Notes under the pieces: generated by a model
Databases searched by the model: none
What the model saw: the letters and a program-made list of their open reading frames with translations, nothing else
Told to the model about the DNA's origin: nothing
Made by a program: the position numbers and the translations under genes
Part shown: positions 1 through 64,000 of the stretch, one piece after another
Layout of the letters: every line of letters begins with the position of its first letter
Position numbering within the stretch: position 1 is the first letter of the stretch
Origin: Candidatus Heimdallarchaeota archaeon
Lineage (GTDB): Archaea > Asgardarchaeota > Heimdallarchaeia > Hodarchaeales > Hodarchaeaceae
NCBI GenBank assembly: GCA_020353515.1
Contig: CP070695.1
Location: forward strand, 2,674,155 to 2,738,154
Length of the DNA: 64,000 nt
Reading direction: 5' to 3'

Positions 1-885
1 ATAATTGGCTTTTCCTACTGTTAATGCATCTAGGAATTGTTGAACCAGTCGTTTTTCCTCTATTAAGACAACTCCTTCTAAAATATCTTCGATTTCTGCA
101 ACCAATTCATTTATTCCGCTCCTGTCTCCTCCATATCCTAAATCTTTAATTCCAACTACTTTAGCCTTTAAACGATTGTCGAAATATTCAACGACTTGAT
201 CCTTTATTTGACCAGGTCCGCCAAGAATTACACCCTTTAATTCAATACGGTCATCTTCGATAAAGAACTGTTTCATATCGTCAGCAACACGTTTTAGAAA
301 CCGTGCAACAACCTCTTCCCGCAATCTAGCAAAACGAACACTGCTCTGGCCTCCTTTCCGATGCTTTTTTGCTGCACCGCTTCGTGTGCTTTTCACAATC
401 TCGATTTGATCCCCTTTCAATGTTGCTATTGTTGCTTTTGCACTATCGATAGCTAATAAAGCGTAGGTATCTTTCTCAACCAAACGATCAACTAGATACT
501 CCACATGGAAGCGATTATCACAAACATATAGTTTACGTGATATCGGTTGTGGGGGTTCAAAAACATAGGATTCAATTTTATAATCTTTATGACCAGAATC
601 CGCGGTTGCACCTGCAAATATTGCTATACCTGATTCTGGTGATTTATGACCGTAAAGCTTCAGCTTTCCAATTACATTGCGTAAAGCTGAAACAACATTT
701 TTTTGTGTGAACTTACTTCGAATATTTGTGGCAGTACCTACCTCATCAGTTAATTCTTGAACAAAATCAGCAATTGCTCGGTCGGGAGGTACATATAAAG
801 ATATTAAACAAGTGCTGCCATCAGGAGATTCCTTGTTCTGCAAGTCAGTGAGCATTCTTTCGAGTTTGTACTGTTCATAGCTCAT
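1..885 (-). CDS. prf1: Peptide chain release factor aRF1 (3' part runs off the window)
   Basis: Manual translation from ATG at 885: MSYEQYKLERMLTDL...LISLYVPP...GTATNIRS...LYVCDNRFH...KKHRKGGQSSVRFARLR, containing the NIKS-type, YxCxxxF and GGQ motifs. Not in the ORF track. Confidence 0.95.
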   Translation of the reverse strand, partial: MSYEQYKLERMLTDLQNKESPDGSTCLISLYVPPDRAIADFVQELTDEVGTATNIRSKFTQKNVVSALRNVIGKLKLYGHKSPESGIAIFAGATADSGHKDYKIESYVFEPPQPISRKLYVCDNRFHVEYLVDRLVEKDTYALLAIDSAKATIATLKGDQIEIVKSTRSGAAKKHRKGGQSSVRFARLREEVVARFLKRVADDMKQFFIEDDRIELKGVILGGPGQIKDQVVEYFDNRLKAKVVGIKDLGYGGDRSGINELVAEIEDILEGVVLIEEKRLVQQFLDALTVGKANY

Positions 886-960
886 TCCAAATCACACATG
901 ATAATCTCGACAAAATTCCTCTGCAATTTATGATTTAAGTAATGTATAAAAAAACCTTAG

Positions 961-1965
961 TCAGGTTTGTATAATAGCTCGATATCTAGGATAATTCTTA
1001 ACAAATTCATTTATTGTAAATTGATTCCAGTCACAGATTGGGGAATATTCGACGAAATCTATACAGAGAAGAGCAGCGGAATTTTTATGACATAGATACA
1101 TTATTTTTTCCAGGGTAATCAATATCTCTGTAGTTTGTTTTTGTAAACTCTCCTTCTTTTCTTGCGTAAAAGTTTCTAAATTGGAGAAAAAACCCAATGA
1201 TTTTCCTAGAAGAAGAGGTGTTTTGAATTTTCTCTCTTCTTTTTTTTCAGCGAGTATCTGTTCTATAGTCATAGAATGGCCGATAATCTTGTTTCTATGC
1301 CAATAATTCGAGTAACCTAAAAAATCTCCTTGAGAAAGTTGATAATAATCCAAATCGATACTTAAATATATTTTTTTACCTTTCAACCAAGTATTGAGGT
1401 CACGGTTTAAACTCACATCACTAAAATCTGGCTTAATGAATGGAAAAAGACTGGAAGCCTCTTCATAATCTTGACTAGTATCAGCCCATCCTCCAAATAC
1501 AGAGGTAATGCTTGCTAGTTCCTTAGTAATCCATGCTCCATGTGGTTTTTGAGAATTGGATAAATCCAGGTGAGCATCAAGAGTAATAATGCCAAAATCA
1601 TCACCATGTTGTTGCCAGTAATCCTCAGCAATTAACCTGGAAGGTGCATGAGAAGTTGCAATGTTTATCATACGGCGTTTATCTTCCCATAAAAATGTGG
1701 ATATATCGTCATATCTTCTCGTGCCCAATATATTTTCATGGAAAGACCCCTTGACAAGATTTGGAAATTTTTGTATGAAACATGGATTAATGAGTCCAGA
1801 TAAATCAATATGTGGATACAGTCTTTTTAATTCTTGGATTTTTACCACCGCCCAGTATTCTTCAGGCCAGAATAATGTCATACCATAGGTTTGAGACGGA
1901 ATACATAGTGGAAATGGGCTTATATCTCTTGAATTACACTCAGAAGTAAAAGAATTAATAGTCAT
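961..1965 (-). CDS. Arginase/ureohydrolase-fold protein, divergent
   Basis: LDAHLD and SIDLDY metal motifs and a DFVEYSP C-terminal motif are present; the GGDH motif is not recognisable. Confidence 0.55.
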   Translation of the reverse strand: MTINSFTSECNSRDISPFPLCIPSQTYGMTLFWPEEYWAVVKIQELKRLYPHIDLSGLINPCFIQKFPNLVKGSFHENILGTRRYDDISTFLWEDKRRMINIATSHAPSRLIAEDYWQQHGDDFGIITLDAHLDLSNSQKPHGAWITKELASITSVFGGWADTSQDYEEASSLFPFIKPDFSDVSLNRDLNTWLKGKKIYLSIDLDYYQLSQGDFLGYSNYWHRNKIIGHSMTIEQILAEKKEERKFKTPLLLGKSLGFFSNLETFTQEKKESLQKQTTEILITLEKIMYLCHKNSAALLCIDFVEYSPICDWNQFTINEFVKNYPRYRAIIQT

Positions 1966-1971
1966 TACTTT

Positions 1972-2652
1972 TCATGTATTTTGAATAACTGTTCCAACAT
2001 TCTTTCCTTGGATTGCTTCCTTTATCTTATCTACGTTTTTAGGACAGATTATGATACGCATATTGGTGCGTTCGCAGATCTTAGCAGCAATTAGAGTAAA
2101 TGGCGCATTTGACCCAGCACCTAATGATAATGGAGTGACAATGTCATAGAATTCTTTATAGGTTAATTCTTTGTATTTTTTCGCATCAGGGAATTTATTC
2201 GGATCTTTATCATAAATCCCATCAACATTGGTCACGTTCACAAGAATGGGAGACCCAAATAAATCAGCTAAAATTGCTGCATCCTCATCAGTCTTAATTG
2301 CTGGTAAAAATCCTCCAGATATACCAATTTTTTGAAACTGAAGGTGTTCACTTAATTTTTTCACGGTTGTAGGCAATATTGGAGAACAGTGTCCTTTGAA
2401 ATAATAAGTTAACAACTGGGCATTAAGCCAAGTTGCTGCAATTCCCATATAGTCGCGTTCACCTTCAGTCAATCCTTCAGGAAGTCCTTTGATGTATTGA
2501 CGAGCTACCTTCCCACCACCACATACAATCATGAATTTATGTTGATGTACGAACTCTTTAACTACTATGGAAAAATCTGTAAGGAATTGGGTATCAATTT
2601 CGCCAGGGTTGATGATGCTTCCACCCAAAGATAATGTAATTAGAGATTTCAT
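1972..2652 (-). CDS. pyrH: UMP kinase (archaeal type)
   Basis: SLGGSII, VCGGGKVARQYI, TNVDGIYDKDP. Confidence 0.9.
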   Translation of the reverse strand: MKSLITLSLGGSIINPGEIDTQFLTDFSIVVKEFVHQHKFMIVCGGGKVARQYIKGLPEGLTEGERDYMGIAATWLNAQLLTYYFKGHCSPILPTTVKKLSEHLQFQKIGISGGFLPAIKTDEDAAILADLFGSPILVNVTNVDGIYDKDPNKFPDAKKYKELTYKEFYDIVTPLSLGAGSNAPFTLIAAKICERTNMRIIICPKNVDKIKEAIQGKNVGTVIQNT

Positions 2653-2825
2653 TCTTCAACTCACCAGAATTTAAAGTGTTTTGTCTCCTTAATTCTCTTT
2701 AGTTTTTTCTCTCCTGATTATGAAAATATCCTAGCTATACTCCCTCAAGAATCTATACTTTTTACTTATTTTTTTCAAGAACTAGGGATTAGGCTTCCAT
2801 CTCTCCCTTAACAAATATGAAAATA

Positions 2826-2984
2826 TGCCGAGGGTGCGATTTGAACGCACGACAACTGGATATCCATCTCACAGATGAACTGGAGACTTCAGTCCAGCGC
2901 TAACGGGATTTGATACCATTATAAAATGGTGATACTCCCGGGATTCTCATTTACTCATTAAAGTAAACTCTAAGCTACCTCGGC
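2826..2984 (-). tRNA. tRNA-Phe(GAA) with 3 introns (15/16: 2943-2969; 22/23: 2902-2934; 37/38: 2862-2886)
   Basis: Removing three hairpin inserts gives a 74-nt cloverleaf GCCGAGG...CTGGA CTGAAGA TCCAG...GTGCG TTCAAAT CGCAC CCTCGGC A. Confidence 0.88.
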
Positions 2985-3069
2985 AAACGTAAATACGAAG
3001 TAATTCAGTCATTGCTAGCAAGTGATAAAAATTTTTACCTGTTTTGTAGTAAAAAATCCAAGATTACTT

Positions 3070-3258
3070 TTAATCAGTACGTCGACGCCTATTGAAATTT
3101 TTATTTGTCCAAGAATATCGACGTAGTTTTGGGTTAGGAAACCCACAATAAGCACATTGGCGCTTACGTTTGTGGTATGAACGATTACCACATCTTCGAC
3201 ATTGCATATGAGTTCGTTTAGCAGTATGTTTTCCTCGTGATGCTGTTCCTTTTGTCAT
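3070..3258 (-). CDS. rpl37e: 50S ribosomal protein L37e
   Basis: [10 protein letters not shown]...[12 protein letters not shown]...CAYCGFP zinc ribbon. Confidence 0.97.
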
Positions 3259-3306
3259 TTTTTACACCTCGGTTAATAATCAGGTTTTTGGCTATATTAG
3301 CTCTCC

Positions 3307-3540
3307 CTAGGGGGGAGAAATAAGAATTACATTGTCTCCTCGTAAGATAATATTTCCTAATGATTCTGTTACGGCTTCTTCCTCTTCCTTTGGAGGATAA
3401 ATCATTTCTGCATCTTCTAGGTATAAATTGAGATGGGGATCGTAACTCCGTAAGATTCCGCGAATTTCACGTTGTCCTCTCACTTTGAGAATAACCTTCT
3501 TGTTGAGAGCGGCTGTTAAGACATCTAAGGGTCTACTCAT
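3307..3540 (-). CDS. Sm-like (Lsm/SmAP) RNA-binding protein
   Basis: RPLDVL...GILRSYDPHLNLYLEDAE...LRGDNVILISP; conserved position upstream of rpl37e. Confidence 0.95.
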   Translation of the reverse strand: MSRPLDVLTAALNKKVILKVRGQREIRGILRSYDPHLNLYLEDAEMIYPPKEEEEAVTESLGNIILRGDNVILISPP

Positions 3541-3583
3541 AATAATTCACTTGCTAAAATTGGATATTTGTAACAAAAAGGAA

Positions 3584-3723
3584 TGCTCCGACCGGGATTT
3601 TCCAACCACAAACAGTGTGTTTGGGTTCTTTGAACCCGGGTCCTTCCGCTTAGATTCAATATTGAATTCAGCCAGATTCGGGGCGAAAGCCCGGAATGAT
3701 GGGCCGAGCTACACTATCGGAGC
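3584..3723 (-). tRNA. tRNA-Glu(TTC) with 2 non-canonical introns (~44/45: 3643-3676; 59/60: 3598-3628)
   Basis: The 5' end and T/acceptor arms match the tRNA-Glu(CTC) at 15342; anticodon arm CCGGG CTTTCGC CCCGA; two hairpin inserts. Confidence 0.82.
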
Positions 3724-3921
3724 AAATCCTCTTGGAATATAGCCCTTTATTGGCAATACAACCCCCTCTGCTTTAAATTAAAAAGTTTTGTTGATATATG
3801 TTTAATAATGAAACGGGTGCTAAAGGAGTGAAGCAGTATTTTTAGTTTAGTTAAAGATTAAATTAGAAACACTTTAAATCTGGATCAAACTTATTTCGTC
3901 AACGTAAGATTTGAGGATTAG

Positions 3922-4281
3922 GTGTTCATTAGAATGGTATCTTCTCACCGTCGTAAAAAACGAAAAAGATCTATAGAACGCCAAGATATCCAATTTCTAA
4001 CACAAGAAGCTATGACATTCTTCATCGAGGAGAGTATAAAAACACGTTCAACGAATCCTCTACAATCTCAAGAATTTTATCGAGCAGCTCGAAAAATTGG
4101 CAAACGTGGACGAATTCATCTTCCACATCAGTATCGAAATTATTTTTGTCGGTCGTGCAATTATCCAATAAGCATTAAAACGACAAGAATTCGTTTAAAT
4201 AGTAAAAAAAGGCAGATTCATTATTTTTGTTTTAACTGTAGGAAGGAGCAGCGATTTGGTTATAATAAGAGATCAGAATAA
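3922..4281 (+). CDS. rnp4: Ribonuclease P protein component 4 (Rpp21)
   Basis: ARKIGKRGRIHLP..YRNYFCRSC...RIRL...CFNCRKEQRFGY zinc ribbon. Confidence 0.85.
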   Translation: MFIRMVSSHRRKKRKRSIERQDIQFLTQEAMTFFIEESIKTRSTNPLQSQEFYRAARKIGKRGRIHLPHQYRNYFCRSCNYPISIKTTRIRLNSKKRQIHYFCFNCRKEQRFGYNKRSE

Positions 4282-4296
4282 GAAGGAGTAATAACC

Positions 4297-4632
4297 ATGT
4301 ATATTGCCATTTATACAACATTTGATAGTCCGGAGGAGGCAAAGAAATTTGCACACCTTTTACTTGAGAAAAAACTTGCAGCTTGTGTGAATCTAATTTC
4401 GGATGTCCAATCCATCTATCGTTGGAAAGGAAAGATTGAGGAAGCAAACGAAATAATCCTGTGGTGCAAGACACAAGATTTTTTGGTTGAAGAAATCCAA
4501 TCAATGATCCAAGAATCTCATTCATATGAATTACCAGCTTTTGTGGTCTATCCAATTCACTCAGGGAGCGAAAAATATCTAAAATGGATAGCTGATGAGA
4601 CTCAACCAGTTAAACATCGATCAAAACCTTAA
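4297..4632 (+). CDS. cutA: Divalent-cation tolerance protein CutA
   Basis: LLEKKLAACVN, SIYRWKGKIEEANE, HSYELP. Confidence 0.95.
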   Translation: MYIAIYTTFDSPEEAKKFAHLLLEKKLAACVNLISDVQSIYRWKGKIEEANEIILWCKTQDFLVEEIQSMIQESHSYELPAFVVYPIHSGSEKYLKWIADETQPVKHRSKP

Positions 4633-5644
4633 ATCGATTATTAACTTCTTCTGTGCTTACATCAACATCAAGTGAGTCTTTTATCAAGTTAATATTGGTT
4701 TTAGTATGGTTAGATAAATAAGGAGTGAAAAAAGAACTAGAATTTGAAGCTAATGCCATGATAGGCAGAATTTGATCAGCTAAAAAAGGATCAACGGTAC
4801 TTCTACTCTTTATGGTAATAGAATAACGCTTGAACGCATTTTGGCCTACTTTTTCTGCAGGAAGCTTTCGTTCACCAACAAAATCACCGCTAATTACAGC
4901 TTTTTCAGCTTTTGAGTATATTAATACACCAGAACCAGGATTAGCTGAATTTACTGATTCTTTGAGAATCTTTGGATCAATATCTTGTTTTTCTAGAGCT
5001 GTTGCGATTGTATTCGCCTGTCTTTCTGCAACTCGTGCCCTTTGAAGGTGTTTTGACTCGAAGGATAAAATATTGGCTACTTTTGGTTTCTTAAATACTT
5101 CTAGATCCAACCCCTGTATATGAGAGGGAGAACGTAATTTAGCTGAAACACGTGCACCTCCTTTGGGATAAAATCCATGTCGAGAGATTTCAGTTTTAAG
5201 ATCAAAATTCATATTGCGAAAGATTTCCCAAGTGACATGATTTACATAAGGAATACTAGGTGCCCATTTTCCAAAAGTAGCCCCTCCCTGAAATTCAACT
5301 TCCAAATCATGATTCCTCACTCCAAGGATAGCTACCTGAAGAGATTGTAATATTAATCCCAGACTACCTGCTGTAGAAACATGAATTTTCAGGTTAGAAC
5401 GCCAAGAATTACAAGGTACAAAAATAATAGTTCCTGATCCGAGATTATCCCCATCTAAATCACCCCCACAAAATTCAGCTAATGCTCGGAGACCTACAAG
5501 ATGTTGCGTTTGGAGTCCTGGCTTCGGACGGTTTTTACGAATATTTACAATTTTTATAGATTCTTGTGTCACGAGAGCTAGAGACGTCGCTAATCGAAGA
5601 ATAGATCCTCCTCCTTCACCTACACTGCCATCATAAACATGCAT
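4610..5644 (-). CDS. rtcA: RNA 3'-terminal phosphate cyclase
   Basis: DGSVGEGGGSILR, NIRKNRPKPGL..QHL, RHGFYPKGG, DPFLADQIL, HTKTNI. Confidence 0.95.
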   Translation of the reverse strand: MHVYDGSVGEGGGSILRLATSLALVTQESIKIVNIRKNRPKPGLQTQHLVGLRALAEFCGGDLDGDNLGSGTIIFVPCNSWRSNLKIHVSTAGSLGLILQSLQVAILGVRNHDLEVEFQGGATFGKWAPSIPYVNHVTWEIFRNMNFDLKTEISRHGFYPKGGARVSAKLRSPSHIQGLDLEVFKKPKVANILSFESKHLQRARVAERQANTIATALEKQDIDPKILKESVNSANPGSGVLIYSKAEKAVISGDFVGERKLPAEKVGQNAFKRYSITIKSRSTVDPFLADQILPIMALASNSSSFFTPYLSNHTKTNINLIKDSLDVDVSTEEVNNRFKVLIDV

Positions 5645-5725
5645 TTAGAAACCCCTTTGAAATAGAAGTGATAAATATGTTGAAAGAAAATATGGGTTAA
5701 TGATCTTTACTTCTAGTAAAATACG

Positions 5726-5887
5726 CTATCCTGCTCTCTCTTTTCGTTTGGGGCGTAATCTTGTTGAGCGACATCGTCGACATTTAGTTGCTCCTGGAGG
5801 ATTTCGGGCATAACACTTTCTACAGATCATCATATCAAGTAGTGCCTTACGAACAATGTCTCGTTTCTCAGGCTCGGTGATTGGCAT
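5726..5887 (-). CDS. rpl40e: 50S ribosomal protein L40e (start taken at MPITEPEK; upstream ATG at 5938 possible)
   Basis: MICRKCYARNPPGATKCRRCRSTRLRPK. Confidence 0.93.
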   Translation of the reverse strand: MPITEPEKRDIVRKALLDMMICRKCYARNPPGATKCRRCRSTRLRPKRKERAG

Positions 5888-6523
5888 TGTTTTAAGTTCC
5901 TTTTTAATGGTTAGCTTTGTATCAAGCTTTTCTTCCATGGATCACCTTTCATTCAAGAACCAAAAGTTTTTCTCTGGAATTGGTGATGAAATATTATCAT
6001 TTTGAGGGATTTTACCTAAATTTAAATTCTTTCTTGTTAATTAGAAGCCAAAATTGCAGAAAAAATGTGGTTATGAGAATTTTCTCTATAATTGCCATAA
6101 AATGATCTAAAATCATCATTAATGATGAAATCATACCCCGTCTAAAACTTTAAGTTCAAATTGGTGAGCATGATGATATTTTTAATATCTCGTATGCAAA
6201 ATGCAGTAATGATGTTATAATTCCACTTTTTTCCTTCTCTACAAGTGAAAGTGATATGATTTATTTGGAAAACACACCTCCATGTTTTTTAATCTTCTAA
6301 GACTTAACAACCTTGCTTAGAATTCAAATCATGATTACAAGTTATATTATCTTCTCGTGACAATAGTTTGGTAATTCCCCCCGCCCCCCCCTATTTCGAG
6401 TGTAAAATATGAGAAAAAACGACAAAAATGAAGAATAAATCCAAATCGCAACCTCCATAACGATTAATTATCCCCGTACTATTTCCAGAAAACATTAATA
6501 AATAAGAAAAAACCAATAGTAAC

Positions 6524-6844
6524 ATGAAGCAAAAATTCGGACAAGGTGAGACCTCAATGCAATATTACATGAGTGTATCTGAGATTCAAGATCGAGTTAG
6601 AACATTGATCAATCATTTCACTGGCAGTTATAGCGTGAAATCACCCTTTTTCAACCCAAAACTGGTAAATTCACTCCAAAAAATGGTGGATCCCAACCTT
6701 TTAAATAATGAAAAAGTAGCTGAAGAAATAATTACTACTTTTTTAAATTCCATAATTTTAGCTGGACAGTTGGGCATTGATATTGAAACAAAGGTGAATG
6801 AATACCTTATCCAACTTGAAAGAGAAGCTCTCTTTGCAATGTGA
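6524..6844 (+). CDS. Small helical protein, degenerate MazG-like fold
   Basis: MSVSEIQDRVR...AEEIITTFLNSIILAGQLGIDIETKVNEYL resembles the MazG/dCTPase helix pattern but lacks the acidic catalytic residues. Confidence 0.4.
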   Translation: MKQKFGQGETSMQYYMSVSEIQDRVRTLINHFTGSYSVKSPFFNPKLVNSLQKMVDPNLLNNEKVAEEIITTFLNSIILAGQLGIDIETKVNEYLIQLEREALFAM

Positions 6845-6887
6845 CTTTTTGATAATATTCTATCTCACTAAATAGTATAGTGGTAAT

Positions 6888-8009
6888 TTAGACAAAGAGG
6901 GCAACTATCGAATCAAGGGTAATAATTCCGAGAAGTAAACTCCCTAAGACACCTAAAACTAGGCATCCTAGTCCACCAAAAATAGGTAAAGGAAGACCAG
7001 GTAGAGCACGATCCTTTTTTAATAATCTAAAGGTAAGAATTGCTCCTGTGAAGAGTCCAACCAGCGAAGCAAAAAGGGGAACTGGAGTAGCTAATTCGCT
7101 GCCTATTACTACCGCAGCACTGATTAACATACTAAAAAATGCAAAATCGCCTAAACCAATATTTATTAAAGGAGTAGAATAAACAGGGAGAGCTGGTAAT
7201 AAAGGTACTTTCTCAAATTCCCCCTCTTCAACATGAAGAGCCATATCATTTTCGATTTGCTCTACAGTTTCACGTCCATGGTCAATAATTCCTTTTAATG
7301 GACCACGAAACACGGCATAAATATCATACAATGATAAACCTATTAAAATGAGAACCGTTGTAAGTAAACCAAGATGTATCGCTAGCATTGAACCAATCAT
7401 TGCCCCAAAAAATATCATCATCAAATTTCGGATCCAAATCTTATCAAAACTCTGAATTCCGAATGTAAAGGTTCCTAGAAAACCTAAGAGTATGGAAAAA
7501 AGCCATAACAATATTTCTACAATAGAGATTTTTTGTGTTCCAATCGCCACACTCCATCTAAAAAAATCATCAATCCAATTCTGAATGAAGGAAGGAAATA
7601 TGGTCCAGAATAGGTTTAGTACTCCAAGGAGAACAACAACTCCATAGAAGAAGCCAAAGACAAACCAGCTAAATCCCATCATCACTGCAAAGAAATAGAC
7701 CAAAAATTGCATAAATCCTTTCTTAATTATAATTAAGACTATCAGTCCTCCGATAAAAGCTAATGAAACATAGAAAATCATATTGAGTATTGCCCCATAA
7801 GCTATCCCACCAGGATCCTCTGGATTCTCTGGAATTGGTGAAATATCAGGAGGAGAATACTCTGGGTCTAATTCTTGCATTGCTGCATAGTAATCAAGTG
7901 TAAATAATGACAAAATGATTGCTATCAGGATTACGAAAATAATTGGCTGAATAAAAGCCTGTAGCTTCGCTTCAGTGGTTTCATGACTTTCGGATGTGTT
8001 TTCACTCAT
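6888..8009 (-). CDS. Presenilin-family intramembrane aspartyl protease
   Basis: Multi-TM protein with YD (LSLYDIYAV), GxGD (IGLGDFAFF) and a PAL-type motif (ALPGLP). Confidence 0.92.
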   Translation of the reverse strand: MSENTSESHETTEAKLQAFIQPIIFVILIAIILSLFTLDYYAAMQELDPEYSPPDISPIPENPEDPGGIAYGAILNMIFYVSLAFIGGLIVLIIIKKGFMQFLVYFFAVMMGFSWFVFGFFYGVVVLLGVLNLFWTIFPSFIQNWIDDFFRWSVAIGTQKISIVEILLWLFSILLGFLGTFTFGIQSFDKIWIRNLMMIFFGAMIGSMLAIHLGLLTTVLILIGLSLYDIYAVFRGPLKGIIDHGRETVEQIENDMALHVEEGEFEKVPLLPALPVYSTPLINIGLGDFAFFSMLISAAVVIGSELATPVPLFASLVGLFTGAILTFRLLKKDRALPGLPLPIFGGLGCLVLGVLGSLLLGIITLDSIVALFV

Positions 8010-9078
8010 TTACTATCAAGAAAGATCCAAACATAAAGTGAAAATAAAAATAGTGGAGCGAGAACTATTCATACAAATGCCGAACCTCGAAAATTTGGGA
8101 GAATTTAACATCATCAATCTCCTACAAACATATATTGATTCTTCTGACCTTATTGGGAGGAATGAAGACGCCTATCTTTATAGTAACAACCATCCGTATG
8201 TTCTTGTCAATGTTGACACCATGACTAGGAATTCTGATTTTCTACCAAAACAAACGTGGAAGCAATTAGGAGGAAAGCTGGTAGCAATAACTTTCTCTGA
8301 TCTAGCAGCGAAAGGAGCAACACCAGATTTGTTTATTTCATCTTTAGTCCTAGAAAAGACAATGAAGGAAAGTGAGCTTAAGGAATTAGTCGCAGCCATC
8401 CAAAAAACTAGTAATAAATATGGAGCAAAGTATTTAGGTGGCGATCTGGGGTCTTCAGTTGAAACAGTTCTAACTGGAGTAGGAATGGGTTCTATAAAAA
8501 GAGGAAAGATTTTAACTCGAAGAGATGCCAGACTTAAAGATTTAGTTTGTGTTACAGGTCATTTTGGATTGAATACTATAGGTTTAGACTATCTCTTATA
8601 TCCAGAAAATAGAAAATATGACATTATACCAGATAACCTCTTTGAGATCGGCATTTCATCTCTTTATGAACCAAAACCGAGGCTTACTGAGGGTGTTTTA
8701 CTAAGTGAAAATAGTCTTGCAACATCCTCAATTGATAGTTCTGATGGCTTGGCAATTTCATTACACTGGATTGCACAAGCTTCTCATGTTGGAATTGCAA
8801 TATATGACCTTCCAATACATCCTGAGCTGAAATCTTCATTAAATTCATTTGATACAGTTCTAGAAATTACTATGTTTGGTGGTGAGGAATATGAACTCAT
8901 TTTTACCATACCACCTGCAAATTTAGGAAAATTAGAACAAATTTTTTATGAAAATAATTGCAATTTCTACGTTATTGGTGAATGTATTGATACTCAGGGT
9001 GTTTTTGTATCTCAAAACGGAACACTAACTCCTGTACCAATGAAAGGATGGGATGCTTTCAGAAAAAAAATCTCCTAA
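7996..9078 (+). CDS. thiL: Thiamine-monophosphate kinase (likely start at 8077, MPNL)
   Basis: LGEFNII, FSDLAAKGATP, GGD, DSSDGL, GGEEYELIFT, GWDAF. Confidence 0.92.
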   Translation: MFSLIYYQERSKHKVKIKIVERELFIQMPNLENLGEFNIINLLQTYIDSSDLIGRNEDAYLYSNNHPYVLVNVDTMTRNSDFLPKQTWKQLGGKLVAITFSDLAAKGATPDLFISSLVLEKTMKESELKELVAAIQKTSNKYGAKYLGGDLGSSVETVLTGVGMGSIKRGKILTRRDARLKDLVCVTGHFGLNTIGLDYLLYPENRKYDIIPDNLFEIGISSLYEPKPRLTEGVLLSENSLATSSIDSSDGLAISLHWIAQASHVGIAIYDLPIHPELKSSLNSFDTVLEITMFGGEEYELIFTIPPANLGKLEQIFYENNCNFYVIGECIDTQGVFVSQNGTLTPVPMKGWDAFRKKIS

Positions 9079-9119
9079 AGAATATGTTTCGAGATTAATT
9101 CGATTATCTGAAAAGAGAG

Positions 9120-9192
9120 TGCGCCGACCGGGATTTGAACCCAGGTCACCTGTGTGGCAGACAGGAGTCTTACCAGGCTGGACTATCGGCGC
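9120..9192 (-). tRNA. tRNA-Gly(GCC), intronless
   Basis: GCGCCGA...CCTGT CTGCCAC ACAGG...CTGGG TTCAAAT CCCGG TCGGCGC A cloverleaf. Confidence 0.95.
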
Positions 9193-9404
9193 TTGATATA
9201 ATAATATCATAAAAATGATTTACATTTGATTTTTCTTTAATAAATGCCTTTATTAGGAGAAGGATTGCATTTTATCCCCGTTTTCCTTCTTTTCATTAAT
9301 TTTTTCATTGATTCTCTTACTAATCCTGGTGAATTTTTATGAGGATTGATAATAATTTTTGACTAAATCTGAAACCTTCTTCTAATTGGATTTTATTGAG
9401 AATA

Positions 9405-10214
9405 TTATTCATTTATATTCTGAAGTTTAAGATAAATCCATTTCATTACTCCCATTAAGGTTGTTAGCTCGCGTCCCGTGACGTATCCTCGTGATAGAAC
9501 ATTTGAAAAAGCTTGTAATGCCACGTGATGTTTTTCAGGACGATATCCTGTAAAATTAATTACCTGTTCAAAATAGCTCTCTAATTGTTGTCGTTCTCTA
9601 AATGAAGCCGCTCTATGTTTTAATTTAACCTTAGAATTTTGGTAAATATCCTGGAACTTTTGAGAAAGAAAGTAAAGTATAATAGTAACAGCATGAGAGA
9701 GGTTCATGACAGGATAAGTGCTGTGAGTTGGAATAGTAACCAGTAAATCACATATACTGATCTCCTCATTAGATAAACCAGATGGTTCTCTTCCAAATAC
9801 AATTGCTATCTTATTGTAAGAAAATTCTTCTTTCAATAATCGTTCTGGAGGGATTGTTATCCTTTTCAGATTATAATCACTCCCAACTCGGGCTGTAGTG
9901 CCAATCATAAAATCGAAGCTTTCACGTACATCCTGAAGATCCATAACAAGCTGAGCTTGATTAATTATCATATCAGCACGGCGAGCAACAACCTTGATCT
10001 CTGGATTTGATAAGTCAAGAATAGGATTGGTTATTATAAGGTTTGAAAATCCAAAATTCATCATCACACGGGCAATATTACCTAAATTTTGAGGTTTGCT
10101 TGGTTGTACTAGAATTACAGACGCAAAATCCCATGTCATATTCTTTTTTAACGTATCCGAGTTAGAATTTTTGATCATTTTAATCATCTCAATGTAAAAA
10201 TGACTCCTATGCAT
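9405..10214 (-). CDS. trmJ: tRNA C32/U32 2'-O-methyltransferase, TrmJ/TrmH SPOUT family (true start likely further downstream)
   Basis: NLGNIARVMMNFG, GTTAR, VFGREPSGLSNEE, YPVMNLSHAV. Confidence 0.9.
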   Translation of the reverse strand: MHRSHFYIEMIKMIKNSNSDTLKKNMTWDFASVILVQPSKPQNLGNIARVMMNFGFSNLIITNPILDLSNPEIKVVARRADMIINQAQLVMDLQDVRESFDFMIGTTARVGSDYNLKRITIPPERLLKEEFSYNKIAIVFGREPSGLSNEEISICDLLVTIPTHSTYPVMNLSHAVTIILYFLSQKFQDIYQNSKVKLKHRAASFRERQQLESYFEQVINFTGYRPEKHHVALQAFSNVLSRGYVTGRELTTLMGVMKWIYLKLQNINE

Positions 10215-10437
10215 CCCATTGGAAGGAAGCTTGCTTTCTACTTGTTATTTCATTTATTAGTAAGAATTATTAGTTTACCAGTTAAGAAGCTACAATTTAG
10301 GTTATTTCTAGGAAATAAACCCTTTTTTAAAGAATTTTAGTAGTAGAATAATTAATAGTTATATCTTAAAAAAGGTAAATATTGATCCTTATCCAGCAAA
10401 TCTTGCCCCCAAAGAGTCCTGGTTATATCTCTAAGAT

Positions 10438-10599
10438 GCGGGGGTAGCCAAGCTAGGTCAAAGGCGGCATTAAATGGGCTAGATGATAGTTTAGCATATC
10501 ATAAATTAATGCGCTGTCCAAAGGCGCTGGACTTAAGATCGCTTTTGATAAGCAATCCAGTCATATAGATGTACGAGGGTTCAAATCCCTTCCCCCGCA
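10438..10599 (+). tRNA. tRNA-Leu(TAA) with 2 introns (21/22: 10462-10521; 37/38: 10538-10554)
   Basis: GCGGGGG acceptor, CTGGA CTTAAG|A TCCAG anticodon arm, long variable arm; BHB central helices GGTC/GTCC and CTTA/TAAG. Confidence 0.9.
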
Positions 10600-10619
10600 T
10601 TTATTCCTTGACAATCTGA

Positions 10620-11960
10620 TCAGGTGCCCTTTTCCCTTTCTCCGATAAGATATGTAGGACCAGTGTCGGTTACAAAGACAGTTAGAAACTGACCCAATGA
10701 CAGATCTCCATCCTCGATCACTATTGGTAAGTATGACGTATTTCTTCCAATATATTGATTAGCTAGCTTTCCAATTTCGTCAATTAACATAATTCCCTTC
10801 CAACCAATCCATTTCTTTAGCTCTCTTTGAGTAATCTCCCGAGTTAATCTGGTTAATTCCCTGCTTCTATTAGCTTTGACTTTTGTTGGTATCTTATCTG
10901 GTAATTTCGAAGCTAAAGTTTGTGGACGATCGGTATACTTCGATATATTTACAATAACAGGGTTTATTTCTCGTATTAGGTCTTTAGTTGCTTTGAAATC
11001 TTCTTTTGATTCTCCAGGAAATCCCACTATAATGTCAGTTGCTAATACCAATTCATCTATTTCTTGCCGTAATTGGGAAACGAGGTCAATGAAATATTGT
11101 TGTGTCTCTTTTCTTCTCATTTTTTGAAGGATTGAATTGGATCCAGACTGAATTGGTAAATGGAGAAAAGAAAAAACCTTAGGATTACGTATTTGTCGAA
11201 CTAGGGGCTTGAAAAATCTTTTCAATGTAATAGGAGTCATCATCCCTAATCGGATGAAAAACTCACCTTTTGAACGTGCGATAGAGTCAATGAGAGTTGG
11301 TATATATAGCTTAGGGGAGAGATCCCAACCATATACACCAGTATCTTGTGATGTGAGCCATATTTCTCTACTTCCCCTTTCAATTGCGGAGCCGACTTCA
11401 GCTAATATTGATTCTTGTGAGCGTGAGCGAACTGACCCCTTGATATTTCTAACAATGCAAAAAGTACAATTTCCTAAGCAACCTCGAGATATTTCAATAG
11501 TTGTAATTATAGGATTATATCGAAAACGATCTTCTTTATACATCTGTGACCAATCGTGGGGGGGTGTAGTCTTCGTCTCCAATACAGATTGGTTCTTTAA
11601 CAGCTCTGTAATCTGGTTAGCAACCTCTGGAAAAAGAATTTTTGCATGTGGTAAGTTCTCAGAAACCCAATCACGCATAACAACTGGTAAACAACCAGTT
11701 ATTATGATTTCTTTAGCTTGAGATAAAGATAATAACTTACTTTTCATTCTATGCTCTGTATTTTGCTTAACGACACATGTATTAACAATTATTACCTTAG
11801 CATCTTCTGCGAAATTGGTGAGAGTATATCCATGTCTTTGTAATATCCCTGTCAAGCCCTCTGCAATCGCACGATTTGCGCTACAACCATAATTTAGGAC
11901 ATGAATAGGATTTTTACTCTCTTCTATTGATTTCATTGCAGTACGATCCAAATTACTCAT
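10620..11960 (-). CDS. tRNA t6A37 methylthiotransferase (MtaB/CDKAL1-like radical SAM)
   Basis: UPF0004 N-terminus (YGCSAN, NTCVVK, GCLP), CxxxCxxC (CLGNCTFC), C-terminal TRAM domain. Confidence 0.9.
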   Translation of the reverse strand: MSNLDRTAMKSIEESKNPIHVLNYGCSANRAIAEGLTGILQRHGYTLTNFAEDAKVIIVNTCVVKQNTEHRMKSKLLSLSQAKEIIITGCLPVVMRDWVSENLPHAKILFPEVANQITELLKNQSVLETKTTPPHDWSQMYKEDRFRYNPIITTIEISRGCLGNCTFCIVRNIKGSVRSRSQESILAEVGSAIERGSREIWLTSQDTGVYGWDLSPKLYIPTLIDSIARSKGEFFIRLGMMTPITLKRFFKPLVRQIRNPKVFSFLHLPIQSGSNSILQKMRRKETQQYFIDLVSQLRQEIDELVLATDIIVGFPGESKEDFKATKDLIREINPVIVNISKYTDRPQTLASKLPDKIPTKVKANRSRELTRLTREITQRELKKWIGWKGIMLIDEIGKLANQYIGRNTSYLPIVIEDGDLSLGQFLTVFVTDTGPTYLIGEREKGT

Positions 11961-12022
11961 CTGTGCAAAACCTTTTTTTAATGTCTGAGATCTAAATACA
12001 AGTGTGTGATTTATTCCTGAAG

Positions 12023-12172
12023 GTGTATGAGATTCGAACTGTCACTCTCTATGTAGAAGAAGAACTTATTGATGCTATGGCTGAATTAGTCAGAAATGGA
12101 AAATATCCAAATCGTTCTGAATTTGTACGTTCTGCCATTCGTGATCTCATAGACAAATATCAAGAGTCCTAG
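12023..12172 (+). CDS. Ribbon-helix-helix (CopG-family) regulator, 49 aa
   Basis: Manual translation from GTG: VYEIRTVTLYVEEELIDAMAELVRNGKYPNRSEFVRSAIRDLIDKYQES; below the ORF-track size cutoff. Confidence 0.85.
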   Translation: MYEIRTVTLYVEEELIDAMAELVRNGKYPNRSEFVRSAIRDLIDKYQES

Positions 12173-12207
12173 AATTATTTTTAAGGGATAATCACCAATG
12201 TATTAGT

Positions 12208-13245
12208 TTAACTATTCTCTTCAATCCAATTACCGATGAGAGGAACAACACTTACTGTGGTAAGACCAATAATATTTGTTTTGATAGTGTCAGTTGCAAT
12301 TATAAGCGTGGGATTAACTTTTCGCATCGTAGCAAAGTTAGGAGGAGAATGAACTGCATGTATATAGGCCAAAATTATTTCTTTTGCACCTTTATCCTTT
12401 GCAATTTTTGCAGCACCAATCATTGTTTTTCCTGAGCTGACTAAATCGTCAATAATGATAACTGTTCGATTCTTAAGTTCGAAAGAAAGGCCTTCCAGTT
12501 TTTGGGTAATTTCCCCAGTTTCTAGATTTCTTATTTTTTGGATAGCAGCGAAATAAGGCGTGTTCATAGCTTTTGCTAGTCCTCTGGCTAAAAAAAGCGC
12601 ACCTTCGTCTGGAGAAAGACAAATACTCTCTTGAGGAGAAGAGACACGTGATTTCAAAGATTTCCCTAAAACTGGTATCGCAGAAAGATCGCTAGCCTGA
12701 GATTTTGTAAAAAAATGAGCAATATCTACCTTTCCATGAGTATGCGAATTAATGGTAATAAAATCATCTATTCCAGCAGATTCCAAAGCTGAAGCGAGAT
12801 GTTTACTTGAAATGGGTTCCCCTTTCCGAGTTTCCCTATCTTGTCTGGAATAAAGATGATATGGCATAATGCAAGATATTCGAGCAGGATTATGTCGTTT
12901 CACATTATAAATTGTCCAAAGCAGGGAAATTAAATATTGGTTCTTAGGTTGATTCAGTTCCAGCTGCATAGCTATAACAATGTGGTTTCCTTTCAGTTGA
13001 TCCTCCTCAGATAATTGTAAGCGGGGACAAACTTCGCCGTCAGGAAAAATTCTATGGTCAATTCCAACAAAAGCTGAGGATGATAATGTTTCTGAAATTT
13101 TACCCGCAAATTCTGGGTTTCCTACCAGTATAACACCCATGATTAAAGAAACTCCTGCTGTTCTTACATGATCATGATGTTTGTAATGGTATATTATAGT
13201 TAATCTAAAGAGAAAATCTAAATAAAAGTACAGATCACTCAACAA
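12208..13245 (-). CDS. prs: Ribose-phosphate pyrophosphokinase (likely start ~13140, MGVILVG)
   Basis: FPDGEV, MPYHLYSRQDR...GEPIS, SPDEGA, IIIDDLVSSGKT. Confidence 0.92.
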   Translation of the reverse strand: MLSDLYFYLDFLFRLTIIYHYKHHDHVRTAGVSLIMGVILVGNPEFAGKISETLSSSAFVGIDHRIFPDGEVCPRLQLSEEDQLKGNHIVIAMQLELNQPKNQYLISLLWTIYNVKRHNPARISCIMPYHLYSRQDRETRKGEPISSKHLASALESAGIDDFITINSHTHGKVDIAHFFTKSQASDLSAIPVLGKSLKSRVSSPQESICLSPDEGALFLARGLAKAMNTPYFAAIQKIRNLETGEITQKLEGLSFELKNRTVIIIDDLVSSGKTMIGAAKIAKDKGAKEIILAYIHAVHSPPNFATMRKVNPTLIIATDTIKTNIIGLTTVSVVPLIGNWIEENS

Positions 13246-13276
13246 TCAGCTCAAGAAAGATGAAGAGAGGAGCTTT

Positions 13277-14542
13277 TTGAATAAGAAGCAAAAAAACAAC
13301 ATTGAAACTAAGAAGAATAGTAAATGGTATTCAGGGAACGTTTTATTACTGGGTCTCGTATCTTTCTTTGCAGATATATCAGGAGAAATGATGACTCCTG
13401 TATTGCCCCTGTTTATTGCTGCATTAGGTGGCTCTAGTATAGTTGTTGGATTTATCGGGGGTTTAGGAGATGCTGTTGCGAATATTGTAAAAGTCATTTC
13501 TGGGTACTTAGCTGACAAAACAGCAAGAAGAAAACAGCTGATTGCAGTAGGATATGGCATTCCTTTTTTCGCAAAGCTTGGAATTGGCCTATCAAACTCT
13601 TGGGAACAAGTACTAATCTTGAAACCGACAGAAAGGCTGGGAAAGGGAATTCGAGGTGCTCCCCGCGATTCATTATTAGCTGATTCAATCCCTTTCGAGT
13701 TAAGAGGAAAAGCTTTTGGCTTCCATCGAATGATGGACACAGCAGGAGCCATTATTGGATCATTTCTAGCATTAATTATTGCTCTTCTCTTTTTCAATGT
13801 TTTAATTAGTGAATTAGAAATTCTCAAGATTATCATAATCATATCCGCCTTCATATCATTACTTGCAGTAATTCCGATATTTTTTATCTCTGATTCAGCG
13901 GAACTAACACCTAAAGGAGAGCAACGAAAAATAAGTTTAGTCCAAAATCTTAAAGAATTGCCGAAGAGCTATTATAAATTTTTAATTGTCTCAATAATCT
14001 TTGGTTTAGCTAATTTTACTATCCTCCTGTTTATTCTACATTCAAAAAATGTTGTTCTAGGAATAGATGAGACATCACCCCCTCTTGTCTTAATAACAAT
14101 CCCAATTATTATTTTTATCTGGTTCAATATAGTTTATACGGTTTTATCAATTCCTTTTTGTGATTGGTCTTACAAGTATTGGCGGAAACCAGTTTTTGCA
14201 ATTGGTCTCGCTCTATTTGCCATTACATGTTTTGGTTTCCTATTCACTACGATTTTTATCCTGCTTTTCTTATTCTTTGGAATATATGGAGCCTTTAATG
14301 CAGCAACTGATGGAATCCAAAAAGCATTTGCAGTAGATCTACTTCCCCAAGATCTTAAAGGAACGGGAATAGGATTATTGCAGACTTTAATGGGGTTTGC
14401 AGGCATTCTTGGTGGATTTATTGCTGGTTACCTATATAATTTTGAAGCTAATCTTGCGTTTATTTATGGAGGGATTATGACAATCATTGCATTAGTTTTA
14501 TTGCTGCTAACCACCTTCACGTCTAAAGAGAGGGCTTCTTAA
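13277..14542 (+). CDS. MFS transporter
   Basis: ~12 TM segments; SGYLADKTARRK motif A, ERLGKGIRGAPRD, GKAFGFHRMMDTAGA. Confidence 0.9.
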   Translation: MNKKQKNNIETKKNSKWYSGNVLLLGLVSFFADISGEMMTPVLPLFIAALGGSSIVVGFIGGLGDAVANIVKVISGYLADKTARRKQLIAVGYGIPFFAKLGIGLSNSWEQVLILKPTERLGKGIRGAPRDSLLADSIPFELRGKAFGFHRMMDTAGAIIGSFLALIIALLFFNVLISELEILKIIIIISAFISLLAVIPIFFISDSAELTPKGEQRKISLVQNLKELPKSYYKFLIVSIIFGLANFTILLFILHSKNVVLGIDETSPPLVLITIPIIIFIWFNIVYTVLSIPFCDWSYKYWRKPVFAIGLALFAITCFGFLFTTIFILLFLFFGIYGAFNAATDGIQKAFAVDLLPQDLKGTGIGLLQTLMGFAGILGGFIAGYLYNFEANLAFIYGGIMTIIALVLLLLTTFTSKERAS

Positions 14543-14632
14543 AAAATATGATTTTAATATTAGTATGATCTGTTTAACGTAAGAATTTATCCTCATATTA
14601 GTATGAGCTCCAAAACGGAAGCAAAATTTAAG

Positions 14633-14737
14633 CGGGCACAGAGGGATTTGAACCCCCGACCAACAGGTATCTTCAGTCAAATTCTTAAAATATGAACATT
14701 AAAAGCCTGTCGCTCTACCTGGCTGAGCTATGCGCCC
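14633..14737 (-). tRNA. tRNA-Lys(TTT), canonical 37/38 intron (14669-14699)
   Basis: GGGCGCA...ACAGG CTTTTA|A CCTGT; BHB helix CTTT/GAAG. Confidence 0.93.
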
Positions 14738-14746
14738 TTAGGTTTC

Positions 14747-14854
14747 TGGCGCCCCGGTCGGGATTTGAACCCGAGTCGGATGGGTTCGGCAGACTATCAG
14801 AGTTGATAAGGCTTTGACAGCCATCAATGCTAGGCCAGACTACACCACCGGGGC
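14747..14854 (-). tRNA. tRNA-Asp(GTC), 37/38 intron (14785-14814), CCA encoded
   Basis: GCCCCGG...GATGG CTGTCA|C CCATC...CCGGGGC G CCA. Confidence 0.93.
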
Positions 14855-15041
14855 TAGATACCAAGTGAAGGTCTTAATTACCTTAGCGATAAATAAGCGT
14901 CCACGTCTGTCCCTTCTTTCTCAATTTTTTAAATTGATCCTCTCTTAAAGAAGTTCCTGCATAACCTTAAAATCCTAGAGCCATTGCAAGGAAAATTGCC
15001 GAATACCCCTTCGTGTAAGGTGATTACCCCTAATTATATGT

Positions 15042-15262
15042 GCTGGGGTGGCTTAAACGATAATAATCATTTTATCGTGGCGAAGCCTGGTATAATCATA
15101 CTGTCTATAGTCAGAATGCCGAGAGCGCGGGACTCATAATCTGAGAACAATTCTCATAGCGTTCTAAGGGCACGAATCTCGCTTTCAGACGAGACATCCC
15201 GAAGTCGGGGGTTCGAATTTAGGTAAAATGCATTTTATCAAACGAAAAGCCCCCCCCCAGCA
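15042..15262 (+). tRNA. Elongator tRNA-Met(CAT) with 4 introns (14/15: 15056-15084; 21/22: 15095-15122; 37/38: 15139-15195; 59/60: 15218-15248)
   Basis: Removing four hairpin inserts gives a 76-nt cloverleaf GCTGGGG TG GCTT AGCCTGGTATA GAGC G CGGGA CTCATAA TCCCG AAGTC GGGGG TTCGAA(G/T) CCCCC CCCCAGC A. Confidence 0.88.
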
Positions 15263-15341
15263 TGTTTATTTCAATCTAACAATTTCAGGAAATAATGTAT
15301 AGAGAAAATCAATATAACAGAAGACATGGTAATCATTATAT

Positions 15342-15448
15342 GCTCCGATAGTGTAGCTCGGCCCATCATTCAGGGCTCTCAATGAAAGTCTATTAATCAG
15401 ATTTTCAGGAGCTCCCCTGTGACCCGGGTTCAAATCCCGGTCGGAGCA
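15342..15448 (+). tRNA. tRNA-Glu(CTC), 37/38 intron (15382-15413)
   Basis: CAGGG CTCTCA|C CCCTG; BHB CTCT/GGAG with intron stem TGAAAGTCT/AGATTTTCA. Confidence 0.93.
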
Positions 15449-15499
15449 TTCCTTATCCTTCGATAGAATCCAGAATGAGAATTTTTTCTATTTATATAC

Positions 15500-16864
15500 T
15501 TACCCAAATAATCCCTCAAAACCAGGTGGGATCCCACCAGGAGGAGCCCCACGGCGTCCTCGCATTTTTCGCATCGCTTTTAATGATTTTGAAGCTTGGT
15601 TAAACTGGTTTAAAAGGAGTTTTACTTCTTGAGGGGAAGTACCTGATCCTTGTGCTATCCTTTGAATACGTCTACCTTTAATTATTCGAGCATTATCCAA
15701 TTCTTCCTCTGTCATTGAATTACAAATTGCGATAAATCGTTTCACATTTCTTTGACCTTCTGCTTCTAATATGGGTTGTTGACCCGTTATAGCACCAACT
15801 CCAGGTATTTTGGAAACCAATTTTCCTATAGATGATTGCTTACTCGCATTCTCCATTTGGATTTTAAAATGTCGTAGAGTTAATTTTCCTTTTTTGAAAG
15901 CATCGCGAAGTTCAGCCGTGTCTTGCTCATCAAATGCTTCGTTAACACTTTCTATTAAACCCTCGATATCACCAAGCCCTAAGAGAGATCCAACAAATCG
16001 AGTTGGATTAAACTCCTCTAAATCTTGAATTTTTTCCCCGTCACCATAAAATCGAATTTTTGCTCCTGTTACAGCAACAGCAGAGACAGCCCCTCCACCT
16101 TTAGCGGAACCATCCATCTTTGTTAAAATGATTGACCCAATAGGGGTTGTACGATTAAAAGCATCTGCTTGTGCTTGAGCTTGTTGACCTATTGTAGCAT
16201 CAATCACTAGGATAATTTCTGTGGGTTTAGCTATTTTAGCAATTTCTTGCATTTCTTTTAATAAAGCTTTTTCCTCTTTATGTCGTCCTGCTGTATCTAG
16301 TAATATGAGATTGATATTCCTTTTCTCTTTAAAATAGCTTAATCCTTTTTTAATTATTTTTGAAGCTTTTTTCTCCTTTTCATCCCCAAAAACCTCAACA
16401 TTAATGGGAGCAAGATATTGTTGAAGTTGAGCTAAAGCACCGGGTCTAAACGTATCACCTCCTATAACTCCAACGGAATATCCCCTTTTCTGGAAATAAT
16501 TTGCAGTTTTCCCGATACATGTTGTTTTACCTGATCCTTGGATACCGATGAACATTAAAATAGATAAATCATCAGGATTTAGGCGTAAAGGAGTAAATTT
16601 CTTACCCAATAGGCTGGCCAGTTCATCATAGATCACTTTCAGAGTATAATCTTTACGACTAATAGCCATAGGTAAGATGTCTTTGAGAGCTCTCTCACGT
16701 ACTCTTTCAGTAACATTTAGTACTAAATCAAGGTTAACATCAGCTGCAAGCAGAGCGTTTTCTAAATCATTAATCAATTCATTGATCAATCTCTCATCAA
16801 CAATGGGTGCACCACGAATTTTCATGATTGTTTTACGTAATGATGAGCTTAAAGTATCTAGCAT
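15500..16864 (-). CDS. srp54: Signal recognition particle protein SRP54
   Basis: GIQGSGKTT, DTAGRH, TKMDGSAKGGG, M domain. Confidence 0.97.
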   Translation of the reverse strand: MLDTLSSSLRKTIMKIRGAPIVDERLINELINDLENALLAADVNLDLVLNVTERVRERALKDILPMAISRKDYTLKVIYDELASLLGKKFTPLRLNPDDLSILMFIGIQGSGKTTCIGKTANYFQKRGYSVGVIGGDTFRPGALAQLQQYLAPINVEVFGDEKEKKASKIIKKGLSYFKEKRNINLILLDTAGRHKEEKALLKEMQEIAKIAKPTEIILVIDATIGQQAQAQADAFNRTTPIGSIILTKMDGSAKGGGAVSAVAVTGAKIRFYGDGEKIQDLEEFNPTRFVGSLLGLGDIEGLIESVNEAFDEQDTAELRDAFKKGKLTLRHFKIQMENASKQSSIGKLVSKIPGVGAITGQQPILEAEGQRNVKRFIAICNSMTEEELDNARIIKGRRIQRIAQGSGTSPQEVKLLLNQFNQASKSLKAMRKMRGRRGAPPGGIPPGFEGLFG

Positions 16865-17013
16865 CTATATTAAACTCCATTGGTTTTTCTATTTCTTTGA
16901 AGACGATATAGGACCCTCATTACACAAGAGATCTGTTTGTTTGAACCTCGGTGAATGTATGCAATAGTTCTGAAGTGAGTTATTCATCTTTACTGGTAAC
17001 TGATTAATAAATT

Positions 17014-17619
17014 TTATTCCAAGGGCATTTTATCATTAATGATAAAATTTGGTTTAATGTCATCTAAAAGATAATTGAGAATTGTTATCGTCTGAGAGGT
17101 TAAATATTCAGTGGATCCTAGGGAGAATTTTGGAAACTTCGAAAAATACTGGTAAATTTCTTCTTGAAATCCTAATTGATCACCGAGTAAGAATGAATCA
17201 AACTCATTAAGTAGATTAAGAGATTGCTCTCCCATTCTATCGATAACGACAAATTTCTGCTTCTTTAGACATTGTTCTAGGCTGGATGAATAAAATTTTA
17301 TCCCAGGATACGAATGACCGTTAAACACGTGTTTCAATACTCCTGCTATCGCTCTTTCATCTGGATTTATCCCACGAACTTCTTCACCCCAAATTTCCAA
17401 AATTTTATTGTTAATCTGAAAATAAATAATAAAGATAACATCTTTCCTAAAATCATTGGAGAGGAAGAAAGCTGCATTAATACACCGACACAGAACATCT
17501 AACCGCCCATATCCTGTTAATGAATTTAAAGAAAGGTGTTTAGAAGTATCAACTGTGTTTGAAATCACAAAAAACCATCTCATGATAATTTTTCTGCTCC
17601 TAAAATTCTGGTTGACCAA
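17014..17619 (-). CDS. trmY: tRNA (pseudouridine54-N1)-methyltransferase
   Basis: GRLDVLCRCINAAFFLSNDFRKD, INPDERAIA, FLLGDQLG; adjacent to pus10. Confidence 0.88.
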   Translation of the reverse strand: MVNQNFRSRKIIMRWFFVISNTVDTSKHLSLNSLTGYGRLDVLCRCINAAFFLSNDFRKDVIFIIYFQINNKILEIWGEEVRGINPDERAIAGVLKHVFNGHSYPGIKFYSSSLEQCLKKQKFVVIDRMGEQSLNLLNEFDSFLLGDQLGFQEEIYQYFSKFPKFSLGSTEYLTSQTITILNYLLDDIKPNFIINDKMPLE

Positions 17620-17786
17620 AATTAACTATTTAATTGCAGCTAAATTCATTTATTTGTCTGCTTATTTATTCTATAGAAAATAAGTAAAATAACTTCATGA
17701 AAATGAGATATTTAGATAAATTACTTTTCAAAATAATTAGATTTAATCCTTCTATTCCTTTTCATTACTAATGAAGGGTTTTATAA

Positions 17787-19142
17787 ATGGAAACATCAAT
17801 CTTTAATAAGGCTAAGCACCTAATTACGCATGTCCATTGCTGTAATTCCTGCCTAGGTCGGCAATTTGGCAATTTATTGTCAGGATTATCAAATAAAAAA
17901 CGAGGTGAAGCATTAAAAATTATACTCTTGATGGAATGGGAAAATATTCATCGATTGTTAAAAAAAGAACCTCCAAAATCATCATCACTGTTATCTGAAG
18001 ACTTCAATATTGGAAAAATGTCAATTCAACGTTTTTTTTCAGAGATTCAATCTGCAAGTACTCATTGTGAAATTTGTCAAGGGAATCTTTATCCCCAAAA
18101 ACTAAAGGAATTAGCCAACAGTGCTCTAGAAGCGCTCAATGAATATGAATTTTCAACATTTCTTGTGGGAAGTCAGTTCCCTCCGTCAATAATAGATAAA
18201 GAAGATACAATTCGAAGTACCTATAATCTCGAATTTGGAGAATCAATTAAATCAGAGTTTAACCGTGAAATTGGTAAAATACTACAAGAACAACTAACCC
18301 TTGCAACAGTTGACTTCAAAACACCTGACATTGTCATAACATTTAATCTCCGTAGTGATCAGATAACCATTAAAACGAATCCTTTATTCATCCTTGGGAG
18401 ATATAGAAAATTCGAACGCGGAATTCCACAATCAAAATGGTTCTGTCGTGAATGTAGAGGGAAGGGTTGTGAGTATTGTAATTTCACGGGGAAAATGTAC
18501 CAAGAATCTGTGGAAGAATATATTTCTGAGCCTTTCCTTTCTGCAGCTAAAGGTACAGCCAGTAAATTTCATGGTTCAGGTCGAGAAGATATTGATGCCC
18601 GTATGTTAGGAACTGGAAGACCATTTATTCTTGAAATTTCAGAACCAAGGAAGAGAAACTTAAATCTCACCGAAATCATGGAGATAGTAAACGAAAAAGC
18701 AGGAGGGAAGGTTGAAATTGACATCGAAGGAATAACCAACAGATCTAAAGTTCGTGAACTTAAGACACGTTCAAGTAGGAATGCAAAAGGTTATCGAGTG
18801 ATTATTTCCTTAGATCCCCCCATAAAGCTTGAAGAACTGGAAATCTTAGCCATTGCAGATGAATTTTCAGATTTACTTATCCAACAGCGAACTCCATTAC
18901 GAGTAGTTCATCGTCGAGCTGATAAGATTCGATCTAGAAAAGTTCAAACATTTCGAATTGAGAAATTTGAACCACATCAATTGACTGCTTATGTGGTTTG
19001 TGAGGGAGGGTTATATGTGAAAGAGTTAATCAGTGGGGATGAGGGGCGAACTCAGCCGAATCTTTCTGAGCGTCTTAATACTACTGCTGTGGTTACTCAA
19101 CTTGATGTCATAGAAGTTTTGAGTGAGAAGGACTCTTTTTAA
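17787..19142 (+). CDS. pus10: tRNA pseudouridine(54/55) synthase Pus10
   Basis: CNSCLGRQF, FHGSGREDIDARMLGTGRPF, QRTPLRVVHRRAD, GGLYVKELISGDEGRT. Confidence 0.96.
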   Translation: METSIFNKAKHLITHVHCCNSCLGRQFGNLLSGLSNKKRGEALKIILLMEWENIHRLLKKEPPKSSSLLSEDFNIGKMSIQRFFSEIQSASTHCEICQGNLYPQKLKELANSALEALNEYEFSTFLVGSQFPPSIIDKEDTIRSTYNLEFGESIKSEFNREIGKILQEQLTLATVDFKTPDIVITFNLRSDQITIKTNPLFILGRYRKFERGIPQSKWFCRECRGKGCEYCNFTGKMYQESVEEYISEPFLSAAKGTASKFHGSGREDIDARMLGTGRPFILEISEPRKRNLNLTEIMEIVNEKAGGKVEIDIEGITNRSKVRELKTRSSRNAKGYRVIISLDPPIKLEELEILAIADEFSDLLIQQRTPLRVVHRRADKIRSRKVQTFRIEKFEPHQLTAYVVCEGGLYVKELISGDEGRTQPNLSERLNTTAVVTQLDVIEVLSEKDSF

Positions 19143-19288
19143 TACTATTTCTAGAAAGATTCTTCAATTTTAAAAGAAATCCAAAAATAGGTTAAGAAAA
19201 CTCCTTTCTAATGGTGTCACTGAAGCCTAAAGCCCTCTCTTGGACTTAAAAACCAAAGAATAGCTAAAATACTTGGAGAAAAGACAGA

Positions 19289-19585
19289 ATGGTAAAGAAA
19301 TCAAAAGGTGTGAACTTTAGGACACGGAAACTTTTTTCTAAACATCCAAGGAAACGAGGTTTACCTTCTTTATCCCGAACATTGGCAAATTATGAGGTGA
19401 ATTCCAAAGTAAACATTGTAATTGAACCCAGTATCCAAAAAGGACGACCTCATAGAAGATTTCATGGAAAGACTGGAATTGTTTTGGAAAAACGAGGCCA
19501 AGCTTATTTAATCCAAGTTTCAGATGGAAATAGCCTCAAAAAAGTAATTGCTCGACCCGAACATCTGAAAGCACAATTGCAATGA
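19289..19585 (+). CDS. rpl21e: 50S ribosomal protein L21e
   Basis: IEPSIQKGRPHRRFHGKTG...RPEHL. Confidence 0.97.
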   Translation: MVKKSKGVNFRTRKLFSKHPRKRGLPSLSRTLANYEVNSKVNIVIEPSIQKGRPHRRFHGKTGIVLEKRGQAYLIQVSDGNSLKKVIARPEHLKAQLQ

Positions 19586-19619
19586 AGAACTGATAGATTT
19601 GTAGGATTGGTAATTAAGA

Positions 19620-20012
19620 ATGGTTAGAAAAGTCCTGGATGAGAAACCAATTACTTTAGGGCAAGTATATGAACTCTTGAAAATACGGGAAGAAACAGGT
19701 ATAAATTATGTGCAACGGGTCACAGCACAGCATGCTGAAAAACTCTCACGCGATGCTGCCTTTTCAGAGGAAGCTATTCAGACAATAAAGGAAGAATTTG
19801 ATCTTCCTCGAATACTAGTTGTCCAAATATTAAATATAAATCCTAAGACATCAATTGATGTTAAAGCAATAACTGGTGATCGACTTTCTGACGATCAAAT
19901 AGATCAACTTCTTTCACGTTATACAGAGTATGTTACTTTGGCTGCAACAAAAGACAAGGAAATTTCTGAGGAAGAAGAGGAAGAAGTGGAAGAAGGATTT
20001 GAAGATCTCTAA
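19620..20012 (+). CDS. rpoF: RNA polymerase subunit F (Rpo4), acidic tail
   Basis: KVLDEKPITLGQVYELL...NYVQRVT..HAEKLS...VQILNINP; conserved position after rpl21e. Confidence 0.8.
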   Translation: MVRKVLDEKPITLGQVYELLKIREETGINYVQRVTAQHAEKLSRDAAFSEEAIQTIKEEFDLPRILVVQILNINPKTSIDVKAITGDRLSDDQIDQLLSRYTEYVTLAATKDKEISEEEEEEVEEGFEDL

Positions 20013-20210
20013 TATTTTTCACTCATTTTCTTTAAGAGAGTACTAATAGATAACTATTCATCGCTTGACTGATCTCTTCTGAAAGGATTACATATTCTGC
20101 AGCTTAATTCTACTTGAAATTTCTCCATCTTGTTGTACCAACTAAAATTAAATTTCAAAAGTAGTAAAAAGAATAAAGAAAATCATTGAGTTAAAGTACG
20201 ATTCTAATAA

Positions 20211-20346
20211 AGGGACGTGGCTTAGTTTGGAAAAGTTCCCGGTTCGGGTCCGTAAGCCGATTTCGGCTGGCGGCGTAACTCCGGGAGATCGGGGGTTCAA
20301 AGTTATTACGGCTGTGCGCCGTGTTATGAAAATCCCTCCGTCCCTA
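20211..20346 (+). tRNA. tRNA-Pro(CGG) with 2 introns (37/38: 20249-20279; 59/60: 20302-20332)
   Basis: AGGGACG/CGTCCCT acceptor, CCCGG TTCGGG|T CCGGG anticodon arm; T-loop BHB TTCA/TGAA. Confidence 0.9.
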
Positions 20347-20351
20347 TACCC

Positions 20352-20455
20352 TAGATACAGTCAAATTTAGTGAAGATCTTAACTTAAAGTCTTGTATACC
20401 TAATGAAATCCGGTTTCAGGAATTGTGATCAAGGATTCAAATCCCTTCATAACCA
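20352..20455 (+). pseudogene. Possible decayed tRNA-like remnant
   Basis: T-arm-like AAGGA TTCAAAT CCCTT ending ...ACCA, a D-arm-like 5' part and an internal hairpin, but no acceptor-stem pairing. Confidence 0.25.
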
Positions 20456-21028
20456 TTGGATAAGATCGTATATCAAATACAAGCGAGAAACTCAACAATG
20501 ACATCTTTTCCAAATTATTTTGATTGTATTCAATTACTGCTGGATCATTCAACCCCTCTGAGTGTTATTTCTCATCTGATTTTAACGACTCAAACAGCAC
20601 TTGATGTTACAAAAACTCTAAAAAAGAAGGGAAAATCAATCAATTGCGATCTTATTTTGGCAGGTGCCTTATTACATGATATTGGACGTTCAAAATCGCA
20701 TCGTTTGAATCATGGGATTATTGGTGCTCAAATTTTGCAAGAAGAAGGGTTTCCCGAGGAATTATCACAAATTGCAGAACATCACCTTTTTAGTGGAATA
20801 ACGAAGTATGAAGCCAGAGACTTAGGATTACCGTTTCAAAATTACCTCCCTAGAACCTTAGAAGAAAAAATAATCACTTATGCAGATAATATTTCCAAAA
20901 GAAAACCACTTCTATCAATAGATGAAGTGATTCAACGATATAGTAAATATATCGACAAATCTCATCCAATTCTCAAGAGGGTGCGTGTATTGCATACAGA
21001 GGTTGAAACCTTATTAAATGATGAATAA
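20456..21028 (+). CDS. HD-domain (HDIG) phosphohydrolase (likely start ~20498)
   Basis: ALLHDIGRS, HGIIGAQIL, EEKIITYADN. Confidence 0.88.
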   Translation: MDKIVYQIQARNSTMTSFPNYFDCIQLLLDHSTPLSVISHLILTTQTALDVTKTLKKKGKSINCDLILAGALLHDIGRSKSHRLNHGIIGAQILQEEGFPEELSQIAEHHLFSGITKYEARDLGLPFQNYLPRTLEEKIITYADNISKRKPLLSIDEVIQRYSKYIDKSHPILKRVRVLHTEVETLLNDE

Positions 21029-22046
21029 TGGTAGAAATAGAATGAGATCAATTCCTTCTTGCCAAAATTTTTTTGAATTTCTTCAAAAATTTCAAGGTAT
21101 GATCGTTTTAGTAATGCACTCTCAAGCTGATCCAGATACCGTTGGAGCAGCTATTGGATTAACTCATTTAATCCAAGTTATAAACCCTAATCTAGAAATA
21201 CGTACTTTAAAGCCAACACTGAGTGCTTTAGGTCACAGTTTGCTGGAATTTGCTAATTTTCATTTAGACCCCATTGAATCTAGCCATATCATCTCTCCTG
21301 CCTTATGTGTGCTTCTTGATACAAATTTCATTGATCCTCAGTTGGTTACTCCAAGAAGGCAGTTTGCAGTTATAGATCATCATATCCGTACTCAATTGGA
21401 AGTTGAAGTAGCATTTGATTATCAATTCAGTTCTTTTCGGGCAACTACTGAAATTATTGCATCTTGGTACTACAATGAGGACATCTCTCTAACTCAACAA
21501 GTGATCAAAGGCCTTCTCGCAGGAATCATATTTGATACAAGACGATTTCTTCATGCTGATGAGGAGCTTTTCAAATGTGTCAATTTTCTTCTCAGTAATA
21601 ATTCAAATGTCTACATAGAAACAATGAACCTTTTTTCATCCTCTCGCACACAATCAGAAAAGCTAGCTTGTATTAAAGCAGCTCAACGTATGAAACGTTT
21701 TCACATAAATTCTAAGATCTTACTTTTATCATATGTAAGTTCGTTTGAAGCTGCAGCTGCTCGTTCACTCATTTCTTTAGGAGGAGATATTGCTATAGTC
21801 ATTGCTAATAGGAAACAAGAAACTCGAATCAGTTTTCGTACGACTTTGGCGCTACCTAAAGAAACAGGAATATCTCTCGGTAGAGATATCATTCCTGACT
21901 TAATTAATCAATTTGGGGGAACTGGAGGGGGACATGATAGTGCAGCAGGATACAATGCACCTCTATTAGAGATTAAGGCTGTCAAAGAATTCTTGTTCCA
22001 GCTTTTTGAGAAGATCTTGTCTAGGAAAGATCTAAAAAATAGCTAA
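21018..22046 (+). CDS. DHH/DHHA1 phosphoesterase (nanoRNase-like)
   Basis: HSQADPD, LLDT, IDHH, GIIFDT, GGGHDSAAG. Confidence 0.88.
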   Translation: MMNNGRNRMRSIPSCQNFFEFLQKFQGMIVLVMHSQADPDTVGAAIGLTHLIQVINPNLEIRTLKPTLSALGHSLLEFANFHLDPIESSHIISPALCVLLDTNFIDPQLVTPRRQFAVIDHHIRTQLEVEVAFDYQFSSFRATTEIIASWYYNEDISLTQQVIKGLLAGIIFDTRRFLHADEELFKCVNFLLSNNSNVYIETMNLFSSSRTQSEKLACIKAAQRMKRFHINSKILLLSYVSSFEAAAARSLISLGGDIAIVIANRKQETRISFRTTLALPKETGISLGRDIIPDLINQFGGTGGGHDSAAGYNAPLLEIKAVKEFLFQLFEKILSRKDLKNS

Positions 22047-22094
22047 TAATTGATCTTGTAGATAATGTTTGTTTCGGGTTACAGCTCCATTTTT

Positions 22095-22418
22095 TTAAGA
22101 TAAGAGGAACTCAGAACGAATAAAATCGTATTCTTCTTTATTGAGGCAATATGTATCAAATTTACTATCCCGAAGTGCGAGTTGAACAGCCAAATTATGT
22201 TTACATTTAGAAACACGGTTGTTCAACACACTATGTTGAAAATCGTAACAGCGACACCAATAAGGGTCCATCATAACCAAGTATTCTCTTGTATTTCCCA
22301 CAACAAGCCATCGTTCCACTTGCTGGGTACTACTAAAATTGATAATGTATTTTTTAACGCTCTCTTTTTCTACTAAATCCTTTGCTTCTTTTAATCGTGC
22401 TGAAAATTCTGATGTCAA
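22095..22418 (-). CDS. SWIM zinc-finger protein
   Basis: WLVVGNTREYLV..WCRCYDF...KCKH (CxC-n-CxH). Confidence 0.75.
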   Translation of the reverse strand: MTSEFSARLKEAKDLVEKESVKKYIINFSSTQQVERWLVVGNTREYLVMMDPYWCRCYDFQHSVLNNRVSKCKHNLAVQLALRDSKFDTYCLNKEEYDFIRSEFLLS

Positions 22419-23018
22419 TTAATTTCTCACCATTTCAAGTAAGAAATTAGTTGCTGAGAGCAATTCTTCTGATTGTGTCAATTCCTTCTTCAGATCTGAA
22501 ATTCGTTGATTAAAGATATCTTCTGGAATTTCTTCTATCTCTTTTCGTACAGAAAGCTCTTCAATACTATACTTTAAGGAATGAGCTCCTTTTGAAGCAC
22601 CTTGTTTTAATTCTCTTAATTGCTCAACTACCTGGTTGATTTGTTGTGTTATTGTTCCTTTCTCTTCCAAATATTCGTTTTTAAGAGATTTGTAAACTGA
22701 GGCTTGAATCCCAGCCTTTTTTTCCTCCAATCTTTTTATACGCTCTTGTAGGGTTTTTCGTTTATTAAGAAGATCAAAAACTGGGTGTTCTATTGATCCA
22801 ATTTTCTCTTTGTCTTTAACAAGATTTGCGATCGCTTGATCAAGTTCTTTTATCTCTTCGCTGAAATCAGATTCTTCGATTTCAGCACGAATCTTAAGCT
22901 TTTCTAACTTAACTTCCAGTTTTTTAAGCTCTTCGTCTATTTTAACTCTTTTTACTACTTTTTTTAACGATTCTGGAGTTATATCCATCTGATTAGCCGT
23001 CATTTCGAGAGTCTCCAA
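22419..23018 (-). CDS. Coiled-coil protein, CdvA-like C-terminal repeats
   Basis: RLEEKKAGIQASVYKSLKNEY and EELSVRKEIEEIPEDIFNQRISDL resemble CdvA-type coiled-coil segments; no PRC barrel. Confidence 0.45.
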   Translation of the reverse strand: METLEMTANQMDITPESLKKVVKRVKIDEELKKLEVKLEKLKIRAEIEESDFSEEIKELDQAIANLVKDKEKIGSIEHPVFDLLNKRKTLQERIKRLEEKKAGIQASVYKSLKNEYLEEKGTITQQINQVVEQLRELKQGASKGAHSLKYSIEELSVRKEIEEIPEDIFNQRISDLKKELTQSEELLSATNFLLEMVRN

Positions 23019-23460
23019 AGGAGAGGAATAACCTAATTTTTTGTTTTTTTTTACTAATAAAATGATTTCCTTAGGGGATTGAAGTGAGTTTAAAAAGGAT
23101 TTTTATTACATGTTATTGCATCCTTGGGTTGTATTTCAAAGTTTAAACAATGTATTTTGCCTTATTTGACATTTAAAGCAAATATTATTCTTTTCTATCC
23201 ATGTCATAATGAAATAAGATCTAAATGATGAGACGTTAAGAAATTATGGTTATTTTAGCTTCAATTTAACAGCAAAGATCTCTTTGATAACATTAAACTT
23301 GTTTCTTGATCGTTGAGGTGTAACAATCAATTTAAAATAACATTTTTAATTCCTTTGATGATGTCTGCAACAATCCTTTTCGATAGAACATCTCCTAGCC
23401 CTTAAGTATTCATATTAATAATTAACTAACTAGATAAAATTGAATTAGAAGGAACCTAAC

Positions 23461-25254
23461 TTGACATCAAAAGTCCAAACAGGTAAAATTGTTAGAATTT
23501 CAGGCCCTGTTGTTGAAATAAGTGGCATGAATCGTGCCCAACTTTATGAAATCGTTAGGGTCGGTGAGGAACAGCTAATCGGAGAGATCATTCGAATCAG
23601 TCAATCTGGAAATCGGCATATCTCAACAGTTCAAGTTTATGAAGAAACTACTGGTTTAAAACCGAGGGAAGAGGCAGTTGCAACAGGAAATCCTCTGAGT
23701 GCAGAACTTGGTCCAGGATTAATCACACGCATCTATGATGGTATCCAACGCCCATTACCAGCCCTTCAATTGGAAGAAGGAGATTTTATTACCCGAGGTC
23801 TAACAGCTGCTCCGTTAGATTTAGATAAAAAATGGTTTTTTAAACCACTTGTGAATACGGGAGATAGAATTAAGGGGGGATCCTATCTTGGAGAAGTAAA
23901 AGAATCTAGAATGGTGGATCATAGAATCATGGTTCCTCCTGGCATCGGTTCTGCAAAGGTAACCTCTATCGCTGATCCTGACGAATACTCAATAACGGAA
24001 ACAATTGCTCAAATCGATGTCGAAGGACAATTTCCATTTGCACTGCCTATAACTATGAGACAAATTTGGCCAGTTAGAAATCCTCGTCCGTTTAAACGAA
24101 AATTAGAAGCAAATATCCCACTAATAACAGGCCAACGCATATTTGATACCTTTTTCCCTATAGCTAAGGGAGGAGTAGCAGCCATTCCTGGAGGATTTGG
24201 TACAGGTAAGACTGTTAGTCAACATCAACTCGCAAAATGGTCTGATGCCACAGTTGTTGTTTATGTTGGATGTGGAGAACGCGGTAACGAAATGGCAGAA
24301 GTTTTGAAAGAATTTCCAGATCTTGAAGATCCACATTCGGGAGAAAAACTAATGCAGCGGACTGTTCTGATCGCTAACACCTCTAATATGCCTGTTGCAG
24401 CACGAGAAGCCTCCATCTACTTAGGAATTACTATAGCTGAATATTATCGTGATATGGGATATGATGTCGCTTTAATGGCAGATTCAACAAGTCGGTGGGC
24501 TGAAGCTCTCCGTGAAATTTCAGGTCGTTTAGAAGAAATGCCTGGAGAAGAGGGTTACCCTGCTTATCTCGCTTCCAGAATAGCAGAATTCTATGAAAGA
24601 GCAGGGAGAATTGAAACACTCTCTGGTCATAAAGCTAGTATATCTGCCATAGGTGCTATTTCTCCAGGAGGAGGAGATTTTTCAGAACCTGTAACTCAAA
24701 ATACATTGAAAACAGTAAGAGTGTTTTGGGCATTAAGTTATCCTTTAGCACGGTCTAGGCATTTTCCTGCAATATCGTGGTTAGAGAGTTATAGTCTATA
24801 TATTGATTCATTGGCAAAATGGTATCATGAAAAAGTTGCACCAGACTTTAATAAGCTTAGAGAAGAAGCAATGGCACTTCTTCAAAAAGAAAAGGAATTA
24901 CAAGAGATAGTACAACTTATAGGACCAGATGCTTTGCCTGAATCAGAAAAAATTATCCTTCAAGCTGCTAAAATGATTAGAGAAGATTTTCTCCAACAAA
25001 ATGCTTATTCAGATGACTCTTATTGCAGTCTGGATAAACAGTTCCAGATGCTCAAAATAATAATGAAATTCTACGAAAAGATGCGAGAAAAACACAGTGC
25101 AGGAGTCCCTCTTGAGAAAATGACTTCTCTTCCCGTTTTGGCGGAAATCGCTAGTTTAAAATGGTCTTTTGATGCAGAATTTGACGCATTATATGAAAAG
25201 TGTTGGGATTTCATTCAGAACAAAATGGAACCGAGTGATTTTGGGATTGCGTGA
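23461..25254 (+). CDS. atpA: A/V-type ATP synthase catalytic subunit A
   Basis: PGGFGTGKT, GCGERGNEM, ANTSNMPVAAREAS, DSTSRWAEALRE, GGDFSEPVTQ. Confidence 0.97.
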   Translation: MTSKVQTGKIVRISGPVVEISGMNRAQLYEIVRVGEEQLIGEIIRISQSGNRHISTVQVYEETTGLKPREEAVATGNPLSAELGPGLITRIYDGIQRPLPALQLEEGDFITRGLTAAPLDLDKKWFFKPLVNTGDRIKGGSYLGEVKESRMVDHRIMVPPGIGSAKVTSIADPDEYSITETIAQIDVEGQFPFALPITMRQIWPVRNPRPFKRKLEANIPLITGQRIFDTFFPIAKGGVAAIPGGFGTGKTVSQHQLAKWSDATVVVYVGCGERGNEMAEVLKEFPDLEDPHSGEKLMQRTVLIANTSNMPVAAREASIYLGITIAEYYRDMGYDVALMADSTSRWAEALREISGRLEEMPGEEGYPAYLASRIAEFYERAGRIETLSGHKASISAIGAISPGGGDFSEPVTQNTLKTVRVFWALSYPLARSRHFPAISWLESYSLYIDSLAKWYHEKVAPDFNKLREEAMALLQKEKELQEIVQLIGPDALPESEKIILQAAKMIREDFLQQNAYSDDSYCSLDKQFQMLKIIMKFYEKMREKHSAGVPLEKMTSLPVLAEIASLKWSFDAEFDALYEKCWDFIQNKMEPSDFGIA

Positions 25255-25257
25255 TAC

Positions 25258-25896
25258 ATGGCACCTCTACTGCCTTTAGCTCCTGGACATGAGAATACAA
25301 CTCTAGCTTTGATTACTCTTTTCTTAGTTTTTGGATTTTATGGTTTAATTTTTCCTTTTTTATTGGTAATTCCCCCCATTCTATTTTTAGGATTATGTGG
25401 TCATCTTTTCTTCTTTCGTGATCCAAATCGTGAGATTAATCGCGATTCTCAACTCATTATCGCCCCTGCTGATGGAAAGGTTTACGAACTTGATGCTTTG
25501 AAAGGAATTATTAGAATTAGAATGTCTCTTTTCAATGTTCATGTAACACGAAATCCTGTCTCTGGTAATGTTACTGCAATTGATATTCAAGAAGGAAAGC
25601 ATTGGCCTTTCCTTTCTTTTATTCGTAAAGGAACGAATGAGAATACCAGACAGATAATTCAGATTGAAAATTCAAATGGTAAATTTTTCGTAGTTCAGAT
25701 TGTTGGGATTCTAGCTCGACGCTGTACATGTTATTTTTCTGTGAACGATCAGATTCAGCAGAGTGATCGCCTTGGAATGATTTACTATGGTAGTGAGGTT
25801 GATCTTCACTTTCCTCCTGAAAAATTTTATATTCTAGTCAAGATAAAAGATAAAATGATAGCAGGTCAAACTCCAATTGCTAGATTAAAAGATTAA
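25258..25896 (+). CDS. psd: Phosphatidyl/archaetidylserine decarboxylase proenzyme
   Basis: FFFRDPNR, APADGKV, MSLFNVHVTRNPVSG, GMIYYGSEVD (pyruvoyl G-S site). Confidence 0.9.
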   Translation: MAPLLPLAPGHENTTLALITLFLVFGFYGLIFPFLLVIPPILFLGLCGHLFFFRDPNREINRDSQLIIAPADGKVYELDALKGIIRIRMSLFNVHVTRNPVSGNVTAIDIQEGKHWPFLSFIRKGTNENTRQIIQIENSNGKFFVVQIVGILARRCTCYFSVNDQIQQSDRLGMIYYGSEVDLHFPPEKFYILVKIKDKMIAGQTPIARLKD

Positions 25897-25914
25897 ATAA
25901 GCTAACCCTACTTT

Positions 25915-26664
25915 GTGGTGAGAATCCTGTCTTCGATTAACAAGTTTACTCTTCTTGCTTTCTTATTTACTGGCTTAAATGCAATGTGTGGTCTTATCGG
26001 AATAATTGCATCAATTTACTATTCAAATGACTTACCTTTTCTTCCAATGCAACTATTGATCTTTGGAGCAATCTTTGATTTTCTAGATGGAAGAATAGCT
26101 AAAATGGCTTCTGTAAGCTCTGCATTTGGAGCCTACTTAGATTCCATTGGGGATGTCATTACTTTTGCCATCCTTCCAGGGATTATGCTTCTTAATTCCC
26201 CACTACTTGGGAGTGAAATTGCTGGATTAAACTTGTATATTGCATTGGGAGTTGCGGGTTTTTATTCTTTATGTGGATGGGGACGATTAATACGTTTTGC
26301 CACACGACCCACAGACATTTATTTTGAGGGGCTTCCCTCTCCTGCAGCAGCCCTTTTAGTTGGATCCAGTGCAATTTTAGCAATACAACATGAAATGACC
26401 TGGTTATTTTGGTCCAATGGTCTTCCCCTCACATTTATTACTTTAATAACGGGTATTTTAATGATTTTAACAATAGATTATCCTACACCAAAAAGGGGGA
26501 AAACTCCAGATATGGTGGCTATTGGAATCGCTGGGCTAATTGTAATAATCTTTGTAATTCTCCCCAATACTCTAACTCTTAGTGGTATTCTTTTTATTGC
26601 CTTACTTTACACCATTTTAGGTCCCACTATGTATTTAAAAGTAACAAGCGGCTCGAAAAGATGA
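25915..26664 (+). CDS. pssA: CDP-alcohol phosphatidyltransferase (archaetidylserine synthase-like)
   Basis: DFLDGRIAK...FGAYLDSIGDVITF, RLIRF, FEGLPSPAAA. Confidence 0.88.
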   Translation: MVRILSSINKFTLLAFLFTGLNAMCGLIGIIASIYYSNDLPFLPMQLLIFGAIFDFLDGRIAKMASVSSAFGAYLDSIGDVITFAILPGIMLLNSPLLGSEIAGLNLYIALGVAGFYSLCGWGRLIRFATRPTDIYFEGLPSPAAALLVGSSAILAIQHEMTWLFWSNGLPLTFITLITGILMILTIDYPTPKRGKTPDMVAIGIAGLIVIIFVILPNTLTLSGILFIALLYTILGPTMYLKVTSGSKR

Positions 26665-26745
26665 TTAGTTAATTAAAAATCTTAGATATTCCTGTCATAT
26701 CATATTATTCCACTACAAGTCTTGTTAAAGGGTCGTATCTTCTTT

Positions 26746-27669
26746 TTAATTACCTCGCATTAGATCTAAGACAATTCTTGTTAAAGTATCCTCTATTTCT
26801 GTTTGTTGGAATAGCATTTTCAAGAAATTGTTCAAGTCAGTTAAATTTGGATGTCGAGTTTTTAATAAAAGAGAATATTCTTGGTTTGTTCGATAAACAT
26901 TCAGAACACGTTCATCCTGCAAACAATAATTAATTACAGTTCGATATCTCAATGGAGCTTTGACTTGTATGTATGAATGGATGTACCTTTCTTTCCAATA
27001 GGGAGTATTTATTGAATATCCCAAGATAAAATTCTCTTTTTTCCATTTTTTTAATTTTCGGTAAATAGTAGGCTGGTTATCTTTTAATTTTTCAGCTATT
27101 TTATAAGTGGAAGGAGGAAAATCAAATGTTTCTCCTAATTTCTGAATTGAAAGGAGTGTTTCTAATTCTTCGGATTTAAGTTGACTTTTCAATTCTGGAA
27201 TTGGTATCCCATTTTCTTTGTGAGCCTCAATAACTTCGATCATTTGGTATTTTTGAAAACCAGTCTCCCCGATGAGCTCATAGAGATGATCCAAAGACTT
27301 CAAAAATTCCGTTGTATTTGGAAAATGAAATCTACAAATAAGTGAAAATTCTCCTGTGATACCTTCTAAAGTGCTTAACGAGTTCTGATCGTAACTGCTT
27401 AATAATTCATCGACTACTAGAGGTTCATTTGGATTTGTTTTAAAAAGAAGAAAAAATATGCGCTGTTGATGTGACAGAGGATTTAACACTAGCTGCCAAG
27501 ATTTTATTAAACCCTTTTTTCGCATATCTAGTATTTGTTTTCGTAACCACGTTGATGAAAGCCCAATTTCTGCTGCAACACCCTGCAGCGAGGAATACCG
27601 TCGTGTACTTAAAGCACGTAAAATGTTTTCGATCAGTTCGGTAGATTTTGGATTTTTCAACATATTCAC
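26746..27669 (-). CDS. Tandem Lrp/AsnC-family transcriptional regulator
   Basis: Two HTH plus ligand-domain repeats (ITGEFSLI; TNQEYSLLLK); divergent from ahcY. Confidence 0.8.
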   Translation of the reverse strand: MNMLKNPKSTELIENILRALSTRRYSSLQGVAAEIGLSSTWLRKQILDMRKKGLIKSWQLVLNPLSHQQRIFFLLFKTNPNEPLVVDELLSSYDQNSLSTLEGITGEFSLICRFHFPNTTEFLKSLDHLYELIGETGFQKYQMIEVIEAHKENGIPIPELKSQLKSEELETLLSIQKLGETFDFPPSTYKIAEKLKDNQPTIYRKLKKWKKENFILGYSINTPYWKERYIHSYIQVKAPLRYRTVINYCLQDERVLNVYRTNQEYSLLLKTRHPNLTDLNNFLKMLFQQTEIEDTLTRIVLDLMRGN

Positions 27670-27796
27670 TAAATGTAAAATGAATCATTTTTGAATATAT
27701 ATATATATTATTATTCTGTTTATAACACTTTATCTGGCCAATATGTATTAAACTAAAATTCTTGCTCTGAATCTTGAATAAAAATCTTAGAAATGT

Positions 27797-29161
27797 TTGA
27801 TTTTTGGTGATTTTATCTTGACGATTGAAACAGAGAAAGGTGAAACATACGAGATAAGAGATTTTTCCCTTAAAAATGAAGGATTAAAAACCATGGAATG
27901 GGCTGCAAGTCGAATGCCTGTTCTTCAGTTTATAAAAAAACGATTTGAAGAAGATAAGCCATTTAAAGGAATACGAATTGGAGCATGTCTTCATGTCACT
28001 AAAGAGACATCACAATTATGCGAAGCATGGCTCGCAGGAGGAGCAGAAGTTTACCTCTGTGCTTCAAATCCTTTATCATCCCAAGATGAGATAACAGCCG
28101 CCCTTGTTTCAAAAGGTGTCAATGTTTATGCGTGGAAATTTATGGACACCGAAGGATATTATCGAGCTATTGGCCATGTCATTAACGCTAGACCACATAT
28201 TACTATTGATGATGGTGCCGATTTAGTCTCAATTCTTCATAAACTAAAGCGAGGGGAAAGAGATGAGGAAGTAGAAATTGTTCAAAAGATCATTGGTGAT
28301 GTAACTGATATCATCGATGGAGTATGGGGTGGAGCAGAAGAAACGACAACAGGAATCATTCGCCTCCAAGCCATGGCAGATGACGGAGCCCTACTATACC
28401 CCATAATGGCAACCAACTCCTCTCCTAGTAAAAATTTGTTTGACAATGTGTACGGTACTGGTCAATCCAGTATTGATGGGATTCTAAGAGCAACAGCAGA
28501 TCTGATTGCATCAAAAGTGTTTGTAATAGCAGGATATGGCCATTGTGGAAAGGGGGTTGCAATGCGAGCCAAGGGTATGGGTGCAAGCCGGGTCATCATC
28601 ACAGAAATAGAACCTCACGCAGCATTGCAAGCAGTTATGGAAGGCATGGAAGTGATGCCTATGATCGAAGCAGCAAAGATTGCTGACATTATTATCACTG
28701 CAACGGGTTGTAAGGATGTTGTACGCAAAGAACACTTTGAAGTAATGAAGGACGGAGTAATTGCTTGTAATACAGGTCACTTTAATGTTGAGATTAATAT
28801 CCCTGATTTAGACTCATTAGCTGAGAATAAAGTAAAAATTCGTCCATTTGTCGATCAGTATACTATGGAAGATGGGAGAAAAATTAATCTCCTCGGTGAA
28901 GGGCGACTCATCAACTTAGCAGCAGCAGAAGGACATAGCCCTGAGATCATGGACACGAGCTTTGCCCTGCAAGCTCTCGCAACTGAATATATCTTAAAAA
29001 ACAAGGAGCAGCTTAAAAATATTGGTGGGAGAGTTATTCAGATTCCCGATGATATTGACAATAATGTAGCTTTATTAAAATGTAAGGCATTAGGTATAAA
29101 TCTTGATATTCTGACGCCTGGACAAGAAAAATATCTTTCAAGTTGGCACGTGGGAACGTAA
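27797..29161 (+). CDS. ahcY: S-adenosylhomocysteine hydrolase
   Basis: ACLHVTKET, SNPLSSQD, EETTTG, FDNVYGTGQS, GRLINLAAAEGH. Confidence 0.97.
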   Translation: MIFGDFILTIETEKGETYEIRDFSLKNEGLKTMEWAASRMPVLQFIKKRFEEDKPFKGIRIGACLHVTKETSQLCEAWLAGGAEVYLCASNPLSSQDEITAALVSKGVNVYAWKFMDTEGYYRAIGHVINARPHITIDDGADLVSILHKLKRGERDEEVEIVQKIIGDVTDIIDGVWGGAEETTTGIIRLQAMADDGALLYPIMATNSSPSKNLFDNVYGTGQSSIDGILRATADLIASKVFVIAGYGHCGKGVAMRAKGMGASRVIITEIEPHAALQAVMEGMEVMPMIEAAKIADIIITATGCKDVVRKEHFEVMKDGVIACNTGHFNVEINIPDLDSLAENKVKIRPFVDQYTMEDGRKINLLGEGRLINLAAAEGHSPEIMDTSFALQALATEYILKNKEQLKNIGGRVIQIPDDIDNNVALLKCKALGINLDILTPGQEKYLSSWHVGT

Positions 29162-29522
29162 TAATCCATCTTCTATCCGTATTTCATACTTTCTTCCTTT
29201 TTTTAGCTTGATACTGATTTTCACACTATAAGGTAATCCTGAAATTACTCGCTCGGGTAATGAAGGTAGGATCCCTTTGTAATATTGCCATTCATTCTTA
29301 GAAATCACACTCATATTTTTTCATTCACAACCGTGTGAAATGATAAATTATATTAATCTCCATATACATTGGGGCAACCTATCCCTTATACTCCTTCCCA
29401 TGAGACACCTTGATAGAAATAATTTGAAGAGCTACTCTTCTAGGAGGCAATTATTCATGAATCCTCCCCCTCTACTCTGAAATCGTATTATAAGAGCATA
29501 TTATTGCTCTCATGAACCCACC

Positions 29523-30359
29523 TTAACCCATTCTATCCTGTAAATGAGTGTCCATGAAATCATACATCGCTGATTTCGTTTTTGCAATTATTAACTGCTC
29601 TTTAAAAAGGCAAATAAAAGATTGAAGAGCTTTTTGATCATAATCGAACTTGAACTCTTGATATTGTATATCCTCTAAGATCAGGTTCTCTGGAGGAGCC
29701 GCAGCAGGTTTAATTTTTGCAGGTTCTGGGCTTAGTAGCTGGTAAGTGTATTCCAAATCATGCAGACCTGTTGACACTTCGATTAAATGGCCGATAATTC
29801 TCCTGATCTGTTGCCAAAGAAATGAATTCGAAGCTAATCGAATTTGGTAGGTACTATCCCCTACAACTATAATTTTAGCCAATTTTATATCTTTAGTTGT
29901 ATTAATTTCTTTTGTAGGATCTTTTTTTGCGAAATTATGAAAATTATGACGTCCAACAAACATTTCTAACATTTTAGTAGCGAGAGAATGATCAAATTTC
30001 CCATCAACAGTTAAAAAATAGGAATAAGTACGTAATTGTGCATCTCGACGAGGATGAAAATCTGAGGATACCTCTGTGAAACTCAGCACTCGAATCGATT
30101 CAGGGAGATAAGAGTTTATCTCAGAAAGAATAGGTGGTTGTTTAGTGTTTAATGCAATAACTTGGCTAAGTGCTCCTACACCACGATCGGTACGACTGGC
30201 ATAATGTATTTGTTGGTCTAGCTTCGGATCAATCAGTCGTGCTTTTTTGAACGCTGAAAACACAACCGTAAAGATGTTTTTAGGGTCATGTAATTGGTGG
30301 CTGAATCCTGAATAATTCCGGGAGGGTAGGTACCCTAAACAAATTGCATATCTCTTCAT
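29523..30359 (-). CDS. truA: tRNA pseudouridine(38-40) synthase
   Basis: ASRTDRGVGALSQV, FHPRRDA..RTYSY, GRHNFHNF, FLWQQIRRI. Confidence 0.9.
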   Translation of the reverse strand: MKRYAICLGYLPSRNYSGFSHQLHDPKNIFTVVFSAFKKARLIDPKLDQQIHYASRTDRGVGALSQVIALNTKQPPILSEINSYLPESIRVLSFTEVSSDFHPRRDAQLRTYSYFLTVDGKFDHSLATKMLEMFVGRHNFHNFAKKDPTKEINTTKDIKLAKIIVVGDSTYQIRLASNSFLWQQIRRIIGHLIEVSTGLHDLEYTYQLLSPEPAKIKPAAAPPENLILEDIQYQEFKFDYDQKALQSFICLFKEQLIIAKTKSAMYDFMDTHLQDRMG

Positions 30360-31507
30360 TAAACTTCTCCAATCTTTCTTATATTCATAATTTTTTGGAT
30401 TTGAGAGTGATTTTCTTCATAGAAATCGAACAGTAGCTTCTTAATTCCCTCCTTTTGGTTCATTGACAAGATATGAATATCATCTCTAGGAAAGTTTTGT
30501 TTTAAGAAGACTTGAAGTTCCATTTTTTGGCTTTCAGTAAGCAAGTCTGCTTTACTACAAATTAGTAATATTGGTACTTCTTGAAAATTTTGGTTAATTT
30601 GATTAAATAGGTTTTTTTGGGAAATAAGAGATTCATACTGAGTAAAATCAAAAATAAAAACAATTGCTGTAGCTAAAGTTTTCAAAGCCGCGATAGCTCG
30701 TAATTCAATCTCATTCCGTTCTTCTAAGGACCGATCAAGAATCCCAGGAGTATCTACTATTTGTGCTGGAATATGACTAATTGGAAGTTTAGAGTTAGCA
30801 GAAATATAAATAGGGATCTTTAGATGACCTAATGTTACTTCTTTCGTGGTAAAGGGATATGCTCCTATTTCAGGTGTTGCTGATGTTACTGCGTTCACTA
30901 AAGAACTTTTTCCAACATTAGGATACCCTGCTATACATATTGTTGGTTGGTCTAAATCTATTCCTGGCATCCCACGCATTCGAGTTCTCACAGTTTCTAT
31001 AAACTCTAATCTTTTGTCTAGTTTAATGATTACTGACCTCATCCGCCCGAATGCAGCTCTTCGTAATTTTTTGGCTTCTATAACTGAATTCGCATGCCAA
31101 ACGTCTCCAAGATGCTCTCGTTTAATCTTCCAAATGACATCTGCAGCCCCAGAAAACGATCCCAAAGTTTTTCGAATCTTATCAAGATTGAAACTAATAT
31201 CTAATATTTCTACATAAAAGCTAGTAATAAATTCTGCTTCTAAACGTGGAAATTCTTCAACTATTCGGAATAAGCGGCTTCGTAGTTCTTTAGAAAGCAG
31301 TTCAATTCGTGTTGCTTCTTTTCTTCGAATTCTTCGTAATAATGGTACGCTTTCAGATGTCCCTCTAATTGATGTTTTCATTACATTGTTTTTTGCCATC
31401 AAAAAGAGCTTATTAGCTCGGGGAATAGGGATTATAGAGCGAAAAGGATTTGTTGATGGCATATATAGACATCCTGTGAGACAGGGAGCGATTTTAATCA
31501 GTTTCAT
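30359..31507 (-). CDS. NOG1-family GTP-binding protein
   Basis: AGYPNVGKSS, YPFTTK, DTPGILDR..EERNEIE, SKAD. Confidence 0.92.
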   Translation of the reverse strand: MKLIKIAPCLTGCLYMPSTNPFRSIIPIPRANKLFLMAKNNVMKTSIRGTSESVPLLRRIRRKEATRIELLSKELRSRLFRIVEEFPRLEAEFITSFYVEILDISFNLDKIRKTLGSFSGAADVIWKIKREHLGDVWHANSVIEAKKLRRAAFGRMRSVIIKLDKRLEFIETVRTRMRGMPGIDLDQPTICIAGYPNVGKSSLVNAVTSATPEIGAYPFTTKEVTLGHLKIPIYISANSKLPISHIPAQIVDTPGILDRSLEERNEIELRAIAALKTLATAIVFIFDFTQYESLISQKNLFNQINQNFQEVPILLICSKADLLTESQKMELQVFLKQNFPRDDIHILSMNQKEGIKKLLFDFYEENHSQIQKIMNIRKIGEV

Positions 31508-32018
31508 GTAAAATATCTTGCAATCGATTTAATCCATCAATCGATTCAATGATATTCCATACTGCTTTGGGCACCATATGACTCCATTTAGTCCCTTCAG
31601 CCATATGTTTTCTAATTTGAGCGCCCTTAAAATCAACACGGTTAAAAGGGCCAGTAGATCGTACTTCCATACCTGCCTCCATAAATAATCGCCGTGTTAG
31701 ACTATTATTTGTATAAATTCGTCTGAAAGGAGGGCAATAGCTGCGTAGGTGACTCACCCACACAGAATTGCGATGTATATCGGGAATGGTAACAATATAT
31801 ACCCGCTCTAGAGGAATATCTAATTCTTTCATTGCTGCCCGAATCATCAACACCCTCTCTCCAGCGGTAAACGGATCTGAAACTGTGTGAGATTGTTGAG
31901 TGCTTCCGATAGCAATGATTATTTCATCTTCTTGTTCCAAAATATCCTGAACAGCTTTTAGATGGCCTTTGTGAAAAGGATTAAATCTACCAACAAAAAG
32001 TCCCCGTTCTTTATTCAT
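31494..32018 (-). CDS. nadM: Nicotinamide-nucleotide adenylyltransferase
   Basis: GRFNPFHKGH, PFTAGER. Confidence 0.93.
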   Translation of the reverse strand: MNKERGLFVGRFNPFHKGHLKAVQDILEQEDEIIIAIGSTQQSHTVSDPFTAGERVLMIRAAMKELDIPLERVYIVTIPDIHRNSVWVSHLRSYCPPFRRIYTNNSLTRRLFMEAGMEVRSTGPFNRVDFKGAQIRKHMAEGTKWSHMVPKAVWNIIESIDGLNRLQDILHETD

Positions 32019-32832
32019 TCTTTTTGGCCTCTAATTGACTTTCTTTTAGCTTTATTGCTTCTTCTAGGGAAATTTCACCTGATGCAACGGTTTGTGCTAA
32101 TTCTGCATCTAAAGTAATTCGATTATTTGAAAGATTACGACTCCATTTTTGAATTTCCTTAATTCGACCTTGAGGTATTGAATTTCTTACCAGGTGATTT
32201 TTCAATTTTCCTGGCCTATGAGCAATAGTAATTGCAGCTGTTTCATCTGAACCAAATGGGGTAGTTGGTGCTATTTTTCTAAGACTTGAATAAGCTTCTT
32301 GCACTATCTCAAGTTTAATGTTGTTAATATTTCCAAAAACGGTAAAAAGCTTATTAAAGACAACATTTGATATAGAAGTGGGTTGGTCTCCGACGCGAAT
32401 AACTACTCTTTCACTGGGAAAGAGAACTATATACTCTTCTATCTTTCTAGCCAATTGGATTAATCTACTAGTTTCCGCAGCTAAAGTCATTCCATCACAA
32501 ATGGCTGCTAATCCTATCTGTTTACCAGGGTCAACACCTACAATTAATAATTTAAATTTTGGTTCTTTCTTTCGGGCAATAATCCCAATAATTTTTATAA
32601 CAAGAGATGGGTGAATCTGATCGAAAGGAAGGTAGAAAAATTGAGAATCATCTATGTGATTCATCGTTTCGCTAGGTGAAATGATTAAATCGAACTTTTG
32701 AGTAGGAATTGGCTGATTTTGTGCATAAAATTTTACTTTGAGAGGGGAGCCTTCGAAAATTTTTGATAGCTTGTGATAATATCGCATATCATCTGTTTGA
32801 ACGGCAATTCGATAGTTTACTGGCAAATCCAA
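32011..32832 (-). CDS. Hypothetical protein with RNase H-like (YqgF/RuvC-like) domain
   Basis: LIVGVDPGKQIGLAAICDG, VVIRVGD, IVQEAYSS, DETAAITIA acidic pattern. Confidence 0.6.
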   Translation of the reverse strand: MDLPVNYRIAVQTDDMRYYHKLSKIFEGSPLKVKFYAQNQPIPTQKFDLIISPSETMNHIDDSQFFYLPFDQIHPSLVIKIIGIIARKKEPKFKLLIVGVDPGKQIGLAAICDGMTLAAETSRLIQLARKIEEYIVLFPSERVVIRVGDQPTSISNVVFNKLFTVFGNINNIKLEIVQEAYSSLRKIAPTTPFGSDETAAITIAHRPGKLKNHLVRNSIPQGRIKEIQKWSRNLSNNRITLDAELAQTVASGEISLEEAIKLKESQLEAKKNE

Positions 32833-32927
32833 CCCAAATTTCAGTGAAATGATTTATAGATCCCTTTTTCACATGAGTATAATATAGATCTTTTAATGAT
32901 TAATATCAAAGGATAGAAGCCCAAACA

Positions 32928-33536
32928 ATGGATAATCCATTACTTTCTCTTCTCCAAGGTCAGAATATCGCTGTTCAGCTATATGGTCTTCCTGGAACAT
33001 ATAAAACAGCTTTTCTACTTCAGATTATCTATAAAAGTTTAAAGGAAGGATCTAATCCGATTTATTTAATTGATACCAGTGGAAATTTCCCAATTGTACG
33101 ACTTAAGCCGATAAAACATTTATTACAAAATATAATTGTTTTTCAACCGAAAACAATTGAAGAAGAAGCGTTGTTACTTGATGATCTTAGTATTCAGCTT
33201 TCCCAAGACACAATTCTATTGCTTGATGATGTATTTAGACACACGAATCTTGAAAATAAGACCAATCTTCATCTCAATTCGTATATTTTAGCTCAAATTA
33301 AAGCAATTTCAAGAAAAGTAAAATTTCCTGTTATTCTTACTAATCAAGCACGTAGCTTTGATAACGCAATTCATCCATTCCTTCAAAATCTCACTCTCTA
33401 CTACTTAGATTGGCATTTCTTGTTTGAAAAATCACCAGATCCTAATCAAATTCGTGTAACGTTTTTTGATCAAGATCGTTTTATTTCCCAAAGAGAACAT
33501 AAAATCAGTTCTGCAGGATTCTTGTGTGACATCTGA
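32928..33536 (+). CDS. RadB-like RecA-superfamily ATPase, divergent
   Basis: QLYGLPGTYKT Walker A, YLIDT, LLLDD, VILTNQ. Confidence 0.65.
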   Translation: MDNPLLSLLQGQNIAVQLYGLPGTYKTAFLLQIIYKSLKEGSNPIYLIDTSGNFPIVRLKPIKHLLQNIIVFQPKTIEEEALLLDDLSIQLSQDTILLLDDVFRHTNLENKTNLHLNSYILAQIKAISRKVKFPVILTNQARSFDNAIHPFLQNLTLYYLDWHFLFEKSPDPNQIRVTFFDQDRFISQREHKISSAGFLCDI

Positions 33537-33554
33537 TTGGTTACTAAACGGTCT

Positions 33555-35333
33555 TCAAATCCTACGCACTTGTTTTAAAAATTCATGATAGGATAATTTG
33601 AAATAGATAGGGCGGCCGTGAGCACAAACACTAGAATCCTCAGCTTGAAGAAGTTCTTGAAGAAGATTCTTTGTTTGTTGAAATGATAACGTGTCTCCCG
33701 CACGATAGGATCCATGACAGGCTATTAAGTTTAAGATCGTTTTGATTTGCTCTTCAATAGCCGTTTTCGGGAGAGAATCAATTAATGATACCAAGAAATC
33801 TTTCAAATCGGATTTTATAAGAATACTTGGAATAGCGTAAACCTCAATCTCTTGTTTTTTCCCTTTAGGACTCCTAAAATCAAATCCCATAGCACTTAGA
33901 TAAGGAAGTGAGTCCATCAAAAGAATCTTTTGTTCTGGAGTAATAGAAAATCTGAAAGGTTTGAGAAAAGTTTGTGAACTCACTTTCCTTGTTTTGTACA
34001 TTTTTGTTAACTTTTCCAGATTTACTCGTTCATGTGCTGCATGAAAATCAAGAACAATAAGATCGTGGTTTGATGTATCCTCGAGAAGGAGGAATTCTTT
34101 TCCAAGAGGACCTCGATATATTAGATTAGATCCAAGAAAACTAATCATCTCTGGTCTTTCGTTAATGACCTCAAATTGGTCCTGGAGATGATTTGATAAT
34201 TCTAGGGGTTTGACTTCAGGTTGTAAATTTATTACCTGTTGTTTAATAGTTTTTTTCATGTCTGATTTTTCAAAAATTAAATTTGATTGTCTTTTTCTTT
34301 TAACGTGGGATGTCAGATGAGGGACAACAGCTTTTGTTTTGAGGCAATGATTTACAGTTGAAGTTATAGCTGTAGTCAGATCTTTTTCGTTATAGAAAAG
34401 GACTTCTCGTTTTTGAGGATGAATGTTTACATCGAAAAATATAGGATCAAGTTCAAGGAATAAAAATCCCGCAGGAAACTCTCGCTTCATTAGGTAAGAC
34501 CCATATCCCTCTTCTAAGGCTGTTTGTAGAATCTTGGAGAATATACGACGTCCATTAATGTAAAAATATTGATACTTCCTATTTCGTCTATGTTGGCCTT
34601 GCTTACTAAGATATCCATGAATTAATATGTCTTTACGTTGTATAATCCCAATGTCTATAAGGGATCCAGCTAAATCTTGACCAAGGGTTTCTTTGATCGC
34701 AGAAAGATGATTATCACTCTTTACAGTTTGAAATTCAATTTTTCCATCAATGACATATGTAAAGGAAATAATAGGATGACCTATAGCATATTGTGTAACC
34801 GTTTCATAGATATAAGATTGCTCAATAGAGGCTTTTTTCAGGAATTTTCGCCGCACGATGAAATTAAAAAATAGATCTTGAACTCGGACACGAGTTCCTG
34901 GAGAAGCCATTACTTCCTCTGAAATCTGAGGTTGATCCATGTCATTTTCAACGGAAATACGGGTAGCTAGCTCATTTTCAGCTGTTCTACTAACAATGGA
35001 GAATCTAGAGACTGACGCTATTGAATATAATGCTTCTCCCCGAAAACCCATGGTAGAAATCGATTCCAAATCCTTTTCGGAGCTAATTTTACTTGTAGCA
35101 TGCCGTTTTATAGTCAAGGGAATATCTTCTGGAAGGATTCCTGTCCCATTGTCTATTATCTCTATTAAATCCTTCCCACCGTTCTTAATTTCAATTCTAA
35201 TATCAGTAGCAGAGGCATCTATTGCATTTTCGATTAATTCCTTGACAACACTCGCAGGACGCTCAATAACCTCACCAGCAGCGATTTTGGAGACACAAAC
35301 TGGATCCAACATCTGAATTTTGGACACCATCAT
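33555..35333 (-). CDS. mutL: DNA mismatch repair endonuclease MutL
   Basis: IAAGEVIERPASVVKELIENAIDA, HATSKI, GFRGEAL, DFHAAHER, CAHGRP. Confidence 0.96.
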   Translation of the reverse strand: MMVSKIQMLDPVCVSKIAAGEVIERPASVVKELIENAIDASATDIRIEIKNGGKDLIEIIDNGTGILPEDIPLTIKRHATSKISSEKDLESISTMGFRGEALYSIASVSRFSIVSRTAENELATRISVENDMDQPQISEEVMASPGTRVRVQDLFFNFIVRRKFLKKASIEQSYIYETVTQYAIGHPIISFTYVIDGKIEFQTVKSDNHLSAIKETLGQDLAGSLIDIGIIQRKDILIHGYLSKQGQHRRNRKYQYFYINGRRIFSKILQTALEEGYGSYLMKREFPAGFLFLELDPIFFDVNIHPQKREVLFYNEKDLTTAITSTVNHCLKTKAVVPHLTSHVKRKRQSNLIFEKSDMKKTIKQQVINLQPEVKPLELSNHLQDQFEVINERPEMISFLGSNLIYRGPLGKEFLLLEDTSNHDLIVLDFHAAHERVNLEKLTKMYKTRKVSSQTFLKPFRFSITPEQKILLMDSLPYLSAMGFDFRSPKGKKQEIEVYAIPSILIKSDLKDFLVSLIDSLPKTAIEEQIKTILNLIACHGSYRAGDTLSFQQTKNLLQELLQAEDSSVCAHGRPIYFKLSYHEFLKQVRRI

Positions 35334-38074
35334 TTCTCCTCTATTTTCTTCTCTAATTCTCGCATATCGTTGACAATATCATCTAACTGCTGGAGTGCTT
35401 CTATTGGTGTTTTATAATTGATATCAATATCTGTGTAATTTTTTAAGAATGCTAGAATCTCAAATTTTAGATTTTTCACCTCTTCTTCAAATCGTTGTTG
35501 ATCAACGTTTTTTGAGAGAGCCTCAGCTAGAGACAATTGTCTAGGCTGAGTCCCTATTTTTTCTTTATGTTGAGGTGTTGTTGGAGAGTCAGATGTTGCT
35601 TCCAGCTCCAATAATTTCTTTTGAGCTTGAAGGATGACTTGTTTGGGAATTCCAGCCATTTTAGCTACGCTAATCCCAAATGAATGGTCAGTTGACCCCT
35701 CTTTAATTTTGTAAAGTAACACTAGCTTCCCATTTCGCACTTTAGCTGTTTGGTGATAATTTTTAACAACTGAATATTGATTTTCTAATTCGCTCAATTG
35801 GTGATAATGTGTGGCAAAAAGTGTCTTACTCTTCTTCTCTTTTGCAATATACTCTGCGATAGCCCATGCTAAGGATAAACCATCAAAAGTACTAGTTCCA
35901 CGTCCTACTTCGTCTAGAATTATCAAAGAATTTGGAGTAGAATTGTGAAGTATATGAGCAGTCTCAAGCATTTCAAGCATAAAAGTCGATTGTCCGAACG
36001 CGAGTCTATCGAACGCACCGACACGGGTGAAAATTTTATCTGTTATACCTAGCTGACAATTTTTTGCAGGCACCCATGACCCAGTTTGAGCCATTAACAC
36101 AATGAGAGCTGCTTGTCTGATAAAAACTGATTTTCCTGACATGTTGGGACCAGTTATGATATGAAGATCTCCATTCTTTAAGGAAATACTGTTAGGAACG
36201 AATCCTGTCTCTTTCTGCAGTTTTTCTACGACAGGATGACGACCATCAATGATAGAAATGATTGGTTCATTAATGAATTGAGGTTTACAGAAGTCATTTT
36301 TCATTGCTGTAAAGGTAAAACAAACCAATACATCTAATTCAGCGATTAATTCGGAATAGCTACGAATAATCCCTACTTTCTGAGAGATTTTTTCACGAAT
36401 TTCACAAAATAGTTGATATTCTAGCTCCTTAATTTTCTCATCAGCATTCAGGATTTTTTCTTCGATATTCTTTAGTTCAGGGGTAATAAAGCGTTCTGCA
36501 TTGACCAATGTTTGTCGTCTTACATATTCATGTGGAACAGCCTCTTCACCTGCGTCACGTAGCTGAGCCTTTGTAACTTCGATGTAATATCCATGAATTG
36601 AATTATATCCTAATTTAATGTTGAATGATGTCCTCTCTTGCTCCCGCTGTTCAATTTCATTCAATATTGAATCTTGATTTTTCTTTAATTCAAGCAACTG
36701 GAGTAAATCATCATTATAACTTGGTTTAATGATTTCCCCATCTCGGATTGATACTGGTGGAGATTCATGTATTCCGCTATCTATCAAACTGATAACATGT
36801 TTAAGATCTGAAACGTCAAAATTTAAGATTTTTTTGCAGATAGGACTAGTTAACTCACTTTTTTTGAAAAAAGCTAAGATTTCTAAACAAAAATTTAATG
36901 AATTTCTTAGAGAGATTAAATCTCTTGCATTTACTGAACGATACTTTATTTTAGCAACTAGCCTTTGAAAATCAGCAACATTGGAAAGTAAGTCACTAAT
37001 TTCTTCTATCAGGGCTAAATCCTGTTGAAAATCTTCTATTGCATTCAATCGGGCATTAATTTCGTTAGGATCGCGTAAAGGTTGCAATAACCACCTTCGA
37101 ATTAATCTAGCACCCATACTAGTATTGATATCAGTAAAAATGGATAATAAACTGCCTTCGATCTTTCCATCAAAAGCATTACTATTAATTTCAAGATTTC
37201 TTTGAGTATTAGAATCGAGTATTAAATGATTTCGATTATCTAGAGTTCGTAAAAACGATATATTACTTGGATAATCTTTTTTAAGCATTTTTAGATAGGA
37301 AATGATTGCCCCAGCGGCTTGTATTCCCTCAACCATAGAATCACAACCATAACCTGCCAGGGATCGAACTTCAAAATGATTCAGTAAGGTTTGAGCTGCC
37401 GTATCAAAATTGAAAAGAGTTTCATTTACAGGGTACACTACAGTCTGGGAGGTGGAGGTTATCATTTTTTCTATAGTATTTTGGAGTTTTCCTTTTTGTT
37501 GAATATCAGGAAAAATCACTTCTCGAGGATTAAAACGAGAGAATTCGTCCTGAAAATTATCAACAACATTTTCATTAAATTCTGTTACTAAAAACTCTCC
37601 AGTGGAGATATCAATAAACGATAAACCTATCGTTTGCTTTTTTTCATTAACCGTGAAACTTAAAAGAAAATTGTTTGTGTCTTTATCTAGTATCGATGTT
37701 TCAAAAACTGTTCCTGGTGTTACAACGCGTGTAACTCCTCTTTTTACAATTTTCCCTGACGGAACATCCTTAGCATCTTCTAATTGGTCTACAATCGCGA
37801 CTTTATAACCCTGATCTATCATTTTTTTTAAGTACGTATCTATTGCTTTGACAGGAACCCCTGCTAGAGGAATTCTCTCTCCACCTGCTCCCATTCCTCT
37901 TGAGGTCAGGGTAATATCGAGTGCTTTAGAGGCTATTTTTGCATCATCATTAAATGTTTCGTAAAAATCCCCTAACTGGAAAAACACAATAGTGTCTTCA
38001 TGATCCTTCTTAATACGATAATACTGTGCCATAGCTTTTGTTACTTTGCCTGATTTTCCACTCATTAGGGCCAT
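35330..38074 (-). CDS. mutS: DNA mismatch repair protein MutS (MutS1)
   Basis: GDFYETF, TGPNMSGKS, STFMLEM, DEVGRGTST, FATHYH. Confidence 0.97.
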   Translation of the reverse strand: MALMSGKSGKVTKAMAQYYRIKKDHEDTIVFFQLGDFYETFNDDAKIASKALDITLTSRGMGAGGERIPLAGVPVKAIDTYLKKMIDQGYKVAIVDQLEDAKDVPSGKIVKRGVTRVVTPGTVFETSILDKDTNNFLLSFTVNEKKQTIGLSFIDISTGEFLVTEFNENVVDNFQDEFSRFNPREVIFPDIQQKGKLQNTIEKMITSTSQTVVYPVNETLFNFDTAAQTLLNHFEVRSLAGYGCDSMVEGIQAAGAIISYLKMLKKDYPSNISFLRTLDNRNHLILDSNTQRNLEINSNAFDGKIEGSLLSIFTDINTSMGARLIRRWLLQPLRDPNEINARLNAIEDFQQDLALIEEISDLLSNVADFQRLVAKIKYRSVNARDLISLRNSLNFCLEILAFFKKSELTSPICKKILNFDVSDLKHVISLIDSGIHESPPVSIRDGEIIKPSYNDDLLQLLELKKNQDSILNEIEQREQERTSFNIKLGYNSIHGYYIEVTKAQLRDAGEEAVPHEYVRRQTLVNAERFITPELKNIEEKILNADEKIKELEYQLFCEIREKISQKVGIIRSYSELIAELDVLVCFTFTAMKNDFCKPQFINEPIISIIDGRHPVVEKLQKETGFVPNSISLKNGDLHIITGPNMSGKSVFIRQAALIVLMAQTGSWVPAKNCQLGITDKIFTRVGAFDRLAFGQSTFMLEMLETAHILHNSTPNSLIILDEVGRGTSTFDGLSLAWAIAEYIAKEKKSKTLFATHYHQLSELENQYSVVKNYHQTAKVRNGKLVLLYKIKEGSTDHSFGISVAKMAGIPKQVILQAQKKLLELEATSDSPTTPQHKEKIGTQPRQLSLAEALSKNVDQQRFEEEVKNLKFEILAFLKNYTDIDINYKTPIEALQQLDDIVNDMRELEKKIEEK

Positions 38075-38292
38075 TTCTCGTATTTCTTTAACTACAAGAG
38101 AAAAATTATAATCATATTTATTAAATCTTCCTCAGATTAGCAAAATCACTTAAAAACATCGATGTTCATCATTTAATAATTAGGTCAGGGTAATAAAAAT
38201 GATTCATTAGAATAAAATCAAAAGATGAATCATTCATCTTCCTTTAAAACACCTAGAAAAAAAAAGTAAGCAACATATTATTGTAGCGAATT

Positions 38293-38377
38293 GCGGGGGT
38301 CTCCCAGCCAGGTCAAAGGAGCTAGGTTCAGGTCCTAGTCGCATAGGCGTTCGTGGGTTCAAATCCCACCCCCCGCA
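38293..38377 (+). tRNA. tRNA-Leu(CAG), intronless
   Basis: GCGGGGG...CTAGG TTCAGGT CCTAG, long variable arm, GTGGG TTCAAAT CCCAC CCCCCGC A. Confidence 0.95.
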
Positions 38378-38397
38378 TGATTATTGGTTGTATGAAA

Positions 38398-38534
38398 GCC
38401 GAGGTAGCCAAGCTCGGATTAAGGCGCTAGACTCGAGTTACTATTTCATCATCCGAGATATCTAGTGTGCTTTGCACGCGTGGGTTCAAACATCACAGAA
38501 GTGAGTTCTCTGATTGGAAGTCCCACCCTCGGCG
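38398..38534 (+). tRNA. tRNA-Ser(CGA) with 2 introns (37/38: 38438-38459; 59/60: 38491-38520)
   Basis: CTAGA CTCGAG|A TCTAG, variable arm GTGC TTT GCAC, G73; BHB helices CTCG/CGAG and TTCA/TGGA. Confidence 0.92.
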
Positions 38535-38933
38535 TTCCTCACAGTATCATTATCAAACTTAAGGACATCTTGCCATTTCTATTTCTCCCTCTAACATGGG
38601 TGGGTGGCATTCATTGTTGGGGCTTTCTTCACAAACAAAGAATGAGTGGATTGAAGCAGAACTTTTTTCAATTCCCTTATTATCCCTATTTTTTTCTTTT
38701 TTATTTGATCACTTCAGAGATGATTCTAGTAATTTTCAAGATATCGGTAATTGTATCACAAAATAATTAAGTTAAAAGCAGAGTAGGCGTACCTTTGCAG
38801 GGTTACTAAAATAGCTCACAAGTATACCCACTCTCATCCAGAAAACAATTTGGAAATACTAGAACATCTATTTGGATTAAAGACCCTTATTAGGATGCCA
38901 AAGTACTTTTCAATAATACCTAGGTGACAATTA

Positions 38934-39803
38934 GTGGACATTGAAAATGCAATAGCAGAAATTCAAGAAAAATTTGGTGTCGTGGGACGAGACGCGTCAC
39001 TTCGTAAACTCATCCTGGGAAAGCAGGCCAGTAAGCATATCATCATTGAAGGACCAGTGGGTGTCGGAAAAACAACACTAGCTCATGCCGTTGCCGCATA
39101 CTTCGACCAGGGGTTTATACGGATTGATGGTGATGAACGCTATACTGAAAGCAAATTAGTTGGTCATTTTGAACCTCCTTTAGTAGTAGAAAAAGGTTGG
39201 ATTTGGGATGCTTTTGTTCCAGGTCCATTGACGTTAGCAATGAAAAATGGATCGATATTATTCATTAATGAAGCTAATCGATTAATAGAGGGAACTCAAA
39301 ACGTTTTACTGCCTTCTATGGATGAAGGATTACTTATTTTACCCAAACTTGGGGTTATTAAAGCTGCAGATGGTTTTCTCGTTGTTGCAACACAGAATCC
39401 AGAGTCATATATTGGTACCACAGTCCTTTCAGAAGCACTTAAAGATCGATTCGTCTGGATTAAACTAGAACATCAAGGATTCGAGGAGGAGGTCGATATT
39501 GTTGAGCAGAAAGCGGATATTGGACCAGAAGATCGGTTGATTTCTGAGACTGCTACAAAAATTACAAGAGCAACACGCAAACATCCCGATATTCGTCGTG
39601 GGTCATCAATTCGTGGAGCAATTGATCTTGCGAAAATTTTACACCTTGTAAAAAGCTTAAATCTAGAAACAGTTTCTGAAATGTCTATAATGACTCTTGC
39701 CACTAAAATTGAACTGGAAGATGGAGTCGAAAGACCAATCGAAGATGTCATACATGAAATTGTTGAAGCCATTCTTTCAGGGGACGAAGACCGTTTTTTA
39801 TAG
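38934..39803 (+). CDS. MoxR-type AAA+ ATPase
   Basis: EGPVGVGKTT, GPLTLAM, LFINEANR, VATQNP, LSEALKDRF, GSSIRGAI. Confidence 0.92.
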   Translation: MDIENAIAEIQEKFGVVGRDASLRKLILGKQASKHIIIEGPVGVGKTTLAHAVAAYFDQGFIRIDGDERYTESKLVGHFEPPLVVEKGWIWDAFVPGPLTLAMKNGSILFINEANRLIEGTQNVLLPSMDEGLLILPKLGVIKAADGFLVVATQNPESYIGTTVLSEALKDRFVWIKLEHQGFEEEVDIVEQKADIGPEDRLISETATKITRATRKHPDIRRGSSIRGAIDLAKILHLVKSLNLETVSEMSIMTLATKIELEDGVERPIEDVIHEIVEAILSGDEDRFL

Positions 39804-39828
39804 ATAAATCCCGAGAGTTTGCTCGGGA
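39794..39828 (+). promoter_or_regulatory. Putative -1 programmed ribosomal frameshift signal
   Basis: T TTT TTA (39794-39800) on the last codons of the AAA ORF, 8-nt spacer, stem TCCCGAG/CTCGGGA (39809-39828); the -1 frame is the vWA ORF. Confidence 0.75.
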
Positions 39829-39859
39829 GTACAACAAGAACATTCGTCTGTTCGGCAGA

Positions 39860-40870
39860 TTGAAACTGGAAGATCTCGCAGAAGCAGCTATTGCTGCAGG
39901 AGATACACTTCCAAAGCTGGATAAATTAGACTTAGCAAGCATAGAGCGGTTAACTGAATCAGCGATTGAACATGAGAATCTTCCTGCCTTAATGTCTTTA
40001 GCTAAAATTAACAAATATGCTGTTTCCAACACATTAAATACTGATAGAATAGTTTCTTTAGGTCGAGTGGCTGGATCTGGGGGGGTTTATACACCTCGGC
40101 TTTATTTTGTTATGAGAGGTGTCCTTGATATCAAACGGAGAGCAATCCTGAAACGTTTAACTCGTACATCAATCTTGAAATTATCTCTCAGAATTGCTTC
40201 CGAAGGATTACGAGGAGATTTACCTGTCCGAGGAGAATACCAACCTGAAAGTGATTTTGATTTAGACGCGACGATGGACCAGTTATTAGAGAGGTATCCG
40301 ACAGGTATTCCAACCTTGAAGAGAAGTGATATCATTGGGATCGAGAGACGAGAACGGAAAAAAAATGGGGTACTCATCCTAGATGCTAGTGGTTCGATGA
40401 TGGGGGAACGGAATATTAACGCGGCGTTATCTGCCGCGGTAATGGCCTATTCAATGCGACACGATAAATTTGGAGTCATTGCATTCAATACTAAGGCATT
40501 TTTGATCAAAGGAATCAAAGATGAGCTCACTATCCAAGATATCATGGATAGAATACTCGATTTAGAAGCAGTAGGATACACCAACATTGAAGATGCCCTA
40601 AGAGAAGGGGCATTACAATTGAAGGGGCTAAAAACACGATTTAAATGGGCAATTTTGTTAACAGATGGCGCTTATAATAAGGGAGATGACCCACGCTACC
40701 TTTGCAAGAAGTTTGAGAAATTACACGTGCTGAATTTACCAGGAGGTAAAAAATGGGGAGAACGTGTCTGTAAAGACTTAGCTCGCCTTGGTGGTGGGCG
40801 CTATGTGGTCGTTAGAAGTTATCATGAAGTTCCCAGAGCCCTTATGAAGATTCTCAGGGCTCCTTGGTAG
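39860..40870 (+). CDS. vWA-domain protein (frame open from 39767; probably the C-terminal part of a frameshift fusion)
   Basis: ILDASGSM MIDAS, GYTNIEDAL, LLTDG; the annotated start is TTG with no upstream in-frame ATG. Confidence 0.88.
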   Translation: MKLEDLAEAAIAAGDTLPKLDKLDLASIERLTESAIEHENLPALMSLAKINKYAVSNTLNTDRIVSLGRVAGSGGVYTPRLYFVMRGVLDIKRRAILKRLTRTSILKLSLRIASEGLRGDLPVRGEYQPESDFDLDATMDQLLERYPTGIPTLKRSDIIGIERRERKKNGVLILDASGSMMGERNINAALSAAVMAYSMRHDKFGVIAFNTKAFLIKGIKDELTIQDIMDRILDLEAVGYTNIEDALREGALQLKGLKTRFKWAILLTDGAYNKGDDPRYLCKKFEKLHVLNLPGGKKWGERVCKDLARLGGGRYVVVRSYHEVPRALMKILRAPW

Positions 40871-41361
40871 AAATTAAATCTTCGTTTTCCACTGAAAGTA
40901 TATTGGGATTATTTGTGAATATCGGGATAGAGAAAGCTGGAGTTCAAGCATGGTTTGTTTATCGACGTATAGATAGAATAATTCTCTATTCTCGTATTTA
41001 TTCTGCGCTAGCAGGCGACATAACACCAGAAAAAGCTGTTGCTTTCAGCGAAATTTCAACAACACTTCTTCATCAGATAAAAAGTCATTATCCTTGGATA
41101 CAGGCTGAAAAATTGCATAATATCGAACTTGACACCCATGAAATCCGAACTCTTTACGGAAAATTCGTTATGCTGGTTCTCATCGCACGACGGGGAAAAT
41201 CGGTTAAAAAAGTCTATCAGTTACACGAAAAAATGCTTTCAATTATAGAAACAGATGCGGAAGGACGTTTGGCTTCTCAAGTTCATGAACCAGAAATTCT
41301 CAGCGATATTTGGGTAAAATGCGAAGAATTATTACGTCCTTACATCATTCATTTATTCTAG
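40864..41361 (+). CDS. Longin-like small domain protein
   Basis: beta-beta-alpha-beta-beta-beta-alpha pattern: WFVYRR..IILYSRIY...LHNIELDTHEIRTLYGKFVMLVLIA...KMLSIIE. Confidence 0.45.
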   Translation: MVEIKSSFSTESILGLFVNIGIEKAGVQAWFVYRRIDRIILYSRIYSALAGDITPEKAVAFSEISTTLLHQIKSHYPWIQAEKLHNIELDTHEIRTLYGKFVMLVLIARRGKSVKKVYQLHEKMLSIIETDAEGRLASQVHEPEILSDIWVKCEELLRPYIIHLF

Positions 41362-41373
41362 AATATGAAAATC

Positions 41374-42114
41374 TTAGATCTCCTGGTTGAGAACGTGCCG
41401 TAAACGATCAGGATAATTGGTCAGTAATCCATCTACACCTAAGTTCAATACTCGTTTCATTTCATCTGGCTCATCAGCATAAAAATAAAATACTCTAATG
41501 TCATTATCATGACATTTGTTTAAAAAGGATGTTTCAAGTGCAGAGGGACGTATTTGAGCAGTTTTCAGTTTTAACCTTGATATTATTTTGAAGTATTCAG
41601 TAGGACTCCGTTCTTTTTGTAACAGGGCATAATCTATTTCAGGATCAATTTCCTGTAACCTGCTAATATTTTCTTCATATCTAGCTGTTATCACAGTTCT
41701 ATCTTCTATCTTATGTTTCTTAATGATGCTGATTATCTCATTCTCAAACCAATTCGTGCCAGGATCGTAATACTTCAATTCGATGTTATAGTGAATATTC
41801 GTGGATGAGGTTTCCTCTAATACTTCTGGAAATGTGGGGATTCTTTCTCCTTGGTACTTTTGGTCAAACCAGCTCCCCGCATCTAATGATCTTAAATATT
41901 CAAATGTTAAATCTGGTATCCTTCCTTTTCCATTCGTTGTTCTCTCTATCCCATGACGATCATGGTAGACCACAAGCTGAGAGTCCTTTGTTGGTTGGAT
42001 ATCAAATTCTATCATGTCAGCAAAAATTAAACCCTGTTTAAAGCAAGTAATTGTGTTTTCGGGACCTAAACCTGCCCCTCCACGATGAGCAATATTCAAC
42101 ACTAATGGTTTCAC
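41374..42114 (-). CDS. Glycerophosphodiester phosphodiesterase
   Basis: IAHRGG..PENT, IEFDIQ.TKD, YHD, NIELK, GVDGLLTNYP. Confidence 0.93.
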   Translation of the reverse strand: MKPLVLNIAHRGGAGLGPENTITCFKQGLIFADMIEFDIQPTKDSQLVVYHDRHGIERTTNGKGRIPDLTFEYLRSLDAGSWFDQKYQGERIPTFPEVLEETSSTNIHYNIELKYYDPGTNWFENEIISIIKKHKIEDRTVITARYEENISRLQEIDPEIDYALLQKERSPTEYFKIISRLKLKTAQIRPSALETSFLNKCHDNDIRVFYFYADEPDEMKRVLNLGVDGLLTNYPDRLRHVLNQEI

Positions 42115-42469
42115 CTAGAATATTAAAATGATCAGAATGTTAATTCATTTACGAAAACCATATGGTAAGAAATGCATTACTTAATGACCTGGTAAGAAGC
42201 TTCATATCATGTTTCATTCCCACCCCTACCTTTCCTTCTACTGGAGATTCTCTTTTAATAATAATTTTATATCTTACCATATGATATTATATATTCTCAT
42301 AACATAAATAATAATTGGTTTAAACAAAAAAGTCACAAAAATCTTAGAAAAAATTCTTTTCTTTTTCTCAAATAGAGAATAAGATCTACTTTTTAAGGAA
42401 TTAACCTTTTTTTGTCGTATTTATTTCCTTTATAAACCAATAATTTTTTTAGATTATCTAGTTCCACAT

Positions 42470-43324
42470 GTTCCATCGGAAATCAACGGGTAAGGGGTTC
42501 CGACTTTATTCCACAAATTACATTAAATCCCAAGAAGCACAAAAGTTGTTTGTAAAAAAGAAAGATTAACGGCAATTAAATGGTAACTAATGATGAAAAA
42601 CATTACGCTATTCGATAAAAAACTTTGGGTCTTCCTTTTGTTCTCCTAGGTGTTGAAAATTTTATTACAACTTTTTTTAATATCAATCTGTTTAACGCAT
42701 CATAAATAGTTGTTCTAGGAATTCCTGTTTTTTTACATAACTCCGTTCGTGTAGTGGGTTGAATTTCTGACAAGACACTCAAAACAATTCGATCTGTCTC
42801 ATTAGTTAATTCATTCTCTGGTATACTTGAATGTTTTAAATCAAAATCATCTTTTTCCTTTTTTGATGATAGAGAATTCTGAAGATATTGTGTCATATCT
42901 TATCACTAGTATCTTTATATCACTGTTACTTAACCTTACAAATGGCCATATTTAAGACTTTCAGTATATCATCAATGTTAAAGATAACAAAAACACCATG
43001 AATAAGTATTTATAAAAAATATCCATTTACAAATCTAATATCGTTAAAAGAGATGATAGATTCACACACTTAGGTCCTAATGCTGAGATTAATCAATGAG
43101 CTTTTTACTCACATTGAAATAAGTCTCACATCCTTTCACAGGAAGTGTAGGTTAAAATGGTGTTAAGTGTTGTATTTTCCCTGATAAATGAACTATCCGT
43201 TATATAATAGGTGTTAATGAATTTTAATATTGATATTCGCTCTTTTAGCAAGATTCATAAACATGTTGATTAAAAAAATATTAATTCACAGTAGCTATTC
43301 TCACCCCTGTATTTCCATTGGAAC
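42470..43324. other. Candidate replication origin bounded by inverted ORB elements
   Basis: + strand GTTCCATCGGAAATCAACGGGT (42470-42491) and - strand GTTCCAATGGAAATACAGGGGT (43303-43324); AT-rich interior; ~2 kb from cdc6. Confidence 0.7.
42603..42896 (-). CDS. Small winged-helix (TrmB-like HTH) protein
   Basis: PTTRTELCKKTGIPRTTIYDALNRL...KGRPKVFY. Confidence 0.8.
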   Translation of the reverse strand: MTQYLQNSLSSKKEKDDFDLKHSSIPENELTNETDRIVLSVLSEIQPTTRTELCKKTGIPRTTIYDALNRLILKKVVIKFSTPRRTKGRPKVFYRIA

Positions 43325-43717
43325 TTATGTTTGAAAATTTAGGAAATTATCTTGTTGGATTTCACATAGATAATGATCTAATATGAAAAATGTTCTTACT
43401 AAAGTGCATTAAATGTTGAAAGAAAGTAGTTTAATATTACATTAACCGATTATAGTTCAATTAACGGTATTTGATAAAAATTAAGTAGGAATTTCTTATT
43501 CACACTTTCTGATAAATCAAAGTTTATCATGAGAAAAGTTATTTACATGTTAAAGAAAAAATTCGACAAAGTCAATTGTGATAGTTATAGATATTATAGA
43601 GGTATAGATCAAACTTTATTAGAGTGAAGGTAACAAGGTTACATGTGAAAGGCCAAATATCAAAAAATAAACTTCACTATTATTCAATTTATTTAATTAA
43701 AAAGCAAGGTTTTTACT

Positions 43718-44200
43718 ATGCGTGAAACAGGATCTAAAGTTACTGCGAATAATGACAAATTTACAATATCCTTTGATAGAAAAATTAGGTTGGGTCCTTT
43801 ACACACACTTATTGAGGGGTATTTACAACTAACTAGGGATCAACAGAAACAAGTCGATTATTTATTAGAGTCCCTCTTGATGGAAAATGAAATTCATGAG
43901 GAATATTCAGAAGCAAACATTGATAGATTGGCTGTTCTTTCACTCACTGATTTGAAAACTAAAAAAGAAAGAATTCTTAACATCGTTAGGAACAGAGCTA
44001 ATCCTAATTATCTTACTGCTCGGGAGATCCAAGAATTATATCAACATTATATGAAAGAGGAAGTAGGAATCTCAACAATTCAAACAAACTTAAATCGTCT
44101 AGTAGATGCTGGATTAGTCGAACGTCAGGAAGGAGTAAATCCAATTGAGTATCGAATTAATCCTAAGAAAGCTCAAGAGATTCCAAAAGTGTTGATGTAA
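43718..44200 (+). CDS. Protein with C-terminal winged-helix domain
   Basis: KERILNIV...LTAREIQELY...VGISTIQTNLNRLVDAGLVER...EYRI. Confidence 0.75.
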   Translation: MRETGSKVTANNDKFTISFDRKIRLGPLHTLIEGYLQLTRDQQKQVDYLLESLLMENEIHEEYSEANIDRLAVLSLTDLKTKKERILNIVRNRANPNYLTAREIQELYQHYMKEEVGISTIQTNLNRLVDAGLVERQEGVNPIEYRINPKKAQEIPKVLM

Positions 44201-44365
44201 CAAGCATTCTCTCTCTGAACAGATTTTTTACTTATCTAGGCTTGTTTTATCTCTCCCTAATTCTTTTGGGTGGTGAGACATTTACTTTTCAGAACGTAAT
44301 TTCTAGATATTTTCGAATCTTAAATTGTTATGAGATGATAAATGATGTAGAAATGTAATTGGTGG

Positions 44366-44662
44366 ATGTTAATGTCCAATAATCAAATTCTGAAAATATC
44401 TGAAAAAAGGCAAACTTCTCCAGAATTAAAACCTGCTCCAATAAAGAAACCAGCAATAGTTCATGAGTTAGATCGTAATGTTTTGGAGATTCTAAAAAAT
44501 GAAGGTCCAATAACAAGATCAAGATTAGTAGCAATCACAGGAATAGCACGATCCACGCTATATGATAGCTTATTGCGATTAATTTTAAAAGGATATGTAG
44601 CAAGATTTTCTGAAGAACGTAGGCAAAGAGGCCGCCCAAAAATTTTTTATAAGGTAGCTTAA
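44366..44662 (+). CDS. Small winged-helix (TrmB-like HTH) protein, paralog of 42603-42896
   Basis: PITRSRLVAITGIARSTLYDSLLRL...RGRPKIFY. Confidence 0.8.
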   Translation: MLMSNNQILKISEKRQTSPELKPAPIKKPAIVHELDRNVLEILKNEGPITRSRLVAITGIARSTLYDSLLRLILKGYVARFSEERRQRGRPKIFYKVA

Positions 44663-44805
44663 TCTTTTTCTTCACAAAATAACATCTAATTGCTGGTAAT
44701 TGTACTTTTTTACGAATGACTTTAGTATTCTTGATAGATTGAGCTTGAATTGAAAATAATTAATCATATGGTAAGATTTTTTTTATACTTGGAGAAAAAT
44801 CCGTT

Positions 44806-45141
44806 ATGGCCTCAGTGATAGTTAAATGGCAAAACTGTGGTAAACAAGCTTGTAGATGCAGGGAGGGGATGTTACATGGTCCTTATTTCTGGCTTGTATC
44901 GTATATTTCTAAGAAATCTGATGATAGAAGACGGGGAAAGTATTCTTGGCGATATCTAGGTAAGAATCCAATGGATGTCTGGAAAAAATTAGAAATTCTA
45001 GACGAAAGGTTTAAGGAAAAATATGATCTTCTTGATCTAAACACCAGATTAAACAAAATAGCTAAAATGAGAGAAAAAATTCCTGATGTAAAAACAACGG
45101 AACGAATTTTAACAATAGATGATGTCTTAAGAGGGAAATAA
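44806..45141 (+). CDS. Cys/His-motif protein (DUF6788-like)
   Basis: CGKQACRCREGMLHGPYFW...WRYLGK. Confidence 0.6.
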   Translation: MASVIVKWQNCGKQACRCREGMLHGPYFWLVSYISKKSDDRRRGKYSWRYLGKNPMDVWKKLEILDERFKEKYDLLDLNTRLNKIAKMREKIPDVKTTERILTIDDVLRGK

Positions 45142-45240
45142 TCATTAAATAAAAGTGTAAATAACTATTTAGAATGAGGAAGGGATTATTCGGATGAAAA
45201 ACAGCAATGTAATACCATGATAACATGTTGATTTTTATGA

Positions 45241-45259
45241 TTCGAGTGGAAATACAGGT
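45241..45259 (+). promoter_or_regulatory. ORB-like box just upstream of cdc6
   Basis: TTCGAGTGGAAATACAGGT shares GGAAATACAGG with the ORB at 43303-43324. Confidence 0.5.
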
Positions 45260-45294
45260 AATGCTATTGGAACGAACTAATTTGAACATGTCAG

Positions 45295-46539
45295 GTGAGA
45301 GGCTTACTATTGAATCAATACGATAATTCCGATGTAACTTTAGATGAGATATTCGAGGGATATCTGAAATCGCCTAAATTATTTAAACGACGCGATGTTC
45401 TTGACAGTTCTTTTGTTCCTGAAAATCTCCCCCATCGTACTGAACAAATCAAACAACTAGGATATATTTTGGCATCTGTTCTTCGTGGGGCTAAGCCTAG
45501 CAATATTTTATGCTTTGGAAAAACGGGAACGGGAAAAACAGCTGTATCTAAATATGTTTTAAACATTTTAGGCAAAAAAGCACCTCAACATGGGCTTCGA
45601 ATCGAAGTTGCTTATTTGAACTGCAATACGGTTGATACAAATTATCGGGTTTTTGCGGATTTATGTAGTACACTGGGTATTGAAGTACCCTTCACAGGTC
45701 TTGCAACAGATGAAGTCTTTACTCGGTTCAAACAAGGTTTAGATCAACGAGAATCCTTATTTATTGTTGTACTTGACGAAATAGATAGTTTGATTAAAAA
45801 ATCTGGAAATGAAACTCTCTATAATTTAACCCGAATTAATTCTGATCTAAGTCGTGCGAAAGTGAGTTTGATTGGTATATCTAACGATTTGAAATTTAAA
45901 GAATATCTGGATCCACGAGTATTATCATCACTATCAGAAGAAGAGCTTGTTTTCAAACCCTATGAAGCTCCTGAAATTACTGATATATTAGTTGAGAGAG
46001 CTGAATTAGCATTCCAAAACAAAACTTTATCTGAAGGTGTTATCAATATGATAGCAGCGATAGCTGCTCAAGAACATGGGGATGCTCGTAGAGCGATTGA
46101 CCTTTTACGTGTCTCTGCTGAGATAGCTGAGAGAGAAGGGACTGAAAAAATAAATCAGGCACATGTTAAAAAGGCACAAGGGGCAATAGAGAGAAATACT
46201 TTAACTGAGGTAATTAGTACCTTACCATTACAATCAAAAATGGTAATTCTATCCATCTATGTGTTAGAGAGAATTACTGATAATACTGAAACAGTTTCTA
46301 CTGGAGATGTCTATGAAGAATATGCACGTATATGCAAAGAGCTGGGAATGGATTCCTTAACCCAAAGGCGTGTTGGTGATCTAATTAACGAATTAGATGC
46401 TTTGGGGATAATTAGTGCCCGAGTTGTATCAAGAGGTAGACATGGCCGAACAAAAGAAATACGGTTTAGTATCCCAAAATCATTATTAGAAATGACTATA
46501 AAGGAAGATAAGATGATTTCAGGAAAGATTGCGCTATAA
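45295..46539 (+). CDS. cdc6: Orc1/Cdc6 replication initiator
   Basis: PENLPHR, GKTGTGKT, VLDEID, LDPRVLSSL, GDARRAIDLLR, SRGRHGRT wing. Confidence 0.97.
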   Translation: MRGLLLNQYDNSDVTLDEIFEGYLKSPKLFKRRDVLDSSFVPENLPHRTEQIKQLGYILASVLRGAKPSNILCFGKTGTGKTAVSKYVLNILGKKAPQHGLRIEVAYLNCNTVDTNYRVFADLCSTLGIEVPFTGLATDEVFTRFKQGLDQRESLFIVVLDEIDSLIKKSGNETLYNLTRINSDLSRAKVSLIGISNDLKFKEYLDPRVLSSLSEEELVFKPYEAPEITDILVERAELAFQNKTLSEGVINMIAAIAAQEHGDARRAIDLLRVSAEIAEREGTEKINQAHVKKAQGAIERNTLTEVISTLPLQSKMVILSIYVLERITDNTETVSTGDVYEEYARICKELGMDSLTQRRVGDLINELDALGIISARVVSRGRHGRTKEIRFSIPKSLLEMTIKEDKMISGKIAL

Positions 46540-46570
46540 TTATTATGAAATGAGCCTTTTTTTCCCTATT

Positions 46571-48190
46571 TTAAAGAATCTTAAGATCTATCATCTCTAC
46601 ATTTCCTGAGACTGCATCAAGAATTGGAATTATTCCAAGCGATGCCTTTCCTTCTAATTGGGTTTTTTTTTGGTTGTCTCGTTGGAAAGTTCCACATGTG
46701 ATTATTTTAATCCCCTTATATTCTTCGAAATATGCATGATGTAGATGTCCAGACACAATAACGTCAGGTACCTCATCTATAACTAGATAATCTCTTTTAA
46801 AAGGAGCAAGAGGATCATATGATCCATATTCAGGATAAAGATGACGATACTCTAAAAGGTGTTTTATGGCTAATGTTGGCTTTGCATTAGGTTTTTGGAA
46901 AGATTTTTGGAAAAGCTCATAATTCCCTTGTCCGTGAAATATTAACAACTTCATTTTTTCTAGGGATAACCGGAGAGGATTGCCATGACTCGTTAAATTC
47001 GGAATTGTTAAAAGAGCTTGGCTAATCTGTCTATCAATCGCTGGTTGAGGAAGAGCTGCCTGTGTTGCGTCATGTTCTCCTGGAATAATTAAAATTTGGA
47101 TATGAGATGGAATTTCCATTAATGCTTTTGCTAAGCCTTGGTATTGAGCTTGAAGTGAATATGAGGATATTTGTTCTTTTTGGTCTGAAAATCGTCCTAC
47201 TCCATCCACAAGGTCTCCAACAATAATTATTGTCTTAATTTCTTTAGCAATATTTTTATAAATCGGATCCAGATCCTGTAAAGTTAAAAACTTGATTAAT
47301 TTTGCGAAAACACTACGTGAAAAGTATTTTGATCCAAAATGTAGATCAGCTATGAATAAAAGTTTATGTGGATTTTTAATAGGGTTAAATTGGGTAGGTG
47401 AAAATCCTGGTCTGATAATGTCTCTTCCCCAAAAAGCAGTAATATCCCCCCCTCTAAAATTTTTTGGCAAAATCCCTGATATTCCTATAACAGTATCTCG
47501 GATGATATCTCGATATTCAGGGAAACTTGGACTATCTTGGACCATCACACAATTAGTAATTATTCCACTTTTAGGATCCTCTAATTGAATAACAAACTTA
47601 TTGGTATGCAGTACCCTGGTATCTTGAACCATCCCAATGAGGATTCCACTTTTATCTTTAGGAATTTCTTCTTCTCGCATTTCACTATCTAAAATCGCAT
47701 CAGAATCGTCAAAATTCTCCATAAAAATGCTTGAAAGCTGTTCAAAGCGATTTTGAAATAATTGTCGAAAAGCTGAGAAATCTGGTTTAGCAGAAGCTTT
47801 TTCTGGAATGTCTAGTTTTACAGTTATTTGCGAAGAAGGGTGAGGAACAGTCTGAGTAAAGTCTTGTTCTATCTGAAGTTCGTCAGATTGCACTAATGAT
47901 TTATTTGTCTCTTCTTTAACCGCTCTATCAGTCTTCTCAATGGATAGCTTGGTAGATTTGCCTATTTTTACCGCATTATTCCCATTCACAGATTGAATAG
48001 ACGAATCAAGAGGCTCTAGATATTTTTCTATTAATGGTAGATTTAATACAGGAATATTTGGAGGGATTTTCATAATTTTTTCTCTGAGAGTCTTTTCAGA
48101 GATTTCTTTCTGTAGAATATGATCTAGAGCATCAGCTGCAATATTGAAATTGTACTCTAAGAAAATTCTGATTAACTTCGTTCTGTCCAA
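46571..48190 (-). CDS. polB: DNA polymerase D small subunit DP1 (divergent)
   Basis: OB fold plus calcineurin-like motifs DLHFGS, GDLVDG, PGEHD, HG, GHLH; DYLVIDEVPD. Confidence 0.85.
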   Translation of the reverse strand: MDRTKLIRIFLEYNFNIAADALDHILQKEISEKTLREKIMKIPPNIPVLNLPLIEKYLEPLDSSIQSVNGNNAVKIGKSTKLSIEKTDRAVKEETNKSLVQSDELQIEQDFTQTVPHPSSQITVKLDIPEKASAKPDFSAFRQLFQNRFEQLSSIFMENFDDSDAILDSEMREEEIPKDKSGILIGMVQDTRVLHTNKFVIQLEDPKSGIITNCVMVQDSPSFPEYRDIIRDTVIGISGILPKNFRGGDITAFWGRDIIRPGFSPTQFNPIKNPHKLLFIADLHFGSKYFSRSVFAKLIKFLTLQDLDPIYKNIAKEIKTIIIVGDLVDGVGRFSDQKEQISSYSLQAQYQGLAKALMEIPSHIQILIIPGEHDATQAALPQPAIDRQISQALLTIPNLTSHGNPLRLSLEKMKLLIFHGQGNYELFQKSFQKPNAKPTLAIKHLLEYRHLYPEYGSYDPLAPFKRDYLVIDEVPDVIVSGHLHHAYFEEYKGIKIITCGTFQRDNQKKTQLEGKASLGIIPILDAVSGNVEMIDLKIL

Positions 48191-48417
48191 GCTAAAATAA
48201 ACCCCAAGAATGATTGATTAAGAGATAGATGAGGTGTTGAATTGAATTCAACGAAGTTGTCATTTCATACTATTCATTTAATGTCAGAATTGTTTTCACT
48301 AAAAAAGCTAACTTCAAAAATCCTTGATAAGATTCCCCTTTTTATGGGGAAAAGATCTTTAAAAAAGAGTTCCATGTCAGAGAGTTTCATTACTTCTCTG
48401 ACCGAGATTTTTTAGAA

Positions 48418-50601
48418 TTATGGAGTAATGGCTGCGGGGGGGATAATATCCCATCTGATTCGCCAGATATATATCCATTTATGTGCTGTCCGATAAGCAA
48501 GCTCATAGTATTGCGAATATTCTGCATATTCTTCTGAGAATCCTTTTGTTGCAGGAGCATTTTCTGTTATAGGGGCATATGATTTGATACGCTCAAATGT
48601 TTCACTTGAAACTCCTTCTTCATCGGAGGCTCCACCACCTGTGAATAAAGACCAAAATACAGAGTCATAAAATTGGTCGATATATCCCTGGATATACTGT
48701 TGTCGTGAATCATACTTAAGGTAGTCATCTTGATCTATTTTGACGATATTACCGTTGGCCATTCCAATTCTGATAAACCAAGGAACTTTCCCCAAGTCAG
48801 AATCTAATTGCCACCACCCGTCGGAGACTAAAAGGACGAGATAGGTGACATCGTAGATTTTCGAGATTTTTAATGAGTCTCTAGGATTAAGTACTAACAT
48901 ACATCCAATATTACCTATTTTTGTTTTATTAATCGTCGCATTATCTACCAAAATGGTTGTATTTGAATTCCCACTAATCCAATATCCGTAATCCCACCAA
49001 GAGGCAACAACATCATTTGGCCCTGTATTATAATCTAACCAACTGATGGCTTCTTGCCAGTCATATCCTAGAATAACCTGTTGTCCTGTATAAACTGGAG
49101 TGGAGATAGACGGTGCTTGTGTTGACTTGGCCGCTTGGTCACTAGCGTTAACAAGAGCGAACATTGCAATGATCCCTATAAATACAAACGCTATCGCAGT
49201 TTGCTCATTTGATAATGGTTGGATGAAGCGAGTTTTTCTACGACTTAATGCGAAGCGTTCTTGAAAAGCAAGTACAAAAGGTAGAAGGGTCTGGTCAATA
49301 GCTTGTGCTGCTAGTAATGAAACTGCTGGAGCTAATATCAAAGCTAATCTTACCATAGAGCCCGCAAAATATATTGCTGTAAATCCAAATAATAATAGGA
49401 GGAAATTCCTTTCAGTTGGTTTTAGATAGAGAAAATAAATACTCAGTGGTAAAAGAAAAATCAAAACTCCTGTGTTTCTGAAAAATGTCGACCATGTTAC
49501 TATTTGATGTTCACTAACTGATTTCAAGATTGGTGTTGTATCACGATATATTGGTAGAAGCACGGTAATAAATTTTGATGCCATATTTCCTAGGACACCG
49601 GTTGTAAATAAGACAATAACTCCTATGATTGCTGCTACTGCAATAAAAGGAATAAGTGTTCTAAAACGTGCACGAATTTTACTTGTGCTATAAAATGAGT
49701 CGACATAACGATAAATCTCTGCTAGGGCTACTAGTCCAAGAACACCTAGAGTTGACAAACTATCCGTATTCAGGAGAGATTTAGCACCATTTTTTGGGAT
49801 TAATATCATAATAAAGAATCCTAGAAGAATTGATCCTCCGTATGAAAGGAATAATCTATCTGAATGTTTTCTAAGTAGTAACATAACAAATGCATGAAGT
49901 GCTAATAAGTTGAAGACATAAGTTGCGGCACCCCATGATGCTGATAGGATACCTAAGCATATACCCGCAAGCATCGTTGAACTAAGGGATCCTGTTCGAA
50001 GAGATCGTGCATAAAAATACAAAGTAAGTATAAGGAAAAGGATTCCTAGTGATTCATGATCAAAAAAGCCTACTACGGTTCGTTGTAGATGTCCAGGCGA
50101 AATTGCCAGAAATAAAGCTGCAAGAATGCCAATTTTTTTGTTTCCTAGTTCTTTTCCTAAAAAATACATTGCTACACAGGTTAGGGCTCCCATCAGAGCA
50201 GGTTGATAATAACAGATTACCATTAATGAAATATCAAGTCCCAAAAAACTGGTTAGTTGATGTATTAGGACTGCAGAAAGGGGCGTACCAATGTATTGGT
50301 TTTTTCCCCAGAAACGGCCTTCAGGGTACCAAGTTTGGGGATCTACCCAGCTAAGAAATGCTGCTAGACCATTTTCTTCTATGTACATTGCAGCACGTAG
50401 TTGTGAGTATGGATCGTTTGCAGTAAGAATAATTTCATATGCTGGTTCATGAAGAACCGCAAAAATTCTAACAAGATAAGCTAAAATGAAAATTAATACG
50501 AGTGAGGTATATAGAAGTACCATTTCTTTATTAATTGATGTAACAGCTGTATTATAGCGATTTCTGAGGTCGTTTATGATTCTATCGATGAAAACAGGCA
50601 T
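48418..50601 (-). CDS. aglB: Oligosaccharyltransferase AglB/STT3
   Basis: NDPY, WYPEGR, GFFDHE, SVSEHQ, WWDYGY, DNAT, DLGKVPWFIRIG. Confidence 0.96.
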   Translation of the reverse strand: MPVFIDRIINDLRNRYNTAVTSINKEMVLLYTSLVLIFILAYLVRIFAVLHEPAYEIILTANDPYSQLRAAMYIEENGLAAFLSWVDPQTWYPEGRFWGKNQYIGTPLSAVLIHQLTSFLGLDISLMVICYYQPALMGALTCVAMYFLGKELGNKKIGILAALFLAISPGHLQRTVVGFFDHESLGILFLILTLYFYARSLRTGSLSSTMLAGICLGILSASWGAATYVFNLLALHAFVMLLLRKHSDRLFLSYGGSILLGFFIMILIPKNGAKSLLNTDSLSTLGVLGLVALAEIYRYVDSFYSTSKIRARFRTLIPFIAVAAIIGVIVLFTTGVLGNMASKFITVLLPIYRDTTPILKSVSEHQIVTWSTFFRNTGVLIFLLPLSIYFLYLKPTERNFLLLLFGFTAIYFAGSMVRLALILAPAVSLLAAQAIDQTLLPFVLAFQERFALSRRKTRFIQPLSNEQTAIAFVFIGIIAMFALVNASDQAAKSTQAPSISTPVYTGQQVILGYDWQEAISWLDYNTGPNDVVASWWDYGYWISGNSNTTILVDNATINKTKIGNIGCMLVLNPRDSLKISKIYDVTYLVLLVSDGWWQLDSDLGKVPWFIRIGMANGNIVKIDQDDYLKYDSRQQYIQGYIDQFYDSVFWSLFTGGGASDEEGVSSETFERIKSYAPITENAPATKGFSEEYAEYSQYYELAYRTAHKWIYIWRIRWDIIPPAAITP

Positions 50602-50771
50602 TTATCTTGTTCACCTTGGAAAATCTATAGTAGGTTGTTAAATTTCTAGTAGAAAAATGGTCGTTAATATTAAGATGGCTTGCTTGCGTCGCAAACGGCA
50701 CTCTTTTACAAGATTTTATTTGTTTAATGTAATACAATTATTTGATAGTTTAATGTTATCACCAACAATAA

Positions 50772-51119
50772 ATGGTGTCAACGATGACAAAACAACCCAT
50801 GGATGTTGATTTAGAGTTATTTGAGCTAATGTTTCCAGGAAAACTTGTCGGTAAAGCGGTTATTGATGCAAATGCCCGTATGATTGGCGTTATTCGTAAT
50901 GTTAGAATTCAAATTCCTTCTCCAACTATTAGTTTGACTATAAAAGGTCTTGATACAGAATTTACAGTGAAATCCGAAAATATTCAAGCAGTTGGTAATG
51001 TAGTACAATTGAATGTTACAATAAAACATTCAGAACCTATTGAAATCAATGATATCATTAAGTTGAGAACAGAAATACAGGAAGAGTTAATTCATTTTTT
51101 TTCCCTTCTAAAATCTTAG
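50772..51119 (+). CDS. PRC-barrel domain protein
   Basis: LVGKAVIDANARMIGVIRNVRI...VKSENIQAVGNVVQL. Confidence 0.75.
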   Translation: MVSTMTKQPMDVDLELFELMFPGKLVGKAVIDANARMIGVIRNVRIQIPSPTISLTIKGLDTEFTVKSENIQAVGNVVQLNVTIKHSEPIEINDIIKLRTEIQEELIHFFSLLKS

Positions 51120-51183
51120 AGAGAACTCGGATACTTTCTAGAATTCCTCTTAAGCAATTCAATAAGTAGTAATTGGGAAACAT

Positions 51184-52047
51184 ATGGTAAATTTAAATCG
51201 TTTGACATCCTGGACAAGACATTTACGGACTAGACGTGGTAATAGAATTTTCTTACAAGCTGTTAAAATGTTTAAATTCCATATGACACCATTTTCCATA
51301 TTATTACAGAGAATTTGTGAAGTTCTTGAGGAATACGATTCCAAATTTACATTTCCTCTTACAGCATCAACAGCTCAATCTAATCCTATACTAGTCAAAT
51401 GGTTGAAATCATCTCACCATGAAATTGCTATTCATGGATATAAACATGTGCGATATCCTTTTCTTTCTACTAAACACCAATTCTTAGAAATCAAAAAATC
51501 TATCCAAGTTTTTAAGGAATTAAGAATTCCCTTCCAAGGTTTTAGAGCACCATATAACCTATATTCAGAGACGACCAAGGAATTAATAAACAAATTTGGT
51601 TTTAAATGGGATGCAGGAATAGGTTTTCATCGTGATTATAGGAATGGGCACAAATTCTTTAAGATTCGGTTAAAGGATGGAAAAGAATCATCCTACACTT
51701 GTATTCCTTTATGTGAATGGTCTGATGACCGTATGATTGATAATTATAACCTCTCATCAGAAAAAATGGCGAAAATACTGATTTACCATTTAGAAAAAGC
51801 TAGAAAGGTTAATGGACTTATTATGTATGATCTTCATCCAATAAGAATTGGACAAAATCAATATATTCAAAGTTTGAGAAGGTTACTCATTCATGCAAAC
51901 AAGATTGATGCTTGGATTCCAACAATTTCAGAGGCAATAAACTACTGGTCTAAGCATCATCAGTGGAAAGACTCTGCTCCTGTCTGCTGTCTACTAACAG
52001 GAGATATTGATAATTTCACATTTTTTGATTACATAAGAAGAATTTAA
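51184..52047 (+). CDS. Polysaccharide deacetylase family (CE4-like) protein
   Basis: HEIAIHGYKH, GFRAPY, FKWDAG, DLHP. Confidence 0.8.
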   Translation: MVNLNRLTSWTRHLRTRRGNRIFLQAVKMFKFHMTPFSILLQRICEVLEEYDSKFTFPLTASTAQSNPILVKWLKSSHHEIAIHGYKHVRYPFLSTKHQFLEIKKSIQVFKELRIPFQGFRAPYNLYSETTKELINKFGFKWDAGIGFHRDYRNGHKFFKIRLKDGKESSYTCIPLCEWSDDRMIDNYNLSSEKMAKILIYHLEKARKVNGLIMYDLHPIRIGQNQYIQSLRRLLIHANKIDAWIPTISEAINYWSKHHQWKDSAPVCCLLTGDIDNFTFFDYIRRI

Positions 52048-52066
52048 GTTAAATGACTGGTTTAAG

Positions 52067-52558
52067 ATGTCACATTGGTCTATAGGAATAGATATAACAG
52101 ACATAAAACGTTTTAGGGAGTACCCACTGTCAAGACATTCACGTTTCTATGACCGAGTATTTAATGAATATGAATTCAGATATTGTACTGATCATTCTGA
52201 CCCTTATCCCCATTTTGCTGGAATTTTTGCAGCAAAAGAAGCAGTATTCAAAGCAGTGGGAAAATTTTTCCCCCTTTCTTTATTTCAAATTTCCATTCAT
52301 CATGATGAAAAAGGAAGACCCACTGTTTGGCTAGAAAAAAATGATAAAATCCCTCAATTGGAAAATAAATCACAAAAAAACTTTGAGAATCTTGTTGTTC
52401 AAGTCAGTATCACACACTCCAGTGCCCTAGCTATGGCTTGGGCATTGGCATTCTTAAAAACTTCTCAAAATGACACACTAGAGGGATTAGATCGATTGAA
52501 AGGTGAATTACAGAGAGAGATTTGTAATGAGTTCGTCGAACATCGATGTACTTCGTAA
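52067..52558 (+). CDS. acpS: Holo-ACP synthase (AcpS-type phosphopantetheinyl transferase)
   Basis: IGIDITDIKRF, FAGIFAAKEAVFKA, GRP, VSITHS. Confidence 0.92.
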   Translation: MSHWSIGIDITDIKRFREYPLSRHSRFYDRVFNEYEFRYCTDHSDPYPHFAGIFAAKEAVFKAVGKFFPLSLFQISIHHDEKGRPTVWLEKNDKIPQLENKSQKNFENLVVQVSITHSSALAMAWALAFLKTSQNDTLEGLDRLKGELQREICNEFVEHRCTS

Positions 52559-54383
52559 ACAAGACGAGATACTTGAACTAGTTCGTAAGGAACCAAGTCA
52601 CAGAAATTATTGGAATGTTTACAAGAGGATTGAAAGATTAGATTTTTCTAATGTTAAAATTCCCTCTGAAGAGCGTATTAGCCTTACCTTGATGAGTTCG
52701 TTCACAATTGATCCGTTAGCTATTTATCTTGATATAGATTGTCGTTTAAACGGGCTTTTACCAAAGATTTATGTTGCACCATTTAATCGTTATCATGACG
52801 AGGTTCTTAATAAAAAGAGTGGTCTTTACAAGTCTCAACCAGATGTAGTACTCTTTTTTATTAGAGTAGAATCCTTAGTAGAAGATATTTTTAGAGTTAA
52901 CTATACTCAAATGAATAAAGAACATATAGAATCAGAATTGGATCGGATCATTCATGTGATCAAGCAACCAATAACTTCAATAATTCAACAGAGTGAAGCC
53001 TTAGTCATTTTCAGCAATTTCATCATTCCAACGTTTTCTCCTTTTGGTATTCTGGATAATAAACAAAACATTGGGTTTAAGAGATTCTATCAATTATTGA
53101 ACTTAAAGCTTGAAGAGTCCTTTCGTCAGAATAACCAAGTTTTCATCTTTGATCTAAATGAAGTCGCAAGTATCTATGGTAAAGATAACTATTTGAATCA
53201 TCCAATGAATTATCGCGGTTCAATACTTTTTAATGAATCGTTCTTATCACGTATCTCTTATCGTTTAATGGGATATATAAAAGCATTGAGATCAAAAAAT
53301 CGGAAATGCATTGTCCTTGATTTAGATAACACCCTTTGGGGGGGGATTATCGGAGAGGATGGATTTAAAGGAATCAAACTCAATATAAATTATCCTGGTA
53401 ATGAATTTGTAGATTTTCAAAGAACTATTTTAAGCTTAAACAGAAGAGGTGTCATTTTAGCAATTAATAGCAAAAATAATCTCGAAGATGCTTTAGAAGT
53501 CTTCCAGAAACATCCCTACATGCAAATAAGAGAAAATAACCTTGCAGCTCATCGTATAAATTGGAATGATAAGGTTCAAAACCTTATTGAATTAGCTAAG
53601 GAGATAAACATAGGTTTAGATAGCATTGTATTCATTGATGATAATCCTGTAGAACGTGCACGTGTGCAATCATCTCTTCCAGATGTTCTCGTCATGGATA
53701 TGCCTTCTAGTCCCGCTTTATTTCGTAAAACATTAGAGGGAATGAATGATTTCGATACATTATCGCTTACGGCTGAAGATCTTCAACGTAGTGAAATGTA
53801 TTATGCAAAGCGAAAAAGACACGATCTTGAAGAACATGTTCAAACACTTGAAGAATTCATTAAATCCTTGGAAATTGTTGTAAAAATAAAGAATACAGAT
53901 AAATTTGTACTCCCACGAGTTGCTAGTCTTTTAAACCGGACTAACCAATTTAATTTGACTACTAAACGTTACACTGAGACTGAAGTTCAACAAATGCATG
54001 ATGATCCAGATAAATTTCGTCTTTATACTCTACAAGCACAAGACAAATTTGGTGATGAAGGAATAGTTGGTATTGCTATTATTGAAGTAAAATCTCCAGA
54101 ATATTGGGTTATTGATAGCTTCCTCTTGAGCTGCAGGGTGATTGGTAGAAAAATTGAAACAACATTTCTAAATAAGATAATTAAAGATGCTAAATATTAT
54201 AGTGTGGAAAAGATAGAAGCTAAGTATGTTCCAACGAAAAAAAACTCATTAGTAAATGATTTCTACCTTAATCATGGTTTTCACTTAGCGCAAGAACTGA
54301 ATGGTGGAGAAACACATTGGATACTCCACTCAACTGATTTTAATGTAGTATATCCTAATTACATTCATGTAGTTGAAGAATGA
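52503..54383 (+). CDS. FkbH-like HAD-IIIC glyceryl-ACP transferase/phosphatase (likely start ATG 52527)
   Basis: KCIVLDLDNTLWGGIIGEDG, SKNN, INWNDK, FIDDNPVER, RTNQFNLTT, DKFGDEG, FLLSCRVIGR. Confidence 0.93.
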   Translation: MNYRERFVMSSSNIDVLRKQDEILELVRKEPSHRNYWNVYKRIERLDFSNVKIPSEERISLTLMSSFTIDPLAIYLDIDCRLNGLLPKIYVAPFNRYHDEVLNKKSGLYKSQPDVVLFFIRVESLVEDIFRVNYTQMNKEHIESELDRIIHVIKQPITSIIQQSEALVIFSNFIIPTFSPFGILDNKQNIGFKRFYQLLNLKLEESFRQNNQVFIFDLNEVASIYGKDNYLNHPMNYRGSILFNESFLSRISYRLMGYIKALRSKNRKCIVLDLDNTLWGGIIGEDGFKGIKLNINYPGNEFVDFQRTILSLNRRGVILAINSKNNLEDALEVFQKHPYMQIRENNLAAHRINWNDKVQNLIELAKEINIGLDSIVFIDDNPVERARVQSSLPDVLVMDMPSSPALFRKTLEGMNDFDTLSLTAEDLQRSEMYYAKRKRHDLEEHVQTLEEFIKSLEIVVKIKNTDKFVLPRVASLLNRTNQFNLTTKRYTETEVQQMHDDPDKFRLYTLQAQDKFGDEGIVGIAIIEVKSPEYWVIDSFLLSCRVIGRKIETTFLNKIIKDAKYYSVEKIEAKYVPTKKNSLVNDFYLNHGFHLAQELNGGETHWILHSTDFNVVYPNYIHVVEE

Positions 54384-54628
54384 TGGCTGATGTGCAAGTT
54401 ATATTTGAAGATGTAATTTCTAAGATACTTTTATTAGAGAATGAGCAAATTAATGACAATGTTTCTAGAGATAATCTTGAAGAGTGGGATTCAATGACTC
54501 ATCTCGCGTTAATTTCAGAGTTAGAACAGGTTTTTGACATCATTCTCTCTGATGATGACGTTACGGAGATTAAAACAATTGGTGATATAAAAAAAACCTT
54601 GAATAAATATGAAATTAAGGTAAAATAG
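54380..54628 (+). CDS. Acyl carrier protein
   Basis: Acidic 82-aa protein with WDSMTHLALISELEQVFDI (phosphopantetheine Ser). Confidence 0.92.
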   Translation: MMADVQVIFEDVISKILLLENEQINDNVSRDNLEEWDSMTHLALISELEQVFDIILSDDDVTEIKTIGDIKKTLNKYEIKVK

Positions 54629-54769
54629 TAAACCATCTATAGAGAAGCCAATTAGATAAACCAAAGACTTCTTAATCATCCTGTAATTTATTCTTAATCA
54701 ATTGAGAGAAAAAATGCTTCCATTTTGATTAAGAAAGAAAAGAATCGGGATTGTCAAAAGAAGAATAAA

Positions 54770-55177
54770 TTACTTTTCTAGAAATTCTATAAGATAGCGA
54801 GTGGGTGTCCATACAAAAGCTATTCGACGTCCATTAAAAAGTGCTGAAGGTGTAGGCTTTTGGGCAATAACAGCATGATTTTCTCTAGCTTTTTTCAGCG
54901 CGTCTTCTAGAGAGGGAACCTCAATACAGTAGTGATAAAGGCGATTATTTTGCTTCAAAATGCTATCGATAGGAGATGGTACGTCTAAAGGTTCTACTAA
55001 TTCAAGTAAACAGCTTTCAATTGGTTGTCCATTTATCGCTAGAAGTACCACCCTTACTTTCAATATTTTATCGTCAACAACAGGACTAACCTGCTTCATA
55101 CCCAGAGCTTGAATATGAAATTCTAAAGTTTTTTCTATTGAGGTTACAGCAACACCTACATGGTGTATCTTGGTCAT
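54770..55177 (-). CDS. VOC-family protein (methylmalonyl-CoA epimerase-like)
   Basis: IHHVGVAV, LELVEP, YHYCIEV, IEFLE. Confidence 0.85.
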   Translation of the reverse strand: MTKIHHVGVAVTSIEKTLEFHIQALGMKQVSPVVDDKILKVRVVLLAINGQPIESCLLELVEPLDVPSPIDSILKQNNRLYHYCIEVPSLEDALKKARENHAVIAQKPTPSALFNGRRIAFVWTPTRYLIEFLEK

Positions 55178-55185
55178 AAGCTATT

Positions 55186-55653
55186 TCATCCTTTTGGTGG
55201 TACTTTTTTAGGTCTTGGTAACTCAGAAACTACTCGTGCAGGATTACCTGCAGCGATTTTGAAGTCTGGTATATCCCGATTAACCACAGAACCAGCGGCT
55301 ATAATTGAACCTATGCCAATAGTTACTCCTGGAAGAATAATTGCCCCAGTTCCAATCCAAGCTCCTTGTTTGATGAGTACAGCTTGTGATGGTTGTTTAA
55401 ATATGTTTGTTTGGTGGTGATATGGACTTCCTCCTGAATGGGCTAAAATTGATACCATGGGGCCAACACTGACATCATCCTCAAGAGTAATCAAATGGGG
55501 AAACTCTCCATCAAAAAAAACTAAATTGGCAATATAGACTCGTTTACCAATCTTTACACCACATTTTCGCCATACACTAGCTCTAAATTGGTAAATAGGG
55601 GCAATCCAAGCAAGCATACGAAAAATTCTTCCTAAAGTTCTACCCAAGGACAC
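55186..55653 (-). CDS. Hexapeptide-repeat (LbH) O-acyltransferase
   Basis: GVKIGKRVYI, AWIGTGAIILPGVTIG..SIIAAGSVV...AGNPARVV. Confidence 0.88.
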   Translation of the reverse strand: MSLGRTLGRIFRMLAWIAPIYQFRASVWRKCGVKIGKRVYIANLVFFDGEFPHLITLEDDVSVGPMVSILAHSGGSPYHHQTNIFKQPSQAVLIKQGAWIGTGAIILPGVTIGIGSIIAAGSVVNRDIPDFKIAAGNPARVVSELPRPKKVPPKG

Positions 55654-55668
55654 TCAACAACCATTGGT

Positions 55669-56076
55669 TTATTTCTTATTCCAAGAATTTCTCTGAATTG
55701 AAGCAATTTTGATTGAAATCTCTATTAACATATCTATTATCTGTAGGATATTTTTCATTTCTTCTATCTTCTCACAGTCAGCAAGTTTTTGAGCCATAAA
55801 GTTTAATTTTCCAGTTAAAATATCTTGAACCATTTCTCGGGTTTCTGAGAAGGAGTGAGCATGTTCAATTTGCTTAGCTTCATCATCAGAACTCACGTAT
55901 ACAGCTTTTCTACCACATTTCGGACAGAATATTTTTTCACTCTTTTTAAATAAGGGAACTTTGCAGTCTGGGCAGGAATCAGCTAACATTGTTGCCCCTG
56001 AAAGCAACAGGGTGCTCATTTGCTTAATATCGGATGAAGAATTTTCTTTGTCTTTCGACATGTCGAGGACCTTCAA
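55669..56076 (-). CDS. Autoantigen p27 / UPF0148 zinc-ribbon protein
   Basis: MSTLLLSGATMLADSCPDCKVPLF...FCPKC. Confidence 0.85.
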   Translation of the reverse strand: MKVLDMSKDKENSSSDIKQMSTLLLSGATMLADSCPDCKVPLFKKSEKIFCPKCGRKAVYVSSDDEAKQIEHAHSFSETREMVQDILTGKLNFMAQKLADCEKIEEMKNILQIIDMLIEISIKIASIQRNSWNKK

Positions 56077-56082
56077 TGTTGA

Positions 56083-58665
56083 TCATATTTTTATAGCTGA
56101 TGAACCATCTTTAATGATGTTTTCTTCCTTATAATTTGGTTTTGCCGTATAAATGGTTTTAATATTATGCATTTCCATTAGATCAGGAATAAATCCCTTT
56201 AGGCTTTTTGGGATAAAAATTTTGGTTAGTGGTGCTTTTAGGGAGAAGCCACGATCTTTTTTTACCTTCCAAATAAAGGAGTTAAGTTTGATTAGTTCAT
56301 ACGTACAAGAGTCTTCTACTTTCTGATCCGACCTAGCTTTCGGTAACAACTTTTGATGGATACTATTTCCGGTTTGGTATATGTTTTGGTAGATAAATTC
56401 AGTTACAAAAGGAATAATCGGTGCTAACAACTTAAGAATTCCTTCTAGGATATAATGAAGAGTATAGTGTACACTTTGTGCCTCATTCTGTTCTGATTCT
56501 TCTAGGTTGTATGCACGTGTTTTTACTAATTCAATGTAATGAGAAGCAAAAACATTCCAAACCCAGTTGTAAATATTTTCTGTAGGAATCGAAAAATCGA
56601 GTTGTGAGTAACCCTCCAAACAACGGGAAATAAGAGCGTCTAGACTCCTTAAGATCCATTGATCTGTATGATGCAATGACTTAGGAGGATTTACATTTGG
56701 AAAAGAAGAAATGAATCTCGCAATATTCCATAATTTGGTAATAAACTTAGCATTACCATCTAGTTTTATCAATGAGAAACGCATATCCGAGCCATGGCTA
56801 CCTTGTAAGCACGATGTTAATCTTAGGCAGTCTGCACCGTAATGAAGGTTTGGTCGGGCTTTTTTATTTCCAAATTTTGATGATTTTTCCATTTCTGTTA
56901 TAATTTTCCAACTATTTGGATCAGGTTTAAACATCTCTGGAGTATCTTCGGGTAAAATAGGCGGTTGTAAAAATAGAAGGGGATCAATGCTATTTCCAAG
57001 CGATTTTGACATTTTTCCTCCATATGGATCTCGCACAAGTCCAGAGATCCAAACTTGTTTGAATGCTGGCTTCTTAAAGAGATGATATGCTCTAAGAATT
57101 GAATAATATAACCAAGTTCGGACAATTTCTTTTCCTTGAGGACGGATCGAACATGGATAATTTTGTGAAAAGAATTCTTCATTTTCATCATTAAAAAAAG
57201 TATTTCCGTAATTACATACTATTAATTCTGATATTGAGGAATCGAACCAAGTATCAAAAGTTCGTTCTTCACCAATTGCGTTTTCAAGTGAGGATCCGCA
57301 ATAAAAACAATTCTGAATCGGTGATTTTTCCTTCCATGCTTCATAATAACGCGTCATTTGATCTTCTTGTGGCACATTGGCTGAATGACATTTTGGACAA
57401 TACCATATAGGAATGGATGTTCCATAAAATCTTCTACGACTAATCGCCCAATCCATTGTTATTGACTTAATCCAAGAATCAAGAATGATCTTTGAAGATT
57501 TCGGATAGAATTCCATCTGATCAGCTAGTTTTTCAAGTTCAGGGAGAATTTCTGTCTGTTGTAAGTAATACTCATCCATAGCGATTATTTCAATGGGGGT
57601 CTTTGACCTCCAACATATTGGGATTCTACGTGATGTTGGCCCTGAATCAACCAAGAATTTCTTCTCTTTTAAATCCTTCAATATTGCAATCTGTGTTTCT
57701 TCTACTGTTTTTCCACGGTATATACCTCCTACTTCATTTATACGTCCATCAGCGTTAATCATAGTACTTGGGGAAATCACCCCAAATTCTCGAAGAATTT
57801 TTACATCAGATTTATCACCATAAGCACAGATCATCATGATTCCTGATCCATATTTTGGATTAGCTTCATGATGGGCTTTAATCGGAATTTTTTTCTCAAA
57901 AATGGGAGTAATAGCATTTTTCCCTTGTAAATGGGAATATCTTTCGTCAGATGGGTGAAAAATTATCAGTTCACATGTTGGAATTAACTCTGGACGAGTT
58001 GTTGCAATGATAATAGTTTCGTCTGAGTTTTCAATATCAAATCTTATGTGGTAAAGGGTTGATTCATCGTAACGGTATTCTATCTCTGCATCAGCAATCG
58101 TAGTGCCACAATCAACACACCAATTATTTGGCCGTGTGGCTCTCAATATTTTTTCTTCATGCCATGACTTACAGAACGTACGTTGAGTGTTAAAACGATA
58201 TTCAGGAGAATCTGTTTGATAAAAAATTTCAGGAGAGCCATAAAACGTATTGCAGGATAATCCCATCCATTTCATTACCTGAATCGTATTTTCCTCTGCC
58301 TTATCTAGTTCTCTTTTACAGATTTGAAGGAATTCTTCACGATCAATCTCATGCATGGATATTCCTAGTTCCTGTTCAACCTTTACTTCTACTGGTAGAC
58401 CATTCCGATCTACGCATGCAGGAAAAATTACATTGTAACCTAACATTCTCTGGTAACGTGCTATCATATCTATCTGAGCATAATGAATAGCAAATCCTAT
58501 ATGAGCACGGCCAGAAACATAAGGAGGTGGTGTATCGATTATATAGGTGGGTTTGTCAGGATCATTACAGTATTTATAGACCCCATTTTGTGTCCAGAAC
58601 TTAATGATTTCACGTTCATTGATTGCTTTCCATCGTTTTTGTTTGAGTTTCGGTTTGAATTTCAT
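56083..58665 (-). CDS. valS: Valyl-tRNA synthetase
   Basis: DTPPPYVSGRAHIG, ATTRPE, DWAISRRRFYG, RPQGKEIVRTW, KMSKSLGN. Confidence 0.95.
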   Translation of the reverse strand: MKFKPKLKQKRWKAINEREIIKFWTQNGVYKYCNDPDKPTYIIDTPPPYVSGRAHIGFAIHYAQIDMIARYQRMLGYNVIFPACVDRNGLPVEVKVEQELGISMHEIDREEFLQICKRELDKAEENTIQVMKWMGLSCNTFYGSPEIFYQTDSPEYRFNTQRTFCKSWHEEKILRATRPNNWCVDCGTTIADAEIEYRYDESTLYHIRFDIENSDETIIIATTRPELIPTCELIIFHPSDERYSHLQGKNAITPIFEKKIPIKAHHEANPKYGSGIMMICAYGDKSDVKILREFGVISPSTMINADGRINEVGGIYRGKTVEETQIAILKDLKEKKFLVDSGPTSRRIPICWRSKTPIEIIAMDEYYLQQTEILPELEKLADQMEFYPKSSKIILDSWIKSITMDWAISRRRFYGTSIPIWYCPKCHSANVPQEDQMTRYYEAWKEKSPIQNCFYCGSSLENAIGEERTFDTWFDSSISELIVCNYGNTFFNDENEEFFSQNYPCSIRPQGKEIVRTWLYYSILRAYHLFKKPAFKQVWISGLVRDPYGGKMSKSLGNSIDPLLFLQPPILPEDTPEMFKPDPNSWKIITEMEKSSKFGNKKARPNLHYGADCLRLTSCLQGSHGSDMRFSLIKLDGNAKFITKLWNIARFISSFPNVNPPKSLHHTDQWILRSLDALISRCLEGYSQLDFSIPTENIYNWVWNVFASHYIELVKTRAYNLEESEQNEAQSVHYTLHYILEGILKLLAPIIPFVTEFIYQNIYQTGNSIHQKLLPKARSDQKVEDSCTYELIKLNSFIWKVKKDRGFSLKAPLTKIFIPKSLKGFIPDLMEMHNIKTIYTAKPNYKEENIIKDGSSAIKI

Positions 58666-59093
58666 TCATATATCCTCCATATGGTTTATTCTGTGCAATT
58701 CGAAAGTTACGGGCTCTGTTCGCTCAAAAACAGTAAGAATAGTTGACATATTCGAATCATAGAAATTATCAATGCAAAATGAGTTATATATTAGAATAAG
58801 AAAACAGAAACAGAAAAGTAAGCGGAGAAAATGTGATTTTCCACTAGCTGAAAATGCTAGAAGAAACAACAAAGTGATCCCAGCTGGATATCACTATTTA
58901 TCACCCATTTCAGTTAGTTTAAGGAACCCTTTTTAAACTTTGATTTAGGTACGTCATTAGTATATGTTTTCTATGAAATACAAATCTTTTCCCAGCAATG
59001 GTAGATATTAGAATAAAAAATTGATAATTAGAAATGAATAAAGCTAAATTATTGGAATCTAACCTACAATAATTTCTTTGAGAGAAAAGCTTC

Positions 59094-60179
59094 ATGACTC
59101 CCGATATTCTTGCCGAAGAACAGCTAAAATTAGAGTTAATCCGAGTTCTATCAAAATTTTTTTTGACCCAGATTGAAGAATTAGTAAGAAACCAGACGGG
59201 AGCTTTTTTTCCTGTAGAAAAAATTGAAAATGTGTCGTTAGGAAAGAGATTGGGGAGGCGAAAGGAGCTCCAATTAATGACCGTAGAAGTTGTAGATTCG
59301 TTACAAAATCGAAGGTACGATGTTGACCTTGCTTTCAAATTTCTTCCAGATCCTGAAACGGCAGCAGATGAAGGAAATGGGGCTATGTGGTTAGGGGAAG
59401 TGTTAAAAAATAATGTAAAAGTTCAAACTCCTCAGCTTTTGCATTTTTCTCACGCAAATTCTTTATTAATATATGAAGGTCTTAGAGAACCTCGTGAATT
59501 CTTTGATAGTAAACTTGATCAACCACAAAAGTTCTTTTTAGCAGGAATGGCACTACCATATATTCATGGGATCTTTAAACATAAAGTGGTTGTTGATAGA
59601 TATTTACACTTAATTTCTGGTGTTGTTAAAGGTTTAAATATAGCTTCTGGGGACAAGGATGAGCTTTTTTCGCTTTTTAAAAAAGAATTTCGTCGTATTG
59701 GATTAAGCGATGCTGGTGCAAATTGTTTTGGTGATTATCATCCAGGAAATATAATGTTTAAAGAGCAAGAATCATCAACAAGTAATACTGGAGATCTGAA
59801 AATCGATAGAACGGAAATTTTTCTGATAGATCCTGCATATTTAGATAGAGGGGGAAATGTCGATCGAGCAGAGGATATTGGTACTTTTTTTTCCAAATTC
59901 GCATATAATGATTATTTTCTTACTCAATCGTTTGATAAAACTCTATCTGATTTTGAACTCATCTGTAAAGGATATGATTACACGATCTTTCAAAATGGGA
60001 TCACCTTAGAGGAATTTTATCCTGAAGGTACCACTTTTGACTTTCATATCGCCCTTGGAATATTAATCGATACGATGTTTAAGATGAGAAATCCAAAGTT
60101 CATTAATCCCCAAGCTCGGCTTAACACAAGTTTCGAGGCAGTGTCCTATATCTTGAAAAAACATCCTTTTGAGATCTAA
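59094..60179 (+). CDS. Phosphotransferase/kinase-like (APH/choline kinase fold) protein
   Basis: LAFKF, GDYHPGNIMF, FLIDP, AEDIGTFF. Confidence 0.65.
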   Translation: MTPDILAEEQLKLELIRVLSKFFLTQIEELVRNQTGAFFPVEKIENVSLGKRLGRRKELQLMTVEVVDSLQNRRYDVDLAFKFLPDPETAADEGNGAMWLGEVLKNNVKVQTPQLLHFSHANSLLIYEGLREPREFFDSKLDQPQKFFLAGMALPYIHGIFKHKVVVDRYLHLISGVVKGLNIASGDKDELFSLFKKEFRRIGLSDAGANCFGDYHPGNIMFKEQESSTSNTGDLKIDRTEIFLIDPAYLDRGGNVDRAEDIGTFFSKFAYNDYFLTQSFDKTLSDFELICKGYDYTIFQNGITLEEFYPEGTTFDFHIALGILIDTMFKMRNPKFINPQARLNTSFEAVSYILKKHPFEI

Positions 60180-60544
60180 AAATTAAAATACAGAAGTAAA
60201 TATTTCAATTTTGAAAATGGCCTTGCAATTATATAGGAGGAGATAAAAAACAAGATAAAAGTTGTATTCAGCTATTTTGTTCAACTGATAGAGAATCTGA
60301 GCATGAAGTAATATTAGATTTAAATTCTTGCTAATTTCCTTTTAATTGCCTTTCTCGATGAGCTCACCTAATGTACGCTAAGGGAAAAAAAAACAGTTAT
60401 AATTACTGGCTTTTAAACAGTTCTTCCACTGGATTTCGCTTTAAAAGGTTACTAGTTTGCATTTAGATGGATTTAAAGAGAATTAATCCAATCCTACAAT
60501 TATATTAGCTTTTTCAAAAGGAGACAGAAGAAGGGGTTTTCATC

Positions 60545-63500
60545 ATGGAACAAATTACTAATGATGATAAATGGAAAGTCCTTAAATCAATGTATAATGA
60601 ATTTGGCCTTGTAAGACAGCACCTATATTCCTTTAACGAATTTGTAGAGACAAAATTGAATGAAATTGTTCAAGAACGGCCAAAAATCGAACCTGATATC
60701 GAGGGTTTTTATGTTAAATTGGAAGGAATTGATGTTGGAGAACCCTCAGTAAGAGAAGCTGATGGCTCAGAGCGTACTATATACCCTATGGAAGCTCGTA
60801 TAAGGAACCTAATTTACTCAGCTCCTTTAAATTTAAAAATGAGACCAGTATATGTAGATGCAGGCATTGAAAGGGAGGAAGAGGTTGTAACAGCCTACAT
60901 TGGTCGATTACCTATTATGTTAAAATCAAAATCCTGCTTATTATATAATCTAGGTCGCGATGAACTAACAAGATTGGGAGAGGATCCAGAGGATCCTGGA
61001 GGGTATTTCATCATTAACGGCTCTGAACGAGTAATTGTAACTCAAGAATACTTAGTTTCAAACAGAGTATTAGTTGACCAAGGACGTAAAGGTTCTTCTA
61101 CAACAGCAGTAGCAAAAGTATTTAGTACAGTTGCAGGTTTTCGTTCTTTGGTTTCCGTTCAACGTCGAAAAGATGGGAGATTATTAGTCAATTTTTTTAG
61201 TGTTCCAAGACCATTACCACTCACAGTTCTCATTAAAGCCTTAGGCGTAACTGTAGATCGAGATATCGCCAATTTAGTTACAGATGACCCTGAACTAATT
61301 CAAGAGTTATTACCAACTCTTCGTGAGGCTGCAGAGATAGTAGATCAAGAAGAAGCTTTAGATTTCATTGGGAAAAGAGTTGCTGTTGGTCAGACAAGAC
61401 AATATCGAATTTTACGGGCAAAACAGGTGTTAGATAACTACTTATTACCTCATGTAGGGAAGGATGAAAGTTTTCGACATCAAAAGGCTCTTTATCTTGC
61501 ACAAATGGCATTAAAAGTAATTGAACTTAACCTTGGACGTATTGAACAAGATGATAAAGATCATTACGCCAATAAACGACTTAAATTGGCTGGGGAGATG
61601 CTTACAAGTCTATTTAGGGTTGCTTTCCATTCATTATACCGAGACATTAAATATCAATTAGAAAAAGGAGCAAGAAGAGGCAAATTACCTAACTTAAGGG
61701 TTGCAATGAGAGCTGATGTTATTACTGAACGAATTCGACATGCTCTTGCTACAGGAAACTGGGTAGGAGGTAAAGCTGGAGTTTCACAGTTATTGGACCG
61801 CACAAACTACATGTCGACTTACAGCCATCTTCGCCGTGTTATAAGTCCATTAATTCGTAGTCAAGCCCATTTTGAGGCACGAGATCTACATGCAACTCAT
61901 TGGGGAAAAATTTGTCCTAACGAGACCCCAGAGGGGCCAAACTGTGGATTAGTCAAAAACCTCGCTATGCAAGCCTATATATCTATTGGGACACCTGAAC
62001 AACCCGTTCGTGATTTTATTTTTCAAAATTGCTCTGTAAAACCTGTTACAGAGGCTATAGATCATCAGGGAGTTCATATTCTTCTTAATGGGAACCTAAT
62101 TGCTACAACACGAGATCCTGAGGAAACTTTTAATTTAATTCGTGAAGCAAGAAGATCCTCTAAACTTTTTCATGAAATTAACCTTGCTTATTTTGAAGAA
62201 AACCGTGTCATTTCGATTAATACTGATGGAGGTCGAGTCCGAAGACCACTTATCATTCTAGATCATGAACTAGATGGTTCAAAAAGAGTTGCCAAACCTC
62301 GGTTAAACCTGATTCATGTTGAAAAACTGAGTAAAGGAGACATTAAGTTTTCTGATCTTCTTAAGGAAGGGATTATAGAATTTCTCGATGCAGAAGAAGA
62401 AGAAAATGCGTTTATTGCAATGACATTAGAAGAAATTCAACCAGAACATACTCATGTAGAAATTTCCCCCTCTGCAATACTCGGAATTTGTGCGTCCATT
62501 ATTCCGTATGCTGAACACAATCAATCACCTCGTAATACATATGAAGCTGGCATGACAAAGCAAGCTTTGGGATTATATGCTTCGAATTTTTATTTTCGTA
62601 CAGACAGGCGTTCACACATCTTACAAGCGCCCCAAATTCCATTAGTTGGTAGTAAATCTATGGACATTATTGGATTTAATGATCGGCCGGCAGGCCAAAA
62701 TTTTGTAGTAGCTATTTTGAGCTTTCAGGGGTACAATATTGAAGACGCAATTATTTTGAATCGGGCTAGTGTTGAAAGGGGCCTCGCCCGTAGTCATTTT
62801 TTTCGATCATACGTTGGCGAAGAGAAGAAATATCTTGGAGGACAAGAGGATCGGTTTGAGATTCCACAAAAAGGAGTACGAGGATATAGAGCAAAAGAAG
62901 TGTATCGCCATCTTAGTGAAGTTGATGGAATTATTGAACCAGAAATTGAAGTGGGTGGAGGCGATATTTTAGTAGGTCGCACATCACGACCTAGATTTCT
63001 GGAGGAATACATTGAACTAGAATCCTTAGAGTCATCAACACCTCAACGACGTGAAACAAGTCTCGCAATTCGTCATGGAGAAAAAGGAATAGTAGATGGT
63101 GTAATATTAACGGAAACATCTGAGGGGAGTACTTTAGTGAAAATAAAAGTAAGAGATCAGCGAACACCTGAATTAGGAGATAAATTCGCTTCTCGTCATG
63201 GGCAAAAAGGAATCATTGGACACATAGTACCTCAAAGGGACATGCCCTTTACTGAAAATGGAATAGTACCTGATCTTATCATAAATCCACATGCAATTCC
63301 AAGTCGAATGACATTAGGGCAAATTATCGAGTGTATGAGTGCGATTGTTGCTTGTTATGATGGAGAACAGATCGACGCCACTTTGTTTGAAGCCCCAGAT
63401 CCCGAAGATATAGCTAGTAGACTGCGTAGCTTAGGTTTTCATCCTTACGCCGAATCAGTAATGTATGATGGAATGACTGGACAGAAACTTCCTGCACGAA

Positions 63501-63919
63501 TTTTTATCGGCCCAACATATTATCAAAAATTACATCATCTTGTTGCAGACAAAATTCATGCACGAGCTAGAGGACCTATCCAAATATTAACTCGACAACC
63601 TACAGAGGGTAGAGCTCGAGAAGGGGGTTTACGATTTGGTGAAATGGAACGTGATTGCTTAATTGGTCATGGTGCAGCTCTTTTATTAAAAGAAAGATTA
63701 TTAGAAGAATCTGACAAAACAGAGATCTTCATTTGTGAAAAGTGTGGATTAATAGCAACTTGGGATCGTAAGAAAGACCAAACATATTGTAATGTCTGTG
63801 GAAACGTTGATACAGGCATTTTTAAGGTTGCAATTTCTTATGCATTCAAATTACTTCTTCAAGAGCTAATGTCTCTTACTATCAAACCCCAACTCATCTT
63901 AACTGATTCAACTCACTAA
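60545..63919 (+). CDS. rpoB: DNA-directed RNA polymerase subunit B (unsplit Rpo2)
   Basis: GGYFIINGSERV, ETPEGPNCGLVKN, GDKFASRHGQKG, GGLRFGEMERD. Confidence 0.98.
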   Translation: MEQITNDDKWKVLKSMYNEFGLVRQHLYSFNEFVETKLNEIVQERPKIEPDIEGFYVKLEGIDVGEPSVREADGSERTIYPMEARIRNLIYSAPLNLKMRPVYVDAGIEREEEVVTAYIGRLPIMLKSKSCLLYNLGRDELTRLGEDPEDPGGYFIINGSERVIVTQEYLVSNRVLVDQGRKGSSTTAVAKVFSTVAGFRSLVSVQRRKDGRLLVNFFSVPRPLPLTVLIKALGVTVDRDIANLVTDDPELIQELLPTLREAAEIVDQEEALDFIGKRVAVGQTRQYRILRAKQVLDNYLLPHVGKDESFRHQKALYLAQMALKVIELNLGRIEQDDKDHYANKRLKLAGEMLTSLFRVAFHSLYRDIKYQLEKGARRGKLPNLRVAMRADVITERIRHALATGNWVGGKAGVSQLLDRTNYMSTYSHLRRVISPLIRSQAHFEARDLHATHWGKICPNETPEGPNCGLVKNLAMQAYISIGTPEQPVRDFIFQNCSVKPVTEAIDHQGVHILLNGNLIATTRDPEETFNLIREARRSSKLFHEINLAYFEENRVISINTDGGRVRRPLIILDHELDGSKRVAKPRLNLIHVEKLSKGDIKFSDLLKEGIIEFLDAEEEENAFIAMTLEEIQPEHTHVEISPSAILGICASIIPYAEHNQSPRNTYEAGMTKQALGLYASNFYFRTDRRSHILQAPQIPLVGSKSMDIIGFNDRPAGQNFVVAILSFQGYNIEDAIILNRASVERGLARSHFFRSYVGEEKKYLGGQEDRFEIPQKGVRGYRAKEVYRHLSEVDGIIEPEIEVGGGDILVGRTSRPRFLEEYIELESLESSTPQRRETSLAIRHGEKGIVDGVILTETSEGSTLVKIKVRDQRTPELGDKFASRHGQKGIIGHIVPQRDMPFTENGIVPDLIINPHAIPSRMTLGQIIECMSAIVACYDGEQIDATLFEAPDPEDIASRLRSLGFHPYAESVMYDGMTGQKLPARIFIGPTYYQKLHHLVADKIHARARGPIQILTRQPTEGRAREGGLRFGEMERDCLIGHGAALLLKERLLEESDKTEIFICEKCGLIATWDRKKDQTYCNVCGNVDTGIFKVAISYAFKLLLQELMSLTIKPQLILTDSTH

Positions 63920-63933
63920 ATAAAGTGGAAAAA

Positions 63934-64000
63934 ATGTCATTAGATAGTAGTAGAATAGGAACAGCAAGTTTCTATAAAAGAGCAATTCGAATTTTGAAGC
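63934..64000 (+). CDS. Start of next ORF, possibly rpoA1 by position (truncated)
   Basis: ATG 15 nt after the rpoB stop, MSLDSSRIGTASF...; too short to confirm. Confidence 0.3.
   Translation, partial: MSLDSSRIGTASFYKRAIRILK

Follow-up and report, generated by a model that had tools for sequence, protein, structure and literature searches.

A tRNA(CAU) gene with four introns and a micro-exon in a Hodarchaeales archaeon, probably encoding the elongator tRNA-Met

A 221-nt locus in the genome of a Hodarchaeales archaeon (4.94 Mb, single contig, 35.8% G+C) encodes a tRNA(CAU) whose cloverleaf appears only once four inserts have been removed. It occupies positions 15042-15262 (+) of the window, i.e., the whole 64,000-nt stretch of DNA that was analysed, and the D-loop contains two of its inserts, the others being at 37/38 and, in the T-loop, at 59/60. 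We consider it very probable that the gene is functional and encodes the elongator tRNA-Met(CAU), for which it is probably the genome's sole gene; the splicing endonuclease EndA would excise four introns from its transcript, and the ligase RtcB would join the exons into a product of 74 nt (or 76 nt).

The exon-intron anatomy can be read directly along the plus strand. Exon 1 (15042..15055) provides the 5' strand of the acceptor stem, positions 8-9, the 5' strand of the D-stem and A14 (tRNA positions 1-14), and is followed by the 29-nt intron 1 (15056..15084) at site 14/15 in the D-loop. Exon 2 is a micro-exon holding the D-loop residues G18 and G19; it spans 15085..15093 (9 nt) in the reading we favour and runs to 15094 (10 nt) in the register of the preliminary description of this DNA. 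Intron 2, also in the D-loop near 20/22, is favoured at 30 nt (15094..15123), the alternative being 28 nt (15095-15122). Exon 3 (15124..15138) comprises the 3' strand of the D-stem, position 26, the 5' strand of the anticodon stem and the loop as far as A37, including the anticodon CAT, and is separated by the 57-nt intron 3 (15139..15195), at the canonical 37/38 site, from exon 4 (15196..15217), which extends from position 38 through the 3' strand of the anticodon stem, the variable loop and the 5' strand of the T-stem to position 59 of the T-loop. The 31-nt intron 4 (15218..15248) interrupts the T-loop at 59/60, and exon 5 (15249..15262) supplies G60, the 3' strands of the T-stem and acceptor stem, and the discriminator A73; CCA is not encoded at the 3' end. 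Introns make up 145-147 of the 221 nt, in agreement with the earlier estimate of about two-thirds. All five exons are colinear on one strand inside 221 nt, and the gene is therefore neither split nor permuted. Any ORF that overlaps the locus is at most 55 aa long. We also considered whether intron 3 (57 nt) might contain a box C/D guide RNA and ruled this out, as there is no TGATGA box.

When 15042-55, 15085-94, 15123-38, 15196-217 and 15249-62 are joined, the resulting 76 nt are drawn by ARAGORN as tRNA-Met(cat) with all four arms, i.e., a 7-bp acceptor stem GCTGGGG/CCCCAGC, a D arm, the anticodon stem CGGGA/TCCCG with U33 and A37, and the T stem GGGGG/CCCCC with the T-loop TTCGAAG. The 74-nt form, in which intron 2 is 30 nt, is likewise drawn as tRNA-Met(cat). 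This cloverleaf, along with orthologues that possess the same exons, bears out the five exons and four inserts originally proposed at these places. The unspliced locus is missed by ARAGORN with and without its intron mode, and by the Rfam tRNA model (RF00005) both at the gathering score and at E<=10, just as had been anticipated for standard scanners. The same model scores a one-intron orthologue at 50.6 bits and a two-intron orthologue at 40.7 bits, against a cut-off of 29. Since two standard scanners miss such genes, automated annotation could make this genome appear to lack an elongator tRNA-Met.

Splice motifs were judged against a bulge-helix-bulge (BHB) criterion, which asks for a central helix of 4 bp between two 3-nt bulges, with one or more flanking helices. 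The four central helices named in the preliminary description (GCT/GGC, GGTA/TGCC, CTC/GAG and TTCG/CGAA) are all present with 3-nt bulges. Introns 2 and 4 have canonical motifs (4/4 central pairs and a flanking helix), while those of introns 1 and 3 are relaxed (3/4 central pairs and flanking helices). The motif of intron 4 is a strict hBHBh', with TTCG/CGAA paired 4/4, the 5-bp T-stem as outer helix h and an inner hairpin h' of 2 bp. Intron 3 has an hBHBh'-like motif, its central helix CTC/GAG containing one mismatch (3/4), flanked by the anticodon stem as h (5 bp) and an h' of 7 bp. Intron 1 has a relaxed HBh' motif with 3/4 central pairs, no outer helix h and an inner hairpin h' of 7 bp. 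For two introns, the case rests on comparative data and not on the motif.

These comparative data come from a BLAST search of the locus against 40 relatives, which returned orthologues in 16 genomes of the same genus; furthermore, an exact-pattern scan for the conserved junction of exon 3 and intron 3 matched 16 contigs. The orthologues carry one, two, three or four of the same inserts, and each insert is precisely present or absent. Loci of 221 or 220 nt have all four (eight genomes), those of 188 and 185 nt have inserts 1, 3 and 4, that of 165 nt has inserts 1 and 3, those of 161 and 160 nt have inserts 2 and 3, and that of 130 nt has insert 3 only. Two of the junctions can be read off alleles that lack the intron. 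Where intron 1 is absent (G005, G016, G001 and G006), the sequence reads GGCTTA|GCCTGG, which is exactly the predicted junction, and in the seven congeners that lack intron 4 it reads TTCAAA|[G/T/C]CCCC, the junction predicted from BHB geometry. The latter alleles also show that G60, regarded as unusual in the preliminary description, is not so, because position 60 is G, T or C in congeners without the T-loop intron.

In 17 species-level genomes with only 48-78% identity between their TiaS proteins, the exons are nearly invariant, and exon 1 is the same in 17/17. The few changes in stems are all compensatory. Within the introns, the hairpin of intron 1 has compensatory changes in five of its seven pairs, and in the central helix of intron 4 the pair between exon position 57 and its intron partner is G-C in five genomes, A-U in four and G-U in one; this exon-intron pair is, in our reading, the most telling covariation. 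We wrote one nested structure for the precursor, consisting of the acceptor, anticodon and T stems together with both the central and the inner helix of each of the four introns. In this structure 95.1% of cells pair, compared to 43-50% when partners are slid by 1-3 columns, and 13 pairs have changed on both sides, compared to 5.5 ± 1.3 in shuffles (0/500). The double-sided changes include compensatory ones in the anticodon and T stems and the exon-intron pair of the intron 4 central helix. Counting against the structure, RNAalifold favours an alternative helix, GGCTT/AAGCC, which would bury the 3' site of intron 1.

A sceptical reading would be that the locus is decaying or non-functional, or that one D-loop insert is retained, with the real elongator tRNA-Met elsewhere. 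The two relaxed motifs, with 3/4 central pairs, and the masking of part of the genome lend themselves to such a reading, but we regard it as highly improbable: the exons have stayed nearly invariant in 17 genomes, stems vary by compensatory pairs only, the intron hairpins show covariation, our scan of the genome outside long ORFs gave no other elongator candidate, and a promoter-like box is conserved upstream.

The boundaries of intron 2 are less easily settled than those of its neighbours, as two overlapping registers each give 4/4 central pairs in this genome. In the 30-nt register (15094-15123) the central helix is TGGT/GCCG, with two G-U pairs, and the bulges are AT|A and AG|A; in the 28-nt register (15095-15122) it is GGTA/TGCC, with bulges TA|A and GA|G. 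Six congeners without intron 2 read GCCTGGTATAGCG, a sequence that is obtained from the 30-nt register only and is shorter by exactly 30 nt. For introns 1 and 4 the excised length equals the inserted length, i.e., their motif registers reproduce the intron-less alleles exactly. For these reasons the 30-nt register is moderately favoured, and exon 2 would consequently be 9 nt and the mature tRNA 74 nt. Across the 11 genomes that bear intron 2, the central helix of the 30-nt register is complete (4/4) in nine, while that of the 28-nt register falls to 3/4 pairs in six. A T-to-G difference peculiar to this genome at 15123 falls in the intron bulge under the 30-nt register.

The 28-nt alternative nevertheless keeps an appreciable, if smaller, share of the probability. 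It gives an exon 2 of 10 nt, a mature tRNA of 76 nt, a D-loop of 11 nt and G at position 22, and implies that the D-loop is 2 nt (TA) longer in species bearing intron 2 than in those without it. In its favour, the motif is more stable, having an outer helix h of 2 bp in all 11 intron-bearing genomes and more Watson-Crick pairs; G22 would form a D-stem GCTT/GAGC that resembles the GAGC of outgroup orthologues; and the 76-nt form is accepted by ARAGORN. The earlier assignment of a 28-nt intron at 21/22 was thus right about the insert itself and about a micro-exon of 9-10 nt, whereas its 28-nt boundaries, and with them an exon 2 of exactly 10 nt, are the less likely of the two.

As an anticodon CAU may belong to an initiator, an elongator tRNA-Met or a tRNA-Ile2, the identity of the gene was assessed against the other CAU genes of the genome. 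We used our own multi-intron tRNA finder, which combines helix seeds with a BHB test, and, as a loose CAU scan returned too many false positives, a stricter ad hoc one (5-bp anticodon stem, intron allowed at 37/38 only, outside long ORFs, with 11,231 genome bases masked). The stricter scan recovered three credible CAU genes, namely the initiator, the four-intron gene and a two-intron gene. The genome encodes TiaS, and therefore an Ile2 tRNA is needed and three CAU tRNAs are expected. The initiator gene (C1 4003217-4003314 (-)) has A1-U72 and the anticodon-stem pairs GGG/CCC; these marks are absent from the four-intron gene, which has G1-C72 in place of A1-U72, and A31-U39 where the initiator has three G-C pairs at 29-31:39-41. 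The third gene (C1 2823463-2823590 (+)) lies just upstream of a tRNA-Asn gene, contains a D-loop intron and a 21-nt canonical intron, has one T-stem mismatch, and is missed by ARAGORN and Infernal.

This two-intron gene and the genome's tRNA-Ile(GAU) share GGGCC/GGCCC, C4-G69 and C29-G41, and the last two pairs are minor Ile determinants in E. coli (PMC9976931). The four-intron gene, unlike both, has G4-C69 and G29-C41. Going by these identity rules, we are fairly confident that the four-intron gene is elongator tRNA-Met and the two-intron gene Ile2; the call draws on identity rules from bacteria and on resemblance to the tRNA-Ile encoded in the same genome, and the literature that we searched yielded no archaeal TiaS or IleRS determinants for tRNA-Ile2. 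The converse assignment, in which the four-intron gene would be tRNA-Ile2(CAU), a TiaS substrate reading AUA, and the two-intron gene elongator tRNA-Met, seems improbable to us. The anticodon CAT and the loop CTCATAA suit both, TiaS is present, the D-arm GGCTTAGCCTGG is common to the four-intron gene and tRNA-Ile(GAU), and a four-intron CAT gene of Freyarchaeia carries an Ile2 label (PMC11291895, Supplementary Data 4). However, Arg tRNAs have the same D-arm, the acceptor stem GCTGGGG/CCCCAGC is unlike the GGGCCCA of tRNA-Ile(GAU) whereas the other CAU gene starts GGGCC, and C4-G69 and C29-G41, present in both of these, are lacking.

Accepting the four-intron gene as elongator tRNA-Met, it would probably be the sole one of the genome. 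Looking for another had been put forward as a check, and no further candidate was found by the ad hoc CAU scan outside long ORFs, with 11,231 bases masked. No paralogue of either the spliced sequence or tRNA-Ile(GAU) was found by BLAST against the genome; short matches at 2531090, 3478174, 3354580, 527580 and 175855 are not tRNAs. A separate observation concerns an uninterrupted tRNA-Ile(TAT) (G000:C1:387279-387351 (-)), which scores 61 bits with Rfam and has an acceptor stem with two or three mismatches by eye. Since the genome also has TiaS and an Ile2-like CAU tRNA, this gene may be of foreign (mobile element) origin.

The four-intron gene is located among other tRNA genes. Upstream, on the opposite strand, are tRNA-Lys(TTT) (14633-14737 (-); Rfam tRNA 58.1 bits) and tRNA-Asp(GTC) (14750-14854 (-); 43.3 bits), both also found by ARAGORN and each with one intron. 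Downstream, 79 nt away and on the same strand, is the one-intron tRNA-Glu(CTC) (15342..15448 (+); Rfam 46 bits). In most of the orthologue loci for which we read the downstream flank, it likewise comes after the Met gene, and the two genes may be co-transcribed. A conserved TATA-like box, CCTTAAAATCC, precedes the mature 5' end by about 70 nt (14965..14975 (+)), and CCTTAAAAT or CTTTTAAT occurs at the same distance within the upstream 90 nt of 16/16 orthologues. Judged by this conservation, the box is a probable promoter, which would imply a 5' leader of about 40-45 nt to be removed by RNase P. Another sequence, TAATTATAT, just upstream of the gene, was discarded as a promoter, being too near the mature 5' end and, unlike the box near -70, not conserved. 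In the eight closest congeners the 90 nt upstream (window 14952-15041 (+)) are conserved well beyond the TATA-like box, including TGCAAGGAAAATTGC, which suggests a structured 5' leader.

Elsewhere in the genome introns are common but seldom so numerous. A rough census combining our own finder, ARAGORN and Infernal gave about 50 tRNA genes with about one intron each; in it the Met gene is the only one with four introns, and three genes (Phe, Trp and Ser-TGA) have three. Of these, tRNA-Phe(GAA) lies in the window (2826-2984 (-)), with three inserts of about 23, 36 and 25 nt by our own finder, and is missed by ARAGORN and Infernal. The window also holds two-intron genes for Glu(TTC) (3584-3723 (-)), Leu(TAA) (10438-10599 (+)), Pro(CGG) (20211-20346 (+)) and Ser(CGA) (38398-38534 (+)), among which Leu(TAA) is miscalled by the intron mode of ARAGORN as tRNA-Lys(ttt) with a 70-nt intron. 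Beyond the window, a tRNA-Thr(TGT) gene (G000:C1:about 4009380-4009520 (-)) has an apparent T-loop intron but is readable only in part, as its 5' end lies inside a masked run of N.

Genes for the enzymes that splicing would require are present. Two proteins with the tRNA_int_endo domain (PF01974) are encoded, of 183 aa and 212 aa. The 183-aa protein (PF01974 and PF02778) is an EndA alpha subunit most similar to the catalytic alpha subunits found in the heterotetrameric enzymes of Aeropyrum pernix, Sulfolobus tokodaii and Pyrobaculum, its best solved relative being the A. pernix catalytic subunit 3p1z_B (E 1.9e-43). The alignment with 3p1z_B is ungapped through the Crenarchaea-specific loop, where Lys stands at the positions of both K44 and R46; this specificity loop and K44 confer cleavage of D-loop sites and relaxed motifs in A. 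pernix (PMC3241643). The 212-aa paralogue is closest to the three-unit enzyme of ARMAN-2, matches the Nanoarchaeum beta subunit NEQ261 as well, has Ile in place of the catalytic His of alpha and lacks four loop residues. Taken together, the pair looks like an alpha2beta2-type enzyme of broad specificity. An RtcB ligase is also encoded (PF01139, 540 bits).

The pathway that we propose is as follows. The gene would be transcribed as a precursor of at least 221 nt, and the four introns would be excised at their BHB motifs by the archaeal splicing endonuclease, here a heteromeric alpha/beta EndA bearing, as in A. pernix, a Crenarchaea-type loop on its catalytic subunit. Such a loop would explain the tolerance of two D-loop introns and one T-loop intron. 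RtcB would ligate the five exons into a tRNA of 74 nt, or of 76 nt with a 28-nt intron 2, and CCA would be added to it afterwards. The preliminary description held that ordered splicing was needed. However, the four motifs lie in separate local domains and all fit one nested fold, in which they form simultaneously; as the motifs can coexist and none is masked by another intron, folding would impose no order of splicing. A constraint of a different kind may apply to the micro-exon. If both of its neighbouring introns were cut before either junction was ligated, exon 2 (9-10 nt) would be held by only about 2 bp, and for this reason the two D-loop introns are expected to be cut and ligated one after the other. 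We infer that their cut-and-ligate cycles do not overlap in time.

The orthologues also allow the history of the introns to be considered. The eight genomes with four introns group as a single clade in a TiaS tree (support 96/96); the TiaS matches of three congeners, L049 (G008), L055 (G014) and L059 (G021), have one in-frame stop each (TGA, TAA and TGA, respectively). All orthologues have intron 3, and so do the outgroups. For introns 1 and 2, and likewise for introns 2 and 4, all four combinations of presence and absence are seen, which calls for a minimum of one additional gain or loss. Among the outgroup orthologues, which belong to other families, that of G022 has only the 37/38 intron, that of G023 has the 37/38 intron with a T-loop intron at 59/60, and that of G024 has the 37/38 intron with a T-loop intron. 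None of these three has a D-loop intron, and for that reason the D-loop introns look like gains within the genus. The outgroup orthologue L041 (G022:C54) is also distinct in having the T-loop ATCGAAG, with A at position 54, and an encoded 3' CCA; the genus of the window has neither. No other genomic copy of any of the four introns was found by BLAST against the genome, and nothing therefore suggests that they were copied from one tRNA gene to another or belong to a mobile element.

At the intron 2 site, the insert of G016 and G001 matches that of this genome at 18 of 30 positions, compared to 13.6 ± 2.3 in shuffles. One scenario, which we put forward as speculative and rather unlikely, is that one essential tRNA gene has, inside a single Hodarchaeales genus, gained and lost introns repeatedly at fixed sites, and that two barely similar 30-nt inserts occupy the D-loop site of intron 2. 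Were the thermodynamically better 28-nt register to be used, every arrival would have left behind a duplicated TA of 2 nt; if true, this footprint would point to a staggered-cut insertion mechanism for archaeal tRNA introns.

If the gene is what we take it to be, the translation of every internal AUG in this organism would hinge on eight endonuclease cuts and four ligations, including the capture of an exon of 9-10 nt. The main value of the locus, in our view, is the series of congeners with one, two, three and four introns, a comparative set for dating intron gains that would also serve for testing EndA motif registers and for seeking footprints of intron arrival. The findings extend four-intron tRNA genes to the Hodarchaeales, a lineage often placed closest to eukaryotes.

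Genes interrupted at comparable places occur in the nucleus of the red alga Cyanidioschyzon merolae (PMC3728597), whose disrupted tRNA genes have introns in the D-arm, at 37/38 and in the T-loop, with a maximum of three, and RT-PCR showed that the outer introns are removed before the canonical one. That system differs in being eukaryotic, in its endonuclease complex and in that some of its genes are permuted. The multi-intron genes of Thermoproteales (Sugahara et al. 2007/2008; PMC8450103) also have BHB and relaxed BHB introns at many positions and a heteromeric alpha2beta2 EndA with the Crenarchaea-specific loop, and scanners must strip their introns iteratively. They belong to another phylum, have two or three introns per gene and, in some cases, an intron that masks another (PMC8450103), which is not seen here.

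Older work speaks of "two or three introns" per gene (PMC8450103), and the preliminary description had given three as the maximum; this figure is superseded by records of four (PMC11291895) and up to five (10.64898/2026.10.13.758758). Four-intron tRNA genes are rare, yet already listed for other Asgard classes. Valentin-Alvarado et al. 2024 (PMC11291895, Supplementary Data 4) record them in Atabeyarchaeia and Freyarchaeia, where the coordinates indicate micro-exons of 8-9 nt; the genes concerned are Arg-TCT, Ile2-CAT and Leu-GAG in Freya, and Trp and Lys-TTT in Atabeya-2. According to a recent preprint (Goswami et al. 2026, 10.64898/2026.10.13.758758), a single gene can have as many as five intervening sequences in those families, whereas several Heimdallarchaeia lineages have fewer than one per gene. 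The gene described here resembles those of Atabeyarchaeia and Freyarchaeia in its Asgard host and in having four BHB-type introns, placed in the D-loop, in the T-loop and at 37/38; there, too, micro-exons of 8-9 nt occur, introns are missed by standard annotators and repeated gains have been inferred. It differs in that its host is one of the Hodarchaeales (Heimdallarchaeia) with about one intron per gene, in that it is the sole four-intron gene of its genome by our rough census, and in that here the same gene is found with one, two, three and four introns among congeners.

Follow-up and report, generated by a model that had tools for sequence, protein, structure and literature searches.

A putative −1 frameshift linking a MoxR-class AAA+ ATPase to a vWA domain in an Asgard archaeon

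Introduction

The locus analysed here lies in a window of 64,000 nucleotides (the whole stretch of DNA studied) from Candidatus Heimdallarchaeota archaeon, a member of the Hodarchaeales. An ORF for an AAA+ ATPase is followed there by an overlapping vWA frame that appears to lack a start codon, which raises the question of whether these are two separate genes or a single recoded one. The original prediction favoured the latter, i.e., a programmed −1 frameshift yielding a short ATPase and a long ATPase-vWA fusion. According to the comparisons described below, one gene recoded by −1 frameshifting is the best reading of the pair. We consider it probable, on sequence comparison alone, with no protein, RNA, or read data behind it.

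Reading frames and junction

The upstream part of the locus comprises the following features:

38922–38927, forward strand: Shine-Dalgarno-like AGGTGA, read from the sequence, 6 nt 5′ of the GTG of the AAA ORF (function inferred)
38934–39803, forward strand: zero-frame AAA ORF with GTG start, 289 aa, MoxR-class AAA+ ATPase by profile matches (AAA_5/AAA_3, NorQ/CbbQ/GvpN-like)
39051–39074, forward strand: Walker A motif GPVGVGKT, within the AAA ORF

The AAA ORF scores 66 bits against Pfam AAA_5 (4.8e-18, cut-off 22) and 51 bits against AAA_3 (cut-off 27). Having a single AAA+ module above both cut-offs and a Walker A motif, it fits the MoxR class, to which the upstream ORF had initially been ascribed. 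Its best single-domain PDB match is NorQ (7.8e-11), and CbbQ is matched as well. As for narrower groups, the equivalog level is not reached for GvpN TIGR02640 (86 bits, cut-off 267), and equivalog membership is not met for NorQ and CbbQ, with matches of only 1e-9 to 1e-11. Judging by these scores, the ORF is a member of the MoxR class and of no named subfamily.

The −1 frame contains these features:

39767–39799, forward strand: −1 frame already open, overlapping the end of the AAA ORF
39800–40870, forward strand: −1 frame part of the predicted long product, 356 codons plus stop
39860–39862, forward strand: TTG, first canonical start in the vWA frame, not conserved
40382–40399, forward strand: MIDAS motif D-A-S-G-S-M of the vWA domain

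The −1 part is laid out as a variable linker, a conserved N-I-R-L-F-G-R motif, a helical domain, and a vWA domain. The assumed vWA identity is supported by scores against VWA_2 and VWA_CoxE (34 and 27 bits, respectively, both exceeding the cut-offs) and by a NorD-like fold: the nearest fold of the structure model (pLDDT 80.7 overall, below 50 for residues 1–30) is the NorD vWA domain in NorQD complexes (Foldseek E-values of 3e-9 to 4e-7), with the Rea1 MIDAS domain also among the matches. All 41 homologs compared share the MIDAS residues D206, S208, and S210. Given the vWA fold, the DxSxS motif, and a gene position directly 3′ of the ATPase, the −1 part qualifies as a vWA/MIDAS adaptor of the NorD/CbbO/CoxE type. 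The first ATG in its frame is at 39992, and no SD-like motif can be read in the sequence upstream of TTG 39860. The predicted fusion has 289 + 356 = 645 aa, with the junction ...EDRFL/IDKSR...

Where the two frames meet, the sequence contains three further features:

39794–39800, forward strand: slippery heptamer T_TTT_TTA (U_UUU_UUA) in X_XXY_YYZ phase, zero-frame codons TTT TTA
39801–39803, forward strand: zero-frame stop TAG, adjoining the heptamer and ending the short product
39809–39828, forward strand: hairpin TCCCGAG/AGTTTG/CTCGGGA with 7-bp stem and 6-nt loop, candidate frameshift stimulator

The AAA ORF ends with CGT TTT TTA TAG, in which the T6 run occupies 39794–39799, and the spacer between heptamer and hairpin is 8 nt long (39801–39808). 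All the coordinates claimed originally (ORF end, heptamer, hairpin, −1 frame open from 39767, and TTG 39860) match the sequence. The single sequence, however, is weak evidence, since the window contains 79 copies of TTTTTTA where 64 ± 8 are expected; the heptamer is frequent here and not in itself enriched. For the 60 nt downstream, the folding energy is −16.5 kcal/mol (z = −2.4), a value that 3 of 200 shuffles also reach, and a search of 39600–40000 against Rfam gave no relevant match. The junction features of one sequence alone are not beyond chance; they gain significance because they are conserved across genomes.

Conservation among relatives

Within the genus, all 19 loci retain the −1 relation and have the heptamer and the preceding CGT codon unchanged, at protein identities down to 84–85%; the heptamer and −1 overlap thus hold up across relatives, as the original prediction would have it. 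The stop follows the heptamer directly in 17/19 loci and comes one codon later in L015 and L016. In a 1937-nt two-gene alignment of 17 genomes, analysed in 7-codon windows, mean third-position identity is 0.486 (window sd 0.080). Conservation peaks at the heptamer plus hairpin: the top window, with its centre at 39802, reaches 0.861, and all of the nine highest-scoring windows lie between 39788 and 39817. Over both ORFs, identity is 0.90–0.92 at codon positions 1 and 2 compared with 0.48–0.49 at position 3, and by this measure both are under purifying selection.

The same approach can be applied to the ten codons 39830–39859, which precede the TTG. Their identities at codon positions 1, 2, and 3 are 0.88, 0.99, and 0.46, and variation is almost entirely third-position or synonymous (CGN/AGR and CTN/TTR). 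According to this substitution pattern, the region 5′ of TTG 39860 evolves as coding sequence of the −1 frame. The TTG codon itself is TTA, CTC, CTA, CTT, or ATG in relatives, and one of the first four takes its place already in a relative of 97% protein identity. It is not conserved and is therefore unlikely to be the sole start. Counted from the stop, the vWA frame has its first canonical start at −1, +14, +59, +62, +65, +125, +188, or +191, depending on the species, and such a start precedes the RLFGR motif at just 3 of the 21 loci in the order.

As for the hairpin, pairing holds in 98.4% of the cells of an 18-sequence comparison, and the stem codons (Ser TCC, Arg CGR, and Arg CGG) have no synonymous-site variation. 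The sole covarying pair in the genus is 39814/39823 (AU in 14 sequences, GU in 2, and GC in 2), which changed in two lineages. Shuffle controls for the genus stem are weak (19/500), and its conservation could partly reflect protein constraint on the S-R...R-E codons. The suggested test by covariation is nevertheless passed, given the preserved synonymous sites, the one compensatory pair, and other stems in other families. Stems of different sequence are located at the same place in f2, f5, f11, f13, f26, f28, and f29. The f5 stem has a compensatory change in 6 of 8 pairs, stem arm sequences differ between f11, f13, f26, f28, and f29, and L020 has a 9-bp GC stem at the same distance. For helices found by the GATGA-anchored search, short purine-rich stems yield only modest p-values in single sequences, and weight is placed only on position and arm turnover between families. 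In f3 (27 loci), the heptamer is kept, but no consensus structure was found.

In the class as a whole, a −1 overlap with a T-rich site is observed in 64 of 75 loci, with T_TTT_TTN heptamers in f1, f2, f3, and most of f5. Other families often give a weaker signal, with T_TTT followed merely by a non-slippery codon. Over the 22 codons after the site, the 60 unique class junctions contain no stops in the −1 frame and 106 in the +1 frame. Beyond the class, 13 further Asgard families contributed 34 loci; the vWA part is in the −1 frame in 33 of the 34, and T_TTY precedes the stop in 31 of the 34. Within the class and beyond it, a hairpin with covariation often accompanies the overlap.

In-frame fused homologs, which had been named as a further check, were also found. 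P0085 (two NCBI assemblies) and P0086–P0088 encode proteins of 647–655 aa collinear with both ORFs, with 61% identity to the AAA ORF up to its last residues and 64–68% to the vWA part; no T-run is present at their joints. In addition, the same genome carries two paralogous AAA-vWA pairs, each having its own −1 cassette with an A-run. One contains A_AAA_AAA and a 7-bp GC hairpin, kept in 20/20 genus genomes, and its first vWA start ranges from −67 to +572. The other contains A10 followed by the stop, and 3 genus genomes have in-frame fused orthologs of it. The locus thus satisfies the sequence criteria for −1 PRF, namely a phased heptamer, a conserved structure at a spacing of 5–9 nt, an open start-less −1 ORF, and fused homologs.

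Alternative explanations

The same arrangement could in principle belong to two separate genes, with the vWA part started independently, at TTG 39860 or else, through termination-reinitiation, at a near-cognate codon (for example AUA 39800, which overlaps the stop); the hairpin and T-run would then serve coupling, mRNA stability, or partial oligo-T termination. Oligo-T is an archaeal transcription termination signal, and truly separate genes do exist in f4 (11/11 loci) and f32, where an ATG lies 10–13 nt past the stop. In L012 and L020 the ATG overlaps TGA, and wherever the stop is TGA it shares bases with a TTG (TTGA), an arrangement that would permit coupling. An ATG also occurs in many families at G-R-M, the point from which the protein is well folded, and internal initiation could therefore yield a free vWA protein as well. 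The separate-gene families, however, combine the +1 frame with a real ATG, while all loci without such an ATG are in the −1 frame. No start exists until +191 in L003, L007, and L011, or within 900 nt in L127, and L015 and L016 keep the heptamer without the AUA codon. With the −1 coding constraint extending 5′ of a TTG that is itself not conserved, no SD-like motif before 39860, and fused orthologs in existence, we regard separate genes as an unlikely arrangement here.

Two further explanations concern the T6 run. An RNA polymerase that adds one U within it would give a fraction of mRNAs encoding the fusion in frame, and the product would be identical; moreover, paralog 1 and several orthologs of paralog 2 have runs of A10–A13, lengths with known polymerase slippage (PMC3711429). 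T6, by contrast, falls short of the run lengths that PMC3711429 cites as slipping efficiently (T > 8 and A > 7). Its length of six is fixed, in heptamer phase, and the hairpin on its 3′ side stands at the spacing canonical for ribosomal frameshifting; in other families there is only T4. Transcriptional slippage is accordingly given still less credence than separate genes. Alternatively, sequencing or assembly might have split the gene in error, or a once-fused gene might recently have been inactivated by a frameshift; errors are frequent in homopolymer runs, and there are fused relatives. The original prediction had itself pointed to a miscounted T-run as a way to fail, but an assembly error is ruled out by the same T6 in 19 independent genus assemblies. 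These also have the same frame relation, the −1 relation recurs in ~97 loci of the phylum, and both ORFs are under purifying selection. Taken with inactivation, this explanation is the least credible of the three.

Proposed mechanism and related systems

Under −1 frameshifting, one mRNA would hold the AAA+ ORF and a vWA frame without a dependable start codon. The majority of ribosomes would stop at TAG 39801 and release the 289-aa MoxR-class ATPase, while a fraction, presumably pausing at the hairpin 8 nt downstream, would slip back one base with tRNA-Phe and tRNA-Leu on UUU UUA (39795–39800). The slipped ribosomes would read the −1 frame from AUA 39800 to 40870, giving an AAA-linker-vWA protein of 645 aa. 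By analogy with NorQ-NorD, CbbQ-CbbO, and frameshifted chlD, the long form may co-assemble with the short form into a ring with a tethered MIDAS adaptor, at a ratio fixed by frameshift efficiency. What has been observed is confined to the sequence features, their conservation, the −1 coding constraint upstream of starts, and the fused orthologs; the slip itself, its efficiency, the trans-frame protein, and the co-assembly of short and long forms are all inferred.

The closest precedent in expression is fs-chlD of Mg/Co chelatases, in which a −1 shift gives AAA+-linker-vWA and standard decoding gives short AAA+ (Antonov et al. 2013, PMC3711429; PMC9227772). The two cases have in common one gene for two products (as predicted here), an A/T-rich slippery site followed by a structure, relatives fused in frame, and annotation as two adjacent genes; some fs-chlD members are archaeal (Methanocaldococcus). 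The AAA+ family differs, however, as does the site (poly-A in chlD, U_UUU_UUA here), and for chlD the shift has been measured with reporters in E. coli, while here it is only predicted. The analogy drawn originally with chlD is supported by these two publications, but membership in the chelatases is not. Candidate assignment to ChlI/ChlD was rejected on profile scores (18.7 vs 467 for TIGR02030, 27.4 vs 500 for TIGR02031, and 27–29 vs 779 for TIGR02442), and the large chelatase subunit CobN/ChlH (PF02514) was not found in the genome (96% complete), with matches in 5 of 14 control genomes.

In terms of protein, NorQ-NorD and CbbQ-CbbO are more similar, being the best single-domain matches for the ATPase in PDB and the best matches for the vWA fold, with the order AAA then vWA and a MoxR-class AAA+ hexamer with a single vWA/MIDAS adaptor. 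In contrast to the locus described here, their partners are separate polypeptides from separate genes, and identity is low (16–19% for the vWA domain). Our literature search found no description of recoding in these two systems. Classical −1 PRF in HIV-1 gag-pol (U_UUU_UUA plus stem-loop), E. coli dnaX, and Saccharolobus solfataricus fucA1 shares X_XXY_YYZ, a 5–9 nt spacer, a 3′ stem-loop, and two products with a common N-terminus, although the genes are unrelated. The fucA1 case shows that archaeal ribosomes are capable of −1 PRF (PMC8211752, PMC1616953). According to a 2021 review, it is the only demonstrated cellular −1 PRF in Archaea, the chelatase cases being predicted (PMC8211752). It is confined to a few strains, whereas the site reported here is conserved across the phylum.

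Eukaryotic midasin (Rea1/Mdn1) has AAA_5-type modules, an acidic linker, and a C-terminal MIDAS, with six AAA modules to one MIDAS, a stoichiometry that a mixed ring of short and long forms could imitate. As a specific closest relative it was rejected: its whole-chain E-value of 7.8e-34 sums six domains of 6–32 bits, and NorQ, with 45 bits, is closer when single domains are compared. A much broader hypothesis, which we put forward tentatively and regard as doubtful, is that −1 frameshifting is an ancient, phylum-wide mode of MoxR-vWA expression in Asgard archaea, spanning at least 18 families and three paralogous pairs in this genome, and working even from minimal U_UUU P-site sites before the stop. 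How many MIDAS adaptors are tethered to each AAA+ hexamer would be set by frameshift efficiency, in a split-gene counterpart of the six-AAA, one-MIDAS design that midasin holds in one chain.

The original prediction called such a system not known to be described in this lineage, and a literature search on Asgard, MoxR, or vWA together with frameshifting indeed found no description. If the recoding is true, the locus would offer a natural system for recoding on the ribosomes of Asgard archaea, the closest prokaryotic relatives of eukaryotes, with a heptamer identical to that of HIV-1 and conserved in the phylum. Hundreds of start-less genes annotated as 'vWA domain-containing protein' would also need correction. 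It further suggests a general rule that the ratio of AAA+ to vWA adaptor in MoxR machines is fixed during translation, as proposed for chlD.

The neighbouring genes (MutS, MutL, and GDPD) give no functional or substrate clue. Separately, we draw no inference from the two distant actinobacterial relatives P0080 and P0081 (31% identity): their junctions contain no T-run, and the vWA part, in the −1 frame, has a GTG of its own 27 nt past the stop.

Junction between the two genes

The junction belongs to a Hodarchaeales-type Asgard archaeon, whose genome is a single contig of 4.94 Mb, and has the following elements:

38934-39803, + strand: ORF of a MoxR-class AAA+ ATPase (289 aa), GTG start preceded by AGGTGA
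39794-39800, + strand: slippery heptamer T_TTT_TTA in X_XXY_YYZ phase; the ORF ends CGT TTT TTA TAG, with the stop adjoining
39809-39828, + strand: perfect 7-bp hairpin, after an 8-nt spacer
39767-40870, + strand: open -1 frame of a vWA/MIDAS protein (VWA_2, VWA_CoxE, motif DASGSM)
39860, + strand: TTG, the earliest ATG/GTG/TTG of the vWA frame

The ORF end, heptamer, spacer, hairpin, -1 vWA frame and TTG described in the original prediction were all correct on re-reading, and a slip on the heptamer is predicted to give a 645-aa fusion, matching the ~645 aa claimed. Junction features of one sequence alone carry little weight: the window has 79 copies of TTTTTTA versus 64 ± 8 expected, and the fold downstream of the heptamer has z = -2.4. 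Thus, the argument must be comparative.

No functional clue comes from the flanking genes, which are MutS and MutL upstream and GDPD downstream, on the other strand. The bacterial-type MutL (592 aa) and MutS (914 aa, with all five MutS domains) occupy 33555-38074 (- strand), directly upstream. An ORF of 165 aa that begins with TTG (40864-41361, + strand) overlaps the vWA stop by 7 nt and may be the operon's third gene; its match to Zincin_1 is weak and below threshold (17.9 bits, cut-off 22.4).

Conservation in the genus

Orthologous loci were collected from 20 other genomes of the genus, and the junction is contained in 19 loci, the window's included. Both CGT TTT TTA and the vWA frame at -1 are present in 19/19, which bears out the conservation of heptamer and overlap that had been proposed as a check. 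The zero-frame stop adjoins the heptamer except in L015 and L016, where it comes one codon later.

According to the codon-position alignment of the whole two-gene span (1937 nt, 17 genomes), pairwise identity averages 0.90-0.92 at positions 1 and 2 versus 0.48-0.49 at position 3, and both ORFs are therefore under purifying selection. Third-position identity in a 7-codon sliding window (mean 0.486, sd 0.080) has its maximum of 0.861 centred on 39802, with the nine top windows all within 39788-39817. Thus, across both genes, strong constraint on synonymous sites is confined to the heptamer and hairpin.

As for the stem, its Ser TCC, Arg CGR and Arg CGG codons are never exchanged for synonymous alternatives, unlike the Arg, Leu and Gly codons just 3' of it, which vary freely. 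Five pairs are invariant and one varies (AU, n = 14; GU, n = 2; GC, n = 2). Hairpin covariation, another proposed check, came out in favour: the stem is paired in 98.4% of the cells of the genus alignment and other families have stems of their own, although covariation within the genus is thin and the stem shuffle control gave only 19/500.

RNAalifold also reports an outer helix between the slip-site GUUUUU (39793-39798) and a downstream AARAAY (39836-39841; columns 17-22 and 60-65 of alignment A1), retained in 18/18 sequences via GC/GU and UA/UG changes. The helix may arise by chance from the U-run and the Lys/Asn codons; alternatively, it may sequester the slip site.

Coding sequence ahead of the TTG

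Across the ten codons at 39830-39859 (Y-N-K-N-I-R-L-F-G-R), identity averages 0.88 at position 1, 0.99 at position 2 and 0.46 at position 3, the position-1 changes being synonymous (CGN/AGR and CTN/TTR); judged by this substitution pattern, the stretch carries the signature of protein-coding sequence in the -1 frame. The lack of an ATG before TTG 39860 was confirmed, and the start position is not conserved among relatives. The earliest canonical vWA-frame start lies at -1, +14, +59, +62, +65, +125, +188, or +191 relative to the stop among species, the window's TTG is TTA in a genome with a 97% identical vWA protein, and only 3/21 loci of the order have a canonical start ahead of the conserved RLFGR motif. 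Given the coding constraint before the TTG and no stable start, ribosomes must enter this stretch from upstream.

Survey of the class and phylum

The ortholog is single-copy in 77/83 genomes of the class, and 64 of the 75 junctions read there are -1 overlaps. The heptamer is T_TTT_TTA in families f1 and f2, and T_TTT_TTC, TTA or TTT in 27/27 loci of f3 and 9/12 of f5; degenerate sites (T_TTT plus another codon) occur in three f5 loci, f6, and f7. Within 22 codons past the site, 60 unique class junctions have no stop in the -1 frame and 106 in the +1 frame. The exception is f4, whose vWA gene lies at +1 and has an ATG of its own 10-13 nt past the stop (11/11: L023, L024, L026, L030, L050, L058, L067-L069, L071, and L072); this is how truly separate genes appear in this group.

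Outside the class, the ortholog was found in 247/400 Asgard genomes. Thirteen further families supplied 34 junctions; 33 of these are at -1, and T_TTY stands just ahead of the stop in 31; the lone +1 junction, in f32, has its own ATG. This locus (L126) also has separate genes, the ATG again 10-13 nt past the stop. The ATPase C-terminus in the separate-gene lineages is K-F-F-R-x-x, and f4 and f32 are usable as natural controls.

Stems of unrelated sequence lie at the same distance from the site as the window's in L020 (GC-rich, 9 bp), in f5 (consensus stem with compensatory change in 6/8 pairs), and in families where they adjoin a conserved GATGA (Asp-Asp codons), with arms varying by family: GGAGGA/TCCTCC, GGGAATTC/GAATTCCC, GGAGAT/ATCTCC, and GAGGACATTT/AGATGTCCTT. 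No consensus structure was found in f3, though the heptamer is kept. In lineages other than f1-f3 and f5, the site could act only through P-site slippage, and TGA stops there are overlapped by a TTG; the case is therefore less secure in these lineages than in the window's genus.

A genome assigned to another Asgard family (f28, 11% contamination) has a second copy at G308:C119:1330-2427 that shares 92% identity with the vWA protein of the window; contamination by a contig from the window's genus is the likeliest source. Two Actinomycetota relatives (31% identity; L146:1430-1503 and L147:1430-1503) likewise have the vWA gene at -1 to the MoxR gene, but with its own GTG, 27 nt past the stop. The letters G_GGA_AAA are present in L147 (phase unchecked) and form a heptamer, phase checked, 34 nt ahead of the stop in L146.

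Fused relatives and paralogous pairs

In-frame fused homologs, which were also to be looked for, do exist among longer proteins: P0085 (647 aa, two NCBI assemblies) and P0086-88 (651-655 aa). P0085 aligns gap-free with residues 5-288 of the ATPase ORF (61% identity) and continues in frame via an acidic linker into ...VRLFGR... and a vWA part (68% identical), with no T-run or stop at the joint in its DNA. The single-chain form is therefore functional in the orthologous group.

The same genome has two more AAA_5-vWA pairs outside the window (34-35% identity), both with -1 cassettes:

L080:1122-1154 (G000:C1:1766500-1769300): pair 1, A_AAA_AAA with a 7-bp GC hairpin
L079:1164-1176 (G000:C1:2930000-2933000): pair 2, A10 followed by TAG

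The ATPase of pair 1 ends TCA AAA AAA TTC TAG, with the hairpin GGCGGGA/CAAGGA/TCCCGCC 6 nt later; the -1 relation, an A6-A13 run, and a covarying GCGGGAC-type hairpin recur in 20/20 genus genomes, where the earliest vWA-frame start ranges from -67 to +572. The pair-2 ATPase ends AGA AAA AAA AAA TAG, again with vWA in the -1 frame; three genus genomes have the orthologs of this pair as one in-frame fusion, its open frame being 599-624 aa long. Cassettes in all three MoxR-vWA pairs, with differing slip-site sequences, argue for a shared expression strategy and not accident.

Proposed mechanism and alternatives

Judged by sequence comparison, the arrangement probably represents a -1 programmed ribosomal frameshift (PRF). 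The hairpin would stimulate tandem -1 slippage on U_UUU_UUA, and the predicted products, a short ATPase and a long form carrying ATPase and vWA, would co-assemble. Production of the vWA protein by independent initiation or reinitiation appears unlikely: a conserved start is absent, coding constraint extends upstream of the TTG, and the -1 phase is strict, while lineages with a genuine ATG use +1. Extra free vWA protein from the G-R-M/L codon, however, cannot be excluded.

Transcriptional slippage as the source of the long form is a very improbable account here: a T6 run is unlikely to support it and the T4 sites of other families cannot, but it is plausible for the A10-A13 paralogs. An assembly error or pseudogene is scarcely credible, being excluded by many independent assemblies and purifying selection; the test for error through relatives found the same frame relation in 19 genus loci. 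The T6 run (39794-39799) could also act as a leaky terminator, which would leave the frame conservation unexplained. As an oligo-T tract it is a plausible signal for termination in archaea, and part of the transcripts may therefore stop between the ATPase and vWA ORFs.

Known systems and protein identity

The nearest described case to the proposed frameshift is frameshifted chlD, in which a -1 shift at poly-A lets one gene give a short AAA+ and an AAA+-vWA subunit; its efficiency in reporters is 10-63%, and some of the members are archaeal (PMC3711429, PMC9227772). The comparison made originally holds for this logic of short and long products by a -1 shift, but not for the proteins, which are not chelatase, and the window's site is U_UUU_UUA instead of poly-A. 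According to a 2021 review of archaeal recoding, fucA1 is the sole demonstrated cellular -1 PRF (PMC8211752). A literature search on Asgard, MoxR, vWA and AAA+ with frameshifting found no account of this family, consistent with the original remark that none was known in this lineage. We regard it as a -1 PRF cassette of the classical type that follows the logic of chlD, in a protein family and a lineage that are both new; its interest is high because of its breadth and its host.

Regarding the proteins, the proposed pairing of a MoxR AAA+ ATPase with a vWA partner agrees with Pfam matches of the ATPase to AAA_5 (4.8e-18) and AAA_3 (1.7e-13), and with the VWA_2, VWA_CoxE and DASGSM assignments. 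Midasin was rejected as a specific relative of the ATPase, since its 7.8e-34 merely sums six domains of 6-32 bits each; by single domains, the ATPase is matched best in the PDB by NorQ (7.8e-11) and CbbQ. The AlphaFold model of the vWA frame (input alignment of 41 sequences, pLDDT 80.7) has disordered residues 1-30 (the trans-frame linker), then a helical domain and a vWA fold, matched best by the NorD vWA domain in NorQD complexes, followed by BatB and the Rea1 MIDAS domain. Chelatase identity was ruled out, with chelatase models far below cut-offs and no CobN/ChlH in the genome. The pair is therefore a NorQ/NorD-like MoxR system (substrate unknown), not chlD.

Follow-up and report, generated by a model that had tools for sequence, protein, structure and literature searches.

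A conserved carrier-protein cassette beside aglB in a Heimdallarchaeota genome, a candidate system for tailoring N-glycan sugars

We found in the closed genome of an Asgard, Hodarchaeales-type archaeon a six-gene cassette that lies next to the oligosaccharyltransferase gene aglB and encodes an acyl carrier protein (ACP) together with the enzymes predicted to load and unload it. Its gene identities, catalytic motifs, behaviour as a unit, conservation and aglB linkage were observed directly. With about even confidence, we interpret the cassette as a self-contained carrier-protein system that tailors a sugar of the N-glycosylation pathway, i.e., of the lipid-linked glycan, with a glycerate-derived C3 group. 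The first-pass annotation of this DNA had arrived at a similar reading, which was supported overall: the cassette is the only carrier system of its host, it behaves as a six-gene indel with a recurrent link to N-glycosylation, and it has no polyketide synthase (PKS) partner. We found no paper describing it.

Cassette genes and carrier proteins

All coordinates are positions in the window, i.e., the whole 64,000-nt stretch analyzed (Candidatus Heimdallarchaeota archaeon, CP070695.1, assembly GCA_020353515.1, positions 2,674,155 to 2,738,154). The cassette spans 51184–55653 and encodes a CE4 deacetylase, AcpS, FkbH, ACP, a VOC-fold protein and a small hexapeptide (LbH) acyltransferase (Table 1). 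The acpS and fkbH genes overlap by 32 nt, fkbH and acp by 4 nt; the FkbH database protein has 618 residues and starts with the ATG at 52527. From the aglB start at 50601 the distance is 0.58 kb to the CE4 gene and 1.47 kb to acpS. Core archaeal genes flank the cassette (Cdc6/Orc1, the PolD small subunit, AglB, ValRS and RpoB), and its GC content of 0.33–0.35 equals that of the flanks. Domain-model matches placed all genes where the first-pass annotation had put them, and the motifs DLDNTLW, SCR and WDSM that it had named were present and conserved among the 37 orthologues compared.

Table 1. Cassette genes and their neighbours, in window positions
Feature	Position	Strand	Evidence and remarks
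AglB/STT3 oligosaccharyltransferase	48418..50601	-	PF02516 179 bits; neighbour, outside indel unit
orf115, small conserved protein	50772..51119	+	left boundary of cassette insertion site
CE4 (NodB-fold) deacetylase	51184..52047	+	Polysacc_deac_1 56 bits + DUF2334
AcpS-type 4'-phosphopantetheinyl transferase	52067..52558	+	PF01648 65 bits
FkbH-type three-domain enzyme, predicted glyceryl-ACP loader	52503/52527-54383	+	TIGR01686 320 bits
Stand-alone ACP, 82 aa	54380..54628	+	PP-binding 25.4 bits
VOC-fold metalloenzyme (glyoxalase I / methylmalonyl-CoA epimerase-like), accessory member	54770..55177	-	Glyoxalase_4 53 bits
LbH acyltransferase, 155 aa, candidate off-loading enzyme	55186..55653	-	Hexapep 40 bits
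p27-type zinc-ribbon protein	55669..56076	-	PF06677 60 bits; right boundary of insertion site, not cassette

AcpS scored above the cut-offs of PF01648 (65.2 versus 25), TIGR00556 (69.5 versus 45.35) and TIGR00516 (62 versus 59.8), and residues D9, E58 and K62 were conserved in the orthologue alignment. FkbH likewise exceeded the cut-offs of TIGR01686 (319.6 versus 146.65), TIGR01681 (70.4 versus 35.75) and FkbH_N PF21211 (39.6 versus 27 bits). It comprises the FkbH_N domain, a HAD-IIIC phosphatase domain and a C-terminal Cys acyltransferase domain, and its N-terminal half matched PDB 3slr (BF1531; 1.4e-46). Residues D273/D275 of DLDNTLW, S323-K324, K357, D379-D380 and S543-C544-R545 were conserved in at least 95% of the 37 orthologues. 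As a member of this family, the enzyme would convert 1,3-bisphosphoglycerate to glyceryl-S-ACP, a substrate that has been shown for PKS-associated FkbH proteins only (PMC7489565).

The ACP passed the PP-binding cut-off (PF00550, 25.4 versus 20.8 bits) and carries a conserved W36-D37-S38-M39 motif, with Ser38 present in 19 of 20 aligned rows. It stayed below the NCBIfam equivalog for AcpP of fatty acid synthesis (best 27.6 bits, cut-off 66). Judged by its sequence, the ACP is a specialised carrier and not a housekeeping AcpP.

Genome-wide there was one PP-binding match and one ACPS match, i.e., the cassette holds the sole carrier domain and the sole phosphopantetheinyl transferase (PPTase) of its host, and the description of the pathway as self-contained was borne out. 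PKS/NRPS, FAS and MBOAT genes, said earlier to be missing from the window, were missing from the whole closed genome as well when it was searched for such partners; it also contained no FabH-type C-terminal domain (ACP_syn_III_C) and no true ketosynthase, the ketoacyl-synt matches being weak and thiolase-like. FkbI/K dehydrogenase, FkbG methyltransferase, FabH-like enzyme and PKS were all absent from the cassette and its conserved neighbours. ACP and its synthase are reported to be missing from nearly all archaea (bioRxiv 10.1101/2024.07.05.601840). The corresponding general statement of the first-pass annotation holds less well for the host's own class, where in many sister families a PPTase sits inside a megasynthase of about 3,350 residues.

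CE4, VOC-fold and LbH proteins

The CE4 protein scored 56.2 bits with PF01522 (cut-off 23.1). Its AlphaFold model (pLDDT 94) matched CE4 structures with a Foldseek probability of 1.0, the best PDB matches being 3cl6, 1z7a, 3rxz, 3qbu and 8t0j (TM 0.56–0.70). It is a NodB-fold protein, predicted to be a deacetylase of the cytoplasmic PuuE/HP0310/ArnD-like type, with an atypical motif 1. H84/H88, R121-x-P123, D143 and H218, the equivalents of motifs 2–5, are invariant, and Y124 and L217 are at least 90% conserved. Motif 1, however, reads TFPL in place of the canonical TFDD and thus lacks the Asp-Asp pair. The C-terminal stretch LLTGDIDN is invariant, and the Asp residues of its TGDIDN part might replace those of motif 1.

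The VOC-fold protein exceeded the Glyoxalase_4 cut-off (52.6 versus 27) but not that of methylmalonyl-CoA epimerase (TIGR03081, 51.9 versus 114.95), and its ligand set H6, E59, H82 and E131 is conserved. Its gene adjoins the cassette in 16 of 37 loci, and four congeners have the other five genes but not this one; the VOC protein is dispensable in several congeners.

LbH stayed below all curated subfamily cut-offs, i.e., those of NF007797 (WcaF; 68.4 versus 192), NF058585 (YvoF-like; 65.4 versus 300) and NF007076 (61.5 versus 347). Its best PDB matches were SACOL2570, GAT and MAT, and it resembles the WcaF and maltose-galactoside acetyltransferase group at the superfamily level only. No LpxA or LpxD model was among the listed matches. 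Characterised WcaF, MAT and GAT members use acetyl-CoA and O-acetylate their substrates. LbH is the best-conserved cassette protein (49–59% identity across phyla), and in most lineages its gene adjoins the CE4 gene, usually directly after it.

We also predicted the LbH–ACP complex. The score of 0.47 (best of three controls 0.00) weakly supports an interaction: 58 of the 80 solved complexes, but also 2 of the 110 mismatches, attained the mark we applied, and scores past this mark but no higher than 0.60 came from only 7 of the 80 solved complexes and from both passing mismatches. At least 92% of the contacts agreed between runs, with partner pLDDT values of at least 84. The score may also reflect memory of solved LpxA/LpxD–ACP complexes.

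Distribution of the cassette and linkage to aglB

In four congeners without the cassette, orf115 and the p27 gene abut at the same position, 6–57 nt apart; we hence conclude that the six cassette genes were gained or lost together. Within the genus, the 10 genomes with FkbH all have AcpS, and the 11 genomes lacking FkbH also lack AcpS. orf115 itself had no Pfam or NCBIfam matches; its counterparts in congeners are 73–93% identical, and it occurs both where the cassette is present and where it is missing. At least six independently assembled genomes of the genus share the site and the gene order. Overall, nearly every one of the roughly 45 archaeal loci contained the core of AcpS-FkbH-ACP plus CE4-LbH, arranged in no fewer than 12 gene orders; the exceptions were truncated contigs and two loci (L085, L086) in which AcpS was not recognised. 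Despite many rearrangements, this core has been retained in Heimdallarchaeia, in a second Asgard family and in a small number of Bathyarchaeia.

The cassette FkbHs fall into a single clade (support 91), whose sister (support 96) is an archaeal FkbH (L077). The nearest FkbHs outside the cassette lie in glycan loci, together with a small ACP and with DegT, GT2, Wzx and CE4 genes. The first-pass annotation had called the cassette probably horizontally acquired. Horizontal acquisition is plausible in view of the patchy distribution, the indel behaviour of the cassette and the nesting of its FkbH clade among FkbHs of glycan loci. It is not recent, however, given a GC content equal to that of the flanks and a deep archaeal clade.

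The host genome contains a single aglB copy (one STT3 match). Of about 12 arrangement classes, 7 have aglB next to the cassette; among these are two Bathyarchaeia, in which aglB lies on opposite sides of the cassette. The bathyarchaeal AglB is native, with 62% identity to another bathyarchaeal AglB and 33% to that of the host. In one further class, the cassette abuts an AglH-like Glycos_transf_4 gene, a UDP-sugar dehydrogenase gene and a sugar nucleotidyltransferase gene. Checked in relatives, the linkage to aglB thus recurs in independent lineages and arrangements but does not extend to all: none of the 20 loci of family f11 showed it, the cassette there being located close to genes for geranylgeranyl reductase and HMG-CoA reductase, and it was likewise missing in f4-type loci, L035 and L086.

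Proposed pathway, alternatives and related systems

In the pathway we propose, AcpS would use coenzyme A to convert apo-ACP to holo-ACP. FkbH would take 1,3-bisphosphoglycerate, its HAD domain stripping the 3-phosphate, and pass the glyceryl group via the conserved Cys544 to holo-ACP. The cytoplasmic CE4 enzyme would deacetylate a HexNAc-type sugar on a nucleotide or dolichyl phosphate, exposing an amine or hydroxyl, and LbH would transfer the glycerate-derived acyl group from ACP to the freed position. VOC, where present, would probably epimerise or isomerise the 2-hydroxyacyl thioester, and AglB would then use the modified glycan. The FkbH substrate, the LbH donor, the acceptor and the choice between N- and O-acylation are suggested here by family membership and gene order. 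It is possible, and we propose it tentatively, that in Heimdallarchaeia, a second Asgard family and some Bathyarchaeia this dedicated ACP system acts ahead of the transfer by AglB and swaps the N-acetyl group of a dolichol-linked HexNAc for a glyceroyl group or for a C3 hydroxyacyl group that has been epimerised or isomerised.

Even if the glycan is tailored, LbH could be an ordinary acetyl-CoA O-acetyltransferase and CE4 a counter-acting or editing deacetylase of LbH, with the glyceryl group leaving the ACP via the C-terminal acyltransferase domain of FkbH, which would act on the acceptor directly, or via an unlinked enzyme. The families and structures nearest to LbH (WcaF, maltose and galactoside O-acetyltransferases, YvoF) and the weak complex prediction would agree with this. 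We nevertheless regard it as unlikely: LbH is the sole transferase gene in the conserved five-gene core and its best-conserved member, it is gained and lost together with the ACP genes, and no other candidate off-loading enzyme recurred in the surveyed neighbourhoods. Improbable to a similar degree is an acceptor in the membrane, i.e., the head group of a lipid or glycolipid (such as a sugar linked to polyprenol or archaeol, or the hydroxyl of a glycerol) rather than the protein N-glycan, so that the cassette would remodel the membrane surface. The second-best NCBIfam match of LbH is indeed a heptaprenylglyceryl-phosphate O-acetyltransferase, but this YvoF score is far under the cut-off (65 versus 300). 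ArnD, which acts on an undecaprenyl-phosphate sugar, is among the structural neighbours of CE4. The lipid genes near the cassette, found without aglB, are limited to the one family f11 and may be inherited by descent, whereas adjacency to aglB or AglH recurs across phyla.

That glyceryl-ACP feeds a polyketide-type secondary metabolite as in bacteria, i.e., a tetronate or a methoxymalonyl extender unit, we consider very unlikely. Besides the cassette's ACP, no carrier domain is encoded in the closed genome, nor is a FabH-type C-terminal domain or a true ketosynthase, and FkbI/K and FkbG are neither in nor near the cassette, although the biochemically characterised FkbH/ACP pairs all serve PKS pathways (PMC7489565). 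We see next to no chance that the cassette is bacterial contamination or an assembly chimera. While ACP, AcpS and FkbH are typically bacterial and the CheckM-type contamination of the genome is 7.4%, the genome consists of one contig of 4.94 Mb, the GC content and the archaeal flanks of the cassette speak for its host, and the same site and order were found in independent assemblies of the genus.

The proposed tailoring of an N-glycan sugar has parallels in other systems. In lipid A synthesis (LpxC/LpxD) and Nod factor synthesis (NodB/NodA/NodF), a deacetylase frees a sugar amine and an acyltransferase re-acylates it from acyl-ACP; LpxD is an LbH enzyme, NodF a dedicated ACP and NodB a CE4 enzyme. 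The cassette would differ from these in its acyl group, an FkbH-made C3 hydroxy acid instead of a fatty acyl chain, and its LbH is WcaF/MAT-like and not LpxD-like. We regard this likeness as one of analogy, not of pathway homology. In Vibrio cholerae O1, RfbK-O serves the N-acylation of perosamine with tetronate (3-deoxy-L-glycero-tetronyl), a short hydroxy acid built on a dedicated ACP, and transfer to the amino sugar is thought to be done by a hexapeptide-family acetyltransferase homologue. There, however, the loading enzyme is a different one (no FkbH), no CE4 step is involved and the product is a bacterial O-antigen.

With the FkbH/OzmB glyceryl-ACP loaders Mad7/Mad8 and Mad14/Mad12 (methoxymalonyl-ACP, tetronate; PMC7489565), the cassette shares the three-domain FkbH with its HAD DxDxT motif and C-terminal Cys, directly followed by a small ACP. 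In contrast to these systems, it lacks FkbI/K/G, a FabH-like enzyme and a PKS, has CE4 and LbH as partners, occurs in an archaeal host and has a predicted substrate. Two bacterial-looking glycan loci (L076 and L078) also combine FkbH and a small ACP among sugar-modifying genes, and, of the FkbHs outside the cassette, theirs come nearest in the tree (39–43% identity). In these loci, FkbH occurs with MaoC-SDR (dehydratase-reductase) and GNAT or DegT and without AcpS, whereas the cassette has LbH and CE4. The fkbH-domain gene cj1302 belongs to the flagellar glycosylation locus of Campylobacter jejuni (PMC7099621), and flagellin of C. jejuni 11168 carries a di-O-methylglyceric-acid derivative of pseudaminic acid (PMC3958885). 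A glycerate-derived acyl group on a sugar, like the product proposed for the cassette, is a known product type, and cj1302 is presumably tied to this modification.

The cassette is a carrier-protein pathway that is conserved among the archaea most closely related to eukaryotes; its ties are to an N-glycosylation enzyme and not to the synthesis of lipids or polyketides. The congeneric genomes provide natural pairs with and without it, most such organisms being uncultured. If our interpretation is correct, the cassette would provide the first example in archaea of a glycan tailoring pathway that depends on a carrier protein and would give FkbH a primary-metabolic role in surface glycosylation instead of polyketide synthesis. 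If the proposed chemistry holds, archaeal N-glycans would bear a new acyl decoration, and the glycan-tailoring role of FkbH would probably extend to many uncharacterised FkbH-ACP pairs in bacterial polysaccharide loci.

Cassette genes and their insertion site

All six genes proposed by the first-pass annotation were found at window positions 51184–55653, and the motifs it quoted are present in the encoded proteins. The acpS and fkbH reading frames overlap by 32 nt, fkbH and acp by 4 nt. The flanks consist of archaeal core genes, i.e., Cdc6/Orc1, the PolD small subunit, AglB/STT3, orf115, a p27-type zinc ribbon, ValRS and RNA polymerase subunit B. The host genome is a single contig of 4.94 Mb, of which the window covers 2,674,155–2,738,154, and the cassette does not differ from its surroundings in GC content. 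The proteins closest to the window FkbH carry the submitter labels Hodarchaeota, Hodarchaeales, Heimdallarchaeota or Promethearchaeota. We rejected contamination or a chimeric contig because of the single-contig assembly, the matching GC content, the archaeal flanks and the recurrence of the cassette in other loci of the genus.

Four congeners lacking FkbH (L081–L084) show the empty site: PolD-S, AglB and orf115 lie on one side, p27 and ValRS on the other, and the gap between orf115 and p27 is only 6–57 nt. Thus, the whole 4.5 kb of six genes, from CE4 to the convergent VOC and LbH genes, is a clean presence/absence polymorphism, and its site is the spacer between two convergent genes. Among genomes of the genus, the ACPS domain occurs in exactly the 10 others with an FkbH gene and in none of the 11 without. 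No flanking repeats were found around the cassette, and no mobile-element genes bounding it were seen in the window.

The orf115 product, a highly conserved small protein encoded between aglB and the cassette site, matches no Pfam or NCBIfam family and is retained whether the cassette is there or not. Next to aglB lie the genes for Cdc6/Orc1 and the PolD small subunit; a replication origin may be near this region. Two unplaced archaeal contigs (L077 and L085) likewise retain the PolD-S/aglB pair.

Positions of cassette genes and of related features in the window and in compared loci (L)
Feature	Position	Strand	Remarks
Cdc6/Orc1 and PolD small subunit	window 45295–48190		
orf115	window 50772–51119	+	left border of the insertion site
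CE4 deacetylase	window 51184–52047	+	
AcpS	window 52067–52558	+	
FkbH	window 52527–54383	+	database protein begins at ATG 52527; longest possible start is GTG 52503
Stand-alone ACP	window 54380–54628	+	
VOC-fold protein	window 54770–55177	-	convergent with CE4-AcpS-FkbH-ACP
Hexapeptide (LbH) acyltransferase	window 55186–55653	-	155 aa; convergent with CE4-AcpS-FkbH-ACP
p27	window 55669–56076	-	right border of the insertion site
Split aglB	L016:4927–7083	-	genome G015
ACP variant WDAM	L057:9422–9658	-	
Megasynthase ORF	L079:2520–12572 (G032:C146)	+	~3,350 aa; similar frames in G025, G033, G049 and others
Second, longer LbH of f11	L052:12059–13018; L053:5997–6854; L063–L065		weak matches to Pls/PosA terminal domain and YvoF
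Second FkbH paralogue	L028–L034, e.g., L028:9893–11725, L032:9902–11749		
FtsX-type ABC transporter	L086:2223–6896		metagenomic locus
Phosphoglycerate kinase	L086:11020–12210; L035:20647–21866		

Carrier-protein and FkbH relatives

Family searches of the whole genome gave one PP-binding and one ACPS domain, both inside the cassette. MBOAT and FabH-type C-terminal domains were absent from the same searches. The ketoacyl-synt family, which was also matched by all four archaeal control genomes, gave only weak matches in proteins of about 400 aa, read as thiolases. With one carrier domain, one PPTase and no MBOAT, FabH-type or true ketosynthase protein, a PKS, NRPS or FAS partner elsewhere in this genome is therefore excluded. 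The absence of PKS/NRPS, FAS and MBOAT genes noted for the window hence extends to the genome, where the suggested partner search found none, and a PKS or tetronate reading was rejected because the partner genes are absent.

Archaea have been described as lacking ACP (bioRxiv 10.1101/2024.07.05.601840). This premise, on which the first-pass annotation also drew, needs a qualifier for this class: a PPTase domain was present in 34 of 40 relatives from other families, among the listed cases mostly inside an open frame of about 3,300–3,600 aa, and the one such megasynthase examined (L079) has an ACP domain. Its further domains are an NMO-type enoyl reductase, KS, AT, a KS-like region, KR, two DH and a C-terminal Sfp-type PPTase, and a carboxyltransferase gene precedes it. 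This heimdallarchaeial protein resembles a type I FAS/PKS or a PUFA-synthase-like megasynthase; none of this type was found in the window's genus.

A FastTree phylogeny grouped the 37 cassette FkbHs in a single clade (support 91), whose sister is the archaeal FkbH of L077, a more divergent protein (support 96). The cassette clade was nested among representative proteins of at most 43% identity, which carry no taxonomy labels in the tree. Two representatives were looked up and lie in glycan loci of bacterial look with a MaoC-SDR protein, a small ACP, DegT, GT2s and a Wzx-type flippase; one of these loci also has a CE4 gene. Moreover, cj1302 is an FkbH-domain gene in the flagellar glycosylation locus of Campylobacter jejuni (PMC7099621), and flagellin of that strain bears a di-O-methylglyceric-acid derivative of pseudaminic acid (PMC3958885). 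We infer that cj1302 is connected to this glyceric-acid modification. FkbH-ACP pairs and FkbH-domain genes in bacterial glycan loci are already known; specific to the cassette are its archaeal hosts, its tie to aglB and the constant company of AcpS, CE4 and a small LbH enzyme. No paper on the cassette was found in the literature on FkbH with archaea or with polysaccharide.

Distribution and proximity to aglB

We compared about 45 loci from the genus, a second family of the same class (f4), a Kariarchaeaceae contig, unplaced archaeal contigs (L077, L085–L088), 20 genomes of another family of the phylum (f11) and three Bathyarchaeia. Nearly every one of these loci combines AcpS-FkbH-ACP with CE4 and LbH, and at least a dozen gene orders are represented; exceptions are truncated contigs as well as L085 and L086, where AcpS was not recognised. 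Most lineages have LbH immediately after CE4 and on the same strand. Of the cassette proteins, LbH shows the highest conservation (49–59% identity across phyla). VOC adjoins the cassette in 16 of 37 loci and is absent from four congeners that keep the other genes. The distribution is patchy: FkbH scored over the cut-off in 21 of 61 close relatives, a figure that includes the window's own genome and a second FkbH paralogue, and matches were found in 64 of 301 genomes sampled from the phylum, in none of 68 in one large family, and in 2 of 201 sampled Bathyarchaeia.

The second paralogue forms a clade about 30% identical to cassette FkbH and occurs in same-class relatives and one congener, with no cassette genes beside it. 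At L086, an FtsX-type ABC transporter (977-aa permease and two ATPases) lies between CE4 and FkbH. The gene for phosphoglycerate kinase, the enzyme that makes 1,3-bisphosphoglycerate, lies at a distance of about 2 kb in one cassette locus and of about 8.5 kb in another, which may be chance.

In seven arrangement classes aglB lies within about 0.1–2.5 kb of the cassette: the genus (except L025), Kariarchaeaceae (L037), L077, L085, L087 and the bathyarchaeotes BA2 (L036) and G318 (L080), the last with aglB on the opposite side of the cassette compared with BA2. AglB of BA2 is 62% identical to that of another bathyarchaeote and 33% to that of the window, so the cassette adjoins a native aglB and was not transferred together with it. 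At L088, an AglH-like Glycos_transf_4, a UDP-sugar dehydrogenase and a sugar nucleotidyltransferase adjoin the cassette. In the window's own genome and the others checked, aglB is single-copy. Chance is hard to invoke for an adjacency that recurs in different gene orders and in two phyla, so we regard the link as real but facultative. The linkage first seen in the window thus holds for these seven classes but is not universal, being absent from all 20 f11 loci, from f4-type loci, and from L035 and L086.

Neighbours of the f11 cassettes include genes for a helicase, geranylgeranyl reductase and HMG-CoA reductase. There, 1.5–2 kb from acpS and past the helicase gene, an additional LbH protein of greater length (280–320 aa) is encoded, with both reductase genes nearby. 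In one congener, the aglB beside the cassette consists of two separate ORFs (with 206 and 505 aligned residues), which might reflect a frameshift, a pseudogene or an error in assembly.

Enzymes and predicted acylation chemistry

FkbH belongs to TIGR01686, with all three domains present; over its N-terminal half it matches BF1531 of Bacteroides fragilis (PDB 3slr), and D273/D275, S323-K324, K357, D379-D380 and S543-C544-R545 are invariant. Invariant residues were also found in AcpS (D9, E58, K62), VOC (H6, E59, H82, E131) and ACP (W36-D37-S38-M39, L057 excepted). In the L057 ACP, Ala replaces the phosphopantetheine-attachment Ser, which could mean an inactive carrier or a mistake in sequencing.

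The high-confidence CE4 model (pLDDT 94) is closest to the group of cytoplasmic CE4 proteins of about 300 aa, i.e., PuuE, 1z7a, 3rxz, HP0310 and ArnD. Equivalents of motifs 2–5 are conserved; motif 1 reads TFPL compared with the canonical TFDD. The C-terminal strand LLTGDIDN is invariant and may supply the missing Asp residues.

LbH aligns with the C-terminal two-thirds of SACOL2570 and of galactoside and maltose O-acetyltransferases; for every curated LbH family its score fell well short of the cut-off. H72 is invariant, H79 nearly so. A predicted complex of the LbH trimer with ACP scored 0.47 (best of three controls, 0.00), which is weak support: 58 of 80 solved complexes attained the mark, as did 2 of 110 mismatches, but scores of at most 0.60 among those attaining it came from only 7 of the 80 solved complexes compared with both passing mismatches. 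At least 92% of contacts agreed between runs, and partner pLDDT was at least 84. Solved LbH-ACP complexes exist, so the prediction may reflect memory. Basic residues in the LbH N-terminal segment were dropped as an ACP-docking feature, the segment being presumably common to WcaF-type acetyltransferases.

The best-supported reading is a predicted acylation sequence. AcpS would convert apo- to holo-ACP, and FkbH would load a glyceryl unit from 1,3-bisphosphoglycerate onto it, as the family does in PKS pathways (PMC7489565). On the cytoplasmic side, CE4 would deacetylate a sugar linked to a nucleotide or to dolichol, and LbH would acylate the position thus freed with the C3 hydroxyacyl group carried by ACP. 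As the analogy with methylmalonyl-CoA epimerase and glyoxalase I suggests, VOC could optionally epimerise or isomerise the 2-hydroxyacyl thioester. LpxC/LpxD and NodB/NodA/NodF follow the same logic of deacetylation and subsequent reacylation. An N-linked acyl group is favoured by the CE4 step, an O-linked one by the family to which the LbH enzyme belongs. As far as comparative genomics reaches, the initial proposal of glycan acylation is supported, with a chemistry that is predicted.
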